Below, piece after piece: positions 1 through 64,000 of a stretch of 64,000 nucleotides of DNA. The DNA comes from Carcharhinus longimanus. Its lineage: Eukaryota. The DNA lies in contig JASCQW010000128.1 in NCBI GenBank assembly GCA_030264375.1, positions 12,334,333 to 12,398,332 on the forward strand, given 5' to 3'. The position numbers and the translations under genes are program-made. The stretch's first letter is position 1. Each line of letters begins with the position of its first letter. Under the pieces are notes generated by a model. That model was not told the DNA's origin. It searched no databases and saw only the letters and a program-made list of their open reading frames with translations.

Positions 1-69
1 CGGGGCAGGCTCGAAGGGCCAGATGGCCTACTCCTGCTCCTATTTCTTATGTTCTTATGTTCTTATGTT
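1..69 (+). mobile_element. CR1-type LINE 3' end with (TTCTTATG)n tail
   Basis: GGGCAGGCTCGAAGGGCCAGATGGCCTACTCCTGCTCCTAT followed by tandem TTCTTATG. The same end recurs at 56560-56620. Confidence 0.85.
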
Positions 70-241
70 TTCCATGACACACACACTTTACAATCTGTTT
101 TCCTTATTTTAAATGGGTTTGAATGTTAAATAATGTGGAGGAGTTTAATAAAAACAGATGTGCATATTGCACAAGATTTATTTTTAGTCCATTTACTAAA
201 AACACTGTTTTAACTTTTTTATTGTCACTTCTAAAATTTAG

Positions 242-290
242 GGAAGACCGAAGTCACCGTGCACCTTCCCCAGACAACAAGATTATCAAG
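242..290 (+). CDS. CARD11: CARD11 linker exon (~human exon 11): [16 protein letters not shown]
   Basis: tttAG|GGAAGA...CAAG|GTACGT. Resembles human QRAKSPISLKRTSDFQ. Phase 0 to 1 fits the next exon. Confidence 0.8.
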
Positions 291-3200
291 GTACGTCGAC
301 ACAGCTGTAAAAAAGTTTTGAATTTGAATCTATGGTTTGTAGGACTTCCAGCGAAAAAAAATCCACTTAGTCTGAACCTATTAGGCTCTTAGACTCAGCC
401 AGTAAAATGAGATAGGATGAATCAACTGTGCAATATGACATTATTGTTAGAAGATGTACTTTATGATAAAGTTTAATACGTAAGCCCATGCACTTATGAA
501 GCAGATAGAACCACATGATCTTGTGAACTGCTTTGCATTGTTTGAGGAAAGGAATTTTCCAGGGTATTTATTTTCCTTATTGGCCCTGGGTTATTTCTCT
601 GTGCCTCTCCTGGAGATTACGTGGCGGTGGGAGGTGGGTGGGAATGTGTTTAATAATGATATTCTGCTTCGAGTGGGCTTGCTGAACCTACTGCTCCTTG
701 CCTGCCTAAAATTCAGATATTTGTAGAAAATGAAATGGTTAGTACCTTTATTTTACATCTGAATTTTTCTGCTTTGCTGCATCATTAGACACTCAGAGGA
801 AACAGTATCTTTAAAAAAGCAAGCTTGGATTTCCATACATGTCTGAGATATCTATTCCAGATGAATTTAGCTCTGAAGTTCGCATCATCTAATGCAAGTG
901 TGCAAATGCTTAATGTGTGGAAGCTTTGGGTCACTAAGCTGGTAAATAAAGGCTGTGAATGCCAATACAGAGTGTGCTTTCACTTTGGGCACCTGGGAGG
1001 TATTATTGATATTAGATTGTCCTGTAAATGGCGCCACATCTGTTTCGCCTCTTGCTTAACACCAATTTTCAGAAAAGGGAATGTAACTTCTTTCAGAGCC
1101 ATTCTTCAAAACATAAACTAAGCCAAGCCTGAAGAAAGGCGCAATCTTAACTTGTCATTCCTTTGTACAGGTGTTGCACCTGCCTGCTTGCTGCAAAAAC
1201 CTACGATTTTGTTTACATAGGGTGGAATTTAACGACCCCATTGTGTCAAGAGCAGGTGGGACTTGAACCTGAAGCTTCAGGCTCAGAGGCAGGGAAACTA
1301 CCCACTGCGCCACAATACCTCTTCCTTGTATTTATACGGTACCTTTAAAGTATTGAAATGTCCCGAGGTGCTTGCAAGGAGCATTACAAAGTAAAATTTG
1401 ACACTGAGTTACATTATGAAACATAAAAGCCTGGTGAAAGAGAGGTTTTATGGAGTGTCTTAGGAGAAGAAGCAGAAAAACAGAGACGGAGAGGTTTAGA
1501 GAAGGAATTTCAGAATTAGGATCTCGACAGGTGAAAACATGGTAAATGAAGGTGATTAAAATCGGACATGCTCAAGAAGCCGGAATTGCAGATGTGCAGA
1601 TATGTTGGAAGGTTGTGAGACTTGAAGGGTTTTTAGAGGTAGGGAGTTACAAGGCTTTGATTGTGAAATGGAGTGATTGGAAAAGATGAGAATTTTAAGT
1701 GAGAACCAAAGTAAGCCAGTGAGCACAAGGATAATAGGATGGCAAATAGGATTTGGTATCACTAAGGACATCGACAGAGTTTTGGATGACTNNNNNNNNN
1801 NNNNNNNNNNNNNNNNNNNNNNNNNNNNNNNNNNNNNNNNNNNGCAGGCCTCCCAGACTTCACCAGACAAGCGCCGAGGTGCCCCTCCCCCCCCTCCCTC
1901 GCAGCGCCACCCCCAGGAAACCCCCACCCGGATGCCCAGCCACAATCACCCCTTTCCTTCCCTCTACCAACGATCCTCTGGCAGAATGGCAGTGGGAACG
2001 ACTCCCGCCAATTGCACCCAACAGGCCATCACCTCAATAGGCCCTGCCTCCTCTGGCCCCACTCCTTTGTCACTGGCATCCCCCCTTACCCTTGGCTTCC
2101 TTTGGGGGGATGGAGGGGGCCTCCATGGCCTCTGCTCCTTCCAGTGAGGTTGGGCTGCCTATTTCTCATTAATGGGGAGCGGAGTAAACCCCACTGGAGG
2201 GAACCATTCCTGGCGAGCAGGGGGGAGACACTAGCGGGCCCAGAGACTTCAGTCCTGAGCCCGTTAATGACATTGCAATTGCAATTTAATGATGACTCCT
2301 AAAAGCTTGGAGCTGGAGATGTACAGAGGCCATGGCGCCCAACAGGGAGCCCGCTAAACAGGCTGTGCTGATGTCTCCCAGCTGTTGCACTGTTCGACCA
2401 GTTGAAGCAGGGTGGGAGAATCGCCCCCAGTGGCTTTGGTCCTCATATTACATAATTAGAGAAAATGATGTTGCTTCCCCTCAGATACATTTATACAATT
2501 CATCTTGACCAGTTTGTGTGGTTGTGAGATCCACATTCTGGGGAAAGCAGTTATTCCTGAGGTATTTAATGTATTTTTTATATTGTAGATTCCCATTGTT
2601 TTGCACTTTTTTTTTATTTATGCTCTATGGAATTTTGGAGCAGCCTGCTTTAATCTAGCCACACTCATAAACGAAAGCAAATTTATCTGTCACAATCTCC
2701 AGCACTGGAATCCGTTTCTTTTAGAAAGTTTTAGATGTGACATTAAACGAATACTGGGGTAGTCTAGCTGAAAATCTGATTCCAAATGGTAGTCATGGCA
2801 ATGTTAGCAAGAGATCAGAGCAGCAAAATAGATTACTCTTTTAAAAGGAACCACTGGAAGGAAAAAATAAATTAGCACAGATTGTTCAGTCAAGGTCCAT
2901 GCATCAAATAGCTAGTGTTTGTAATTTTAATTATAGAGTGAGCTGCTTTAAAAGGGCGCTGGCTTTGGGAAAAAAATAGGCAAAACGCTCTCCATTTGTA
3001 TGCAGACATGCAGCACAAGGTTATAAATAATATTGAAACAGACATTTAAAAATCAATTTTGCCAAGTACATCTTTGTGAAGTCTGTGCCCCTTTAGCCTT
3101 CACTTCTTCAAAACATTGGCTTTAGGAATATAATCACCCTAAATTATTTCAGAGGTCCTGTGGGCATAATGACAAAATGTTGAAAACAATATGTTGCGAT

Positions 3201-6200
3201 CATATTTCAGCTACTGAGCCTCTGCTAATTAATTTAAAATTTGAGGAATGTCCATTTGAGGAATGGCCATTCAAGTATGTATAATGACTGTTCTAACAAG
3301 CTATTTAGCTGTACGTTGTAATCTACAGAGGATTGGAAGTTGCTTCATAGCGTGATGAAATCTGCCCAGTATTCTGAAAGTATTTCTTGCCGCAGAAATA
3401 AAGATCGCCAGTATGTTTATCATCATGTGGCTGTTGTCCACACCAAATTTCTCTTCCACCCTGTATCTGCTGCTCATGTTCTTTATTTAATGCCTTTACT
3501 ATTTTGTAACTGACAAGATGAACAGAATGCTGACATAATGGGTTGAGCTGAAAGAACGGTGGCAGATTTCACAATGTGCTCTCTCTCCTCCTGACATATT
3601 GAGTCTTCTGATACATTAACTGATACATGATACCTATTGTCTAGCGTTACTGACTTTTGAACTTCCCATCCTCCAATGTGTTTAGATGAAGATTTGTCAG
3701 ATGTCAGCAGCACCAAGATGGAAACTCCTAATTCCATTAATGGCTGTGATCCTCTGAGTACAATGGTAAGTAACTTTGACAGCTATTTATAACCCTCTCT
3801 AGGCGTATTTTACTTGTCTTCCACGTTTAACGCTTTGAGAATTATTCTGGCATCAAAAACAAAGATACAATAATTTGAGAAATGTTCTGATTGAACTGTC
3901 AGAGAAAAAGTATCGAATGAAAAATGTTCGTCCGTGTCTCATCTTGACTGTTTAGTGTCAGTGGAGTCTGACTAGGCATTTCAAGTATAATACATAAAGC
4001 TCAATGAAACCTGTAAGCCATGGAGAGAATTCAATCACTGCAAATTCCCCTCTGAAATGCCAGAATCACCCTGTAATTTTGGGCTTCCATAATCTTCCAC
4101 CTAATATTATGCCAGCTAATCAGAAAATTAGTTGAAGAAACTGCTCAGAAACACAAGTAAGTGTAAAGTAGTGCAAACTTGGTGTCAAAACTGCTAATGG
4201 TGAGTTTGAGTAAGCAATTTTAGCGAACTCTACATTCAACATTAACAGAAAATGCTGGAAAATCTCAGCAGGTCTGACAGCATCTATGGGGAGAGAATAG
4301 ATGTGAGATGCTGGCATTGGACTGGGGTAAACACAGTAAGAAGTCTTACAACACCAGGTTTAAGTCCAACCGATTTATTTGATAGTAAACTCGCAAGCTT
4401 TCAGGGTTTGCCCCTTCGTCAGGTGAACTCTCCATTCACCTGAAAATTGGTCCTACATTATCACTGTAACAGCTCTTCAAAGGAGTACTTCATTAGCTGT
4501 GAAGTATTTTGGAATGTTCTGAGATTAAGAAAGGTGCTAATTAAATGCAAGTTCTTTCTTTAACAATATTTAGTTCTCAAAATTTGCAAAAACTAACAGT
4601 TTCTCTGCAGATGAGACAAGGACAGGGCATGCATATTTTTTCAATATGTTTTTCAGTACTTGAGGATAACTAAAAAGGCTATTGACTACATTAAACTAAT
4701 CTTGGTGTTAGGACACCAAGACTAATGCAGTATACAGGAAGGCCGGGTTTTTTTTATTACTTACTTGATAGTTTCTGTTCTAGTTTATGCGAATCACAAG
4801 AAAGCACCCTTAGGCAGTTTATGAAAATGGGCAACAGTCAAAGCTGACAAGCAATTAATAGTTGCTTTACAATGACAGTTCATTTATATTCTCCACTATT
4901 TGCCTTACCATTTTCCTCCTCTGTTTTGACCTCGAGGTTCTCTTCCATCTGTATTATGTTTATTATGAATAGAGAGGGCAAATGGAGAGATGAACCTCGC
5001 TGTAAAAACTGCATAATGCAAGCATTCCTGTTGTCATAGAGATCCAAAATAAACATTGCTGACTTCACCAAATGCTTTGGCAACCAATTTGATGAGCTTG
5101 GAGTGGAAGCGAGGCCACTTTGCAAATCAAATGGAACAATTTTATTTACTGTTAGGAATGTGTAGTGCACAAATGTAAATGGGAGCTCTTAGTGATGTCC
5201 CCTCATCCAAGCAGTTTGAATGCTCATGTCTTACCTGGTGATTTTGCTTTGATTAAGCATTGTAGTAACACCTGTAGCGCATTAAAAATTGAAAGTGAAC
5301 AATTAAAAGTGGGAGGTAAATGGAATGGATGAAGTGATAATAACAGTGCATGTGCTCGTTTAATTTGAAATGATTCTCTGAACCATGATATCTCAAGCTG
5401 AACTAGAAAGTTAAATTTTAGCCAGCTGCTTTGTCTGATGGTTGCTGTGCACTTGACTTTTACTCACGGTAGGTATCTCTCCAGAAAATTTGTTTCAGAA
5501 TCCGTTTTGTCATTTTGATCTTGCCAATATTCACTTTCATTCCAAAGTTCATGCTGCTGTTACTAGTCCTCCTACTGGTTATTGTAATCCTTCTTCTGTG
5601 CTTGCTACAAGTGCTTTGTCACTCCCTCCTTTGCTGAGCTTGGCCTCTGACAGGAGCTCCCATCTACTCTATTGATGTTTATTGGTGCTGATGCCATCCT
5701 GAGTCATTTTCTTGGCTATTTTTAGTGGCGGTTCACCTTATTCAATATTCAGAAAAAGGAAAGAACTAGACAGGTGCAAGAATTCAAGTATTGAGGAAGC
5801 ATACTATCTGCAGATGGAAGGTGCAATAAAGAGATAAGGATAACAATGTGAGAATAATCCACTCCCTTTGGAATTCTAGGGAGTAGAGGACATGTGGAGC
5901 GAGGTAATTCTGGAGACTGATAGACAGGCGCACAATTGGAGCTAGCAAGGAAATGATGGTCAGGTATTTCCATCACTTGTGATTTAAACAATCAAAGTGA
6001 GGTTGTCCCTGATAACCCTGGCACACCTCTGCATAGCCCTGGCATCCAACAGAGCTGCCATGAGATCCCTGTCATCTCCTCCTCATATTCCACTTCTTCA
6101 TCATCCCCATCTGAAGAGATTAGTGGCTCTTCCATGTCCTAGATTGGCAATTCCTCACCCCTTTGCATGTTTAGCATGGCACAGCAGATATGTCAATCTC

Positions 6201-9200
6201 CAGACCAGTCAAGGTATCAGAAATGCATTTGCAGCAATCCTGTGCTATGCTCTGTGACTGCCTTTGCTGAGTAGTCAACAGTGTTGCAGTGCTTTAGACG
6301 AATGCACTGGTGCCATGAGCCATGTTCTGTGGGGATCGCCCTTGTCACTCTGGATCCAGCCCTGCACTTGGGCATGGGTCTGAAATAACTGTGGTAGCTG
6401 GTAGTCCCTTGAGATGTATGGGTCATGAGAGATCCCTGGGAAATGAGCACACGCCAGTATATTCCTTTTTTGGTGTCAGAGACTACTTGACTGTTAAGGA
6501 AGTGAAACACTAAATAGCAGCTGGCAGTTCCCAGGGAGCCCCAGTAGCCACCTCTATGGAGTTGATTCCATCCAATACCTGCGGAAACCCCACAATGGCT
6601 GCTAAGTCATTTGCTGAAATGGCTATCAGCATTTGTTGAGGATCAGATGGATCTGGTGGCTCTTGAATAGGATATTTGATACCTCTTGCATTGCACATAT
6701 ATGTCACAGCTTGGGAAATATTACACATATCCCTCTTGAAGCTCTGAAATGAGCTGCTTGCAAAGAAGTTTGGAGCCACAGTTCCAAAGACACAGGGTTA
6801 CAGATCTTGTTGCGGAAGTACACATAGGTCAGTAAGCACTTCCCAGGAATGTCTTAGCCATCTCTGACATTGCCTGTCACACATCTGGAGATAGCTGGTG
6901 TGCGTTCTGAACACGTTCTGACATGCCAATGCTCTTCAGCCCTAGTTGGGCTCCTCCTGACATCACTCCCCCTCGGCTTGTACCTAGTTTTCTGATGAAT
7001 CATCTCACCCAACACCTGAGGTTGGAAAAAATGGTTTGGTTGTGAGACCCAATGTAAATCCAGAAAATGGACCATGTGAAGAAGGCAAGTAGGCTTTTTT
7101 GACATGGCCTTCGTTCCTAGAGCAGTTGCAGTTCACCAGTGGGAATGCATGGCCCTCCACAGGCTGCACCCAGAACAACTCCCATCCCACAGTAGCCTCC
7201 TCCCACAACAATCTGATTTTTGAGCTAAATTTCCTTGCAGGACTTGATATCCAGCAAGGTGGCAGTTTCTTTGTAGCCATGTCAATGGACACTAACACTG
7301 TCACCCTGTAGCTGGAGCCCATGCACCTCCACCCTCCCTCTGTCACCCTTGAGCTTCCTCCCATCTACCTTCCCCTCACCACAATATTACCTTGCTCTTT
7401 TCCCCAATCAGCCTGGAACATCCAACCATCACCCCTGATTCAGAACCATTAATCCATCTTTCATCCTCACTCTAGCACCCCCACCCTCCCACCATCATCT
7501 TAGAGCATTTGTCGTTCACCCTTTATTTTCCCTTGACCCTTCTTCAAAGGCTATTGGCCTGCCTCCTCTGAAGCTGGGCCTGCCCTGCTTTAAANNNNNN
7601 NNNNNNNNNNNNNNNNNNNNNNNNNNNNNNNNNNNNNNNNNNNNNNNNNNNNNNNNNNNNNNNNNNNNNNNNNNNNNNNNNNNNNNNNNNNNNNNNNNNN
7701 NNNNNNNNNNNNNNNNNNNNNNNNNNNNNNNNNNNNNNNNNNNNNNNNNNNNNNNNNNNNNNNNNNNCCCATCCTCTTGCCAACCCAACCACTGTGCTAT
7801 CTGAGGACCTGAGTGCCACGCTTTCCACTATCATTCATTCCACTATGGACTATCCCCTGGTCCTGTCCCCAGAGTTAGACAAAGATAAAACCTCACTTCA
7901 GCTCCAAAGGTTGAACAACCTTGTCTGGTACATGCCATCTTTAAGCTATCATGAAACAGCATGCATTGGCCATACTAAATTCTCACTCAGTGTACCCGAA
8001 CAGGTGCTGGAGTGTGGCGATTAGGGGATTTTCGTAGAAACTTCATAGCAGTGTTAGTGAAAGACTACTTGTGACACTAATAAATAAACTTTAAAAAATT
8101 TTTTAAACAAAAGACACAAGTTTCCCATGTGCCAATAACCTAATCCTGAAGGAAAAACTTAATTTGGTGTGCTTCCCAATTAACGAGTATTCATGGTATG
8201 CAAATGAATGGCAAATAGAATCCCACCACCAGGCACTGCATTGGCAGTTCTGCTGCTGGCACACTACCCACTTTGTCTCATAAAGTCAACCCACTATTGA
8301 GAAGCCAAGATTTGGGCTTTCACCTACTTACGTCCCNNNNNNNNNNNNNNNNNNNNNNNNNNNNNNNNNNNNNNNNNNNNNNNNNNNNNNNNNNNNNNNN
8401 NNNNNNNNNNNNNNNNNNNNNNNNNNNNNNNNNNNNNNNNNNNNNNNNNNNNNNNNNNNNNNNNNNNNNNNNNNNNNNNNNNNNNNNNNNNNNNNNNNNN
8501 NNNNNNNNNNNNNNNNNNNNNNNNNNNNNNNNNNNNNNNNNNNNNNNNNNNNNNNNNNNNNNNNNNNNNNNNNNNNNNNNNNNNNNNNNNNNNNNNNNNN
8601 NNNNNNNNNNNNNNNNNNNNNNNNNNNNNNNNNNNNNNNNNNNNNNNNNNNNNNNNNNNNNNNNNNNNNNNNNNNNNNNNNNNNNNNNNNNNNNNNNNNN
8701 NNNNNNNNNNNNNNNNNNNNNNNNNNNNNNNNNNNNNNNNNNNNNNNNNNNNNNNNNNNNNNNNNNNNNNNNNNNNNNNNNNNNNNNNNNNNNNNNNNNN
8801 NNNNNNNNNNNNNNNNNNNNNNNNNNNNNNNNNNNNNNNNNNNNNNNNNNNNNNNNNNNNNNNNNNNNNNNNNNNNNNNNNNNNNNNNNNNNNNNNNNNN
8901 NNNNNNNNNNNNNNNNNNNNNNNNNNNNNNNATGTGACTCCCAGCCTGTGTTCAACAGGGAGCAACTGGAGAGCTGGCTGTGTACAGATGTACGGTGTAA
9001 ATAAAGTATCTTGGTGACTGGACTTTCACCCCCATGGAGTTATTGCAGTGTCCTTGTGGCACATTTTCATTGCATCATCGATACATCACTTAAATGTTCA
9101 TTCTTCATTGTGTCTGCTTAGAACGTCAGCAGGATAGTTGGTTGCGAGGAGCCTGACATCTGCACACAAATGCTTTTTAGCAGAGAGGTCTATGGTTAAT

Positions 9201-12200
9201 TACCAGTGACAGGAGGTCTGGTGGATTACTTCAGTATCCCAGCAACGTTTCCAACTGTAATGCTGCCGCCTTAACCTATCTGAGATTAATTCACATGCCA
9301 AAATTTAAACAACTGGACATCAAACCCCTTGACCTTCCTGGTTTATTGACTTAAAGTGTAAGTCATTATTGTCATATTTAATAATGAGCCAATACTTGCC
9401 TGGCAGGAGAGAGTCAATGATCAGGCAGGTTGATTTCTGTGGCTAGGGGAGAGTCAATGATCAGGGTAGCCAATAAGGTTTAACTGAGGTATCACCTGCT
9501 GCAATTTTTCAAAGCCATCTCGGCCTTTTGGCTAAGATAAAGCATCAGGTCAAGCCTTAGAAGTGCAATACCTCATTTTGTTAGCTTGGATCTTGTTTGT
9601 CTCTCTCATGGGGACCATGAATTGGATTCAATTTAAATTTGCTTTTATGGATGGAATAAAACAATCTTTTAAGTGTTCTCATTAGTCAAGTGTTCTTTAA
9701 CTAATAAAACAAAATGAATAGACATTTTATTAAAACGAAGGTCCTCACAGCCTTCCAAAAGCAATAATGCATTCATGATTGAACAGTGCAATTCAGAGAA
9801 TTTCTATAGCCTGTTTTTTGTGTTATAGCAAACACTGAGACCCCGATTCCCCAGTGTCATGTCAACTACTCCTGAACCACCTTGCAATGATTCAATTCTA
9901 CGGAGGACTAGGGAAGAAGAACGGGAGTTGCCACATAGAAGGTAAGAGATGCCCCGTTACTGGATAGGCAGCAAGTGATATTGGAGAGTTTATGACTTTA
10001 TACAAATTGTCCCTGCTAAATGCTATCAGTGTACCATATCGCCAGACTATAAATCACTTTCAATTATTGTTACTACAAATTGTAAGGAGGACTATAAACC
10101 ATAGGAAACACCAGCCCCTAACTATCCGCACTACACACAAATGGAGCTGGTATCACAAATGTACATCATCTTGGGATTGTTTTGACACCTGCTAATCTTA
10201 AAGGGATGTTCCAGTTTCCCAAAAACCTTACAGGGCCCCATTTAGCTCTTTGCACTTTTCTCTATTTATTTCACCTTTCTCATGCTCCCAGCTGTTTTGA
10301 ATATTATTTGATCCTTTTCCAACACTTTTGATTTCTCAGATTGTTGTACATTAACTTTTTTTTCGCAAAACCTTAGAACTTCTCACGTCCCCTGAAGCAT
10401 TGCTTCAAACTGTGGAACTTCACAATTCCCACGGAAATCACTTCACTCTACAAACAAATACAAGCTTCATACCATCTGATTCCCAAATCTTTCTTACCTC
10501 CATGTTTCTCCTTGATTGGCAATCTTGGTGGTATCCTTCATGGTGGACTTAGACCTTCCTTCCAGATGTACTAAATAATTTTTTAAAATGATATGACAGA
10601 ATTAATGTATGTGCTAACACTGACCTGCTACAGTAGATTATTCTGCTAAGCTCTGAGCAGTCATTAGGTAGATTTAACAGCTAGTTACCCATCGTAAACA
10701 CTTCAGAAGACCATAGATATCCCTTAACTTTAAACTCAATATTAATACACTCATTAACAAATAGCAACCTTTCCCTCGGATTTGGCATGAAAAAATATAA
10801 TTTAATTGATCTGCCTTTTATTAATCCCTGTTAACTGTAGATGTTTGATCTCATTATGCATCGAAGCTTTAGGACTGTTTATTGAGCTTAGTTGCAAGCT
10901 GAATTTCACTGTCAGGTTTGGATACATTCTTCTGCTGAAAATTCACGTAGATACGTCTGGTTGTCTTTTCACCATTTCCTTGTGTTCACTTTAGTGCCCA
11001 TCAATATTACCGAGTGTACAACAATAAATAATAATTAGATTTTGTACTTCTGCTTATGTTTATTTCTGACCATTCAATTTGTAATGAATTTCTTTTTATT
11101 TCATTGTCATTTTAATGAATATTGCAGTTGTCAAGGTTGGGAAATGAAACCATGAATGAATCCATTTTTTTTTGTCATTCAGTTTCAGGATCAAGTAGTC
11201 CTGAGGCTCATACAACATGGTTAGATGCAGATGAATGTTCTCATCAACAACGTGTCTTTCACGTAAGCTGAGATGAGCTGCCTCCACAGCTCCAATGTGA
11301 CACCCCTGTGCAATACAAAGCATTGAATGCCAATTTAGAGATGCTTCGTACTGAATTACGGGTTAGTGTCTCANNNNNNNNNNNNNNNNNNNNNNNNNNN
11401 NNNNNNNNNNNNNNNNNNNNNNNNNNNNNNNNNNNNNNNNNNNNNNNNNNNTGAATTCAAACTTAATTTTCAGGTGTAGAAAGAAGGTATCCTAACCCAC
11501 TCCACCACCTCTGGGTAACACAGTAGTTAGCACTGCTGCCTCACCACCAGGGATCTTGTTTCGATTCCTAGCTTGGGCCACTTTCTGTGCAGAGTCTGCA
11601 CATTCTCCCTGTGTTGGCGTGGGTTTCATTCAGGTACTCCAGTTTCCTCCCACACTCCAAAAGACGTTTTGCTTAGGTGCATTGGCCATGTAAAGTTCTC
11701 TCTGTGTACCTGAACAGGCACCAGAGTGTGGTGACTAGGGGATTTTCACAGTAATTTCATTGCAGTGTTAAGCCTACTTGTGACAAAATACAAAAAAGCT
11801 GACACCTGTTCATTAAAAAATGGATGGTCTTTCACTTTGAGTAATGACTATATTTTCATATTTTGCTCAATCATCTCGTCTTATGGTAACATTTTTCCTC
11901 CTTCCATAGTGCCCATTTGAAGAAATACAGGTAAATTTTCATGAAACTCACCTGGTTTGTAACCCAAATTGCCCACTGCAAATGTTTGTCTGTATCTCTC
12001 GTCTGTTGTGCCATGCTGTACTCATGAATGTCTCGTTCTTTTGGTGAAAGTTCAGACATTAGTTGCATCTTCATTTTGGTCTTTATGTCCTGTAAACCTG
12101 GTTGTGCAGCCTGTGCAGTGGCAGATTTATGGTTTGGCCTGCTTGTTGGTGAGGAATGGAGGAGAGTGTGGTTTGAGTTGAAGGTGATACTTGACTGATT

Positions 12201-15200
12201 TGGCAGGGAAGAGACTGAACTAGGGACTGGGGGAGTGCCAGAATACTCAGCCCGAAGCTGGGAATCGCACAGACTTGCAGATCATAACCTCATGGAGACC
12301 AAAGCCGGGTGACGGAGCTTGCTAGGACCTGAAAAATCACATTGGCTGACTTCAAAATCATTGCTGTAATTATCATAGAATCCCTAGAGTGCAGAAGGAG
12401 GCCATTCAGCCCATCGAGTCTGTACCAACTCTCTGGCAGAGTATCTTCCCCAGGGCCTCTCTCCTGCCCTATCTCCATAGCTTCACACATTTACCGTAGC
12501 TTATTCTAATCTACACATCTTGGGGCACTAAGGGGTAGTTCACCATGGCCAATCCACCGTACCAGCACATGTTGTGAGTTATTTGACATCTTATGATCCC
12601 ACCTCTCCTGCACCACCTCTGCCTTTGAGCCTGTGTAGCTGTGCAAGAGATGATTTGTTTTTATGCCACCGGGTGTTAAAGTCAATGCATTTGTCTCTAT
12701 GGTGCTTCTAACCTGTGTGAGATGGGTTCAATATGTAGCAGGAAAGAGCTGTCATTTGTTCTGATCTTTGTGATTATGTAAAGCAACAAGAATCTTTCTT
12801 GCTAAAGAAAATATTGCTGTTTGTCTAGGCCTTTATTGCAGTTCAGTATCCCACAAGTACTACCTGTAATATTTATCAGTCTGAATATGTAATGAAAAAA
12901 TATTAAAAAACACATGTTTTTGTTATAGTTTCTGGTCACAATTTTTTCATCTTTTCCTTCTCCCCTAAAGAGGTTGACTCATTGTTGTTCAGTGGACAAC
13001 AGGTATCTGTCCTATGGTGTCATTTCCCAGTCCTTATTAGTCATGCGTTAACTTTGACAGCAAGTGGTGGCAAGATATTCATCAGTGTTTCTGGTTTCCA
13101 AGTCATTAATGAACACAATCATTGGAAATGCTACATCTTCTGACCGCAGGTAGCCTGACTGATCTCCTGCCTGTCATTCCATCAGGGCTTTTGGGATCAG
13201 AAAACAAATTTATAAATATGCATCGTTCTCTTTCCAGCCACTCCAAAAGAAGCATTTGCCAAAATATTTTGATAACTTAATTAAGTGAGCTGTCAAACAA
13301 TATCACTGGCGCTTGTACACTGCTTGACTTTGCTGCCTCAGGGCAAATCTAATGAGTTCTGTTGGAAATGTGGAGATTAATATATGATCCTGATGGCTGT
13401 GATCGGGTTGTAAAAGAGTGAGCCAATTGAAAGCTTTGGATGACCTCATTAACTGAGAGCAAAGTTCGAGTTGACTCTCAAAGCCCTAAGATTGTACTCA
13501 TCCTCTAACAGTTTTTATTTTATATTATTAGTGAATCCCGTTTTGCTTGAATGGTGGTCATGACTTTTTTTGATCTTATCAATTAGGTCTACCAGACTTT
13601 ATAGAAAATCAGTGGGCCTAATTTAATGTAGATGACAGGCTCTCGCCCGCCGGCTGGAGATCTGGCAATAACTCCATGTCGTCTCATTTCGGGAAGGCCC
13701 ATTGCATGAAATGCAATTCAGGCACTTAATTGGGCAGCAGCGGGCCTCCCCCTGGATCTAGCATCTTGCCTGCTGAGAGGTGCCAACCAGTCAGAGACTG
13801 GCACCTCTTCATTGTTCAGCAATGCCACCAGGGAGGAGTTAGCTGCTGCCAGTAATGTTCCCCCACCTGAGGTCCAGGATTGCTGAGGGAGCCAACCACA
13901 AGTGAGTGAGTGGTGGCAAAAGGGGGATCGTGGGTAAAGTTCATGGATGACAAGGAGAGGGTCGGCAGCAAGGTCAGGGGGGTGGCTCTCAGTGGGCCCA
14001 GTTAAGTAACCCCATTTCCTAACTCACCATGAGGGGGCTATTAAATTCTTCCCAGTTTGTTTTACAAATTTGCTCTTTTGGTTGAATTACAGAAAGGATT
14101 CAGACTATGAGGATTTTCTTTCCTTCAATATGTTCTTTGTCACTNNNNNNNNNNNNNNNNNNNNNTGTTTGGTTTGAGCACCATAGGTATGAGTGTGAAA
14201 TTGGCTGAGCACTCATCCAATGATGCTATCAGGAGGCACAAACCACTTTCAGGCTCAGGCCTCATGAACACTTTGTTGATGAGTTGTGAAGGACAAATAG
14301 GCAACCTATTAAAGCTCACCTGTTCCGTAGGGAGAAACATCAACCAGTTACCCCATGAGACAGTCAACAGGTCAGTCTTGTCTCGGGATGGATGTGGGAG
14401 GCAGTTGGCGTAAACACCAAGAGGGGACACCTCCTGGCTTTCTTCTTTGGCTTGCTAATTGAGTCTCTCAGAGCCTGGAGAATTGGTAACTTTGACCCTC
14501 ACAGTGATAACTGGACATGACTGACTTTGCAGTGATGTTGTGATTGTAATTGTGCTGTTCCATATGTTAATAACTATGATAGTGATTATGTAGATGAGTG
14601 CCAGGTACAAAGTGACGATAGCACTTCTGGTTCTTTGTTTTCCCCTGTTTCTTCAGCCGTTACTTGTTATTTTGTTTTTGACAGTATTACAGAGGAGGAC
14701 AATGATAGCATCTGCTGTTACACCTTTGATGCCATGCAGATGGAAACAGATGGTAAATTTGTATTTTGACTAATTTTCTGATTAGTGAAGCACAGACTAA
14801 TAGCACCAAGCATTGATAATACATTCATGTAATTCAATTTGGAGTCGGAGAGGGAGGGATACACGATCCATTAGTTCAGGGTGACTCAGGGTGGGTAGAA
14901 GTTATATTGGATATGTGCAAACAAACATACGAATTAATTGCAGGAGTAGACAGACATTCAGCCCCTTGAGCCTTCTCTGCCATTTGATAAGATCACAACT
15001 GAGCTCATTTTCAATTATATAATGTTCTGAATAGACCTCATGTTGAATATTACATTCAGTTCTGGGCATACAGCTCAGAAGCAGCTTGGAGAAAGTACAG
15101 CTCAGATTTACCACAGAGATACCTGGATAAAACAGTTGAATTATGAGAACAAGTCATTTGGACAAGGCTTGCATTTCCTTGAAAAGGAGAATTATTCTTT

Positions 15201-18200
15201 TGATTGAAGAATAAAGCTGATCTGATTGAAGTATTTAAGATGATTAAAGCAATTGATAGAGAAGATTGAAAGTGTTCCTGTAGTGGAGGAGTTCAGAAAC
15301 AGGGGCGGAACCTTAAAATTAGAGCTAGACTTTTCCAAAATGATGTCAGGATGCACTTATTGACACAAACATTCATGGAAATCGCCCCCAAAAAGCTTTG
15401 ACGTTGGGCCCATGGACAAATTGATAGATTTTCATGAGGCAAGATTATTGAAGGTTGTGGAACAAAGCCAGGTGGATAGAGTTGACATTTCAATCACCCC
15501 ATTTGAATGGCACAACAGACTTTTAGGGCTGAATAGCCTCCAGTTCCAATGTTTCTTGTCTGCGCTCAGCTCAGTAATATTGACAAACTTCTAATTAGTC
15601 TTATTTTGTGAATGCAGATGAATATCAGGACAGAATCTCTCATGGACCACCTTCCATCCATTCATCATCATCATCACATCAATCTGAAGCTTTAGATTCA
15701 TGTGAATTGGACCATATGAACTCCATATTTAGAAAGTTTTCCTTGGAAAGGTATGGGTGAAAAAGTAAAGTTTTAATAATTATTCTGAGCACAGCTACTC
15801 AATGTGGCGATACTTTGCTTTGAATATAGACATTTTTTGTTAAATTCACTGGGAATAATTTTGGCTTTGTGGGGTAGTGTGAAACTAAAGCAAACTGACA
15901 GACCATTTATCATCATTCTTTGTTTTTATCTCCATTGAAGTTGAAATAAAAATGACAAGAAATGGAAGAAAGACTGCTAACTTGCTCTCACCTGTTCTAT
16001 GCTGTCACACAAAGTCAAGCTCTATTCCACTGTAACTGAGACTGAAAATTGTGTGTGAGAAATACCACTGTAATGTAGCATCGATTTTCTTTCTGTTAGT
16101 TTGACTCGTGCCAGGATTTTATGGGGCCCAGTAAAGAGTGCTGCGATGTGGAGAGGGGGGTGAAAAATCACATCTGATGGCATGGGGTGGCTGGCATTTT
16201 ATCAGCAGTAGGGAAGGAGGCAGACAGCCCCCCTACCCTGAGATCAAGTGAAGCCAGTTAAAGGCTACTTAAGATCCTCTTCCCTCTGCTGCTGATATTC
16301 TACATCCAGCCAGGGTGGGATAGACCTTTATTATGTGAGGAGATTGTCAGATAAACCCTGATGGCCCCCTTGCAGATTGGGAGGCAAGCGAGCCCTTTGG
16401 ACTGAGCCCATCTGTCCTCCTCCCAGTGACAAGGATCACCCCCTTGAAAGCACTCCCCTAACTTCACAAATGGCATCGCCATCTTCCTGGAACCTGCCTT
16501 TCTGGTATTAGTGAGCTGACTTCCTGGTCAATCCTCTATTCTTGCTGGTCTTGCCACTTTGCTGTTCCAGTAGTGAATACCGCTCCCAGTGGCCAATATG
16601 GAGCTGCTGACTATCTGATCAGCTGACATCTCTTAGAGTGGAATCTCATTCCTTAAAGGGACGCATGCCCTGAGAGCGGGCAGGTATTGGTGGTCCCATA
16701 ACCAACCACGGCAGAGTTGACTCTGACTTTCTACCTGGTGGACAGGCCATTGCAACCCCATAAGATCTGGTGTGGGAATGTTGATGTGGAGATGCCGGTG
16801 TTGGACTGGGGTAAACACANNNNNNNNNNNNNNNNNNNNNNNNNNNNNNNNNNNNAAAGTCCAACCAGTTTATTTGATAGTAAACCCACAAGCTTTCAGA
16901 AATGTTGTTCCTTCATCAGGTGTATGGAAGGTTCTCCTGACGAAGGAACAGCGTTTCCGAAAGCTTGTGGGTTTACTATCAAATAAATTGGGTGGACTTT
17001 AACATGGTGTTGTGAGACTTCTTACTGTGGGAATGTTGAACATTGGAGTAGCCACTGAATGAATAATGCATTGTTACATGTGCCACCCTTTGAATGAGGC
17101 AGTAAACTGTTAGTCAAGTGCTAAGGATCCCAAGAAACGTGCAGAGAGAAAATCAGAGGAGTTGTTAAATGAATTGTCATCACCTACATATTACCCAATG
17201 TTCAAAGTTCAAAATTCATCCCCATGAATTTTAATGGGAGACAGTGATAGAGATTGCATCTTTGATATTAAACTCTTATCACAAACTCCTATTAGTTTAC
17301 AGCATCACAGATAATGATCTGTGAGAATTACCCATCTTTTTGTCAGCATTTTGAATCATAGAATGATTATAGCATGAAATGAGGCCTCATGCATTCCCTG
17401 TACCCTGCAATTTTTTTCTTTTCATGGGGTTGGCCAAATTCCTTTTGCCCCAACGACACTGTCAGGCAGTGTGTTCCATATACTGACCCCTCACTCCCTA
17501 ATCAGGATTTTCGTCCTGTTCTGTTGTTTCTTTTTGTCCAACACATTAAGTCAGTGTCCTCAGGTTTTCGATCCTTTTGCCAACAGGAATGGTTTCTTTC
17601 TAGCTAGCCTGTCTTCACTTGTCATAATTATGTCCACCTCTATCCAACACTCTGATGAATACAAATGATTAGTGCCCTTGATTATTTTTCTTCTATGTAT
17701 CCCTGTAGACCCTTTCGTCCTTCTCTAAGCTCCGCCACCCAGATCAGTAATCCTTTGAAACATATGATGCACGCAACACTCAATGGTGATAACCTGGTGA
17801 CCGAAATCTCCATTGTTGGTGGAAATGAGAGAGGCCTTTTCATTCGAACAGTACAGCTGGGTTCTGCTGCAGAGAAGGCAGGGCTGAAGGAAGGACACCA
17901 ACTGATTTTGGTAAGAATCATTGTGCAGTACCACGAGGAAGTGGCAAGGTTTGAGAAATGTTGTTGCACTGGCTGATGCAGGAAAAAAGGAAATTGACTG
18001 ATATAAATGCTAATTCACACCAGTGTTAGTATTGAGAACATTGATTGTGTCCATCTAAAATGGAAAATGAGAATGCATTTTGAAAACTATACAGATAATC
18101 AAGTGTCTGCCTGATTGAAAAGCCAAGAAGCAATCTGAGGTCTCTGACAAAGTGTAAGTGGTTATTCTCATTGCTGTTGCATCCTTATTGATAGGTACAT

Positions 18201-21200
18201 GATTGTGTAGGATTGATTGTAAACTGTCTGGTAACAGATACAAGTCACCAGCCATTTTACAAGCAAATGTAAATTGAAACAAATTATTTATATTACCACA
18301 AAGCAGACAACACCAAGACCTGTACGATGAAGGTCAAAGGTTTTTTAACCAGGCACGTTTCAAAAGTTGAAATGAGCTTAAATTATCAGGCACTGCTGCC
18401 TAAAACTCTATCTACATACTCTGTTTGGACACTCAAGTGCCAGCTTGGCTTGGTGGTTTGCACATGTGCCTTTGAGTCAGAATGTTGGTCGTTCAAGAAC
18501 TTGACTATTCTAGGCTCACAGCAACGCTAGGGGAATGCCACATTACAAGAGGAGCCATCTTTTGTATGTGAGGCTGCATCAGTCTCTTGCTTATCTTAAA
18601 AGAACAAGGGGATCTCAGAGCTACCTGGTCAATATTTATCCCTCAAACAACAGATTTTCAGCACTTTCAGTATTTGAGGTGCCTTGGGACATTTTGAAGA
18701 CATGAAAGATGCTAAGCAAATCTTCACAGAATGATAGTCCTGTATACTTGCAAGCCTCATCAAAAAGTACATTGAATTTTGACATTAGTTTTGTTTTCTA
18801 TGCTGGGCCTTGGACAATTATTATTTATTCATCATGGCAAAAGAAATGGGGAAATGAGGAGGATATCTTTTATGCAGCGATGTGTTATGATCTGGAACGC
18901 ATGGCTAGAATGGATGAAAGCAGATTCAACATTAATTTTCAGAATGGAATTGAATATATTCTTGAAAAGGAGAAACTTGTCAGGCTATTGACAAAGATCA
19001 GGGGAATGGGGCAAATAGATAGTTCTTTCAAAGAGCTAACTAAGACATAATCTGGTGAATGGCCTCCTGCTTTGTACTCCACATGCATTGAAAAATGGGA
19101 CTGTGAAATGTCTTGGAGCAAGGTTTTCCAGCCTGCCCTGCCACCAGGATCATCCAGTCCTACCAAAAGTCAATGGACTTTTAGCTGGGCAGCCAAATCG
19201 CACACAGCAGGTCCCACCACTAGAGAGCCAGAAGATCCTGGCTTGAGTTTTAGTTAAAGATTATTTATTAGTGTCACAGGCTAACATTAACACTGCAATG
19301 AAGTTACTGTGAAAATCCCCTAGTTGCCACAGTCCGGCACCTGTTTGTATACACTGAGGGAGAATTTAGCATGGCTATTACACCTAACTAGCACATCTTT
19401 TGGACTATAGGAGGAAGCCTGAGCACCTGGAGGAAAGCCACGCAGACACAGGGGAGAACGGACTGTGACCCAAGCCGGGAATCAAACCTGGGTCCTGGCA
19501 CTGTGAGGCTGCAGCACTAACCACTGTGCTACTGTTGATGAAATAGCTAATCTAGTCTTTTTCAACAATTTATCTTTTGCTGTTTGTCGAATGGAAATAT
19601 ATAAGATGGGATGAACCAAGTGACTGCCCCAGTGGTTAGCATTGCTGCCTCACAGCGCCAAACACCCAGGTTTGATTCTGGCCTTGGGTGATTGTCTGTG
19701 TGGAGCTTGCACATGACAGCTTCTCAATCACTCCATGCGGTGGCAAGTTCCACATTGTAACCACTGTCTGGAGAAAGAAATTTACCCTGAAGTTTTTACT
19801 AGAATTGTTAATGACTCTTTAATCTTTATCACTCCCAGTTATGGACTGCACACCTCTATAAAGTAGATAAATTTAATCTGTTTATTCACTTTCCACCTCC
19901 TAAGGTTGAGGCTGTATTGTTGTAGAGTTTGTGATTAGGTCAAACATGCCAATCGCGTGCAGTTCAACTGTGCCCTTAAAACTCTGAATATGCTAATTAG
20001 ATTTCTAATTTCCTTCCTTCAGTGTAAACATTTGTATTTCAGAAAGGGTGTTATACAATATAAATAACTATCTGCAGTTCACTATAGAATTATTAATTAG
20101 AAGAGAATTAACCTTTACAAAAGACCTTAAATCACTCAGGAATTTATAAAGCAGCCTTAATTAATCTTGAATGACAGGCTTTAAGATAGGGAAGTTGCTA
20201 TATGTTTTTTTGTATTCTGGGGCTGAAATCTTATTTGTGGAATTAAAATTCCATTCCCAGGCAGTCCTACCAGACAACTTGCTAGTCTTGGGAAAAGGCC
20301 CCTTGAGACATTAAGGCAATTGTACCTTAATATTTATTGCCATAGCAACAGTAGATCATATTGTCCTTGCAGATACCGTGGGTTTTTTTTACAGAAGATA
20401 AACTAATGTTGCCAGTTCTTCTTAAGGTTAGAGTTGAAAATTGGTTATGGCTCATTTTTGAGTGTGACCATTTCACACCTGTTGCTTTTGAAGTAGATAC
20501 TGTGAGTGAAGGTATTGCTCGCTGCCTGCATGCTCAGCACGGGGCCAAACAGCATGCATTGCTGGCACATCTTGTGGAAGGGCTGCTTCTGGCAGCCTGT
20601 ACTGATGATGTGGAGATGCCAATGTTGGACTGCGGTAAGCACAGTAAGAAGTCTCATAACACCAGGTTAAAGTCCAGCAAATTTATTTGGTTGCACAAGC
20701 CATAAGCTTTCTGTGTCTATATATGCCCTGTTTGTGAACACAACTCCCATTCACCTGATGAAGGGGGCAGTGCTCTGAAAGCTTGTGGCTTATGCTACTA
20801 AATAAACCTGTTGGACTTTAACCTGGTGTTGTGAAACTTTTTACTGAGCCTGTATTGACATAGGCTGCATGTTGGAGCTGCACTAATGGAGCGTCTGGGA
20901 AGAAAGCGGACCCTTAGATTTCATGGCTGCTATGTTGGAGCTGGACAAGGAGAGAGAGAGAGAGAGATCATGTTTTTATCAGGAGGCCCTCAAGGACTAT
21001 GTTCCAAAGGAAGTGGGAGACATGCTGAGGGAGCTTAGTGCCCAGAGTCTAGTCCAATTTACTTGGCAGCAGAAACTTGAGAGAGTTTGATGGTCTCACT
21101 CAATGGTCAAGACCAGTGAGTGTATCTTCACATGACACGGATGGCACAATGACGCAGTGGTTAGCACTGCTGCCTCACAGCACCAGGGACCCAGGTTCAA

Positions 21201-24200
21201 TTCTAGTATTGTGTCACTGTCTGTGCAGAGTTTTCACATTCTCCCCTTGTCTGCATGGGTTTCGTCCAGGTGCTCCAGTTTCCTCCCACAGTCTAAAGGT
21301 GTATGGGTTAGGTTGATTGGCCATGCTAAATTGCCCCATAGTGTCAGGGGGATTAGCTGGGTAAATATGTGGGGTTATGGGGATAGGGCCTGGGTGGGAT
21401 TGTGGTCAGTGCAGATTCGATGGGCCAAATGGCCTCCTACTGCACTGTAGGAATTCTTTGAGACATCTCCTGCCCACCATTCCACCAGCCTTGCGTGGTG
21501 CTCAATAACCCCATCACCCCAAGGAAATCTGTCTGTATCTGGTAGGGGAAATTTGGTATGTCTGCGATGACTTTCACCAATTTTAGGGTGGCACAGTGGT
21601 TAGCAGTGCTGCCTCACAGCTCCAGAGACCTGGGTTCAATTCCCGGCCTCGGGTCACTGTGTGGAGTTTGCACATTCTCCCCATGTCTGCGTAGGTTTCC
21701 TCCAGGCGTTTTGGTTTCCTCCCACAGTCCAAAGCTGTGCAAATAAGGTGGACTGGCCATGCTAAATTGCTTCTTAGTGTCCCGGGATGTGTATGTTAGA
21801 GAGATTAGCAAGGTAAATATGTGGGGTTTCGCGGATAGGGCCTGGGTAGGATTGTTATTGGTGCAGACTCGAAGGGCCGAATGACCTCCTTCTGCACTGT
21901 AGGGGTTCTATGATCACTAACCCAGCAGCAATTCCTGGCATTCAGGTTCACTCCTAACACCCACATACACTTACCTCTCGCATGTCCAAATAGCCTCATA
22001 CCCAGTTCTCACAGACCTCCAAAGAACAAAGAACAACACAGCACGAGAAACAGGCCCTTCGGCCCAACGAGCCCGCACCGCCATCTTAACAATGTATTTT
22101 TCCTACACCACCCTTGACCCGTGTTTATGCTTATGGGGATATGCCAGGCCATGAGGTTACAGATTGTGGTCGAGTACAATTCTGTTGCTGCTGATGAGGA
22201 CCTCATGTGGACCTCAGCACCTCAGCACTTCATGGATGCCCAGTTTTGCTGGATCTGTTCAAAATCTATCCCATTTAGCACGGTGGTAGCGCCACACAAT
22301 ACAGTGGAGGATATGTTCAATGTGAAGACAGGAGTTTGTCTCCACAACGACTGTGCAGTGGTCACTCTTACGGATACTATCGATATTCTTACGGACAGAC
22401 GCATTTGCAGCAGGCAGGTTGGTGAGAATGAGGTCAAGCATGTTTGTCCCTCTTCTTGGTTCCCTCACCACCTGCAACAGAGCCAGCCTAACAACCATGT
22501 CCTTTAGGTCTCAGCTAACTGAGTTTTGTGGTGGTTCTTCCGAGCCACTCTTGATGACGGACATTGATACGAGAACTGACATCATTGACTTTTAATTCCA
22601 GATAGTAATTGAATTCAAGTTCCACCCTTCACCATGGTGGAATTTGAACCACAGTCCCCAGAGCATTTCCCTGGGGCAATTTTTACCTTTGGATTACAAG
22701 TGCAGTGACAGAACCATTAAGACTCTTCTGAGACCCTGTAATGATTCTGTTTTATTGAACAGTCTCAACATTGCCAATCTGGCCTCAAAACTGAAATTTC
22801 TCATGCCTGGAAGCACTGTTATAAACCTCTTCCGCACTCTCTCCAATGTGTTCACATTCATCCTATGACACCCAGAACTGTACACAATATACAGCTGAGT
22901 GGCTGAGATCTAATTATTGCTATAACTGCAATCTCCAAAATTACCAAAGACCATCACAACAGAATCAATGTAGGCCCTGTCCTGTGGATCTCTTTTTGTA
23001 AAGTCATGTAATGCAATTCTGGAGTTAACAATTGTTCTGTCAATGACATGGCATCAGTGGAATCCCTTTCCCAACACCAGTGTGTACTGATTTTTATTCT
23101 GTAAACTTGCTTGAGCAGGTTATTTCTTATGTTAACATGTGGGGGCGGAGGTGGATTTGATAAGACATGGGTCAGGTAGGAGGCTCTGGTTCGGAGGCAG
23201 ACTGCATTAATCTAGCACCTACAACATTAGTAAGTGTACCAAGGCACTTCACTGATATAACACTGACAACAAGCTCACAGGAGGAGACAGAAAGGGCTAG
23301 AGTTTGGGCTCCAGCTAGGGCCAAAATGGAAGGTAGCTGGAAGCTAAGAACAGCTGTGTCAGCTGGAGTGGTTTGACAACTCCATCCTGCCTCCAGACCA
23401 TGTTCGTGGAAGGGAGTTTGGCAGCCAGCAGGGCTACCTGACTGCAACAATTGGACACATTAAAGACCACTGGACCAATTAAAGGAGGCTTTCCAGTCTG
23501 GTTTCTGCATGTGGTAGGGGCTGGTTTAGGTCCCCGAAGATGGCGTCCCAGCAGAATTAGGCCAGAGGGCCAGTGTTTCAATCAGCCACAGAGGCACTCG
23601 CTGAGGTGCAGGAGCAGCCAGAGGTCACTCTCCTCCCTCCCACCCCGCAGAGTGGGGGTCTGGAGAGAGTAGAGATTGGAAAGGGCAGAAGGAGGTATTC
23701 AGCACATTGAGTCTACACCTACTCTCCAACAGAGCATCTTACCCTGGCAATCCCCCACTCCCATGTCTGTAACCCGCTTATATACATGGCCAATCCCCCC
23801 CTAACCTGGACATCCTTGCACACTAAGGGGTAACTTACCATGGCCAAACTACATAACCCGCACATCTTTGGACTGTGGGAGGAAATGCACACAGACAGGG
23901 GGAGAATGTGCAAACTCCACACTGACAGTCACCCAAGGCCAGAATTGAACCCAGTTCCCTGGCGCTGTGAGGCTGCAGTGCTTCCACTGTACCATCATGC
24001 CACCCCTACTTCTGATTGGCTCTCAAAGCTGGAAGACCACTCTGTCTCCAGGCTAGTCAAGGGGACACAATGAAAATCACAATGACACTGTTCCTGAAAC
24101 TCCTCTCTCCTCAGCCCCCGCAGAGAATGGGGGCACCTTCAAAATCCAGAAGCAGTCTTAGCTTTTGTTCCTGCTCCATTCCCCTACCACCCTCCCTCCT

Positions 24201-27200
24201 CCTGGCCCCCCGCAACCGTGAGGCAATGCAAGCCCACAAGAGGTATTGAGAAGTGTAGCTAAAGAGGAGGAGTGTTTGAAATAGGGGGGGAGAGAAGGAA
24301 ATAAGGAGGGAATACTAGCTTAAGGTGCAGAAAGCACGACAATCATTTTAAAAAATTATTTATGATTATCAGTAGGCTTACATTAACACTGCAACGAAAT
24401 CATTGTGAAAATCCCCTAGTCGCCATACTCCAGCACCTGTTCGGGTACACTGAGGGAGAATTTAGTATGGCCAGTGCACCTAAACAGCATGTCTTTCAGA
24501 CTGGGAAGAAAGTAGAGCACCCGGAGGAAACCCACGGAGACACAGGGAGAATCTGCGGACTCCACGCAGTCACCCGAGGCCGGTACTGAACCTGTGTCCC
24601 TGGCACTGTGAGGTAGCAGTGGTAACCACTGTGCCACCATGCCGCTGTGGTGAAGTGAATGACAGTGCGAGTCGCACGGTGCAACCTCATCAAGGCATCT
24701 GGACTCCTCAAGTCCAGGTTTACAGAAAAGCAGGCTGTTCCCGACCACCCCCCCTCCCCCAACCCCCAGCTAAATCNNNNNNNNNNNNNNNNNNNNNNNN
24801 NNNNNNNNNNNNNNNNNNNNNNNNNNNNNNNNNNNNNNNNNNNNNNNNNNNNNNNNNNNNNNNNNNNNNNNNNNNNCACTGTCACAAAATCACTGATATT
24901 TTGCCCTCTCTCTTGTTGGAAAAGATCATGCACAATAGAAAAGAACATTGTAGGGCCATGGGAGACTAGGACCCCAAACGTCCAGAGCCCTTTGGGTAAG
25001 GTGATGATCTGTACCCTGGGGCTGGTTGCAACAGAACCTGTGGCACGTGACTTTGCTGGGAACATTGAGGCTGATGGTATTTTCTTACCTTATACCCCTC
25101 CTCAACTCCCAACTCCTCATCACCCTGCAGATGGGTAACTCAGTTACTGGAACTGTCCATATCTTAGACGCTAGAAAAACCTTTGTAGAGATGAGTCACT
25201 GGAGACAAGTAGGCAGCAGCCAGGCCAAGGGGAAAAGACAGTTCATGTGCTAGCCTTCCAGAGGATAAGGGCACAGACAAATTCTAATGCAGAGGTCTCA
25301 GAGGAAGACTTTGTTGCAGTAGCAAACAGTGCAGTAAAGTGCTGATGAGAATGCACACTGAGATGCTGGTGCATTGACTGACCTGTCACAGCCTCCCATC
25401 ATAGTTAAGCAGCATGAAAGAGCCTGATTCCAACTTGGCAGAGGAGATGGCGCAGAGCTTGCCTTCTCCACTGTTTCTAGAATCATGAATCATGGAACCC
25501 CTACAGTTCTGCAAGAAGCCATTCAGCCCATTGAGTCTGCACCGACCACAATCCCACTCACGCTCTATTTCCATAACCCCACATGTGTATTCTGCTAATC
25601 CCCTGACACTAGGGTCAATTTAGCATGGCCAACCAACCTTACCTCCACATCTTTGGACTGTGGAAGGAAAGCAGAGCACTCGGAGGAAATCCACGCAGAC
25701 ACAGGGAGAATGTGCAAACTCCACACAGATTCAAGGCTGGAATTGAACTTGGGTCCCTAGCGCTGTGAGGCAGCAGTGCTAACCACTGTGCCACCATACC
25801 ACCCATCTGTCCGATCTCCCTGATTGCCTCCCGACCCATAGGTGCTGTCACCGTAAGTGTTACCATCTTTGTGTGGACAGGTCAGTAAACCCTACTGCCA
25901 TGAAGATGCTGCAACACTTTCTGCTGAATTCACCAACTCACAATAACATCTCTAGAAACATTCCAGGGTGCTGTGAGAGACTTTTCAATAACACAAGCTG
26001 TAAATAACTTTATCTGCAAGTTGGGAGTCTAGCCCTTTAAATAATGCTAGTGGTGAATCCCTCTTGTTCTTTGGAGTGGCAGATTAATATGTTGAGTGCA
26101 GTATCACATCAGCCAGTAAACCTGTTTGACGTCATAATTTGCAATTGGCAGATTATGACGTCCAGGCCACGTACGGCACAATGGCACAGAACCTTCCCAG
26201 CATGGAGTGTCGCTTGGAGCTGTGCCGGAACTGGTAAATACTGCATCCTCTTGAGCAGCCTGCAGGTTCTGTAGCACAGCTCCAACACTGCTACAAATCT
26301 GAGTTTCACACCCTGAAACACCTTTCAGTTGAGTCTATTCAGTTTGGAGAGTAAGAAAAAGGATTATTGAAGTAGAATGTTCAGGGACTGAGGAAGGAAG
26401 GAAGACTCCAAGACTGGAATATGGTTAGAAAGGGTCCAATTCATATTTTGTAAGTTCTAGTTCTCAGTTTTAGCTGTAGGTTTCTGTTGTGGACTGTTTG
26501 TGGTAATGGATTGGGACTAAGCTTGATGGACCTTGAGCCTGGCCCAAGACTGTCAGAATTGAAAGAAAAGCATTTGGAAAGGAGCTGAACACCTTTTCAT
26601 CAACGAGAGCAAACCATTCAAGAGGGTGCACAGTACCTACCAGTTCTGGCACAGCTGAAGCAACACTGCAGGCTGGGAAGGTGCATGCACAGTTGAGCTG
26701 TGTATGGCCTGGAGGCTCCCCAGGCAGAACATGACATCAAACAGGTTTACTGGCTGACATGATACGCTGTTTAAAAATAGATGCACTAATGTATTCATTT
26801 GCCACTCCAAAGAACATGAGGGATCCACCATCGAGAGCAAGCTGATGCCAAGTGTCGACAGTAGAAGGAATGCATAACAATCTGAGTATCCCCATCCACC
26901 CACTCCTCCAACCACCATCTGCCCCACCAGTGACAGAGACTGTAGGTCACACATTGAACTCCTCAGGCACCTGAGAACTTATTTTTGCTGTGGAAACAAA
27001 TCATCCTCGACTTTGAGGGACTGCCTACGAAGGAGGATGGACAAACCTAATTATAGACCTACACCAGGTTGTGTTTGACCCACAGTCTGTCTTTGAGTGT
27101 GATTCTTTGTTTGGAACATAATTTGTAACACTTACTGTGCCTCACCCACAGTGATGTACAGGTGGAGAAGATACACTTTATGTTTGGAGGCATAAAGGGT

Positions 27201-30200
27201 TAAATTATGAAGACAGTTAGGTAAATTTAACTTGTGCTCCTTTAAAATAAGAAAATTGAGGAGGGATCTAAAATAAAAAAAAGAGAAGGGGTCTGACTAG
27301 GTTAACATAGAACATAGAACACAGAAAAGTACAGCCCATTGGCCCTCAATGTTGTTACCGAGCTATGTCCGAACCCAAGATCAAGCTATCCCACTCTCTA
27401 TCATTCTGGTGTGTTCAAATTATTAAAATTAATATTAAAATAATGTTATAATAATGTTATTAAAATGATAAAATTATTTTCTAGGATAAACATGGAGAAA
27501 TGATTTCCTTCGGTGGAGGAATCCAGAAGGAGGGACAGTAATGTTAAAATTAGAGGCAGAGCATTTCAGAGAGAAATTAGGAGGCACCTTCTCATCCAAA
27601 AAGTAGCATGAACCTGGAACTCTCTTCCCCCATATGATATGGGGCACTAGGCTGAGAGAAGCTTTCAAGACTCAGATTAATAACTTTTGTTAGGTAAGGG
27701 CATCATTTGCTCCCAAATACCTCAATATTCAGACAGCAGGAATTACGGGAGACTGGAATAACAAATAGTGTGCAAACCCATTTCATGTAAGATCTTAAAT
27801 AGCCATCAGAAAAATGACTTCTATTTCATCTATTGGCCTGGATTTGAAGCATGGAAACCTGGTGGAAAGAACATTGTGTTCTAATGATGTAGGAGAGTAT
27901 TTCTCCAGTCTGACCTCATCTGAAATCTTTCTTTCTCTTTGAAGCTGGAAGGATGTATCAAGGGAGAAACTCAAAGTGTTGCCTTGGAAACATCTACTAA
28001 AGAAGAAGCACATTGGACATTACAACGCTGCAATGGACCAGTGACACTCCACTTTAAAGCAAACTTTGACGGTAAGCAACTTGCTAATCCACAGGGATTG
28101 ATTGGGCAATTCGTTAGGTCCAAGAATCCAAAGTAGAGAGAAGGTTAGAGAAAGGGCAGCCACCTTGTAAGCAAATGTTTCCTTTGATATTTCATTCTTG
28201 CACCTGGCCAGTTTATTCAAAACACAATACACTTCACAATTTTTTTCACACAAGCGATATTTATCACAAAATAAAACACTTTTCAGGCTGTTGCACAGCC
28301 ACTGTATGTGCAGCTTGGCCAGAACATTGCTTGTAAGAATGAACTGAAAGACCCTAATTGTCTATTCGGATCTATCTGTTCATGCGCTATCTGCTATTGT
28401 TCATACCCCAATCAAAAATATTTTAACCACAATTGGACCTGTCTCTGAAGTGTCTATTTTGAGTACAATATGGGACACACTGAAACCTCTCCTCAGGTTT
28501 CTTAAAAAGTCCAATATCTAAAGGTCTGTCTTTCTTAGACTCCCATGTCCAAAATCAGTAGATGGAAAATAAGTGGCGTTTTGCGGCAAACTATATTTCA
28601 CTGCACCACAGGCCATGTGATCCAAGTTGGAACCCAACTCTGCTGTCATTCTAGGCTAAGACATCAGGCTAGACATAAAGCAGGGAAACAGGGTAGATGA
28701 TTCTTCTTGGCACTGAAATCAAGGCCTGGGTTTTAACCTGGCAGTGACTATTGTGTGGAGGCAGATGTTTTGTTCAGCCCAGAAATCACAGAAGAACATG
28801 AGCTGGATTTTCACCTCTGGTTTAGAAAACACAAGTTGGGACAGTTCCCACATTAGTCAATCCGAACCCGTCAGTTCCCACCATATCTGCCATATTTTTA
28901 TCTCCGCCATACGTGAGCAGGAAAAGTTTGGATCTGCCATCTCTGAGCAGACCTGAGGCAACTTTGGAGAATTGCAGAGCTGAGGCAGGCTGGTTAGAAG
29001 GCTCATCTCAGTCTTGGGGATATCTGTCCACCCACATTTTTCTTACACCCCTTCAAATCCCCACATCCCCTCCATGTCCCTCATCCTCCATGCTCCCAAT
29101 GCCCACCATACAAACTTCACACCCCCGTATAGCCCCAGGCAGTCCTTATGACACCCATATCCCTCATGCCCTTCCCTTTCCCCTCAAACTCCCACACCTT
29201 CTCCATGCCCTCCACCCCATTTATGTGCCATAGCCAATCACCCAATATTCATTATGGACAGACCTCAGGAGCCATATAATATCAGTAGCCTAAATGGATG
29301 TGCTGTAAATTAAACCTTCAATAATCTAATAAAGCTGCCACTCAAATGCAAAGTAATTGATACTGCACAAAAAAAATTCACACCCTTTGTCATAAAGTTA
29401 AATCATTGGCAATAATTGGCAAGTGATCATTGGTAAACTCATGCATCTGTTCAGAAATCACACCCAAGACATCCCTTAATCTGTTAAAACTGTCAATCAA
29501 ACTGTTTACACACCACCCACTGATCAAACGCCTCATCAGATTTTGAAACTGAGCCAAGTTTTCATAATGAGCTCAGCTGTAAAACAGATCTTTACAGCTC
29601 CATATGGCCTGTCATTCAAAGAATTCCAGGATGGCGGCAGGAAGCCCCCAAGATATCGTGAGGAGAATTTAGTTGAGATGGGCTGGTGGTTGAGGTGGCA
29701 GGGAGAGCAGACAAATTATGGTGAGCTGCTGCTCTTCCCGGCCCATAAGCAGTGCTGGAAAGGCACTCACCCTCATTGGTTCAGTCCCTCTCACCTCTTT
29801 TAAGCTGCTGAAACTCCTAACACTGAGGAAATCCAGCCACTGGGGGTTAAAAATTGCAGGACGGTGAAAATGAAAGGGCCTTATTATAATATTTAAATGA
29901 TCAAACTGCTTCCTGCAAGTTTGTCATCGATCTCTCTGACCACCATTAAAATTGAAAATGGGTTGTTTCAAAGCAGGGGAAAATTTTTGTTTCAGATTTT
30001 TCTTGCATTTGACATGACCCCCGACCAACCCGTTCCTGTGTTTGAAAACTCAGTTCCAAAAATCCACAATGATGGTTTTCACAAGGGACATCAGTGAACC
30101 TTTCTTTAATGCAGCTACAAGATCTTATCTCAATGTCTGCTTATCTGTGAAATTGTCACCTAACTAGTACATTTTGAAACTAAGCCAAGCTTTCATAATG

Positions 30201-31750
30201 AATTCAGCTGAGTGTCACATGAAAAAGAGAACAAAATGAACCCTTTCAGACTCCCTGCTGTTGCTATTGGAGTCCATGGAGAAGGGGTAGGATGATATGT
30301 AGGTTGAGTAAAACAATGTGTACCTGGAATAGACAGCCAGTATCTGAGGTGAACAAGGACAGCTGTATAAACGAATGTATACGGTACAAGAACTCCACTG
30401 ACTAAATAGACAGTGCTCAATGACTACCTGAAATTCTCTGCATTGAGTCATAAAATCACAGTTTCCATCTTCTTAGAACCAATGGATGCCATTGGCGGTG
30501 ATTCGCATTAGCTCTGGAGGTTCTGCCTCGACATGTTTCACATCGAGTACCAGTTCTTTGTTTGTAAGCGTTAGGCCTGAAGGGAAAAAAGAACAAATTT
30601 TATCCATGAGTGTTTTGAAAATGCTACAGAAAGTTTTGCTTGTGCACTCAGGCATGGATACAATTTTAAATTTATTAACCTGCAAACCACAATGAATGAA
30701 GTTTTAGTTGCAGGTTGAGGTGTGAAAATCCTTATTAAAGGCTGTATATTGAATTTGATAACGTACACTGGAGCATGAAAACGTTTCTCAAAGGTGAATT
30801 GTGGTCACACTTTCTGCAGGGAAAACAAGCTGCCCTACAAATCGGGGACAGCACCAGGCAATAAATGCATGCATTCTTTTCAGCCTTTCAGCAGTTAAAT
30901 TGGAATGAATCAAAATTTAGTGATCTCCAGCGAGGAGCTCCTGAGCTGGCAGTGCTGCTTTGGAAAACAGAACCAGTAGTGCGTACTTTTTCTTTATCTA
31001 CCTCAAAATGAACTCCTCAAATTTTAGATTCGGAGAACTGGACTGAATGGAAGTCTTAGAATTCCTTTGCTCTGAGGAGGTGCTCAAAGGAAAACTACCT
31101 CTTGAACTTAATTTTCCAGCTGAAACACTTTATGATAAAGTTGGGATGTGTGCAACGGCACGGAACAGTGACACATCACACTTGCGATTCATCAAGCAGA
31201 GGTGTTGCGTTTTTTGACTTTACAGGAAAGTGGTGCAGTCATGTGCTTTGCCAGAAGCAGGGAGGGAAGATTCTATAGGCTTGCCATTCTACAGTGCTGT
31301 TAAGTGCCCTCTGGTTTATTAAGCAATATTGATCGACACCTTGCAGATGGTCCAATCTTTCCTTTTGGGTGGGAGATAATGCTAGATGATGGAGAGGGGG
31401 AGGAGGAGAAGGGTTGGAAATATAGGGGGCCATTCTCCCAAAAGTGCTGAATTGGTAGGACAACTGTTCTGGATCACGACTGTTTTTTCAGTTCAGCTTC
31501 TCACTCGAATCTCCACACTCTGTGCACTGCAGAGGTCACAATCGGGAATCTCATTAAAAACTGGATTTGGGGGGAAGCCTATTCACACTCAAGATTGACA
31601 GCTCTGGAACTCTGCGTATGCGCAGTAGTCCTGATCTGTCAGTCTCCCCGTTTGCTGGCCGGCGCAATCGCTGGCCAGCCCAGGACCACTGCAGTGCTGC
31701 CCCTCCAGCCACCCCGCCACCCCTGTCCCAGAGCCCCCTGATGTCCCGGG

Positions 31751-31790
<40 letters not shown>

Positions 31791-34700
31791 NNNNNNNNNN
31801 CCCCGGGGTCAGACCCCCCCCCCCCCCCGGGAGCCCCCCAGACCGATCCTCATGCAGAGTGGCAGCGGAACCCCTCCCAACCCCACCAATCATCCCTAGG
31901 CCCTGCCCACAATGGGCCCCTGCCCCTTGGCACTGCTCGATGCCTGGTGGGCAGTGCCTGGGCATGGGCACTTTGTCTTCTGGGCAGTGCTGGGGCACAG
32001 GCTGGCACTGCCAGGGTGCCCATGCCCAGGAGACACCACTCCCCCATCGCCTGACCCGCACCCCCTCAAGGACCCCTTCTTCACTCTGGTCTAGTCTCCC
32101 ACTAATTCCCCGAACATGGGGAGCTACCCTAAATCCCGCTGGAATGAAATACTCCTAGCAGGGTGAGAAATACTATGGAGGCCGACATGGAACGGATAAT
32201 CACATTGAAATGACATTTAAATTATATTTAATACATACTCAAATTACTTACCTCACTTCCCGCCGGACGTCTGCGTGTTCCCAGTGGCGCCATTTTCTTC
32301 TGGTTGGGAGATGTGCGCGGGTCATAAATACTTGTGGGGAACCCGCGAAATGGCCGACATGTGCATTTCCCAACCCCACCTGCCAGAAAAATTGTGGGTC
32401 GCAATGGGAGAATCGAGCCCACAGAATCCTACAGTGCAGAAGGAGGCCATTCGGCCCATTGAGTCTGCACCAAGTACAATCCCACCCACGCCCTGTCCCC
32501 ATAACCCCACGTATTTACCCTACTAGTTCCCCCGACACTATGTGGCAATTTAGCATGGTCAGTCAACCTCACCCACACATCTTTTGGACTGTGGGAGGTA
32601 ACCGGAGCACTGGGAGGAAACCCACACAGACACAGGAAGAACGTGCAAACTGCACACAGACAGAAATAGAAATGTTGTTTAAATTCAACAGAGGTAACTG
32701 CTAAGAGGGAGCAAATTACCAAACTGTGTATGGATTGGGTGATAGTGCAAACTTCTCTGCCATGTTATAATTGATTAGGAATTGTACATTGTGATCTATG
32801 CTTTATTCTTAAGGTTACAAGAAACTACTAAAAGATTTGGAAGATGGCAGTATCATGTCTGGAGATTCCTTTTACGTTCGAGCCAATCTGAATATTTCTG
32901 GACAGATAGACAACTGTTCGCTGTGTGTGAAATGCGACGAGATTATCCACGTTTTAGACACTATGCACCAGGGCAAGTGTGAATGGCTGTGTGCTCAAGT
33001 CGATTTATTCACTGACAAAGACTTGGAAAAAGGCACCATTCCCAGTTACTGCAGGTAATTAGGATCTGAGTCCAATGGGTCACGCTTAGAAAGGATATTT
33101 CAACTCCAGATAATATTACCATGACAAGCTGCTTAGACAGTTACATAGGTAAGATGGATATAGAGGGATATGGGCAAATGTGGGCAATTGGGACTAGGTT
33201 AGGGCTTCCAAAACAAAAAGGCAGCATGGACAAGTTGGGCCAAAGGGCCTGTTTTCATGCTGTAAACCTCTATGACTCTGTGACCTTGTCCAGAACAGCA
33301 AAACCAGAGGATGCAGCCTATGCTAGACAGGGAAAGAGTGAGGGTGTGAATTCACAGATTCCTGCAGANNNNNNNNNNNNNNNNNNNNNNNNNNNNNNNN
33401 NNNNNNNNNNNNNNNNNNNNNNNNNNNNNNNNNNNNNNNNNNNNNNNNNNNNNNNNNNNNNNNNNNNNNNNNNNNNNNNNNNNNNNNNNNGTAATTTGAG
33501 ACATAACAAGATAAGTGAAACATGCTTGGGAGAAACAAGGTGACTTTGGATCTATGATTCCGAGAGCTTTCCACCACTGAGACTGTTGTAGTCTGGTAGA
33601 TAGAGATTGATTGATGTGATAGGTCAACAATACCAATATTGTTGTAGCATATGACTACCAAGACAAATCTGCTTGTTAAAGATTACTTTATTTCAGAGTG
33701 TCATTTTGTTCTATATATCGTGATTTTTTTTATTGTAACAGCAAAAAAGTGGATATTTACTTAAAAGGGAAACATTTCCAGGACTATGGGGAAGATGCAG
33801 GGGGAGTGCTCTTTTAAAGAGCTGGCATGTGCATGATCGGCCTCCTGTTGTGCAAGCTGGAGGGGCCTTGATCTTTTTCACTTAGCAATCCATATGCTCC
33901 TATCTTACCACTACCAGAAAACCAGTTGAGGAGCAAATTTCTGGGATGTTTGGTGACACAATTTGGTAAGTACGTTGAACCCTATAGATCAGAAATCTTC
34001 CAGGTGCCATCCTTCCCTTGTCTGCTGTGTTTGCTGATCTCAACTGGAGCAATGTAGCATCAAGGACACAAGAAACAGTAGGGGCAGGTACAGCAAATAC
34101 CTTGCTAGTTGGGACATACGAGGTACTTCAACAGATGGGTGCAGTGCTGTGCAGAGTGAAGCTGTACAAACACCATGAAAATGAGTACCAAACATGCTAT
34201 TACATTCATTACTTAAAACAGAAATAGGTTGAATCATGATTGGTAAGGGGATCAAAGGTTACGGGGAAAAGGCAGGAGAATGGGGTTGAGAAACATATCA
34301 GCCATGATTGAATGGCGGAGCAGACTCGATAGTCCGAATGGCCTCATTCTGCTCCTATATCTTATGGTGTTATTATAGGGAAACACAGCAGCTACTTTGC
34401 ACACAGTAAAGTCCCACTAAACCTGAACACATCTCTGTTGGTCTAGGGTTAAACTGGCCAGGGAAATGCAAAAATGCACCGGCTCTTCTTTAGATATTGC
34501 CTTGGAAGAGCAGGCAGGGCTTGAGTTTAAGTATTGCACTGAAATGTAAGGCGAAATTATGTGCTCAAGGCTTTAGAGTGGGGTTGTACCCATGGCTTCC
34601 TGACTCAGTGATGAGAATGTTATCACCAAGTAAAGGCTGCCACCTAATAGTGTTGTATTCCTCCTGCAGTTGCCATGTAATCAAAATGTACAGTGCACAA

Positions 34701-37700
34701 TAGGCTCATAAGATATAAATGTGAACTCTTCAAAATCCAATTTTTAAAATTTCTGCAGAAGGCAGATAGTGCTGAATTCCCAATTATTTCCTCCGTAGCT
34801 TGAAGGAGTCAATCTGTCAACAGTTACAACATGCAAAACACATCACCTTAGTGAAAGTCACCAATAAAGGCCTGTGGAGAAAGGTCAAGTTAGGACAATT
34901 AACCAGTTAGGATGCATTGGATAGCACACCAGAAGAACAACACATCTGGATTGGTTAATGAAAACTGCAGAGCTCGGTTGCCACCCCATCAAAGAGACAT
35001 GTAGAAATTCGGCCCATCATGCCTCTGCCAGCTCTTTGAAAGAACAACCCTATTTCTTTTCCTGGTTGAAACATATTTGAATATTAAAAATGGATGTAGC
35101 ACCATCTAGAGGAAAAGCAAAAGCAGGTCAGCAATTAGAAGCTGAAACAGAATTTAATATTAACTATTTCCTTAGCACCTCATCCCTTTCAAGAATACTT
35201 GCAGTAGAACAGCAATGACTTGGATGAATAGTCTAAGCTCATTAGAAAATGGCCTTGTTCAAACTGACTAAATATCTATTTAGGCATCAGTGATTTTTTA
35301 TTAATCAATACACCATTTAATGGGAGATATGATTTCCGGTACCTTCTTGGCAAATAGGTGAGAGAAACAACTGAAATGCTAGTGTTAGCAACAAAATAGG
35401 TATGTCTATTTTTTCATTCATTCATGCCCTATATTGTATATATGTAGAGGGAGAGAGAGTGAGGCAATCTGCTTTAAATTCATAACAGCATTTTTTCGGC
35501 CATTGACAAACACATTTCACAAAGTGGCACGTTAAGATTGCACAAAGGGAGGCCATTTAGCCTTTAATGCTTATGCTGGCTCTTTGAATGAGCTATCTAA
35601 CTAGTCCCACTTCTCCTTGTTCTTTCCCCTCAGCCCTGCATATTTTTTCCTTCTTGAGTGCTTGCCCAATTCTCTTCTGAAAGTTACTGTTGAATCTATT
35701 TCCATTGTCCTTTTGCACAGTGCATTCCAGATCACAACAATTCCATTGTGGAAACAAAACTTCTTCTCATGTCCTTTCTGGTACTTTTTTTTCAAGAGCT
35801 GGTCAGAATCATTCTGGTTCAGTGTTGAGTTTATGGAGTGATGAGTGGTCCACTAACACGCATGGAGTCAATACTGAACAACAGCCAGTCAGGCCACATT
35901 TTCACTGAATCCTTTAGACTGATGTTTCTGATTATGACAGCAAGGTAATGCATTGGTGTAGGATTGTGAAGTCATTAATTGTGTTTCTTTTATATAAACT
36001 ATTGCTTTTATGCCTTTTTGTGTTGCAAACAGTTAGATTTAGTGTGTTGTAGTTATATGTACATGTTGGTTTCCTCTCTTAAGCAGAGTAATTTGTGTGA
36101 GATCACAATTGTGGTCTCCTTGCTGAACTGTTAGCTGATCAAATGAGGTTCAAGATAGTGAGTGTGTGATCGTATCACCCATCCAGACACACAGTCTTCA
36201 CACAGTGCCAAACACCAAGCAGCTTAGGCCCACACAGCCTAAGTGCCTTTTATACTGAAAAATTGCAGTTTCACACTGACACAAAAGAACCTAAACACAA
36301 CTGCAGGATAATGATGCAGCATTTTACTAAGACATTCAGAAGGCATTCCATATGGTTGCAAGAGACTTGTTAGAAAAATTTAGGTGTGTGTGTCAGAGAA
36401 AATGGATAGAAAGTTGGTCAAGAGAAATAAAAAACTAACTTGTATTTTTATAGCATCTTTCAAGGCCTCAGGGTGTCCCAAAGGGCTTTACAATGAATGA
36501 AATATTTCTGAAGTGTAGTCTTTGTATTACATAAGAAAGAAAGAGTTGAGAAGAATGATGTAAGAAAGATTGGGCGAGATGTGTGCTTAGGGTTAGTGCA
36601 GGATCCACCTTTTGTTCTCGTCTGATGGAAATCTTGGTCTTGGGTACAGGGAACAGAATCTCAACATTTGCTATTGCAAAGGCAAGAGGTTTTGAAGACA
36701 CTGAAGAGAAATGTTAAAGAATTCATTAACATATAGGCAGGTTAGCAGAATGGAGAAACAACTGCAGAATCAGTTTCATGTGAATGGGAAACAAGCATTG
36801 AAGTACACACTGAATGAAAAAAGCTAAAAGAAGTGAATGGCCCACAGTTGAAATAAATAATCTCCTAAAATGTGCAGATGTGGGTAAATAACATCATAAA
36901 AGGCCCTTAACAATTTTAATTTTTATAAATAGGGCATGGGCTGCAACAATAAGGAAATAACTATCTATATAAAGCTTGGGGTTAGGCCTGATTGTAAAAC
37001 TCTTGAAGGGATGGCACTGTTGCCCCACAGCACTGGAGCCCAGGTTTGATTCCTCACTGTCTGTGTGGAGTCTACGTGTTCTTCCCGTGTCTGCATGGGT
37101 TTCCTCTGGGTACTCCAACTTCCTCCCACAGTCTGAAAGATGTGCTGGTTCGCTGCATTGGCCATGCTAAATTCTCCCTCCCTGTAACCAAACAGGCACC
37201 AAACTAGCGACTAGGGGATTTTCACAGTAATCTCACTGCAGTGTTAATGTAAGTCTACTTGTGACACTAATAAATAAACTTTAAGCTTTGACAGTCAAAT
37301 TTTTTTTTAATATAGACTTACATTAACACTGCAATGAAGTTACTGTAAAATCCAATCCACTTTCTTCCCAGTTTCCTGTATTTTTTATAACTTTTAAAAA
37401 AAAAAGTTGTTCAAAGAAAATGAAAAAAAGCATACAATTGTTTTTAAACACCCCTATGAGATTTTTTCCCCCCTAGTTTGCTTGTAATCTGTCTTGGGAA
37501 TTAGTTTGCAATTTCTGGAGTTCCCCATTAGGACAGCCCATTCCTGGCAAACTGACAGCTGGTTCCCTCACACAGACAAGTTGTATCAAAACATCTGGCT
37601 CTTTCTAAGTAATTTGCCTCTGGTAGGAATTTGTGCTGATTGTTTGAATAAAGCACCACTTCAAACCTGTAATATTTATAATACAGAAACCAGCAGCAAT

Positions 37701-40700
37701 ACAGCAACTGCTATTATCCCAGTGTAGCATTTCCATCATCGTGCCCACCCCAGTCACAATCCATAGCTTTCTGATTGCACAGAGAGAAAGTGATGAATTT
37801 AAGGTGGCAAGTGATGAATCAGAAGGCAATTTTATCTTTTTTGATATGAGTGTGTGTTGATCCCTATCCGTTGGGAACAAGCAAACGATATAAAAAATAA
37901 TGTCCCTTAGGAACCTATCAGCTGGAGGTAGAGAGCTGCAGATTTTTATTCCAGCCATATTCAGAATTGTAGTCAGAAGAGATGAGGATGGTGATTTGTG
38001 AGTGATCTAAACTACAACAGCATTATCAAAGGTGAAACATGCCGAGACAGCTTGTGCTCAGCCCATATCCTATGTGTCTAATCCTTGGCCTTCGTCATTC
38101 TGTTCCAGAGCTCAGCAGCTACTCCTGGTGAAGATTCAGAGATTGATGTACCGCAGCAGCAGAGATGAGACAGACAATCAATATAGCACACTCCGAGGAT
38201 TATGGGTCTGTCTTTCTTTCGCTCTGAATAATTTATACTGTTTCATACAATCAATTTCCATTAAGTGAATAACCTATTTTGCCTCAAAACTTCTGCCATT
38301 TATCTAAATTGTTGACATTACAAAAATCTATGTATGCTTTGGTAAAATACTTAGTACGCATTGGAATACAGAGAGATAATGCATCAAAAACGTCAAATCC
38401 CTTGTTCTAATTTTATGTTTTGTCTATTTTGAATAGTTTCTAAGTTTCCATTCTGAGACAAGGGCCTTTGCTGTATTTAAGCTCAAACAGGCTGTTTTGC
38501 TTTTGAAATGAACTATAATCAAGCTCATTGAGTGATGTAAATATTGTTTCATTATTTAGAAGTGAGATGTTACAACAAAATAAGAATTTGGTAATGGAAA
38601 GGGGCCACCGAGAGCTCAGCAAAGACATCTGATTAGTTGGGTTGATCCATTTGATGGATCAACCCAACTAATTCAAATATCCTCCTACCTATTGTGTTCC
38701 TGTCCCCTGATATTTGATCTCTTAGCTGTAGAGAAAAAAATTGTCAGGTTTCTTCTTAGGCATAAAAACCTCAGTAAAATCTCAAAGACTTCCACTTTTC
38801 TAAAGAAAAGGCCAGACTCCACTTTCTCAAACTCAATTCCCATTGTAAATACCAGGGTGTGTAAAATCTTTAATAAAATGATATTAGAGAGAGTAACAAT
38901 TTAAGTAAAGTTCTCAGCTGCCAAAGTACAACACTGCTGGACACATCAGTGGCACTTGCACTGGCAATGAGAAGGTTAACAAGCCTGCATCCCTCAATAT
39001 GTTCTTTAACTGATTTGAATGGCATGGACACAAGATGGAAAATGGTTTTGAATTGTCAATAATTGACTTAATGCACACTTTCATTTGCTCAGGATTCATT
39101 AAATGGGGAATTCACTGTGTTGTATTCTGTCATTCTTTGCATTTCTATATTCTGTGGATACAGATTTTTGCTGCAATCAATTAAATAAACTATTGAATTT
39201 TTACCAAAATATTCAAAATTGTTATGGGCTGCCCTCCAGCTGTAAGCATGTAATGATGCATGCAGAATAATAGATTGGTAGGAGGGAACTACAAGGTACT
39301 TACAAAATCGAAGGATTGAAATAATGTTATAAACCATGAGAGTAAAATCAGTTTAACTTGTCCAGTGAAGCAAGGAGATTGTGCAATTTATTTAAGCCAC
39401 TGTAGAACTCCCAGGAAACAATTGACTAGATACCGTGAATAGGAACCCAGCCAGCTCACCTAATTAGCCTATTTAATGAGGTTTGTGATTTCATATTTTA
39501 CAGAGCTTTTTACAACCTGAAGAACAACAGCCCCCCATCGATCCCAAAGCACCCCGTCTCTCACGGGCAAGCATCTTCTTTGGTCAGATTTTTCAGGTNN
39601 NNNNNNNNNNNNNNNNNNNNNNNNNNNNNNNNNNNNNNNNNNNTATTGCATTTATAGTACATAAATAGACCATTTGGCCAATTGATTTTTCTTTAATTCT
39701 TTGGTCTGTTGTTGCTGACAAGACTAAGGTTTGTTGCCCATCCTGAATTGCTATTGAGAAAGTCCATGGCAGTGTTTAAGGTTCTCACAAATTATTGCCT
39801 CTCACCCCTCAGCATAATTTTCTATTCCTTTCTCCCTCACATGCTTCTCCAGTTTCCCCTTAAATGAATCAATACTATTCACCTCAACTACTCCCTCTGC
39901 TAGAAAATTCCACATTCTCACCATTATCTGCCTCAAAACAATTCTCCTGAACTCCTTGTTGAATTTATTAGTGACTGTCTTATATATTATGAAACCCCAA
40001 CGAGTAAAAACAACTTCTTTATATGTATCCTATCAAACAACTTCATAATCTTAAAATCCTCTATCAAGTCATGCCTCAACTTTTCAGAATAGAGTCCCAA
40101 TCTGTTTGATCTTTCCCAATGGATTTAACTTCGTGGCTCTGCTACCATCCTTGGAAGTCACCTTTCTCTTACAATGTTTTGTCAGCATGCCATAACGTTG
40201 CTGTGAGTTGAACTTTTTATTGTGTGTATAGCAGAAAAGTGGGTAACACAGTGGACTGCTGCATCCTGGGTGTGGGATGGTGTCACTCTTAGCTACAGTA
40301 TCTTGCATTAGAGACCATACAGGAACATTGGAACAAGGGAAGGCTATTCAGCCTGGAGCCTACTCTGCCTTATACTAAATTATGATCGTTTTGTAATTAA
40401 ATTCCATTTATTCACCTTAGCTCCATATTCCTTGATATTCTTTGTTGATTGACAAGACGATCACCTGAGGCTGCCACAGTTTCTTGTTTCTTCCAAAAGG
40501 GAGTAAATACAGAATGGTTCAAATCATTACATTCAGGCGAGAACTTAGAGTAAGTTAATCCTCGAATAGTAAAATACTGATGTTACAAATAATTAGGAAA
40601 CGGTAAAGATAAAATCACATCCCGATGAGTTAAAATGTCTTCTTTGAAATATACTTTTTCTATTGTTAATTAAATAACAAGGGTTTTGGATTTAACAGTT

Positions 40701-43700
40701 GAGGATCTACATTGCATGAACCAGCTACGGTTATGGTATCACAGTTCATACACACCAGAATGAGCTGAACAGCTTATTACACTAAACTGAAATCAAACAC
40801 GTGAGTGAAATCTCCAGGATTTAACTAAAGGTCTCTGAACAAACAGTTGTCAGTCAATCAAATTCAAAAACCCTGTGGTTAGAAAGGATTCAACAAATAT
40901 ATGTTCACATCAGATCAAAGTCTTGCAAATCCAGTAATGCTTTAGCATAGTATTATTTGATTGAAACCCGGGACAAATTCTCTGGGTTTTGACTATTTTA
41001 CTGGTTAAGCAATCTAACTCAGACCAATAGTCTGTCCTCCATTTTACATATAATTATGCTACATAGAATTTACAGCACATAAACAGGCTGTTCAAACCAA
41101 ATAATCATTGCCAGTACATATATTGCACACCACTATTTTCCCATTTTCATGTAAACTTAACAGCATACCTTCTATTCCTTGCTCCATCATGAACTAATTT
41201 AGCTTCCCCTGAAATACATATATGCTATTTACCTGAACCACTTCTTGGGAGTAGTGAGTTCCACACTCTAACCATTCTGTGTGTAATTCTGCCTTATTAG
41301 ATTTATGGTGACTATTTTATCTTTACTTTAACTTATATTTGGGACAAGGAAAATTAGCTTAATCATAACTCTACATATCTCAAAACGGAATGGCATAAAA
41401 TGGAAACACTTCCTTTATTTGACAATGGAAGAAAGTCTGCTTTTATCTCAAATGTAATGGTTGAAAGCACACCTCTTAAACAAAAAAAATTCAATCTGTC
41501 AGTTACTAACTTAAAGAATGGCATGGCAAGATTTCATGACTAAAACATTTTTCTGTAGAAATTGACTAAAGCTCTTTTGACGAAACACTTTTTTTGTAGG
41601 TAAGTTATATTTCAAAGTATAGAGAGGAACATTCTCCATTTATAGTAATCACCCTATCACACTTCCCCCGGAATTACAGTCCTATTAGTAAACAGTCCAT
41701 ATGTGCTCCCAGTATCCCCACTTCACCAAATGGTAACTTCAGTTGACCGTCTCCAGGTGCTTCCTTCTGTTTTCAGAGAGTTCCTTAAGTCTGCCACCAG
41801 CAGTAAAGCCTGTTCTGATGATTCTTTTTCTCCCCTGGCCATGCCGAGTCCAAACACCTGAAAACTTTAAATGGCTGCAGAATGTGTCTCTTAGACTAGA
41901 GACGATCCCTCCACATACAGCTCTGGTAGCTTACAAAGTCAAGCACCCATTTTTCTCTGCTGACTACACAAGGCCTCTCTGCCTGTCTTTGATATTCATT
42001 AATTTATGGGGAAGCTTGTAAGCTGATCTCAAAAATGGCTTCTACCCTCTGCCCCATTGTAATATGAAACATTGCATTGCATCTAAGTAAATATGCCAGT
42101 CAGCTACTTCTGTCACAAGTCCCTTTCACCTTAGAAGCACAACTGTTTACAATACACTATATTCAACACTTTTCTCGGACTTTGGTGGAACTCATTGTCT
42201 ACTCAAATTAAATTCAGAAATTGCTGCCATTGTTTCCAAGGATAAATAATGACACCATCTTCTCAGTAATGTAATCCATGCCTTTCTTTGATATCTTACA
42301 ATCAAACCACCCAGGCTTACTGTCAGGCAGGCTGCAGACAGGTCACATGACACTGTTCATTTGCCCCTAAATTTAAAGCTACTGGTCTAAAATATAATAA
42401 TCTTATAACGCTCATAATTGTAACACTTCCATAAGATGTGCAAAGTTACTAAAATGAGTGTCACCTGTAATAGTGCGAAGTGACAGCTTAGTTACAGGCA
42501 AAAGTTGCTAGAGCAGAACTGTGGATTGTATTTGAAAGGGCTAATTAAATTCCAGATAATTGCCTGAAGAAGGTCACTTCCTTCAGCGAATCTGAAAATA
42601 GCCATCTTGTTTCTTTTTCCAGCCAAATCCTCGTATTAGGCTTGATGAGAGGTTTTGCAGGGAAAGACAACCATAGTTTCTGGAAGAAATTTGTACTTGA
42701 ATCACTACAGGAACACTTAGCCCATTATTACCTGTTTAGTTTTCACTCTGCTATTTCTGTAGTGTTTTCATGAAAGACCACTGTGAGCCCCTGCTTAACA
42801 TAAACTTTTCAAGTACAATGTTTGCTAACAAGAGGTCAAACAGAAAGACTCGTTATTGTATTTAGCCTACTGCACATGACACTTAATCCCTCTAGACTTC
42901 AGAAAGCCTCATTAATAGATTTAGTTTAGTCCATCTGGTGTGACCATTATTGGAAAGAAACACTTTCAAATTAGACTGCATGTCTTCCCAGTGCCCTGAC
43001 CAACCCTCAGTCAATATCATTTTGAAAGTATATTATTCATCATCATCATCACATACCGTCCATAGGAGCTAGCTTTGTCCAAATTGGCTGCCATATTTCC
43101 TTTATTGCGGTCATAACTATGGACAGAATTTTATAGGCCCCAAACGGCGGGTTTGCAGGGAGGGGAGAGCCTGTAAAATTCCCAGATGATCTTCCTGCCC
43201 ATCTCTGAGCAATCTGCATGTTTACGAGGGACCATGGAGGCCCAGGGCAGATGCTTGTCCTCACACCAACTGAGGCCGCATGGGCAAGGGCCATTGCCTG
43301 CTGGCGGGGCGAGTTCAGATACAGTGGATGCCCAGCAGCTAATCCTGCTTGGGCAGGAGATGTGAGGTAGGTAGGTGCCCCCATTATTGGCTCCTTTCCA
43401 GTTTGGGCATACTCCCAAATTCTGGCCCAGAACTAGTGCTTCCTCTCTGTCTGGATTTTCATTATGATCCCCACCAGCACCACACCCATCACCCCGCCCA
43501 TTCTGTCCTCCCATCCCTGCCCTGCCATGACACTTCAGACTCACCTGGTCCTGTGGGCTTCAGTGCTTGGACTGGTGGGACTACTTATAGTCCCAGCAGT
43601 GGCCACCGCTCCCATTGGTGTTGCTGGGACAGAACATCCTCCCAAGTGAGGGGCAGAAGTCCTGCCTCCTGCCAATTAATTAAATGGCTAGCAGGGATGC

Positions 43701-46700
43701 TTTGATGAACAGGCAAATGTCTCCTGCTGACTTTTTCAGTAGCGAAGTGGGAAACTTTGCCATCCAAATAATCCCGCCCAATATTTCAGAATTAATTAAT
43801 TTGCTATAAAGTTGTTTGGGACATCCTGAAATGATGAAAGGTGTGATATAGAAACACAAATTCTTCTTCTTTCTGCCGTTTAAATGAGTGAAAAATTGCC
43901 AGTTTTATTAGATACACAAATAAAAAAACAGCTTTCTAAATACATTCCCTCTCCAATCCTTTGCTGAATAGCAACTAGGAATTCAGTGAGACTCTTGTTT
44001 GAGTCTAAAGATAAGTAACAAGTAGAACCATGATGAGTGGAGACTTGGCTTTGTTTTCCACAGACACAAATAATAGCACTTCAAAAAACAAGTAGGAAGA
44101 GATTAATCTCACTGACTCTTGCTTGCGCACACACAAACACACAACTCTTGCTGTTTTACCTCTTGCACATTCTCTCTCAAGAGGCTCTGATAGGCTGAAG
44201 CTGCACTCTGCCTGCCTTTTGTACAATTCCAGGCAGAGATCTGCATTTCTGCTTGATAGGATACGAACTCCTCACTAACTACGACTGAGTTTATTTTGCT
44301 TTCCTCTCAGATGAGGCACTCTATCATCCACTGGGACCCTATGAAATGTGACCTGGAAGATGAATATTCAAAGATGAGATTCATATCTAGATCTTCGGAT
44401 ATTGCCCTGAATGGGTTCACGTGAAAGGCTGTGCTGTACAAATGTTACCCCCAAATTGTCATCTGGTGTTTGTTTCTCAAAGTTTGTCAATAGAAGTCAG
44501 GTTAATGACAACTACTTATTTTTATGTTGCACCATTAAAACAATAAAATGAGCCAAGGAGCTTCTACAGGAGTGATATCGGACAGACTTTGACACCAGGA
44601 AGGAGAAGGCGATATTTGGGCAGGTTCCCAAATGTTTTTGCCAAAGAAGGTCATTTTTAGAAGTATCTTAAAGGAAAAAGATTGAAGCAGATGGATTGAG
44701 AAAGGAAATTCCTCAGTTTATGGCCCAAGCAATTGAAGGTGTGAACACCAGTGGAAGCCCAGAGGAAATTTTAATTGAACTGGAGGAGTGCAAAGTTCTC
44801 AGAGAGTTATAGGGCTGGAGGATGTTATAGAGAAAGAGAGGGATAAGGCCATGGAGTGGTTTAAAAACATCAATGATAGTTCTAAAATCGAGATATTGCT
44901 GGACTGGGGGCCGGGATACATCAGTGAACCCGGGTAGTGGGTGAACGGGACTTGATTACCATTCTTCAGTTTAATATGTGCTGGAGAGATCTGTCTATAG
45001 TATTAATATAACAAATACAGATCTAGAATTTGCACTGAAAATTACTGGGCCAATTTTATTAGTAATCTTTCTTTGTATGATTTGGCTTTGTAACATCTTT
45101 TTACCTTTTCTCATGACAGTTTGTTAGCAGGTCTGATAATAAGTACAAGAGAATGAACAGCAGTGAGCGCGTACGGATTGTCACCGGATCCCCATCTGGC
45201 CCAGCAAAAGCATCTTTTGAAACTCTGAAATTCTCAGCTGACAAACAAGATGGTAATAAAATGACCTGCATTTATGTAGTGCTTTTCATGACCTCAGGAT
45301 GTACCAAAGCGTTTTCCAACCAATTCAGTACTTTGTGAACTGCAGTCATTGTTGTAATGTACGAAACGTGGCTGTCGATCTGCAGGCAGCAATTAACCGG
45401 ATTGTCTGTTTTGGTGATGTCTAACTGTTAGTCAGGTACTGGCCTTCGTTCGTCCTTTGCACAGAAACCTCTATGACTCCTGTATGCAAACTAAAGGGAG
45501 GATTTTTCCTGTCCCAGCAGCTGCGGGAATCATAGTGGCAAGTTGGGAGGGGGTGGAATCGTGAAAAGTCTGTTGAGCTCGGGCGGGATATTCCAGTTTT
45601 GGGGAGGAGGGGGGCGGTGGCCAGAAAATCCCGCCCTAAGATTAATTTGTCTACCCCATTTTTTTTGTTGTCATTGTTGTTGAAGATGTGGATACAGAAA
45701 GTGACATCAAGAGGAGTTTCAGCTTGATCCCGTACAGCCTGGTTCATCCACATCACATCCAGCAGAAACGCCCTGTATTGTTCTCACCCACTGCACTGGC
45801 CAAAATGCTTGTGCAAAAGTTACTCAATTCTGGAGAAGCCATGGAGTTTGACATCTGCAAATCAGGTGAGGTTGTGTCATGTCTTGGTTGCAAATGTTTC
45901 AAGCAAACAATGAAAGATGCTCACTGGGTGACAACACTAACACTTTTACTCAGAACCGAGTAAACAGAGAAACTGTTTGCATTGACACAAAGGTCAATAA
46001 GCTAGTGACACAATTCTTCAGGTAATTTGCAAAACAAATGGTGAGCAAGACGAGGAGAAAGCTTTGTCAAACAGTGAGTTATATTCGAATCAAGGCTTAC
46101 GGGAGCTTCAGTAGTAACTTTGAAAAGGGAATTCGATATATATTTGAAAAGGAAAATTATTATATTTGGAAAGGAAAAATTTTCAGGCTATGGAGAAAGA
46201 GACTGGGGTAATGGGACTAATTATTTTTGGATTTCTGAAAGGATTATTTGAACGGAAAGGGATTTGAGAGAGACAGCACAGGTACAATAGATTGAATGGT
46301 TTCTGTGCTGGATGGTTTAAATCCAGCCATGATCGTTGGGATAAAAGTATCCTCGCTTTGTCAGCTCTGAGCTTCTTACCTGAAAGAAGTTTGTGCAATC
46401 TCAGTGTAGATCGCCGAGTACCACTTCAGGCCCCCATTAAACTCAGTGCAGTTACAGTCAGGAAAGAAGTGGGAGCACTTGGGACACACAGGAACAGTCA
46501 AGCTAGTTGTAACCATGATTTTCTTTACTTCTGTTGATCAACGCAGTGGAAAGTACAAATGAATGTTTTTACTTGCAGGAGAGTGAAACTGTGAATGAAT
46601 TGAGTCATATATTGTAAATGTAATGTTAGAAAATGACTGTCACTGTGATCCCATAGGAAGGACCAACTCATTGGTTGCATTGACTATCTTGTTGGATTGG

Positions 46701-49700
46701 CCCATGTGAAGACCAATCATATTTAATTGTAAAGATTCAGGCTTTAAGCATGAGTGAATGACCCATTCACAATCATATTTTCAGTATATTATTAAGGAAG
46801 TTTTTTTTCATCAGGATGATGAGAATTTATTTTGGCATACGATGATGGTGCATCCATGTTCTTATCTGGTCCTTTGAGGCAGTCAGCATGCCTCCTCATT
46901 GCTTAATTGAATACTGCTTGCAGGATATTTAGTTGTGGTAAGAGTGTTTATATTCTCTTGAGTTTCTGCCTTCAGGCTGTTCTACACAGAAGCATCTCCA
47001 CTCTCCTCATTCACTGCCTTTAGGCGGCTTCTTTGCGCACATAAAGACCGAACCCTCTCTATTTGGTTGGTTCGCTGCCTACAGGCCTTTTGAATCATCT
47101 GGAGGCATCAGCCTCAGACGCGTTATCAGATGTGTTAGTTTCAGTCCAGTGGAAGGATGTAACGTTCAGGTTTCTTTATAAAAATAAACAATTTTATTCT
47201 TAGTCGTGCCAAACCCCCATATCTCCTTGTGCAATTGTGGACAAAATATCCTGGACTCAAGTGTATTGTCCTATAGCTGTAATTACACTGCCTTTGATCA
47301 TTTAATATGTGATACAGTTGATCTTGTTCCTTCCATCTTCATAAATCATTCACTCTGACACTCAAAATAAATTACCAGTGAGCCTGCATACAATAGGGAT
47401 CTGGATATCAACTCCTTACTCTTTTACTGACGGGGCTATCAGTCTACCTGAATCCACCGCTGTCTTTACCAAACCAAAGTACTGCAGCTGTTGGCAATCT
47501 GACATTTTAAAAAAAAGGAACACTTAGCGGGGTGTGGAGGCAAGCTTGGTGAGAGAAGCTGAATTAACATTTCAGGTCAATAACTTTTCATTTGAATTGG
47601 GAAAAGTGAATAGATTTAACAGAACCAGGGAAAAGCAGTAAGGGTGCAAAAGAAGAACAAAGAAAAAGGTCTGGGGAAGGTAGGATTGTTGAATGACAGA
47701 AGGGATGAAGGGTACAAGCAAAGGGGAGGGGTGACAAGGACAAATAAAGAGATAAAAGATATGTCCAAAGGAGGTGTAAATGATAACAGCAGAACCATTC
47801 CCATAACACGTTGTTTGAGAAAATGGGAGCCGTAGTTATGACCTGCAGTTGTTAAGCTCAGTGTTGAACCTGGAAGGCTGTAAAATGCCTAATCGATAGA
47901 TGAAGTTCCTCAAGTTTCTATTGAGGTGCATTGGAATAGTGTAAGAGGCCAAAGAGGCCATATGAAGATGTTTGTAAATCTTTTATCCCTGAATTTCCAT
48001 CGAATTCTCCTTGTATTCAGCTGTAGTTTTGATGAGAGATCAGCAGAATCCCTGGAGAAATTGGGTACAAGGCTATTTTAAGCCTCATAATGAGTTATTT
48101 GAATTGAATAACAATGTACTTTGGAATCGTGTAATAGCAGTTGACATGAAGAGGTGCTGATTTCATTTTTAACAACTAGTTTGTTGCAGTTTTTGCTGTA
48201 GTGGCAGAGAGGTTTATTCACCGTTTCTTTGACAAGACAAAGACATCATTGACATCTACTGACGGATTCTTTGGGTTAGTTGATGAACTGTCTGAGACTT
48301 CGAAATGGAAAATGATTGCTTTCAGTTTTAAGTGGTTGCGTGGAAGCTACTTATTGAGTTCATGGCAGATTCTGGTTCATGGATAGCCCCTGAAATTTGT
48401 CTTCCTACTCGACGCTAAAAATTGTAAGACTTTGTTGTTACTTCAAAATTTGTCCCGGATAAAAACAATTGTGATCTGACACTACAGTCAAGAAATTTTA
48501 AACCAAAATATAAAGACTCCTAAAGCAAATTTCCATCAATTTTATTGATATATTGGCCAGTATTTTCTTAAAAATAGGCAGAGTGGTGCAGCGGGTGGGA
48601 GAAAAAAGCAAGGAAACCATCAGCCCCCAAAGGTGGCTTTTCCCACAACGTTCAGCTCATATTTGGAAAGAAATTATGGGGTGGTGGTGCCTGCCCCACT
48701 AGCGACTTCAGTTTTAAAAGAGGTGTTCCAGTACATGAATTTAAAAATAAAAACCCCCATTTCAGCTCAACATGACTGTTTATGAGAATCCCTCGGCTGA
48801 GAAAGTGTCTAGCTGGTATCATCAAGGCTTGCATTGTGGAATATTATTATTGGCACAGATGCTGGTGATAAGAATTGGGAAAATCAGCCTAGGTTTGCAT
48901 CCCTGATCACCATCAGTAACCATGTTAGAAAGAGCATGTATATGCAGGTAGCATTTGAGGTTGTGATTGTTCTGTTGATGCCAGGCTCAGCGTATGAGTA
49001 AGATGCACGAGAGCAGCTTTGACGCTTTCAGCATCATTTTCTCATGCAGTTCCTTGGATCGAGATTGTTTAGTTTCCACTCATGTTCCAAGACTTTTGAG
49101 ATGACTGATAAGTCCAATGCAGACTCTGTGGGTATAATTTTCCCTTTCTGCCCACCACGGGAATCATAGCATGCGGGTGGAGGCGGTGGGGCATGCAAAG
49201 ATCCATTGATCTCGGGCAGGATTATCCAGTCTTGGGGTGAACATGGCCAGAAAATCCTACGCATTGCAGGTGGTATTTGAAGGATTGGGTTGTTTCAAGG
49301 TTTGTGCAATCCCCCAACTTCATCTCTGCACATTCCTGACAAAGTTTCTTGACGTGCTTGGTGCCCCTCCAGACGAGCCATTTTACTCTATCACAAGTCA
49401 GGGGACTCCAGTGAGTCAGCAGGGATGCTTTGAGGACATCCCTAAAGAGTTTCCACTGTCGTCCTCGGAGTCTCGTGCCGTGACAAAGTTCCAAGTAGAG
49501 CAGTTGCTTCAGAAGCCTGGTTTCAGGCTACATTATACTCCAATGTGAGCCATCAACTTCAGGGAACAAGGGGGAGAAAATTGGGGAGGGAGAGAGGGAG
49601 TTTACAATAAACACCCATGGAATCATTGTTCAAACAAGAATGGCTTGGATTATTTTATTAATTTCAATATTTGCCCTGTAGATATTTTAAACAAAGAAGA

Positions 49701-52700
49701 ATATTTACAGAAACAGAGGTCTGAACCAATTATCTTCTCCAGAGAAAAACATTTAAACACCTTTGAATGTGTCATGCCTGCTAACATCAAAGCTGTAACT
49801 GCCAAGGTAAAAACTTTCCCTTTTAATATCTTGTTATATTTGTTATAGATGTGGCAAATGAAAGTGTTTGTTTTGCAATGGCAAGAGCCCCCGGCCTACT
49901 GCCAAGAATTGTTACTGGAATAAAACTGCTTATATTTATATTGTGCCTTTAAAATGATAAGAAGTTCCATGGCGCCTTACGAGAGCGTTACCAAACAGAA
50001 GTAGACATCAACCACATTAGGAGATGTTTGGAAAGATAACCAAAACTTGAGTACTGCTGAAAAAGACATTTTGTTGAAACTTTTCATCTTGCACTCGTCA
50101 GGACAATTGCAAGAAGTCGTAATGTTCATTTGGAGAGCTCATGCAAACATGATGGGTCAAATGACCTCCTTCTGCATTGTTACAATTTTGTGATTTTCAT
50201 TACTGACCAAGGCAGCTCTTCCAGTATTCTTTGAAAGGTCCTTTACTCAACTGTCTAAACTGACTTCAGAGCAAAGGCAACCTCTGACAACTCTTTGGTC
50301 CTTAAATCTCTACAAGTCCTCACTCTTCAAACAGGGAATGTGTTCTCATTTGCATCTTGCTTGCTGGTTAACAAAAAACAATATTCTCTTCTGCTTTTTA
50401 ACAATATTTATTGTCACAAATAGGCTTGCATTAACAAAGCAATGAAGTGATTGTGAAAAATTCCCCAGTTGCCACACTCCGGCACCTGTTTGGGTACACT
50501 GAGAGGAATTTAGCACGGCCAATGCACCTAACCAGCATGTCTTGTGGAATGTGGAAAGAAACCGGAGCACTCGGAGGAAACCATGCAGACACGGGGAGAA
50601 CGTGCAGACTCCACACAAACAGTGACACAAACTGGGGATTGAAACCGGGTCCCTGGCACTGTGAGGCAGCACTGCTAACCATTGTGCCACCGTTGGCACA
50701 GCCGCAGTTTTTTTCTTTCCCTCTCTGGATTTCGGTGTCCAGAACGACTAACTGCCCTCCTTTGCGTCAAGATTAATTTCTACAGATTTTGGCCTGGGCC
50801 TTTTTCTCCAAATCTCATTGTCTGAAGCAGAGCTCAATATGCTTTTACTGTCTCCCATTTTAGGACATTCTAATCTACGATAAATGAAGGGAAACAGTTT
50901 GAAACATAACTGCCTACTCACAACTTACGTTCATAACACTGTGCCTTTAGCTAGCTAAGCCTCACGCTCTTTCAATTCACTAGTTAAACCCCTCCATTTC
51001 TCCACCTCCCTCTCCTCTAAGTCCTTCTCAAAGGCCAGCCCTTTCAAATAGCTTTTGGTTGCTCTAATGTCTCCTCCTTGGTGAGGTGTCCATTTTGTTC
51101 CTTACATCTTGAAAGCACTTTGGGATTGGTCTTTTCAATGTTAAAGGCCCTCTATCTTGCAAGTTGTTGTTGCTGCACAATTTTGTTGCACATGATCATT
51201 AAAAAACGGTTGCTACAATTATTGAGATAATTGAAATTAGTAGTGGGGAATTCAATATTTTACCCTTAAAGGGCAGCAATCACATCTGTATTTGGGATAA
51301 ATGGTATACCATGCTTGGATGAAATTTATTTTTTCATTGTTCTGATGCATCTATCAAGCTGATGAGAATGGTGACCAGAAGAATAAATCTGTCAGCCCAT
51401 TTTAGTTGGTAGCACCCTCAAACCTGAGTCAGAAGGTTATGGCTTCTATTCTGAAATCTGAGCCTTATGATGGAGTACCGCACAAATGAGGATGATATAC
51501 TTTGATGAGACATTCTATAAGAGTCCTGCCATGGCTGAATTTTCTGATGGAGATGCCATGCCTTTCTATTGAAAGAACAGCAAGTTCTCCAGGTTTCTGG
51601 ACTGGAACTCTTCCCTCACACCAATGAACAAATCATTCACTTGTTGCTGCTGGGGGGATCTTGTTGTGCAGTCAGCTCTACCATATTCACCGACATAACT
51701 TGTGCCAAATTGATTGTGCTTTGAGGCAGGTAACATGCTTTAAGAAATGCAAGTTACCAATGGATCAAAGATGGAGTTGATGTGGAATCTCAAAGAAATG
51801 CAAGAAAATATTTCTCCAGGGATAAAGATAGCATGAATAGCTTTACTGATTTTTTTTTACTGAATACTGATTTACCCACTCCACCACCCCATTGATATAC
51901 AGCTATTTTTTTCTTCTGTCATTATAGTAGAATTAACTTAAGTAAACAATGATTTTAAATCTAGATGTAATGCTGAATTTTTACAGGAATTTTTACATTC
52001 CTTTTACATCAGTAGATGTAAGTGCAGTCATTCAGCAGAAGCATGGATCAGCAGAATTGAAAAGATTTCTGTTCCTCTCCCTCTCCTCTGCCCATCAAGT
52101 TAGAGTGAAAAGTGGCTCCAATTCCCTGTAATTTCAGCTATTGCTCAATTTGAAAATGTTTTGTGCTGTCAGTTTGTGTCCAGGGGCTGTTGGGAATGAG
52201 CCAGTGCAAACTCGCCTAAATCTTTAATCGATGACTGTTTATTTCAGCCGATTCTGATCACAATGATAAAAGGAAGGGATGCAAGTCAAGGAGTCCCAAG
52301 TGCATTAACTTCTTAATCAAATGTCAGGTTCAATCAATTAGCATCCATTATCTGTGTTAAGGTTTAATTTCCGTAAGCATCAATTTTGAGGTCTATCAAA
52401 ATGGCTGCCAGCAGTGTGATTTTCAATCAACAAGTTTGGCATGGGGCGGTTGTGGGGGGAGCACTCCAATTAAAACTCTCTTTTTCATCCTGAAATTGAA
52501 TTTGTAGGACTAAACTCTCAGTAAAATTTAGACTTTTCTGAAAATTAAACCTCCATTTAGTTTTACAACTAACAGCATATTTTTGTTTACTGAAATATGG
52601 TGAAACATAGGATAGTCTGGATCAAATAAATTTATTTGCGAGGAAAAGATCATTAGAATGGAAATTGCCTGAGATATGTATATTTTGAAACAAAACTAGC

Positions 52701-55700
52701 AGCAGGTTGTTAAATGATAATAATGGTTCGATGAGCACCTTAACTTGAAGGTCGTGTGGAGTGGAAATGCTGGCACAAACCTATTGGGCCAAATGACCTG
52801 ATTGTGGGCTGTAAATTGAATATGATTACATGTAATCCACTGAGAAAATCTATTCTCTCTGTTCAGTTCTTCTCAATAATCTGAGCTCTCTCCTGACTTG
52901 TCCTCCATCCTTAGTGTCTGCCTGTACACTAGCTTATTCCATTTTGAAATATACACTCAATCTTACTGCCTGAGACCAGTTTCACCCCCAAAGTGGGTGA
53001 TAGCCAATCAGCAGCCTGTTTTGCACCTTGCTGCATTAATTTTGGCAAACAGGATAGTGCAGGGAATATAGTGCATAGTACCGTGAAACATAATTGTTAA
53101 CCTCTTCATCGTTCCCCAGTTGTTGTCCTGAAGAAACTCTTACAAATTGCATGAATCTCTTTCCAAATCACTTCTTTCTGTTATCTCCCCACTCCCCCCC
53201 ACCCACCCGTTTGACTTTTTCCTTTCTCTTTTTTTCTGTCTCTCCCCACTTAACTCTTTATTTTAATCTTTCTCTTGGCTTTTTTACTCTTATTCCCTCT
53301 CCCTTTCTCTGCCTCTTTCTCTCTCCACTCTCCCTACTCCCTTTCATTTCATGGTGCACTTTGTTATGAATTATGGACAATATAGACATGACTGCTGGTT
53401 CCAAATGACACTAACTTGTTATAAACTTTGATATTGTTCAGTGTCAGAAAGGACACAGTAAATTAAAATGACATGTTCAGAATTCACTACTTTTAGTTAT
53501 TTCAAAGATAGAAAACAGGTTTAGTTTTGAATTCAAAACTGAAGGGACAGTGGTAAAGGACACAAAATAAGACCTCGTTCGGCATTACTGAAGTTAATCA
53601 GATACGCAACATATGCAAGCTGCCTCAGCCCATTGCCATATCCATAAATGCCACTTTGTGCCATCAGTGCTTAAATTGAAGGACACATAATCCTTGGTGG
53701 TTTACCAGTTAAATGATGCCTTGTGTTACTCAGCCTCATAGATGTGCAAAGAAGGTCCCTGGTCTATGTCACATCAACTCATCCCTGTTGTTGGGCCACA
53801 CTATGGACAGAATTTCTGTTCCAGAGACTGAATTGGAATGACTTCCGCTGCATAGCAGGCAGCTGAGCAAACACAACTCCTTAATTATGCAGCCATGAGG
53901 ATTATGCCAAATCTTGTGGCAGGTTGGGCAGTAAGTGCCCTTCCCAGCCGTCACTTCATAGGCTCCAACGTCTGGGTGTCAGAGTTGAACAGCATCTGGA
54001 CAGCCATTCAACTCTTGCGTCTGCTGCTTGACTTTCCTTCCTTTCCCCCTCTCCCTCACCTGGCTCCCTAGTCCTGCCTTGATCTTACCCTTCCTCTATG
54101 CCCAGCCTTGGCACAGCTTGTGTGACAGGCCGCTGATGTCTCTCAATGACACTGCGAAAGGCAGGCGAAAGCAGCATCCACTGATGGCACGGTAGCACAG
54201 TGGTTAGTGCCGTTGCCTCACAGCACCAGGGAGCAGGTTTGATTCCTGGAGTGGGTCACTGTCTATGTGGAGTTTGCACGTTCTCCCCATGTCTGCGTGG
54301 GTTTCCTCCGGTGCTCCAGTTTCCTCCCACAGTCTGAAAGAAGTGCTGGTTAGGTGCATTGACCCAAACAGGTGATGGAGTGTGGCGCCTAGGAGAATTT
54401 CACGGTAACTTCATTGCAGTGTTAATGTAAACCTTACTGGGGCTAATGAATCAACTTTAAAAAAAACTTTTGACCTGGAAGTCCAGAAAGAAGTCGACCT
54501 CTCCAGGTGTACACCACTCATGTTCACAATCATGAAACAGAACATTCTGAATTCCTGCTGGCTGGGTGTTACATTTGGCAAGGGGGTGGAAAACAAGGGT
54601 GTGTTAGACTTTTAGTGAGCATTCATGAGATGCAAATGATGTTCCCAGTGCAGATCTGCAGATCTCTAGACCAGCCTTTAACCTGCCAGGAATGCCAGGA
54701 GATCAAGATTCCAAACGAATTACAGGCGGGGGTGGAAAACTTTTCCCAACATGTCCTCGACATTCCTTAGTTACCCAGGTGTTAAAATGACTTGTTACTA
54801 ACTACTGCTGACCATCCCCAACAGTCTGGCTGACAAGTGGCCATTTGTAAACTTTGAATAAAGAGTAATCAATTTCAGCTGTGGTGCCTCGCAACCCTCA
54901 ATCCATCAACCCTTCCTGCACCATCGCTCCTGCCCCTATCAAATAGCCTCTTGACACTCACTAATCTGACTGGCTCACAAACTATGGCCACTGGAAAATT
55001 TGTCAAATAAGCCAGTATTTGTCATCATCTTCAGGAGTAGTGCGAAGAACATTAGGAGATAAACTGAAAATGAGCATGAAACAATGTAGTTTGAATGTGT
55101 GCTATGCTATTGGGACCTCCTGTATTAATTTCTTCAAAGGTCTAATCTTCGTCTTACTTGTATTATCGGACATTTAGAACACCACTTTCAATGTGATGTT
55201 TGTGGCTGACATAACTCCCATCTGTCCCTTTTCCCTACATTTGAGATTCAGTTGTGATAGAAGAGGGATGAGAGCTGTTTGGTGTGATATTCATTCAAAT
55301 TGTCTTTCTCTTTTCCTTCCCTAATATAGAATAAACATTGTTTACTGGAAGCTGGACTGAGCTGCACAAGAGATTTAATTAAGAAGGACATCTATCCAAT
55401 TATAATTGTCATTAAAGTCTGTGAGAAGAACATCAAACGATTCAGGTACTGTCTGATCCTTTCCACACTGGTGCCTTTAATTAGTTAAAGCTGCCATTTC
55501 CAATCAATGTTGCCAAATTAAACTTGCCTTGTTACATAGGGAGGGGCTAAAGATACTTCGTGGCTATTATAAAAAGGATTCCTTACATCTTTCTGTTAAA
55601 AGTCTCAGTTTTGACTTTCAACAATTCAAAATTTAATTGAGCACCCTAGGCAAGAAATGATATATGAACAGAGCACAAGTTGGAGATCGAGGCATTGTAC

Positions 55701-58700
55701 TGAAGCTTTGATTCTCTGATCTATACCCTTTTTAAGTTCAGCACGCCTTCTGCAAGGGCAGCATGGGATTATTTTGATTGAAGGTACCAAAGCCTGTTTT
55801 AACTTAGGATGGGAATTTGACGTGTGGGGAGATGTTGTCATGTTGGGGTGACAGGCCCCCATGAAGTAATCGACATGAAGCATGGGCAATTTTAACTCCT
55901 GGGCCTTCACTTTAAAATGACTGATGAGCAACCTCCCAAAAGTGTACCATAACATGCAGCTCACCCACAATTTCTACCGAGGCCTACTTAAAGCAGGAAT
56001 GTGCTTCTTAGAGTGAGAAAGCCTCACAATGAGTCCCTCTCCTGCCAACCCCAACCCTAAATTCAGATTGGCACCCTGGAGGAGGCCTAAGTGGAGGCAG
56101 TGAGGAATGGCCCAAATGAAACATCTGTGTTAAGTAGTATCTGAAAGGATTGGTGGCACCAGCATCATCCCAGAACTCAGCTCAATGCAGAGTGCAATCT
56201 GCTGACCTCTCAGGAGCAATAAGTGTGAGTTGCAAGTGTGCATTAAGTGTGGGCAGCACATGAAAAAAGCCAGCCATGCTACAAAGCCCCAAAATCTCCC
56301 CTATTGGCCATTGAGTTTAATGGGGAATGTGATGTCCTGTGAGAAGGATTCAGACTCAACAGATTATAATAGCATTCACTGAAAGTAAAGGAGCGGCAAA
56401 TTGCGCGGAGGGTGTGGAGAGTCTGCAGAAGGATCTAGATAGGCTGGGCNNNNNNNNNNNNNNNNNNNNNNNNNNNNNNNNNNNNNNNNNNNNNNNNNNN
56501 NNNNNNNNNNNNNNNNNNNNNNNNNNNNNNNNNNNNNNNNNNNNNNNNNTATTGAATGGCGGGGCAGGCTCGAAGGGCTAGATGGCCTACTCCTGCTCCT
56601 ATTTCTTATGTTCTTATGTTAAAACAATTAGTGTGGTTTGCACAACCATGCTGAAGTTTCACCAAAATAGTGCCGAGGTCAGAGGAACACAGTATCAAAA
56701 TTTCCAGATGGCACACCAGCATGGTTAACCATGAAGGGAAACTGTGTGCAATGCATGAAGCACAATTTAGCGGATTAAGCAGCGAAGCACTGAATTAAAT
56801 TCAATGCAGAGAAATTGAGATAATATTTTCTTGAGAAAGTATAGGAAATACAAATTAAGGAGTGAAATTTTAAAAGCATCATAAGAACAAAGCCATAAAT
56901 ATAGAGGTATAGTCATTTTTAGAAGCAGGAGGATTCTTTTAAAGACAAAGGGCATAAATAAATAGGAACTTAAATATAAAGAGATAATTCTAAGGGCAGA
57001 ATTCTCCCATTTTGAGACGAACACCAAAAACTTCTGTTTGTGGCCTGGATTCTCCAATTCACTGAAAAAGAATGGAGCCTTGGCTGGAATGCCAAATTTC
57101 TGTTCTCACTTGCAGCTGGACAGGTATGGATGAGATCGAGGAATCCCACGCTGTGTGGTGATGAATGACTCTGGGGTCGTCTGTCCCACTGGCCAGAATG
57201 GCAAGCTCCTATGCCAGATTCTGCACTTGGAACCTCATTAATAATGCACAGGCAAATTCCCCTTCAAGTTCACCTGGCTGTCATCAGTTGGTGGGTTCAA
57301 AGGTTTCAGAAACCATATTTAAATACCAATGCAGTGCACTCATTTCGCTCTCTCCACCCCACCTGTCTTCACTGGACTGCGCAGAATGTTAGCAACCCGT
57401 AGGGAAAATATTTGCAGCCTCGGGAAGAAGTCTGTTCCTCAATTCAACCATCCTACCCCCCCGAGCTCATCACGTGCGAGGCAGCCATGCTCCACTTGGG
57501 CCTCTACCCGTTGGTCGGGAGTCTTCATGCATTCCCTACCAGTAGACAATGTGGTGTTGCTTTGACTTCCTGTTTGTGAGCTTTTCATGTATACTTGACT
57601 GGATCCAGCTTCCCTCACCTTGTTCTTCCCTCTGCCTTCCATTGTTTGCTTTCTTCATCAACTTCCTTGCCCTTCTGCTTGTCATCGTGAACCTTTGCCC
57701 TTCCCCACCTCCTTGCACAGCCTTCCTTCCATATCGCCCCCACTTGCCTTCTACAGGCCCACCACCTCCTTCCCCATGCCCACCATCCCGCGGATCCATC
57801 GCGCACTTCAGCCCGGTGCCCAATTAGGAACTTCTGTTCCGGTGCCTGTATTAACCTGTCATTGGGAGAATTGCAACATGGTTTTATTCCTGTGTGTTTC
57901 TGATGTTTTGGCTCCTGCTAGATTCTCCACTCCTGCTCACCAGCAAATCTGCCATGGGCGGAATAAGGGAATTNNNNNNNNNNNNNNNNNNNNNNNNNNN
58001 NNNNNNNNNNNNNNNNNNNNNNNNNNNNNNNNNNNNNNNNNNNNNNNNNNNNNNNNNNNNNNNNNNNNNNNNNNNNNNNNNNNNNNNNNNNNNNNNNNNN
58101 NNNNNNNNNNNNNNNNNNNNNNNNNNNNNNNNNNNNNNNNNNNNNNNNNNNNNNNNNNNNNNNNNNNNNNNNNNNNNNNNNNNNNNNNNNNNNNNNNNNN
58201 NNNNNNNNNNNNNNNNNNNNNNNNNNNNNNNNNNNNNNNNNNNNNNNNNNNNNNNNNNNNNNNNNNNNNNNNNNNNNNNNNNNNNNNNNNNNNNNNNNNN
58301 NNNNNNNNNNNNNNNNNNNNNNNNNNNNNNNNNNNNNNNNNNNNNNNNNNNNNNNNNNNNNNNNNNNNNNNNNACCACTCAGCCCCCAAATGCATAACGG
58401 GAATCCCACAACAGAGCTCGTGATTGGGCCATCACCCCCTCCCCCAGCACTGCCCCACTGGGAGCAGTGCTAGGGGGCAATGCCAGGGTACTACCCAGGC
58501 ATGTCTCTCTCTCTCTCTCCTCCCAGGGTTTATACATACCATTGCACATCCAGCAGGTTCCATTCATCTAGTTCCTGTTTTTAATAAGTCAGAAACCTCA
58601 CCGACATAATGTCACGTCAGTGAGGGAGGAATTCATTGTGTGGGGGGGACAATATGGTGGGGCAGCCCACTAATTATATGTCAATGTATTGAAATAAGAT

Positions 58701-60372
58701 TCCCAATCTTCCTGGGCGCGAACCTCGTTCGGTTACCGGCAGGGGTGGGGAGATTGGGAAAATGAGATCTCAGCTGCGAAGTTCACATTTTCTGGGTCCG
58801 ATATTTTTCGATCTCAGCAAATGGTGGATCAAAACTGTGGTACATAAGTCTTTTGAATCACTGGGTGGGATCTTGTGTCTCCTTCCCCCTCCAACCAGGT
58901 GTGTTTTGCGGTGGCGGAGGCGGCTCGCCAATGGTAGGATCTTGAGGGCCTGCCATTGTCAACGGGTTTTCCCATTGTATGCACTCTAGGCTTGGGGGGG
59001 GTGGAGGGATGTTCCATGGACGGGACTGGACGATTACATCCCATCCAATGTTTAGGCTCAGTGGAGATCAGAAAGTTGTGGGTTGAGCACAAATCTGGGA
59101 TGATACTTCCATACCTTAATTATATGGGGGAGGGTGGGAATTGAGAAACCGGCAAGTTTCATGGGAATAGTGAAGCTTGAGAGGACAACTGATAGAGGTG
59201 TTTGGAANNNNNNNNNNNNNNNNNNNNNNNNNNNNNNNNNNNNNNNNNNNNNNNNNNNNNNNNNNNNNNNNNNNNNNNNNNNNNNNNNNNNNNNNNNNNN
59301 NNNNNNNGTTTGGAATGATAGAGAATTATAGCAGGTTAAATGGGGAAGAGCTACTTCATTGCACAATAATTAGAAAGCATAAAGTTATGAACATTACCAA
59401 AAGAAGGAAGGGAAAATATATATATTTACTTTATAATGCAAAATGTTGTTGAATATGAAAACCCTACCAGAATAGGAGCAGAATCCAGATTAGCTTTAAA
59501 AAGAAAAACGGATAAATAATTGAAAAAGAAAAGAATTAAAGGTTGCAATAAAAGGGGCAGAGTAATGGGAATAAGTGACTAACTCTTTCCAAGAGTTAAC
59601 ACAATGGGATGGGCCAGATGGCTGCCTTCTGTGCTCTGAAGTCCAGTGATGATGCAATGGTAGGTCAGAAATCAGCACCTTGGAGAAAGATGAAGGTGTA
59701 ACCCTAAACTTTCTACAAAGAAGAAGCAAAAGTCGGAGGGCAAGTGTCCCCTGGCCAACTCCTCCTTTGCAATTCTCATGACTTTAATAATTATATCCTC
59801 AAAATCATGTTAAGTGTTTATAATCATAAAAGTTACAAATTTCTGTGCTGAAGGTTATATTACTGACCTTACTAATACATCTATTGATTCATTGCTTAGT
59901 CTCACAATTAAGACTGACTAGTTATCTAGTTTGGCTCTTGAAATGGCTTCTTAGCACAAAATGGCTTTTGACTATGTTAATGTTTATAATGCTAAATAAC
60001 ATGTTGATTCAGACTACAAAATGATAGTCACACTTAAACTATTGATTTTTCAAACTTCCAACACTACATTTTCTAGACCATCTTAAAATGTTGTCATGTT
60101 GTGCTGGTGACACTGAAATCAGATGTTTGACATTCATAAAGAGTTAAATGTACCTAAATTACAGGAGACTGCCAGCAAAGCCAGACAGCGGTGAGGAAGA
60201 GTTCCTGAAGATCTGTCGTTCAAATGAGAGTGAGCTGGAGTCTCTCCCCTGCTTGTACGCAACGGTGGAAGCTGATGCATGGGGCAACATTAAGGAGCTC
60301 ATCAAAATCATCAAAGAAAAAATAATTGAGGAGCAGAGGAAGACTGTCTGGATCGACCAGGACCAACTCTAG
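242..60372 (+). CDS. CARD11: CARD11/CARMA1, 3' part of the gene (15 coding exons; linker-PDZ-SH3-GUK); the 5' exons (CARD, coiled coil) lie upstream of the window
   Basis: Exons 242-290, 3686-3765, 9829-9941, 14685-14752, 15618-15750, 17709-17910, 27945-28071, 32814-33054, 38109-38205, 39504-39596, 45120-45252, 45686-45865, 49682-49806, 55330-55445 and 60165-60372 are GT-AG flanked with compatible phases. Total 1965 nt. The peptide follows human CARD11 ([48 protein letters not shown]). Confidence 0.97.
1844..2428. mobile_element. GC-rich non-autonomous TIR element (Harbinger-type MITE); left end lost in a gap
   Basis: Ends in GGAGAATCGCCCCC, the same terminus type as the 31425-32420 element. 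Confidence 0.55.
3686..3765 (+). CDS. CARD11: CARD11 linker exon (~exon 12): (D)[26 protein letters not shown]
   Basis: tttAG|AT...ATG|GTAAGT, 80 nt, phase 1 to 0, ends in Met as human ...SFTKM. Sequence is divergent. An in-frame alternative AG lies at 3699-3700. Confidence 0.75.
4300..4443. mobile_element. Truncated Penelope-like fold-back element with a hammerhead-like core on the - strand (4393-4428)
   Basis: Shares GATGTG(G)AGATGC...GGACTGGGGTAAACACAGTAAGAAGTC with the copies at 16785 and 20606. The - strand reads CAC-CTGACGA-AGGGGCAAACCCT-GAAA-GCTT-GCG. Confidence 0.7.
6160..6920 (-). pseudogene. Decayed PIF/Harbinger (HARBI1-like) DDE transposase
   Basis: Read across frameshifts and stops: [22 protein letters not shown]...[19 protein letters not shown]...[19 protein letters not shown]...[11 protein letters not shown]...[10 protein letters not shown]...[19 protein letters not shown]...[18 protein letters not shown]...CCAMLN. 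Motif order matches Harbinger transposases. Confidence 0.88.
7962..8092 (+). mobile_element. V-SINE 3' part, tail type B
   Basis: GCATTGGCCATACTAAATTCTC...GGGGATTTTC...CTACTTGTGACACTAATAAATAAA. Confidence 0.8.
9392..9662 (+). mobile_element. U1+U2 snRNA-derived chimeric retro-element (SINEU-like)
   Basis: 9392-9437 matches human U1 nt 1-46 at 37/46 ungapped. 9518-9538 is identical to U2 nt 7-27. Both are followed by a non-snRNA body ending GGAATAAAA. Confidence 0.75.
9829..9941 (+). CDS. CARD11: CARD11 linker exon (~exon 13): [37 protein letters not shown]
   Basis: ttatAG|CAA...AG|GTAAGA. Matches human [33 protein letters not shown]. Confidence 0.93.
11514..11795 (+). mobile_element. tRNA-derived V-SINE (HE1-like head), tail type B
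   Basis: A-box/B-box-like head (CAGTAGTTAGCACTGCTGCCTCAC...TTCGATTCC), V-domain, and tail ...GCCTACTTGTGACAAAATA. Confidence 0.85.
12374..12575 (-). mobile_element. HE1-like V-SINE, 3' part (tail type A, CR1-like)
   Basis: CATAGAATCCCTAGAGTGCAGAAGGAGGCCATTCAGCCCATCGAGTCTG is the reverse complement of the HE1-type tail. Confidence 0.75.
13614..14053. mobile_element. Harbinger-type MITE
   Basis: Imperfect TIRs GGGCCTAATTTAAT / ATTAAATTCTTCCC flanked by a 3-bp direct repeat, AGT. Confidence 0.65.
14685..14752 (+). CDS. CARD11: CARD11 linker exon (~exon 14): (S)[22 protein letters not shown]
   Basis: gacAG|T...G|GTAAAT. Matches human STVEEDNDSGGFDALDLD. Confidence 0.9.
15040..15550 (+). mobile_element. 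Degenerate CR1 LINE 3' fragment
   Basis: TTGGAGAAAGTACAGCTCAGATTTACCAC (LE.VQ.RFT motif), CTTAAAATTAGAGCTAGAC, and a GGGCTGAATAGCCT terminus. Confidence 0.7.
15618..15750 (+). CDS. CARD11: CARD11 linker exon (~exon 15): (D)[43 protein letters not shown]
   Basis: gcAG|AT...AG|GTATGG, 133 nt. Near-identical to human [12 protein letters not shown]...FRKFSLE. Confidence 0.96.
16111..16770. mobile_element. GC-rich TIR element (MITE)
   Basis: Imperfect TIRs CCAGGATTTTATGGGG / CCCCATAAGATCTGG. Interior resembles the 13614 and 43121 elements. Confidence 0.6.
16887..16922 (-). ncRNA. Minimal type I hammerhead ribozyme-like motif (antisense copy)
   Basis: The - strand reads CAC-CTGATGA-AGGAACAACATTTCT-GAAA-GCTT-GTG. 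Stem II is weakened by mutation. Confidence 0.55.
16934..16969 (+). ncRNA. Minimal type I hammerhead ribozyme-like motif
   Basis: CTC-CTGACGA-A-GGAAC AGC GTTTCC-GAAA-GCTT-GTG: CUGANGA core, stem II, GAAA and palindromic AAGCTT helix III. Confidence 0.65.
17709..17910 (+). CDS. CARD11: CARD11 exon (~exon 16), end of linker and first half of PDZ
   Basis: tgtAG|A...TTG|GTAAGA, 202 nt. RPFRPSLSS...TLNGDNL...GGNERG...[14 protein letters not shown]. Confidence 0.97.
18440..18725 (+). mobile_element. Degenerate SacSINE1-like Deu-SINE
   Basis: tRNA-like head (...GCCTTTGAGTCAGAA), Deu-domain CCTGGTCAATATTTATCCCTCAAACAAC, and tail TTGGGACATTTTGAAGACATGAAAGATGCTA. Confidence 0.7.
19255..19535 (-). mobile_element. 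V-SINE, tail type B
   Basis: Reverse complement of the 11514-type element, from tail TTTATTTATTAGTGTCACA to head CACTAACCACTGTGCTAC. Confidence 0.85.
20606..20846. mobile_element. Fold-back Penelope-like mini-element with one hammerhead core
   Basis: Inverted arms at ~20640-20711 and ~20777-20846. A 12-bp TSD, AGCCTGTA(C/T)TGA, lies at 20594-20605 and 20847-20858. Confidence 0.85.
20752..20787 (+). ncRNA. Minimal type I hammerhead ribozyme-like motif
   Basis: CAC-CTGATGA-AG-GGGGC AGT GCTCT-GAAA-GCTT-GTG, with stem I formed by CAC/GTG. Confidence 0.7.
20886..21112 (+). pseudogene. Decayed Myb/SANT-like DNA-binding ORF of a Harbinger element
   Basis: Across frameshifts: [12 protein letters not shown]...[13 protein letters not shown]...[15 protein letters not shown]...EFDGLTQ. 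Resembles the W...RTWxQCRKKFNDL pattern of Harbinger accessory proteins. Confidence 0.6.
21140..21460 (+). mobile_element. Full-length HE1-like V-SINE, tail type A
   Basis: Head GCAGTGGTTAGCACTGCTGCCTCACAGCACCAGGGACCCAGGTTCAATTC, V-domain, and tail GATGGGCCAAATGGCCTCCTACTGCACTGTAGGAATTCT. Confidence 0.9.
21586..21915 (+). mobile_element. Full-length HE1-like V-SINE, tail type A
   Basis: Same structure as the 21140 copy. Confidence 0.9.
22120..22570 (-). mobile_element. Non-LTR retrotransposon (CR1/L2 group) endonuclease-region fragment
   Basis: ORF 22259-22498: [21 protein letters not shown]...[10 protein letters not shown]...[11 protein letters not shown], with the APE-type LDL...SDH motifs. 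Confidence 0.8.
23680..24003 (-). mobile_element. HE1-like V-SINE, tail type A
   Basis: Reverse-complement copy ending CCCTGGCGCTGTGAGGCTGCAGTGCTTCCACTGTACCATCATGCC. Confidence 0.85.
24350..24643 (-). mobile_element. V-SINE, tail type B
   Basis: GTAGGCTTACATTAACACTGCAA...GGTAACCACTGTGCCACCATGCC. Confidence 0.85.
25487..25797 (-). mobile_element. HE1-like V-SINE, tail type A
   Basis: Reverse-complement full-length copy. Confidence 0.88.
26051..26830. repeat. Long imperfect inverted repeat (~205-bp arms, ~360-bp spacer); probable long-TIR non-autonomous transposon
   Basis: 26051-26254 aligns with the reverse complement of 26618-26830. The ORF track shows it too (PSCSLEWQ...QPVNLFDV on both strands). 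Confidence 0.85.
27945..28071 (+). CDS. CARD11: CARD11 exon (~exon 17), second half of PDZ
   Basis: gaAG|CTG...G|GTAAGC, 127 nt. [42 protein letters not shown]. Confidence 0.97.
28800..29839. mobile_element. Probable TIR element (MITE)
   Basis: Termini GCTGGATTTTCACCTC / GAGGAAATCCAGCC with a C-rich interior. Confidence 0.45.
31425..32420. mobile_element. ~1-kb GC-rich Harbinger-type non-autonomous element
   Basis: TIRs GGGGGCCATTCTCCCA / TGGGAGAATCGAGCCC (13/16 match), flanked by ATA and ACA. Confidence 0.7.
32421..32665 (-). mobile_element. HE1-like V-SINE, 5'-truncated, tail type A
   Basis: AGAATCCTACAGTGCAGAAGGAGGCCATTCGGCCCATTGAGTCTGCACC... Confidence 0.85.
32814..33054 (+). CDS. CARD11: CARD11 exon (~exon 18), SH3 domain
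   Basis: taAG|GT...AG|GTAATT, 241 nt. [28 protein letters not shown]...[24 protein letters not shown]. Confidence 0.97.
34200..34372 (+). mobile_element. CR1 LINE 3' end
   Basis: GGTAAGGGGATCAAAGGTTACGGGGAAAAGGCAGGAGAATGG...CCGAATGGCCTCATTCTGCTCCTATATCTTATGG. Confidence 0.85.
37010..37283 (+). mobile_element. V-SINE, tail type B
   Basis: Head, V-domain and ...GTCTACTTGTGACACTAATAAATAAACTTT. Confidence 0.85.
38109..38205 (+). CDS. CARD11: CARD11 exon (~exon 19): (R)[32 protein letters not shown]
   Basis: ttccAG|A...TGG|GTCTGT, 97 nt. The donor is weak but the phase fits. Confidence 0.93.
39504..39596 (+). CDS. CARD11: CARD11 exon (~exon 20): [31 protein letters not shown]
   Basis: tacAG|AGC...CAG|GT followed by a gap. 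Matches human NTLQPEE...PRLSRASFLFGQLLQ. Confidence 0.94.
40581..42425. mobile_element. Possible old solo LTR (TG...CA), interrupted by a CR1 fragment at ~41060-41330
   Basis: 8-bp inverted ends TGTTACAA...TTGTAACA. No clean TSD and no coding remnant recognised. Confidence 0.3.
42980..43870 (+). mobile_element. SacSINE1-like Deu-SINE split by a MITE inserted at 43121-43779
   Basis: The Deu-domain (...AAATTGGCTGCCATATTTCC) stops at 43120 and its tail (TTTGGGACATCCTGAAATGATGAAAGGTGTGATATAGAAA) resumes at 43780. Insert termini are GGACAGAATTTT / ATAATCCCGCCC. Confidence 0.7.
44505..44960 (-). mobile_element. Old L2-like LINE 3' fragment
   Basis: Begins ACAACTACTTATTTTTATGTTGCACC and continues as purine-rich sequence similar to 1330-1790 and, inverted, to 50860-51175. 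Confidence 0.55.
45120..45252 (+). CDS. CARD11: CARD11 exon (~exon 21): [25 protein letters not shown]...DKQD
   Basis: gacAG|TTT...G|GTAATA, 133 nt. Confidence 0.96.
45495..45636. mobile_element. Short PIF/Harbinger (Tourist-like) MITE
   Basis: Termini AGGGAGGATTTT / AAAATCCCGCCC flanked by TAA on both sides. A second copy lies at 49130-49262. Confidence 0.75.
45686..45865 (+). CDS. CARD11: CARD11 exon (~exon 22), start of GUK domain
   Basis: gaAG|AT...G|GTGAGG, 180 nt. SLIPYSLV...[33 protein letters not shown]. Confidence 0.97.
47470..47960 (-). mobile_element. Penelope-like element 3' fragment (GIY-YIG C-terminus plus pLTR with a decayed hammerhead)
   Basis: The - strand gives [18 protein letters not shown] / [21 protein letters not shown]. 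Downstream lies CAAATGA-AAAGTTATTGACCT-GAAATGTTAA, a mutated core. Confidence 0.7.
49130..49262. mobile_element. MITE, same family as 45495-45636
   Basis: Shared CGGGAATCATAG, CTCGGGC(A/G)GGAT, CCAGT.TTGGGG and TGGCCAGAAAATCC blocks. Confidence 0.75.
49682..49806 (+). CDS. CARD11: CARD11 exon (~exon 23), GUK domain
   Basis: tgtAG|AT...AAG|GTAAAA, 125 nt. [41 protein letters not shown]. Confidence 0.96.
50071..50106 (-). ncRNA. Degenerate minimal hammerhead-like motif of a different family
   Basis: The - strand reads TTGTC-CTGACGA-GT GCAAG AT-GAAA-AGTT-TC-AACAA. Confidence 0.5.
50400..50692 (-). mobile_element. V-SINE, tail type B
   Basis: Reverse-complement full-length copy. Confidence 0.88.
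51395..51755 (+). mobile_element. Degenerate SacSINE1-like Deu-SINE
   Basis: GTTGGTAGCACCCTC..CCTGAGTCAGAAGGTTATGG head; GAAAGAACAGCAAGTTCTCCAGGTTTCTGG; GGGGATCTTGTTGTGCA. Confidence 0.6.
54186..54460 (+). mobile_element. V-SINE, tail type B
   Basis: GGCACGGTAGCACAGTGGTTAGTGCCGTTGCCTCACAGC...TTCATTGCAGTGTTAATGTAAACC. Confidence 0.88.
55330..55445 (+). CDS. CARD11: CARD11 exon (~exon 24), GUK domain
   Basis: atAG|AAT...AG|GTACTG, 116 nt. [38 protein letters not shown]. Confidence 0.96.
56395..56620 (+). mobile_element. CR1 LINE fragment (RT remnant, gap, 3' tail)
   Basis: [15 protein letters not shown] motif, then a tail almost identical to 1-69. Confidence 0.85.
56994..58830. mobile_element. 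Probable Harbinger-type non-autonomous element (gapped)
   Basis: Starts TAA|GGGCAGAATTCTCCCATTTTGAGAC. A degenerate inverted end, GATCTCAGCAAATGGTGGATC, lies near 58810-58830. Interior blocks resemble 31425-32420. Confidence 0.5.
60165..60372 (+). CDS. CARD11: CARD11 last coding exon (~exon 25)
   Basis: tacAG|G AGA CTG...[26 protein letters not shown]...[14 protein letters not shown], then TAG at 60370-60372. Confidence 0.97.
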
Positions 60373-61611
60373 ATTTTACTGAGTTACTGCAGGATTTGAC
60401 CCAGTGTTAAATCCCCTGCCATTCACAGACTTGCAAACTGTAAGCCAGTATTGCAGGGGAGACACCCAGTTGACGTTTTTTGTGACATTTGGGTGAGTCA
60501 GATAGTTGTGTTTAAACTAATGCTCAGAACAATACTGAGTGCAAATGAAAACTTGCAGTTTGAAAGATGAATGACGCAATGGAAATGCGCTTTCATATCA
60601 GTGGCTTCCCAAAGCCTACTCGAGTTATGGACGAAGGTGACTGTGATCATTGCATCACTTGTTAAGAGAGGATGCCACTGAGAGAATTCTCATGTTTTAA
60701 TGCTTTTCCTGTTCCTCTAGCTTACACGGTTGCAAGTTCCGGTTTAGTCTGGGGTTCTTGACTGCGCACTCACAGCCAAGAGAGGCGATCAGCCTTTTGA
60801 TCCATCGGACCTTACCACTCTGGCAACTCAGTCATCCAGTATCTCATCCAATTATGATACTACAAAGAGATTGAGGGGATTATATCCGTGTAGATTGTGC
60901 TACTCTAAGAAGAGCTAGGTTGAGTGGGGAATTACACTGGTAATCTTACCCAACAATGCATTACTGCTGTTGGTGAATCACGGTTACAAGAGATTCCAGA
61001 GGAAGTTGTATCCTGTGCCCTAAACTCCAGACAAAACAAAGTAGTGCGTTAGAGAGTCACAGCATGGAAACAGGCCCTTCGGCGCAACTTGCCCACGCCA
61101 TTCCTTTTTTTTAAATGACTAAGCTAATCCCAATTGTCCGTGTTTGGCCCATACCCTTCTATATCCATTTTACCCATCCAAGTAACATTGGAGTGGGGGA
61201 TATTTATTTCTAAGCAATCAGGCTTATGATGTTACTTTACCTGAAACATAAAGAGAATCTCCTCTTGTGCAATTTATAATTTTTGTAATGGAGAGGAATT
61301 GAAGAAGTCAGGGAAGGAAAAGCACTTGAAAAAATTATGGGTTAGGATGTCCATGCAGGTTCCCTGATCTCCCACTGGAAGGAGGGCAGAAATCCCANNN
61401 NNNNNNNNNNNNNNNNNNNNNNNNNNNNNNNNNNNNNNNNNNNNNNNNNNNNNNNNNNNNNNNNNNNNNNNNNNNNNNNNNNNNNNNNNNNNNNNNNGAA
61501 ATCCCACAGCACAAATAGTATTCCCATTTTTACAGCGTTTTCACCAAGAGAGATTAGAAGAAGTCAGTTGTCAAAATGAATTATGCATTCAGCTGCCTTG
61601 TGCATTTTCTT

Positions 61612-63930
61612 ACAGAATAGAAGCAGAATTAGCTCCCCTCAGCCCTCGAGCCAGCTCCATCATTCAATAAGATCATGGCTTATCAAGACTGCATCTACCT
61701 CTGCCTTAAAAATATGTAAAGACTCTGCTTTCACTTCATGAAGAGGGTTCCAAAGACTGAGGGCCCTCTGATTTCTCCTATTCTTTGAATTAAATGGGTG
61801 ACACCCTATTTTTAAATAATCACTCCTGTTTCTAGATTCTCCCACAAGAAGAAACAATCTTTCCACATCCACGGTATTATGACTTCTCAGGACTTTGTAT
61901 GTTTTAATAAAGTTGCCTCCTGCTCTTCTAAACTCCAGTGGATATAAGCCTACCCATCCAACCGTTCCTCATACAGCCCACCCACTCCTGTTCTTAATCC
62001 AATCAACCTTCTCTGAATTGCTTCCAAAGCATTTACATCCTTAAGTAAAGTGACCAATACTGCACACAGCACTCCAAATGTGGTCTCACTAGCGCTGTAC
62101 ATAACTGAAGCATAACCTCCCTACTTTAATATTTGCAATATATGATAACTTTCCGATTCCTTGCTACACCTGCATACGAGCTTTTTGTGATTCATGGACT
62201 AAGACACCCAGATTCCTCTGAATCTCAGAATTCTGCAGTCTCTTACTATTTTGATAATATGCTTCTATTTCATTCTTCCTGCCAAAATGAATAATTTTCC
62301 TTTTTCCCCATTTAATATTCCATTTGCAAGAACTTTGCAACTCACTCACATATATCAATTTTTAGCCTCCTTATATCCTTTTTGACAACTTACTTTGTGT
62401 CATCAGCAAATTCAGCAACCATACCTTTGCTCCCATCATCCAAATAATTTATGCAGGTTGCGATTCCAGCACTGATCCCTGTGGCACACCATTCACTACA
62501 TCTTGTCAACCTGAAAATGACCCATTTATGCCTCCGTTTCCCATTAACTAGCTAATCTTCTGTCCATGCCAATATGTTCACAAAATTGTTATGGTGTAGT
62601 GGACAGCCATTCACCCCATCATGTCTGCACTCTCCAAATGAGCATTATGAGTTAAAATGCCCCTGCAACAGGAGCTTTTATTTCCTGCAATAACCTTTGA
62701 TGAGGCAACCTATCAAATACCTAAGTACACTATCCACTAGAACCCCTTTATCCATAGCAGATGTTACTTCTTGAAAGGAGTCCAATGAATTGATTAAATG
62801 TGATTTCCCTTTCACCAAACCATATTGACTCTTCCTGGTTACTTTAGAGTTTTCTAAGTGACCTGCCACAACATAATAGCTTCTAACATTTTCCCTATGA
62901 CAGATGTCAAAATAACTGGCCTGTAGTTTCTTGCTTTCTGTCCCATTTCCTTTTTAAATAATGAGGTTACATTTGCTATTTTCCAATCTCATAGAATCTT
63001 CACAGAATCTTGGAAATTTTGGAAAATTTAAACCAATTATCAACTATCTCACTAGTCACTTCTTTAAGACCCTAGGATGAAATCCATCAGGATCTGAGGA
63101 CTTGTCAGCCCACAACTCCAACAATTTACTCAGAATCACAGAATCCTAGTTTGGAAGAGACCCTTCAGCCCGTTGAGTCTGCACCAACGAATGAAAGACC
63201 CTGACCTGCCTTCCTAATCCTATTTGCCAGCACTTGGCCCATAGCCTTGAATGTTATGGCGTGCCAAATACTCATCCAGGTACTTTTTAAAGGATGTGAG
63301 GCAATTCGCTTCCACCACCCTCCCACTATCACTCAGTACCACTTCTCTGATGATTGTAATTTTCTTGAGTTCCTCCCTCTCTTCGATCTGATATACTGCT
63401 ATTTCTAGTGTGTTACTTGAATTCTCTGTAGTGAAGACCAATGCAAAATAACTGTTCAATGCATCTGCCATCTGCTTATTTATTCTCCAGACTCGCTTTC
63501 TGTTGGACCAACACTCACTTTATTAACTCTTTTACTTTTTAAATATTTATAGAATCTCTATTTCGTTTTACACTTCCAGCTAGTGTTCCCTTGTACTCTT
63601 AATTTTTCTCTCCTTATGGACCTTTTAGTCCTGTCTTTGGAATTTTTCTTTCCCATTGGAATGCATCCAGTCAGTGTATTCTGAAATAACCCCCTAAATG
63701 TGTGCCAATGCATTGCTGTTGACCTATCCCTTAACCTAATTTACCAGTTCACTTTAGCAAGCTCTGCATTCATATTCTCATAATTGTCCTTACTTAAATT
63801 TAAATTACTAGACTTAGGCCTGCTCCTGTATTCTTAAAACTGAATGTAAAATTCAATCATATTATGATAACTGATACTGGGGTTCTCTTTCATTATGAAG
63901 TAATGAATTAATTCCATCTCGTTGCACAAT
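61612..63930 (-). mobile_element. Long decayed CR1 LINE ORF2 fragment with 3' tail
   Basis: - strand ORFs MADALNSYFALVFT, RKSQYGLVKGKSHLINSLDSFQEVT, KIIHFGRKN...RNLGVLVHESQKA and DVERLFLLVGESRNR appear in CR1 order. The tail lies near 61612-61680. Confidence 0.92.
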
Positions 63931-64000
63931 ATTGTGTGCACTTCTGGTCACCTCACTATAAGAAGGATGTGGAAGCATTGGAGAGAGTGCAGAGGAGATT

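Follow-up and report, generated by a model that had tools for sequence, protein, structure and literature searches.

SINEU-like retroposons derived from U1, U4 and U2 snRNAs in the shark Carcharhinus longimanus, and their probable Keno-like partner LINE

In the accessible portions of Kojima 2015 (PMC4494074), SINEU retroposons are reported from crocodilians only, none having been seen elsewhere, and their transcription is left open, the promoters of U1 and U2 being outside the RNA. As described there, SINEU-1, -2 and -3 share many properties with the shark family reported here: they are short, A-tailed and headed by snRNA sequences, they received recurrent 5' additions of U1 or U2, and they contain internal T runs. 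They also have no tail in common with a LINE, they form tandem copies around a target site duplication (TSD) and their partner is a Tx1 element near Keno. The same portions draw an analogy with the Alu monomers FAM and FLAM, which, like the present elements, turned a modified cellular RNA into a poly(A)-tailed SINE. However, the 7SL RNA of Alu has an internal Pol III promoter, whereas U1, U2 and U4 have none. Likewise, the internal-promoter head of Pol III SINEs (tRNA, 5S or 7SL) is absent here, since Rfam finds only U1 and U2 and there is no B box. Processed snRNA pseudogenes and U6/L1-type chimeras also consist of 3'-truncated snRNA pieces joined to other retrocopies and are present in this genome; they are one-off products, whereas the composites described below are fixed and amplified to hundreds or thousands of copies.

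A literature search, with most subscription journals and Repbase Reports outside its scope, returned no SINEU beyond crocodilians, no SINE with a U4 part and no LINE targeting U1. Furthermore, the accessible portions of PMC5786205, PMC7754599, PMC4758252, PMC8010984, PMC5381603, PMC5753468, PMC8869645, PMC3747384, PMC7245038, PMC8455134 and PMC5499810 contain no shark SINEU. There is nevertheless an appreciable, if minority, chance that the family is already catalogued in Repbase or Dfam.

The element lies in a stretch of 64,000 nt of C. longimanus DNA, called the window below. It shares ~90% identity with the majority line built from 30 copies of its subfamily (A), and its parts (Table 1) were compared with the U1, U2 and U4 genes of the genome itself. 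The first-pass annotation had the element start at U1 nt 1 and, further on, match the U2 5' end at 21 of 21 positions over nt 7-27; both placements hold, as does the presence of AATAAAA, at 9655-9661. Over the head, the window copy matches the U1 paralogue L053 at 43/46 positions. The 17-bp repeat noticed earlier does occur twice, at 9409 and 9449, but it is a second U1 fragment and a trait of the family, not an internal duplication peculiar to this copy (20/24 identical to nt 10-32 of U1 L049, p=0.012). One copy, L017, has a single U1 head only, of nt 1-34.

Table 1. Parts of the snRNA-derived element (positions in the window)
Feature	Position	Strand	Remarks
Whole element	9392..9661	+	Old copy of subfamily A, U1/U4/U2-derived SINEU-like retroposon
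Outer head, U1 nt 1-51 of the L053-type paralogue	9392..9442	+	45/51 in the window copy, 51/51 in the majority line
Inner head, second U1 fragment, nt ~11-34	9441..9465	+	Source of the 17-bp repeat
U4 nt 23-47 (5' stem-loop)	9466..9490	+	Majority line 24/25; window copy 21/24, p=0.002
U4 nt 106-132 with Sm-site-like T run	9491..9517	+	U4 nt 48-105 lost
U2 5' part, nt 7-34	9518..9545	+	21/21 over nt 7-27 (9518-9538)
Family-specific ~24-nt insertion and diverged U2 nt ~31-45	9546..9578	+	D-to-U2 alignment; predicted fold
Diverged U2 body, ~nt 46-106, up to the U2 Sm-site T run	9579..9650	+	Comparison with genomic U2 and subfamilies B and D
3' end with AATAAA	9651..9661	+	A-rich tail next in other copies

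The block that follows the heads had been likened to U1 stem-loop III and turns out to be U4. Its first segment, U4 nt 23-47, which we take to be the k-turn, occupies positions 75-99 of the majority line. Positions 100-126 match U4 nt 106-132 at 17/27 without gaps (p=0.004), versus 12-13/27 for three U1 genes. The majority line then matches U2 nt 7-31 at 24/25. The ~120 bp beyond, previously described as a non-snRNA body, are diverged U2: the body resembles nine of ten genomic U2 copies at p<=0.03 (p=0.086 for the tenth) and nhmmer gives E=0.002. Subfamily B matches U2 at E=1e-6, and for subfamily D the alignment covers U2 nt 4-158 (E=1.4e-15) and is interrupted near nt 40 by the ~24-nt insertion. 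A hairpin is predicted over this insertion and the neighbouring U2 nt ~31-45, presumably the branch-point pairing region; the T runs of the U4 and U2 parts are assumed to be Sm sites. The 3' end probably arose when the longer D form underwent a 3' internal deletion. Judged from these alignments, the element is snRNA-derived almost throughout. Rfam matches it to U1 (E=7e-9) and U2 (E=0.006), both under the gathering score, with nothing else at E<0.01, and no Rfam match in the window reaches the gathering score.

Both junctions are spanned by contigs of the public run X1, which is apparently from the species of the window itself; the contigs are almost identical to the window, with 2 differences over ~500 bp and none over 380 bp, so the element is not an assembly artefact. 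No TSD was detected around the window copy. Another high-copy repeat, with very high contig depth, lies just upstream at 8932-9030, beside an assembly gap.

With the element as query, 1,791 first-look candidates were obtained in the 2.68-Gb genome, and the 40 that were scored are 78-86% identical, the window itself excepted. Thirty fetched copies of subfamily A align end to end, with unrelated flanks, A-rich 3' ends and a mean identity of ~89% to their majority line. A 20-mer over the U4/U2 junction has 180 exact matches and 0 in the control. Since it is exact in only 8 of 30 well-matched copies, subfamilies A and B together are estimated at several hundred copies at least. The element is almost certainly one copy of a dispersed repeat family derived from U1, U4 and U2, and not a fortuitous pair of pseudogenes.

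Four subfamilies have the U2 core in common and differ in their heads; the candidate counts given for them overlap and should not be read as copy numbers. Subfamily A, the window type, has a majority line of 273 nt. In subfamily B (396 nt, 88% identity) the U1 head is longer and derives from another paralogue, a hairpin is duplicated and the end is longer too; B is the best match at 21 of the 30 loci sampled through the junction. Subfamily C (303 nt, 95%, 3,806 candidates) begins with U2 1-40 as its head, and its U4 part is degraded. Subfamily D (~225-245 nt, ~91%, 2,238 candidates) is without U4 and consists of U2 nt ~1-180 and an A tail; on top of this core, the other three subfamilies carry U4, as a piece or its remnant, and 5' pieces of U1 or U2. 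D, the simplest form, is probably ancestral, although it is not measurably older than A (90.8% versus 89.0% identity).

The U2 5' end is ~95% identical to U2 versus ~67% for the body, as predicted by repeated renewal of the head. Moreover, several copies carry one-off extra heads: U2 2-53 (L078), U2 15-54 (L206), U1 1-52 on a D copy (L268) and U1 10-59 on a B copy (L103); fresh U1 heads are also found on L061 and L065. The successive capture of snRNA 5' ends proposed earlier is borne out as far as repeated head addition goes; that proposal lacked U4, the third snRNA, and the tie between heads and target-site insertion into snRNA genes described below. The branch-point pairing region is replaced in D, A and B. 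In C, positions 41-62 of the majority line (e.g. the L222:1495-1560 region) resemble inverted U2 nt 19-40 and are predicted to fold back over this region, so that all subfamilies appear to disable it.

The copies bear the marks of retroposition. TSDs of 9-18 bp (score>=8) occur in 12 of 68 copies, above the controls with swapped flanks: 3/26 versus 1/156 for A, 2/14 versus 0/84 for B and 7/28 versus 3/168 for C. Four A and two C copies with incomplete ends or gaps were dropped from this sample, and the 14 B copies were chosen from 30 loci. The TSDs sought after the first-pass annotation are thus present as an excess at the level of the family, and not at the window copy. Many copies are 5'-truncated. 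No single dominant insertion target emerged from 136 flanks, in which the recurrent matches are the 3' end of a LINE, members of the family and one common repeat. T runs of 4-6 occur in all four majority lines, which contain no B box and one loose A-box match (in A and B) when scanned with box motifs in the forms that we assume to be standard; the T runs and the lack of a B box argue against transcription by Pol III. Tandem arrangements include C-C-C-B with repeated spacers (L219), A with D (L019) and A with A (L017). At L100:1379-1724, an older D copy is interrupted in its U2 Sm-site region by a B copy with an 11-bp TSD, and a further tandem copy, whose U1 head is short, comes next. Words of one C copy were found in 20 runs from 12 studies with ten organism labels (shares 0.26-0.71), and run X15, whose organism label is other than that of X1, yielded 100 contig pieces, mostly <95% alike.

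A link to a Tx1-clade LINE had been suggested in the first-pass annotation. A zf-RVT search led to one LINE family, which was sampled and which ends in poly(A). Among named proteins, the closest come from sharks (77% and 75%) and the next from amphibians, which points to a shark as host. Longer relatives, from sharks, amphibians and fish, carry an endonuclease, a reverse transcriptase (RT) and zf-RVT (PF03372 + PF00078 + PF13966), and one distant match is named TX1. Nine long "open frames" fetched as candidates for a full-length ORF2 proved to be N gaps and were rejected. Among 12 ends of this LINE in 25 loci, three are followed by a C copy, and C comes directly next in 3 of 30 ends of a second sample; by our arithmetic, the chance of such an adjacency is <1 in 10,000 per end. 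Conversely, a LINE end lies just upstream of 2/29 D copies and 1/29 C copies, and of 0/60 A/B copies, and the 3' part of the LINE matched none of 90 A/B loci.

A 3' tail in common with the LINE, as envisaged in the first-pass annotation, was not found: beyond the A-rich end, nothing is common to SINE and LINE (p=0.87, 0.017, 0.48 and 0.15 for A to D, the B value being uncorrected, AT-rich and not accepted). A LINE-derived body was also rejected. Among 30 matches to the body only, 20 extend into the U1 part, one has an extra U2 head and nine are 5'-truncated or cut by gaps; no common foreign sequence was recognised by eye over 230 bp upstream of them.

Further links come from insertion sites common to the SINE and the LINE. 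The junction between poly(A) and U2 nt 39, a position that the accessible part of PMC4640811 names as the flank of Utopia and Keno, has seven matches and 0 in the control; upstream are four LINE ends, two C copies and one bare A run, two of the seven matches coming from one region. The junction between poly(A) and U1 nt 37 has six matches and 0 in the control, with four LINE ends, one B copy (L278) and one C copy upstream. A looser U1 pattern gave eight matches, three of them unrelated, and one control match. The junctions at the two sites, without the looser pattern, amount to 13 in all, versus thousands of family candidates. Shared sites were seen for B and C and LINE adjacency for C and D; neither site yielded an A copy, and the link of subfamily A to the LINE is indirect. 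Like Keno, the LINE has a 3' junction at U2 nt 39 (four LINE ends among seven matches). In contrast to the strict U2 specificity of Keno, it is found at U1 nt 37 at four loci, most of its copies are dispersed and none of 30 sampled ends lies at U2 nt 39: its target specificity is relaxed. In view of the common poly(A) junctions and the adjacency, this Tx1/Keno-like LINE is quite probably the partner of the family, "Keno-like" referring to the U2 nt 39 junction and to the domains of its relatives, not to a tree.

The Keno-like LINE at U1 nt 36/37 was noted in four loci (L279, L281, L282, L283, L312), one with a U1 promoter upstream; L312 corresponds to G000:C122:49185500-49193500. A C copy that ends at the U2 nt 39 site has a 5S rRNA copy immediately next to its U2 head (L273:1883-2087, - strand). 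At L309 (G000:C4262:114-608), two D copies are each directly followed by U5 from ~nt 28-33, possibly a third target site. U5 was not retained as a third target, this single duplicated locus being accompanied by 0 exact pattern matches and no further case among 19 U5 matches. The SINE itself contains no U5 part.

The breakpoints of the heads lie at the nick or just past it: U1 nt 34, 38, 51 and 52, and U2 nt 34, 40, 53 and 54. Among these, U1 34, 38 and 51 and U2 34 and 40 are the head ends of subfamilies. Moreover, some interrupted snRNA genes retain their promoter. Ten loci have the upstream flank of L053-type U1 genes: six are whole U1 genes, two are degenerate and two are interrupted. One of the latter (L235) consists of the promoter, U1 to nt ~37 and a C copy (82%) whose 3' side is cut by another repeat; the other (L233) consists of the promoter, U1 1-46 and a LINE with an inverted 5' part. 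Among seven loci with the L052-type U1 flank, one, L312, is a U1 gene into which the LINE is inserted: the promoter and U1 5' end are followed by the LINE, then by U1 36-162 behind its poly(A). Since promoter DNA cannot derive from an RNA template, L233, L235 and L312 are insertions into genes. No promoter was recognised upstream of L273, L276 and L280. Searches with U2 and U4 upstream flanks found no SINE behind a promoter, a weak result for U2 as one intended U2-promoter query was partly a U5 gene. An intact master (promoter, snRNA start, whole SINE and rest of the gene) was found for no subfamily in this assembly, which is gapped and may collapse snRNA arrays.

On balance we favour, with some reserve, a scheme in which the SINE is copied in trans by the Tx1/Keno-like LINE and gains each new head, together with a promoter, by landing in a U1 or U2 gene. 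The LINE endonuclease would nick the U2 nt 39 and U1 nt 37 sites with relaxed specificity, and the LINE RT would recognise the SINE by its poly(A) alone. A SINE copy at such a site would sit behind the external Pol II promoter of the gene, and transcription from snRNA nt 1 would make the first 34-52 nt of the gene into a new head. For instance, a 15-nt target duplication of U1 nt 37-51 would give the exact 1-51 head of subfamily A. The snRNA-SINE hybrid would then found a new subfamily. For the U4 piece, template switching is the likely route, the search having revealed no target site in U4; a U4-headed intermediate was not encountered either among eight matches. As the main source of heads, promoter capture has in our opinion slightly the better chances. 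The whole combination, namely an independent shark SINEU superfamily, the first with U4, a Keno-like LINE that widened its targets from U2 to U1, and subfamilies founded by taking over the Pol II promoter of a live snRNA gene, is put forward tentatively, its chances being a little short of even.

It is rather unlikely, although worth serious consideration, that the same family and LINE acquired their heads solely by template switching to free U1, U2 and U4 RNA, the masters using unrelated flanking promoters and the insertions into snRNA genes being dead ends. The one-off heads without an upstream promoter (L078, L206, L268, L103) fit this equally well, the U4 piece has no known target site, 3'-truncated U4 and U2 retrocopies exist in the genome and, in the accessible portions of PMC4494074, template switching is argued for SINEU-2. 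However, a promoter cannot come with an RNA template, and L233, L235 and L312 have one; moreover, the head ends cluster at the LINE nick and up to ~15 nt past it. Template switching and promoter capture can coexist.

With regard to subfamily A, it is improbable that another, now extinct, poly(A)-recognising LINE moved it while the activity of the Keno-like LINE was confined to B, C and D. Such a division would agree with the lack of LINE ends upstream of A/B copies, of A copies at the U1 and U2 sites and of a tail in common with the LINE, a single LINE family having been sampled. However, the head breakpoints of A (U1 34 and 51, U2 34) are near the sites of the Keno-like LINE, A occurs in tandem with D and its sister B is present at the U1 site.

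It is very improbable that the family does not propagate itself and is either an accumulation of chimeric snRNA retrocopies that arose independently or a set of retrocopies from a single functional variant of an snRNA gene. In favour of this reading, all parts derive from snRNAs, D is similar to an entire variant U2 and the genome is rich in U1, U2 and U4 pseudogenes. Nevertheless, hundreds of copies share the same multi-part junctions, the four subfamilies have diagnostic insertions or deletions and different ages (88-95%), the branch-point region of D is replaced and no Rfam match in the window attains the gathering score. Chance adjacency of pseudogenes is ruled out by the 1,791 candidates and the 180 junction matches versus 0 in the control.

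The family works like SINEU, and the class features tested are present: a U1 or U2 head (C and D start with U2), a dispersed non-coding composite of <500 bp, poly(A) with occasional ~10-bp TSDs, recurrent 5' additions, and T runs without a Pol III promoter. This comparison was made with text descriptions of the crocodilian families and does not establish homology to them. In the accessible portions of PMC4494074, SINEU-3 is a modified U2, which D resembles, and SINEU-2 carries U1 on U2, as A does, with a U1/U2 junction at positions 53-58, near the 51/52 found here. The present family differs by its shark host, by its U4 part and by its targets, which are snRNA genes and not Mariner-N4_AMi. The match of its heads to the genome's own U1 paralogues points to an origin independent of crocodilian SINEU.

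A second, likely independent origin would show that SINEs built from snRNAs recur where a Keno-like Tx1 LINE is present. It would add U4 to the building blocks of SINEs and a candidate U1-targeting LINE, hence, if true, a non-LTR endonuclease targeting U1. Promoter capture, if true, would explain how snRNA-headed SINEs devoid of a promoter are transcribed. Since LINE nick sites, head breakpoints and promoter-bearing interrupted U1 genes coincide here, the question of SINEU transcription becomes directly testable. Furthermore, thousands of copies could pass as U1 or U2 pseudogenes in shark annotations.

Several observations concern the snRNA genes themselves. The genome contains several distinct groups of U1 paralogues (L049-L058, L227-L232), each with its own upstream flanks; in the L053 group, source of the head of subfamily A, the sequence of stem-loop I is altered. 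U5 and U2 genes are linked at L040:470-920 and at L294/L300 (G000:C99:26745694-26747209), with a repeat unit of ~1 kb in C99. About 300 bp upstream of a U4 gene, and on the strand opposite to it, there is an older C-type copy (L311:1801-2082) whose U4 remnant is more like that of A and B than are the remnants of young C copies.
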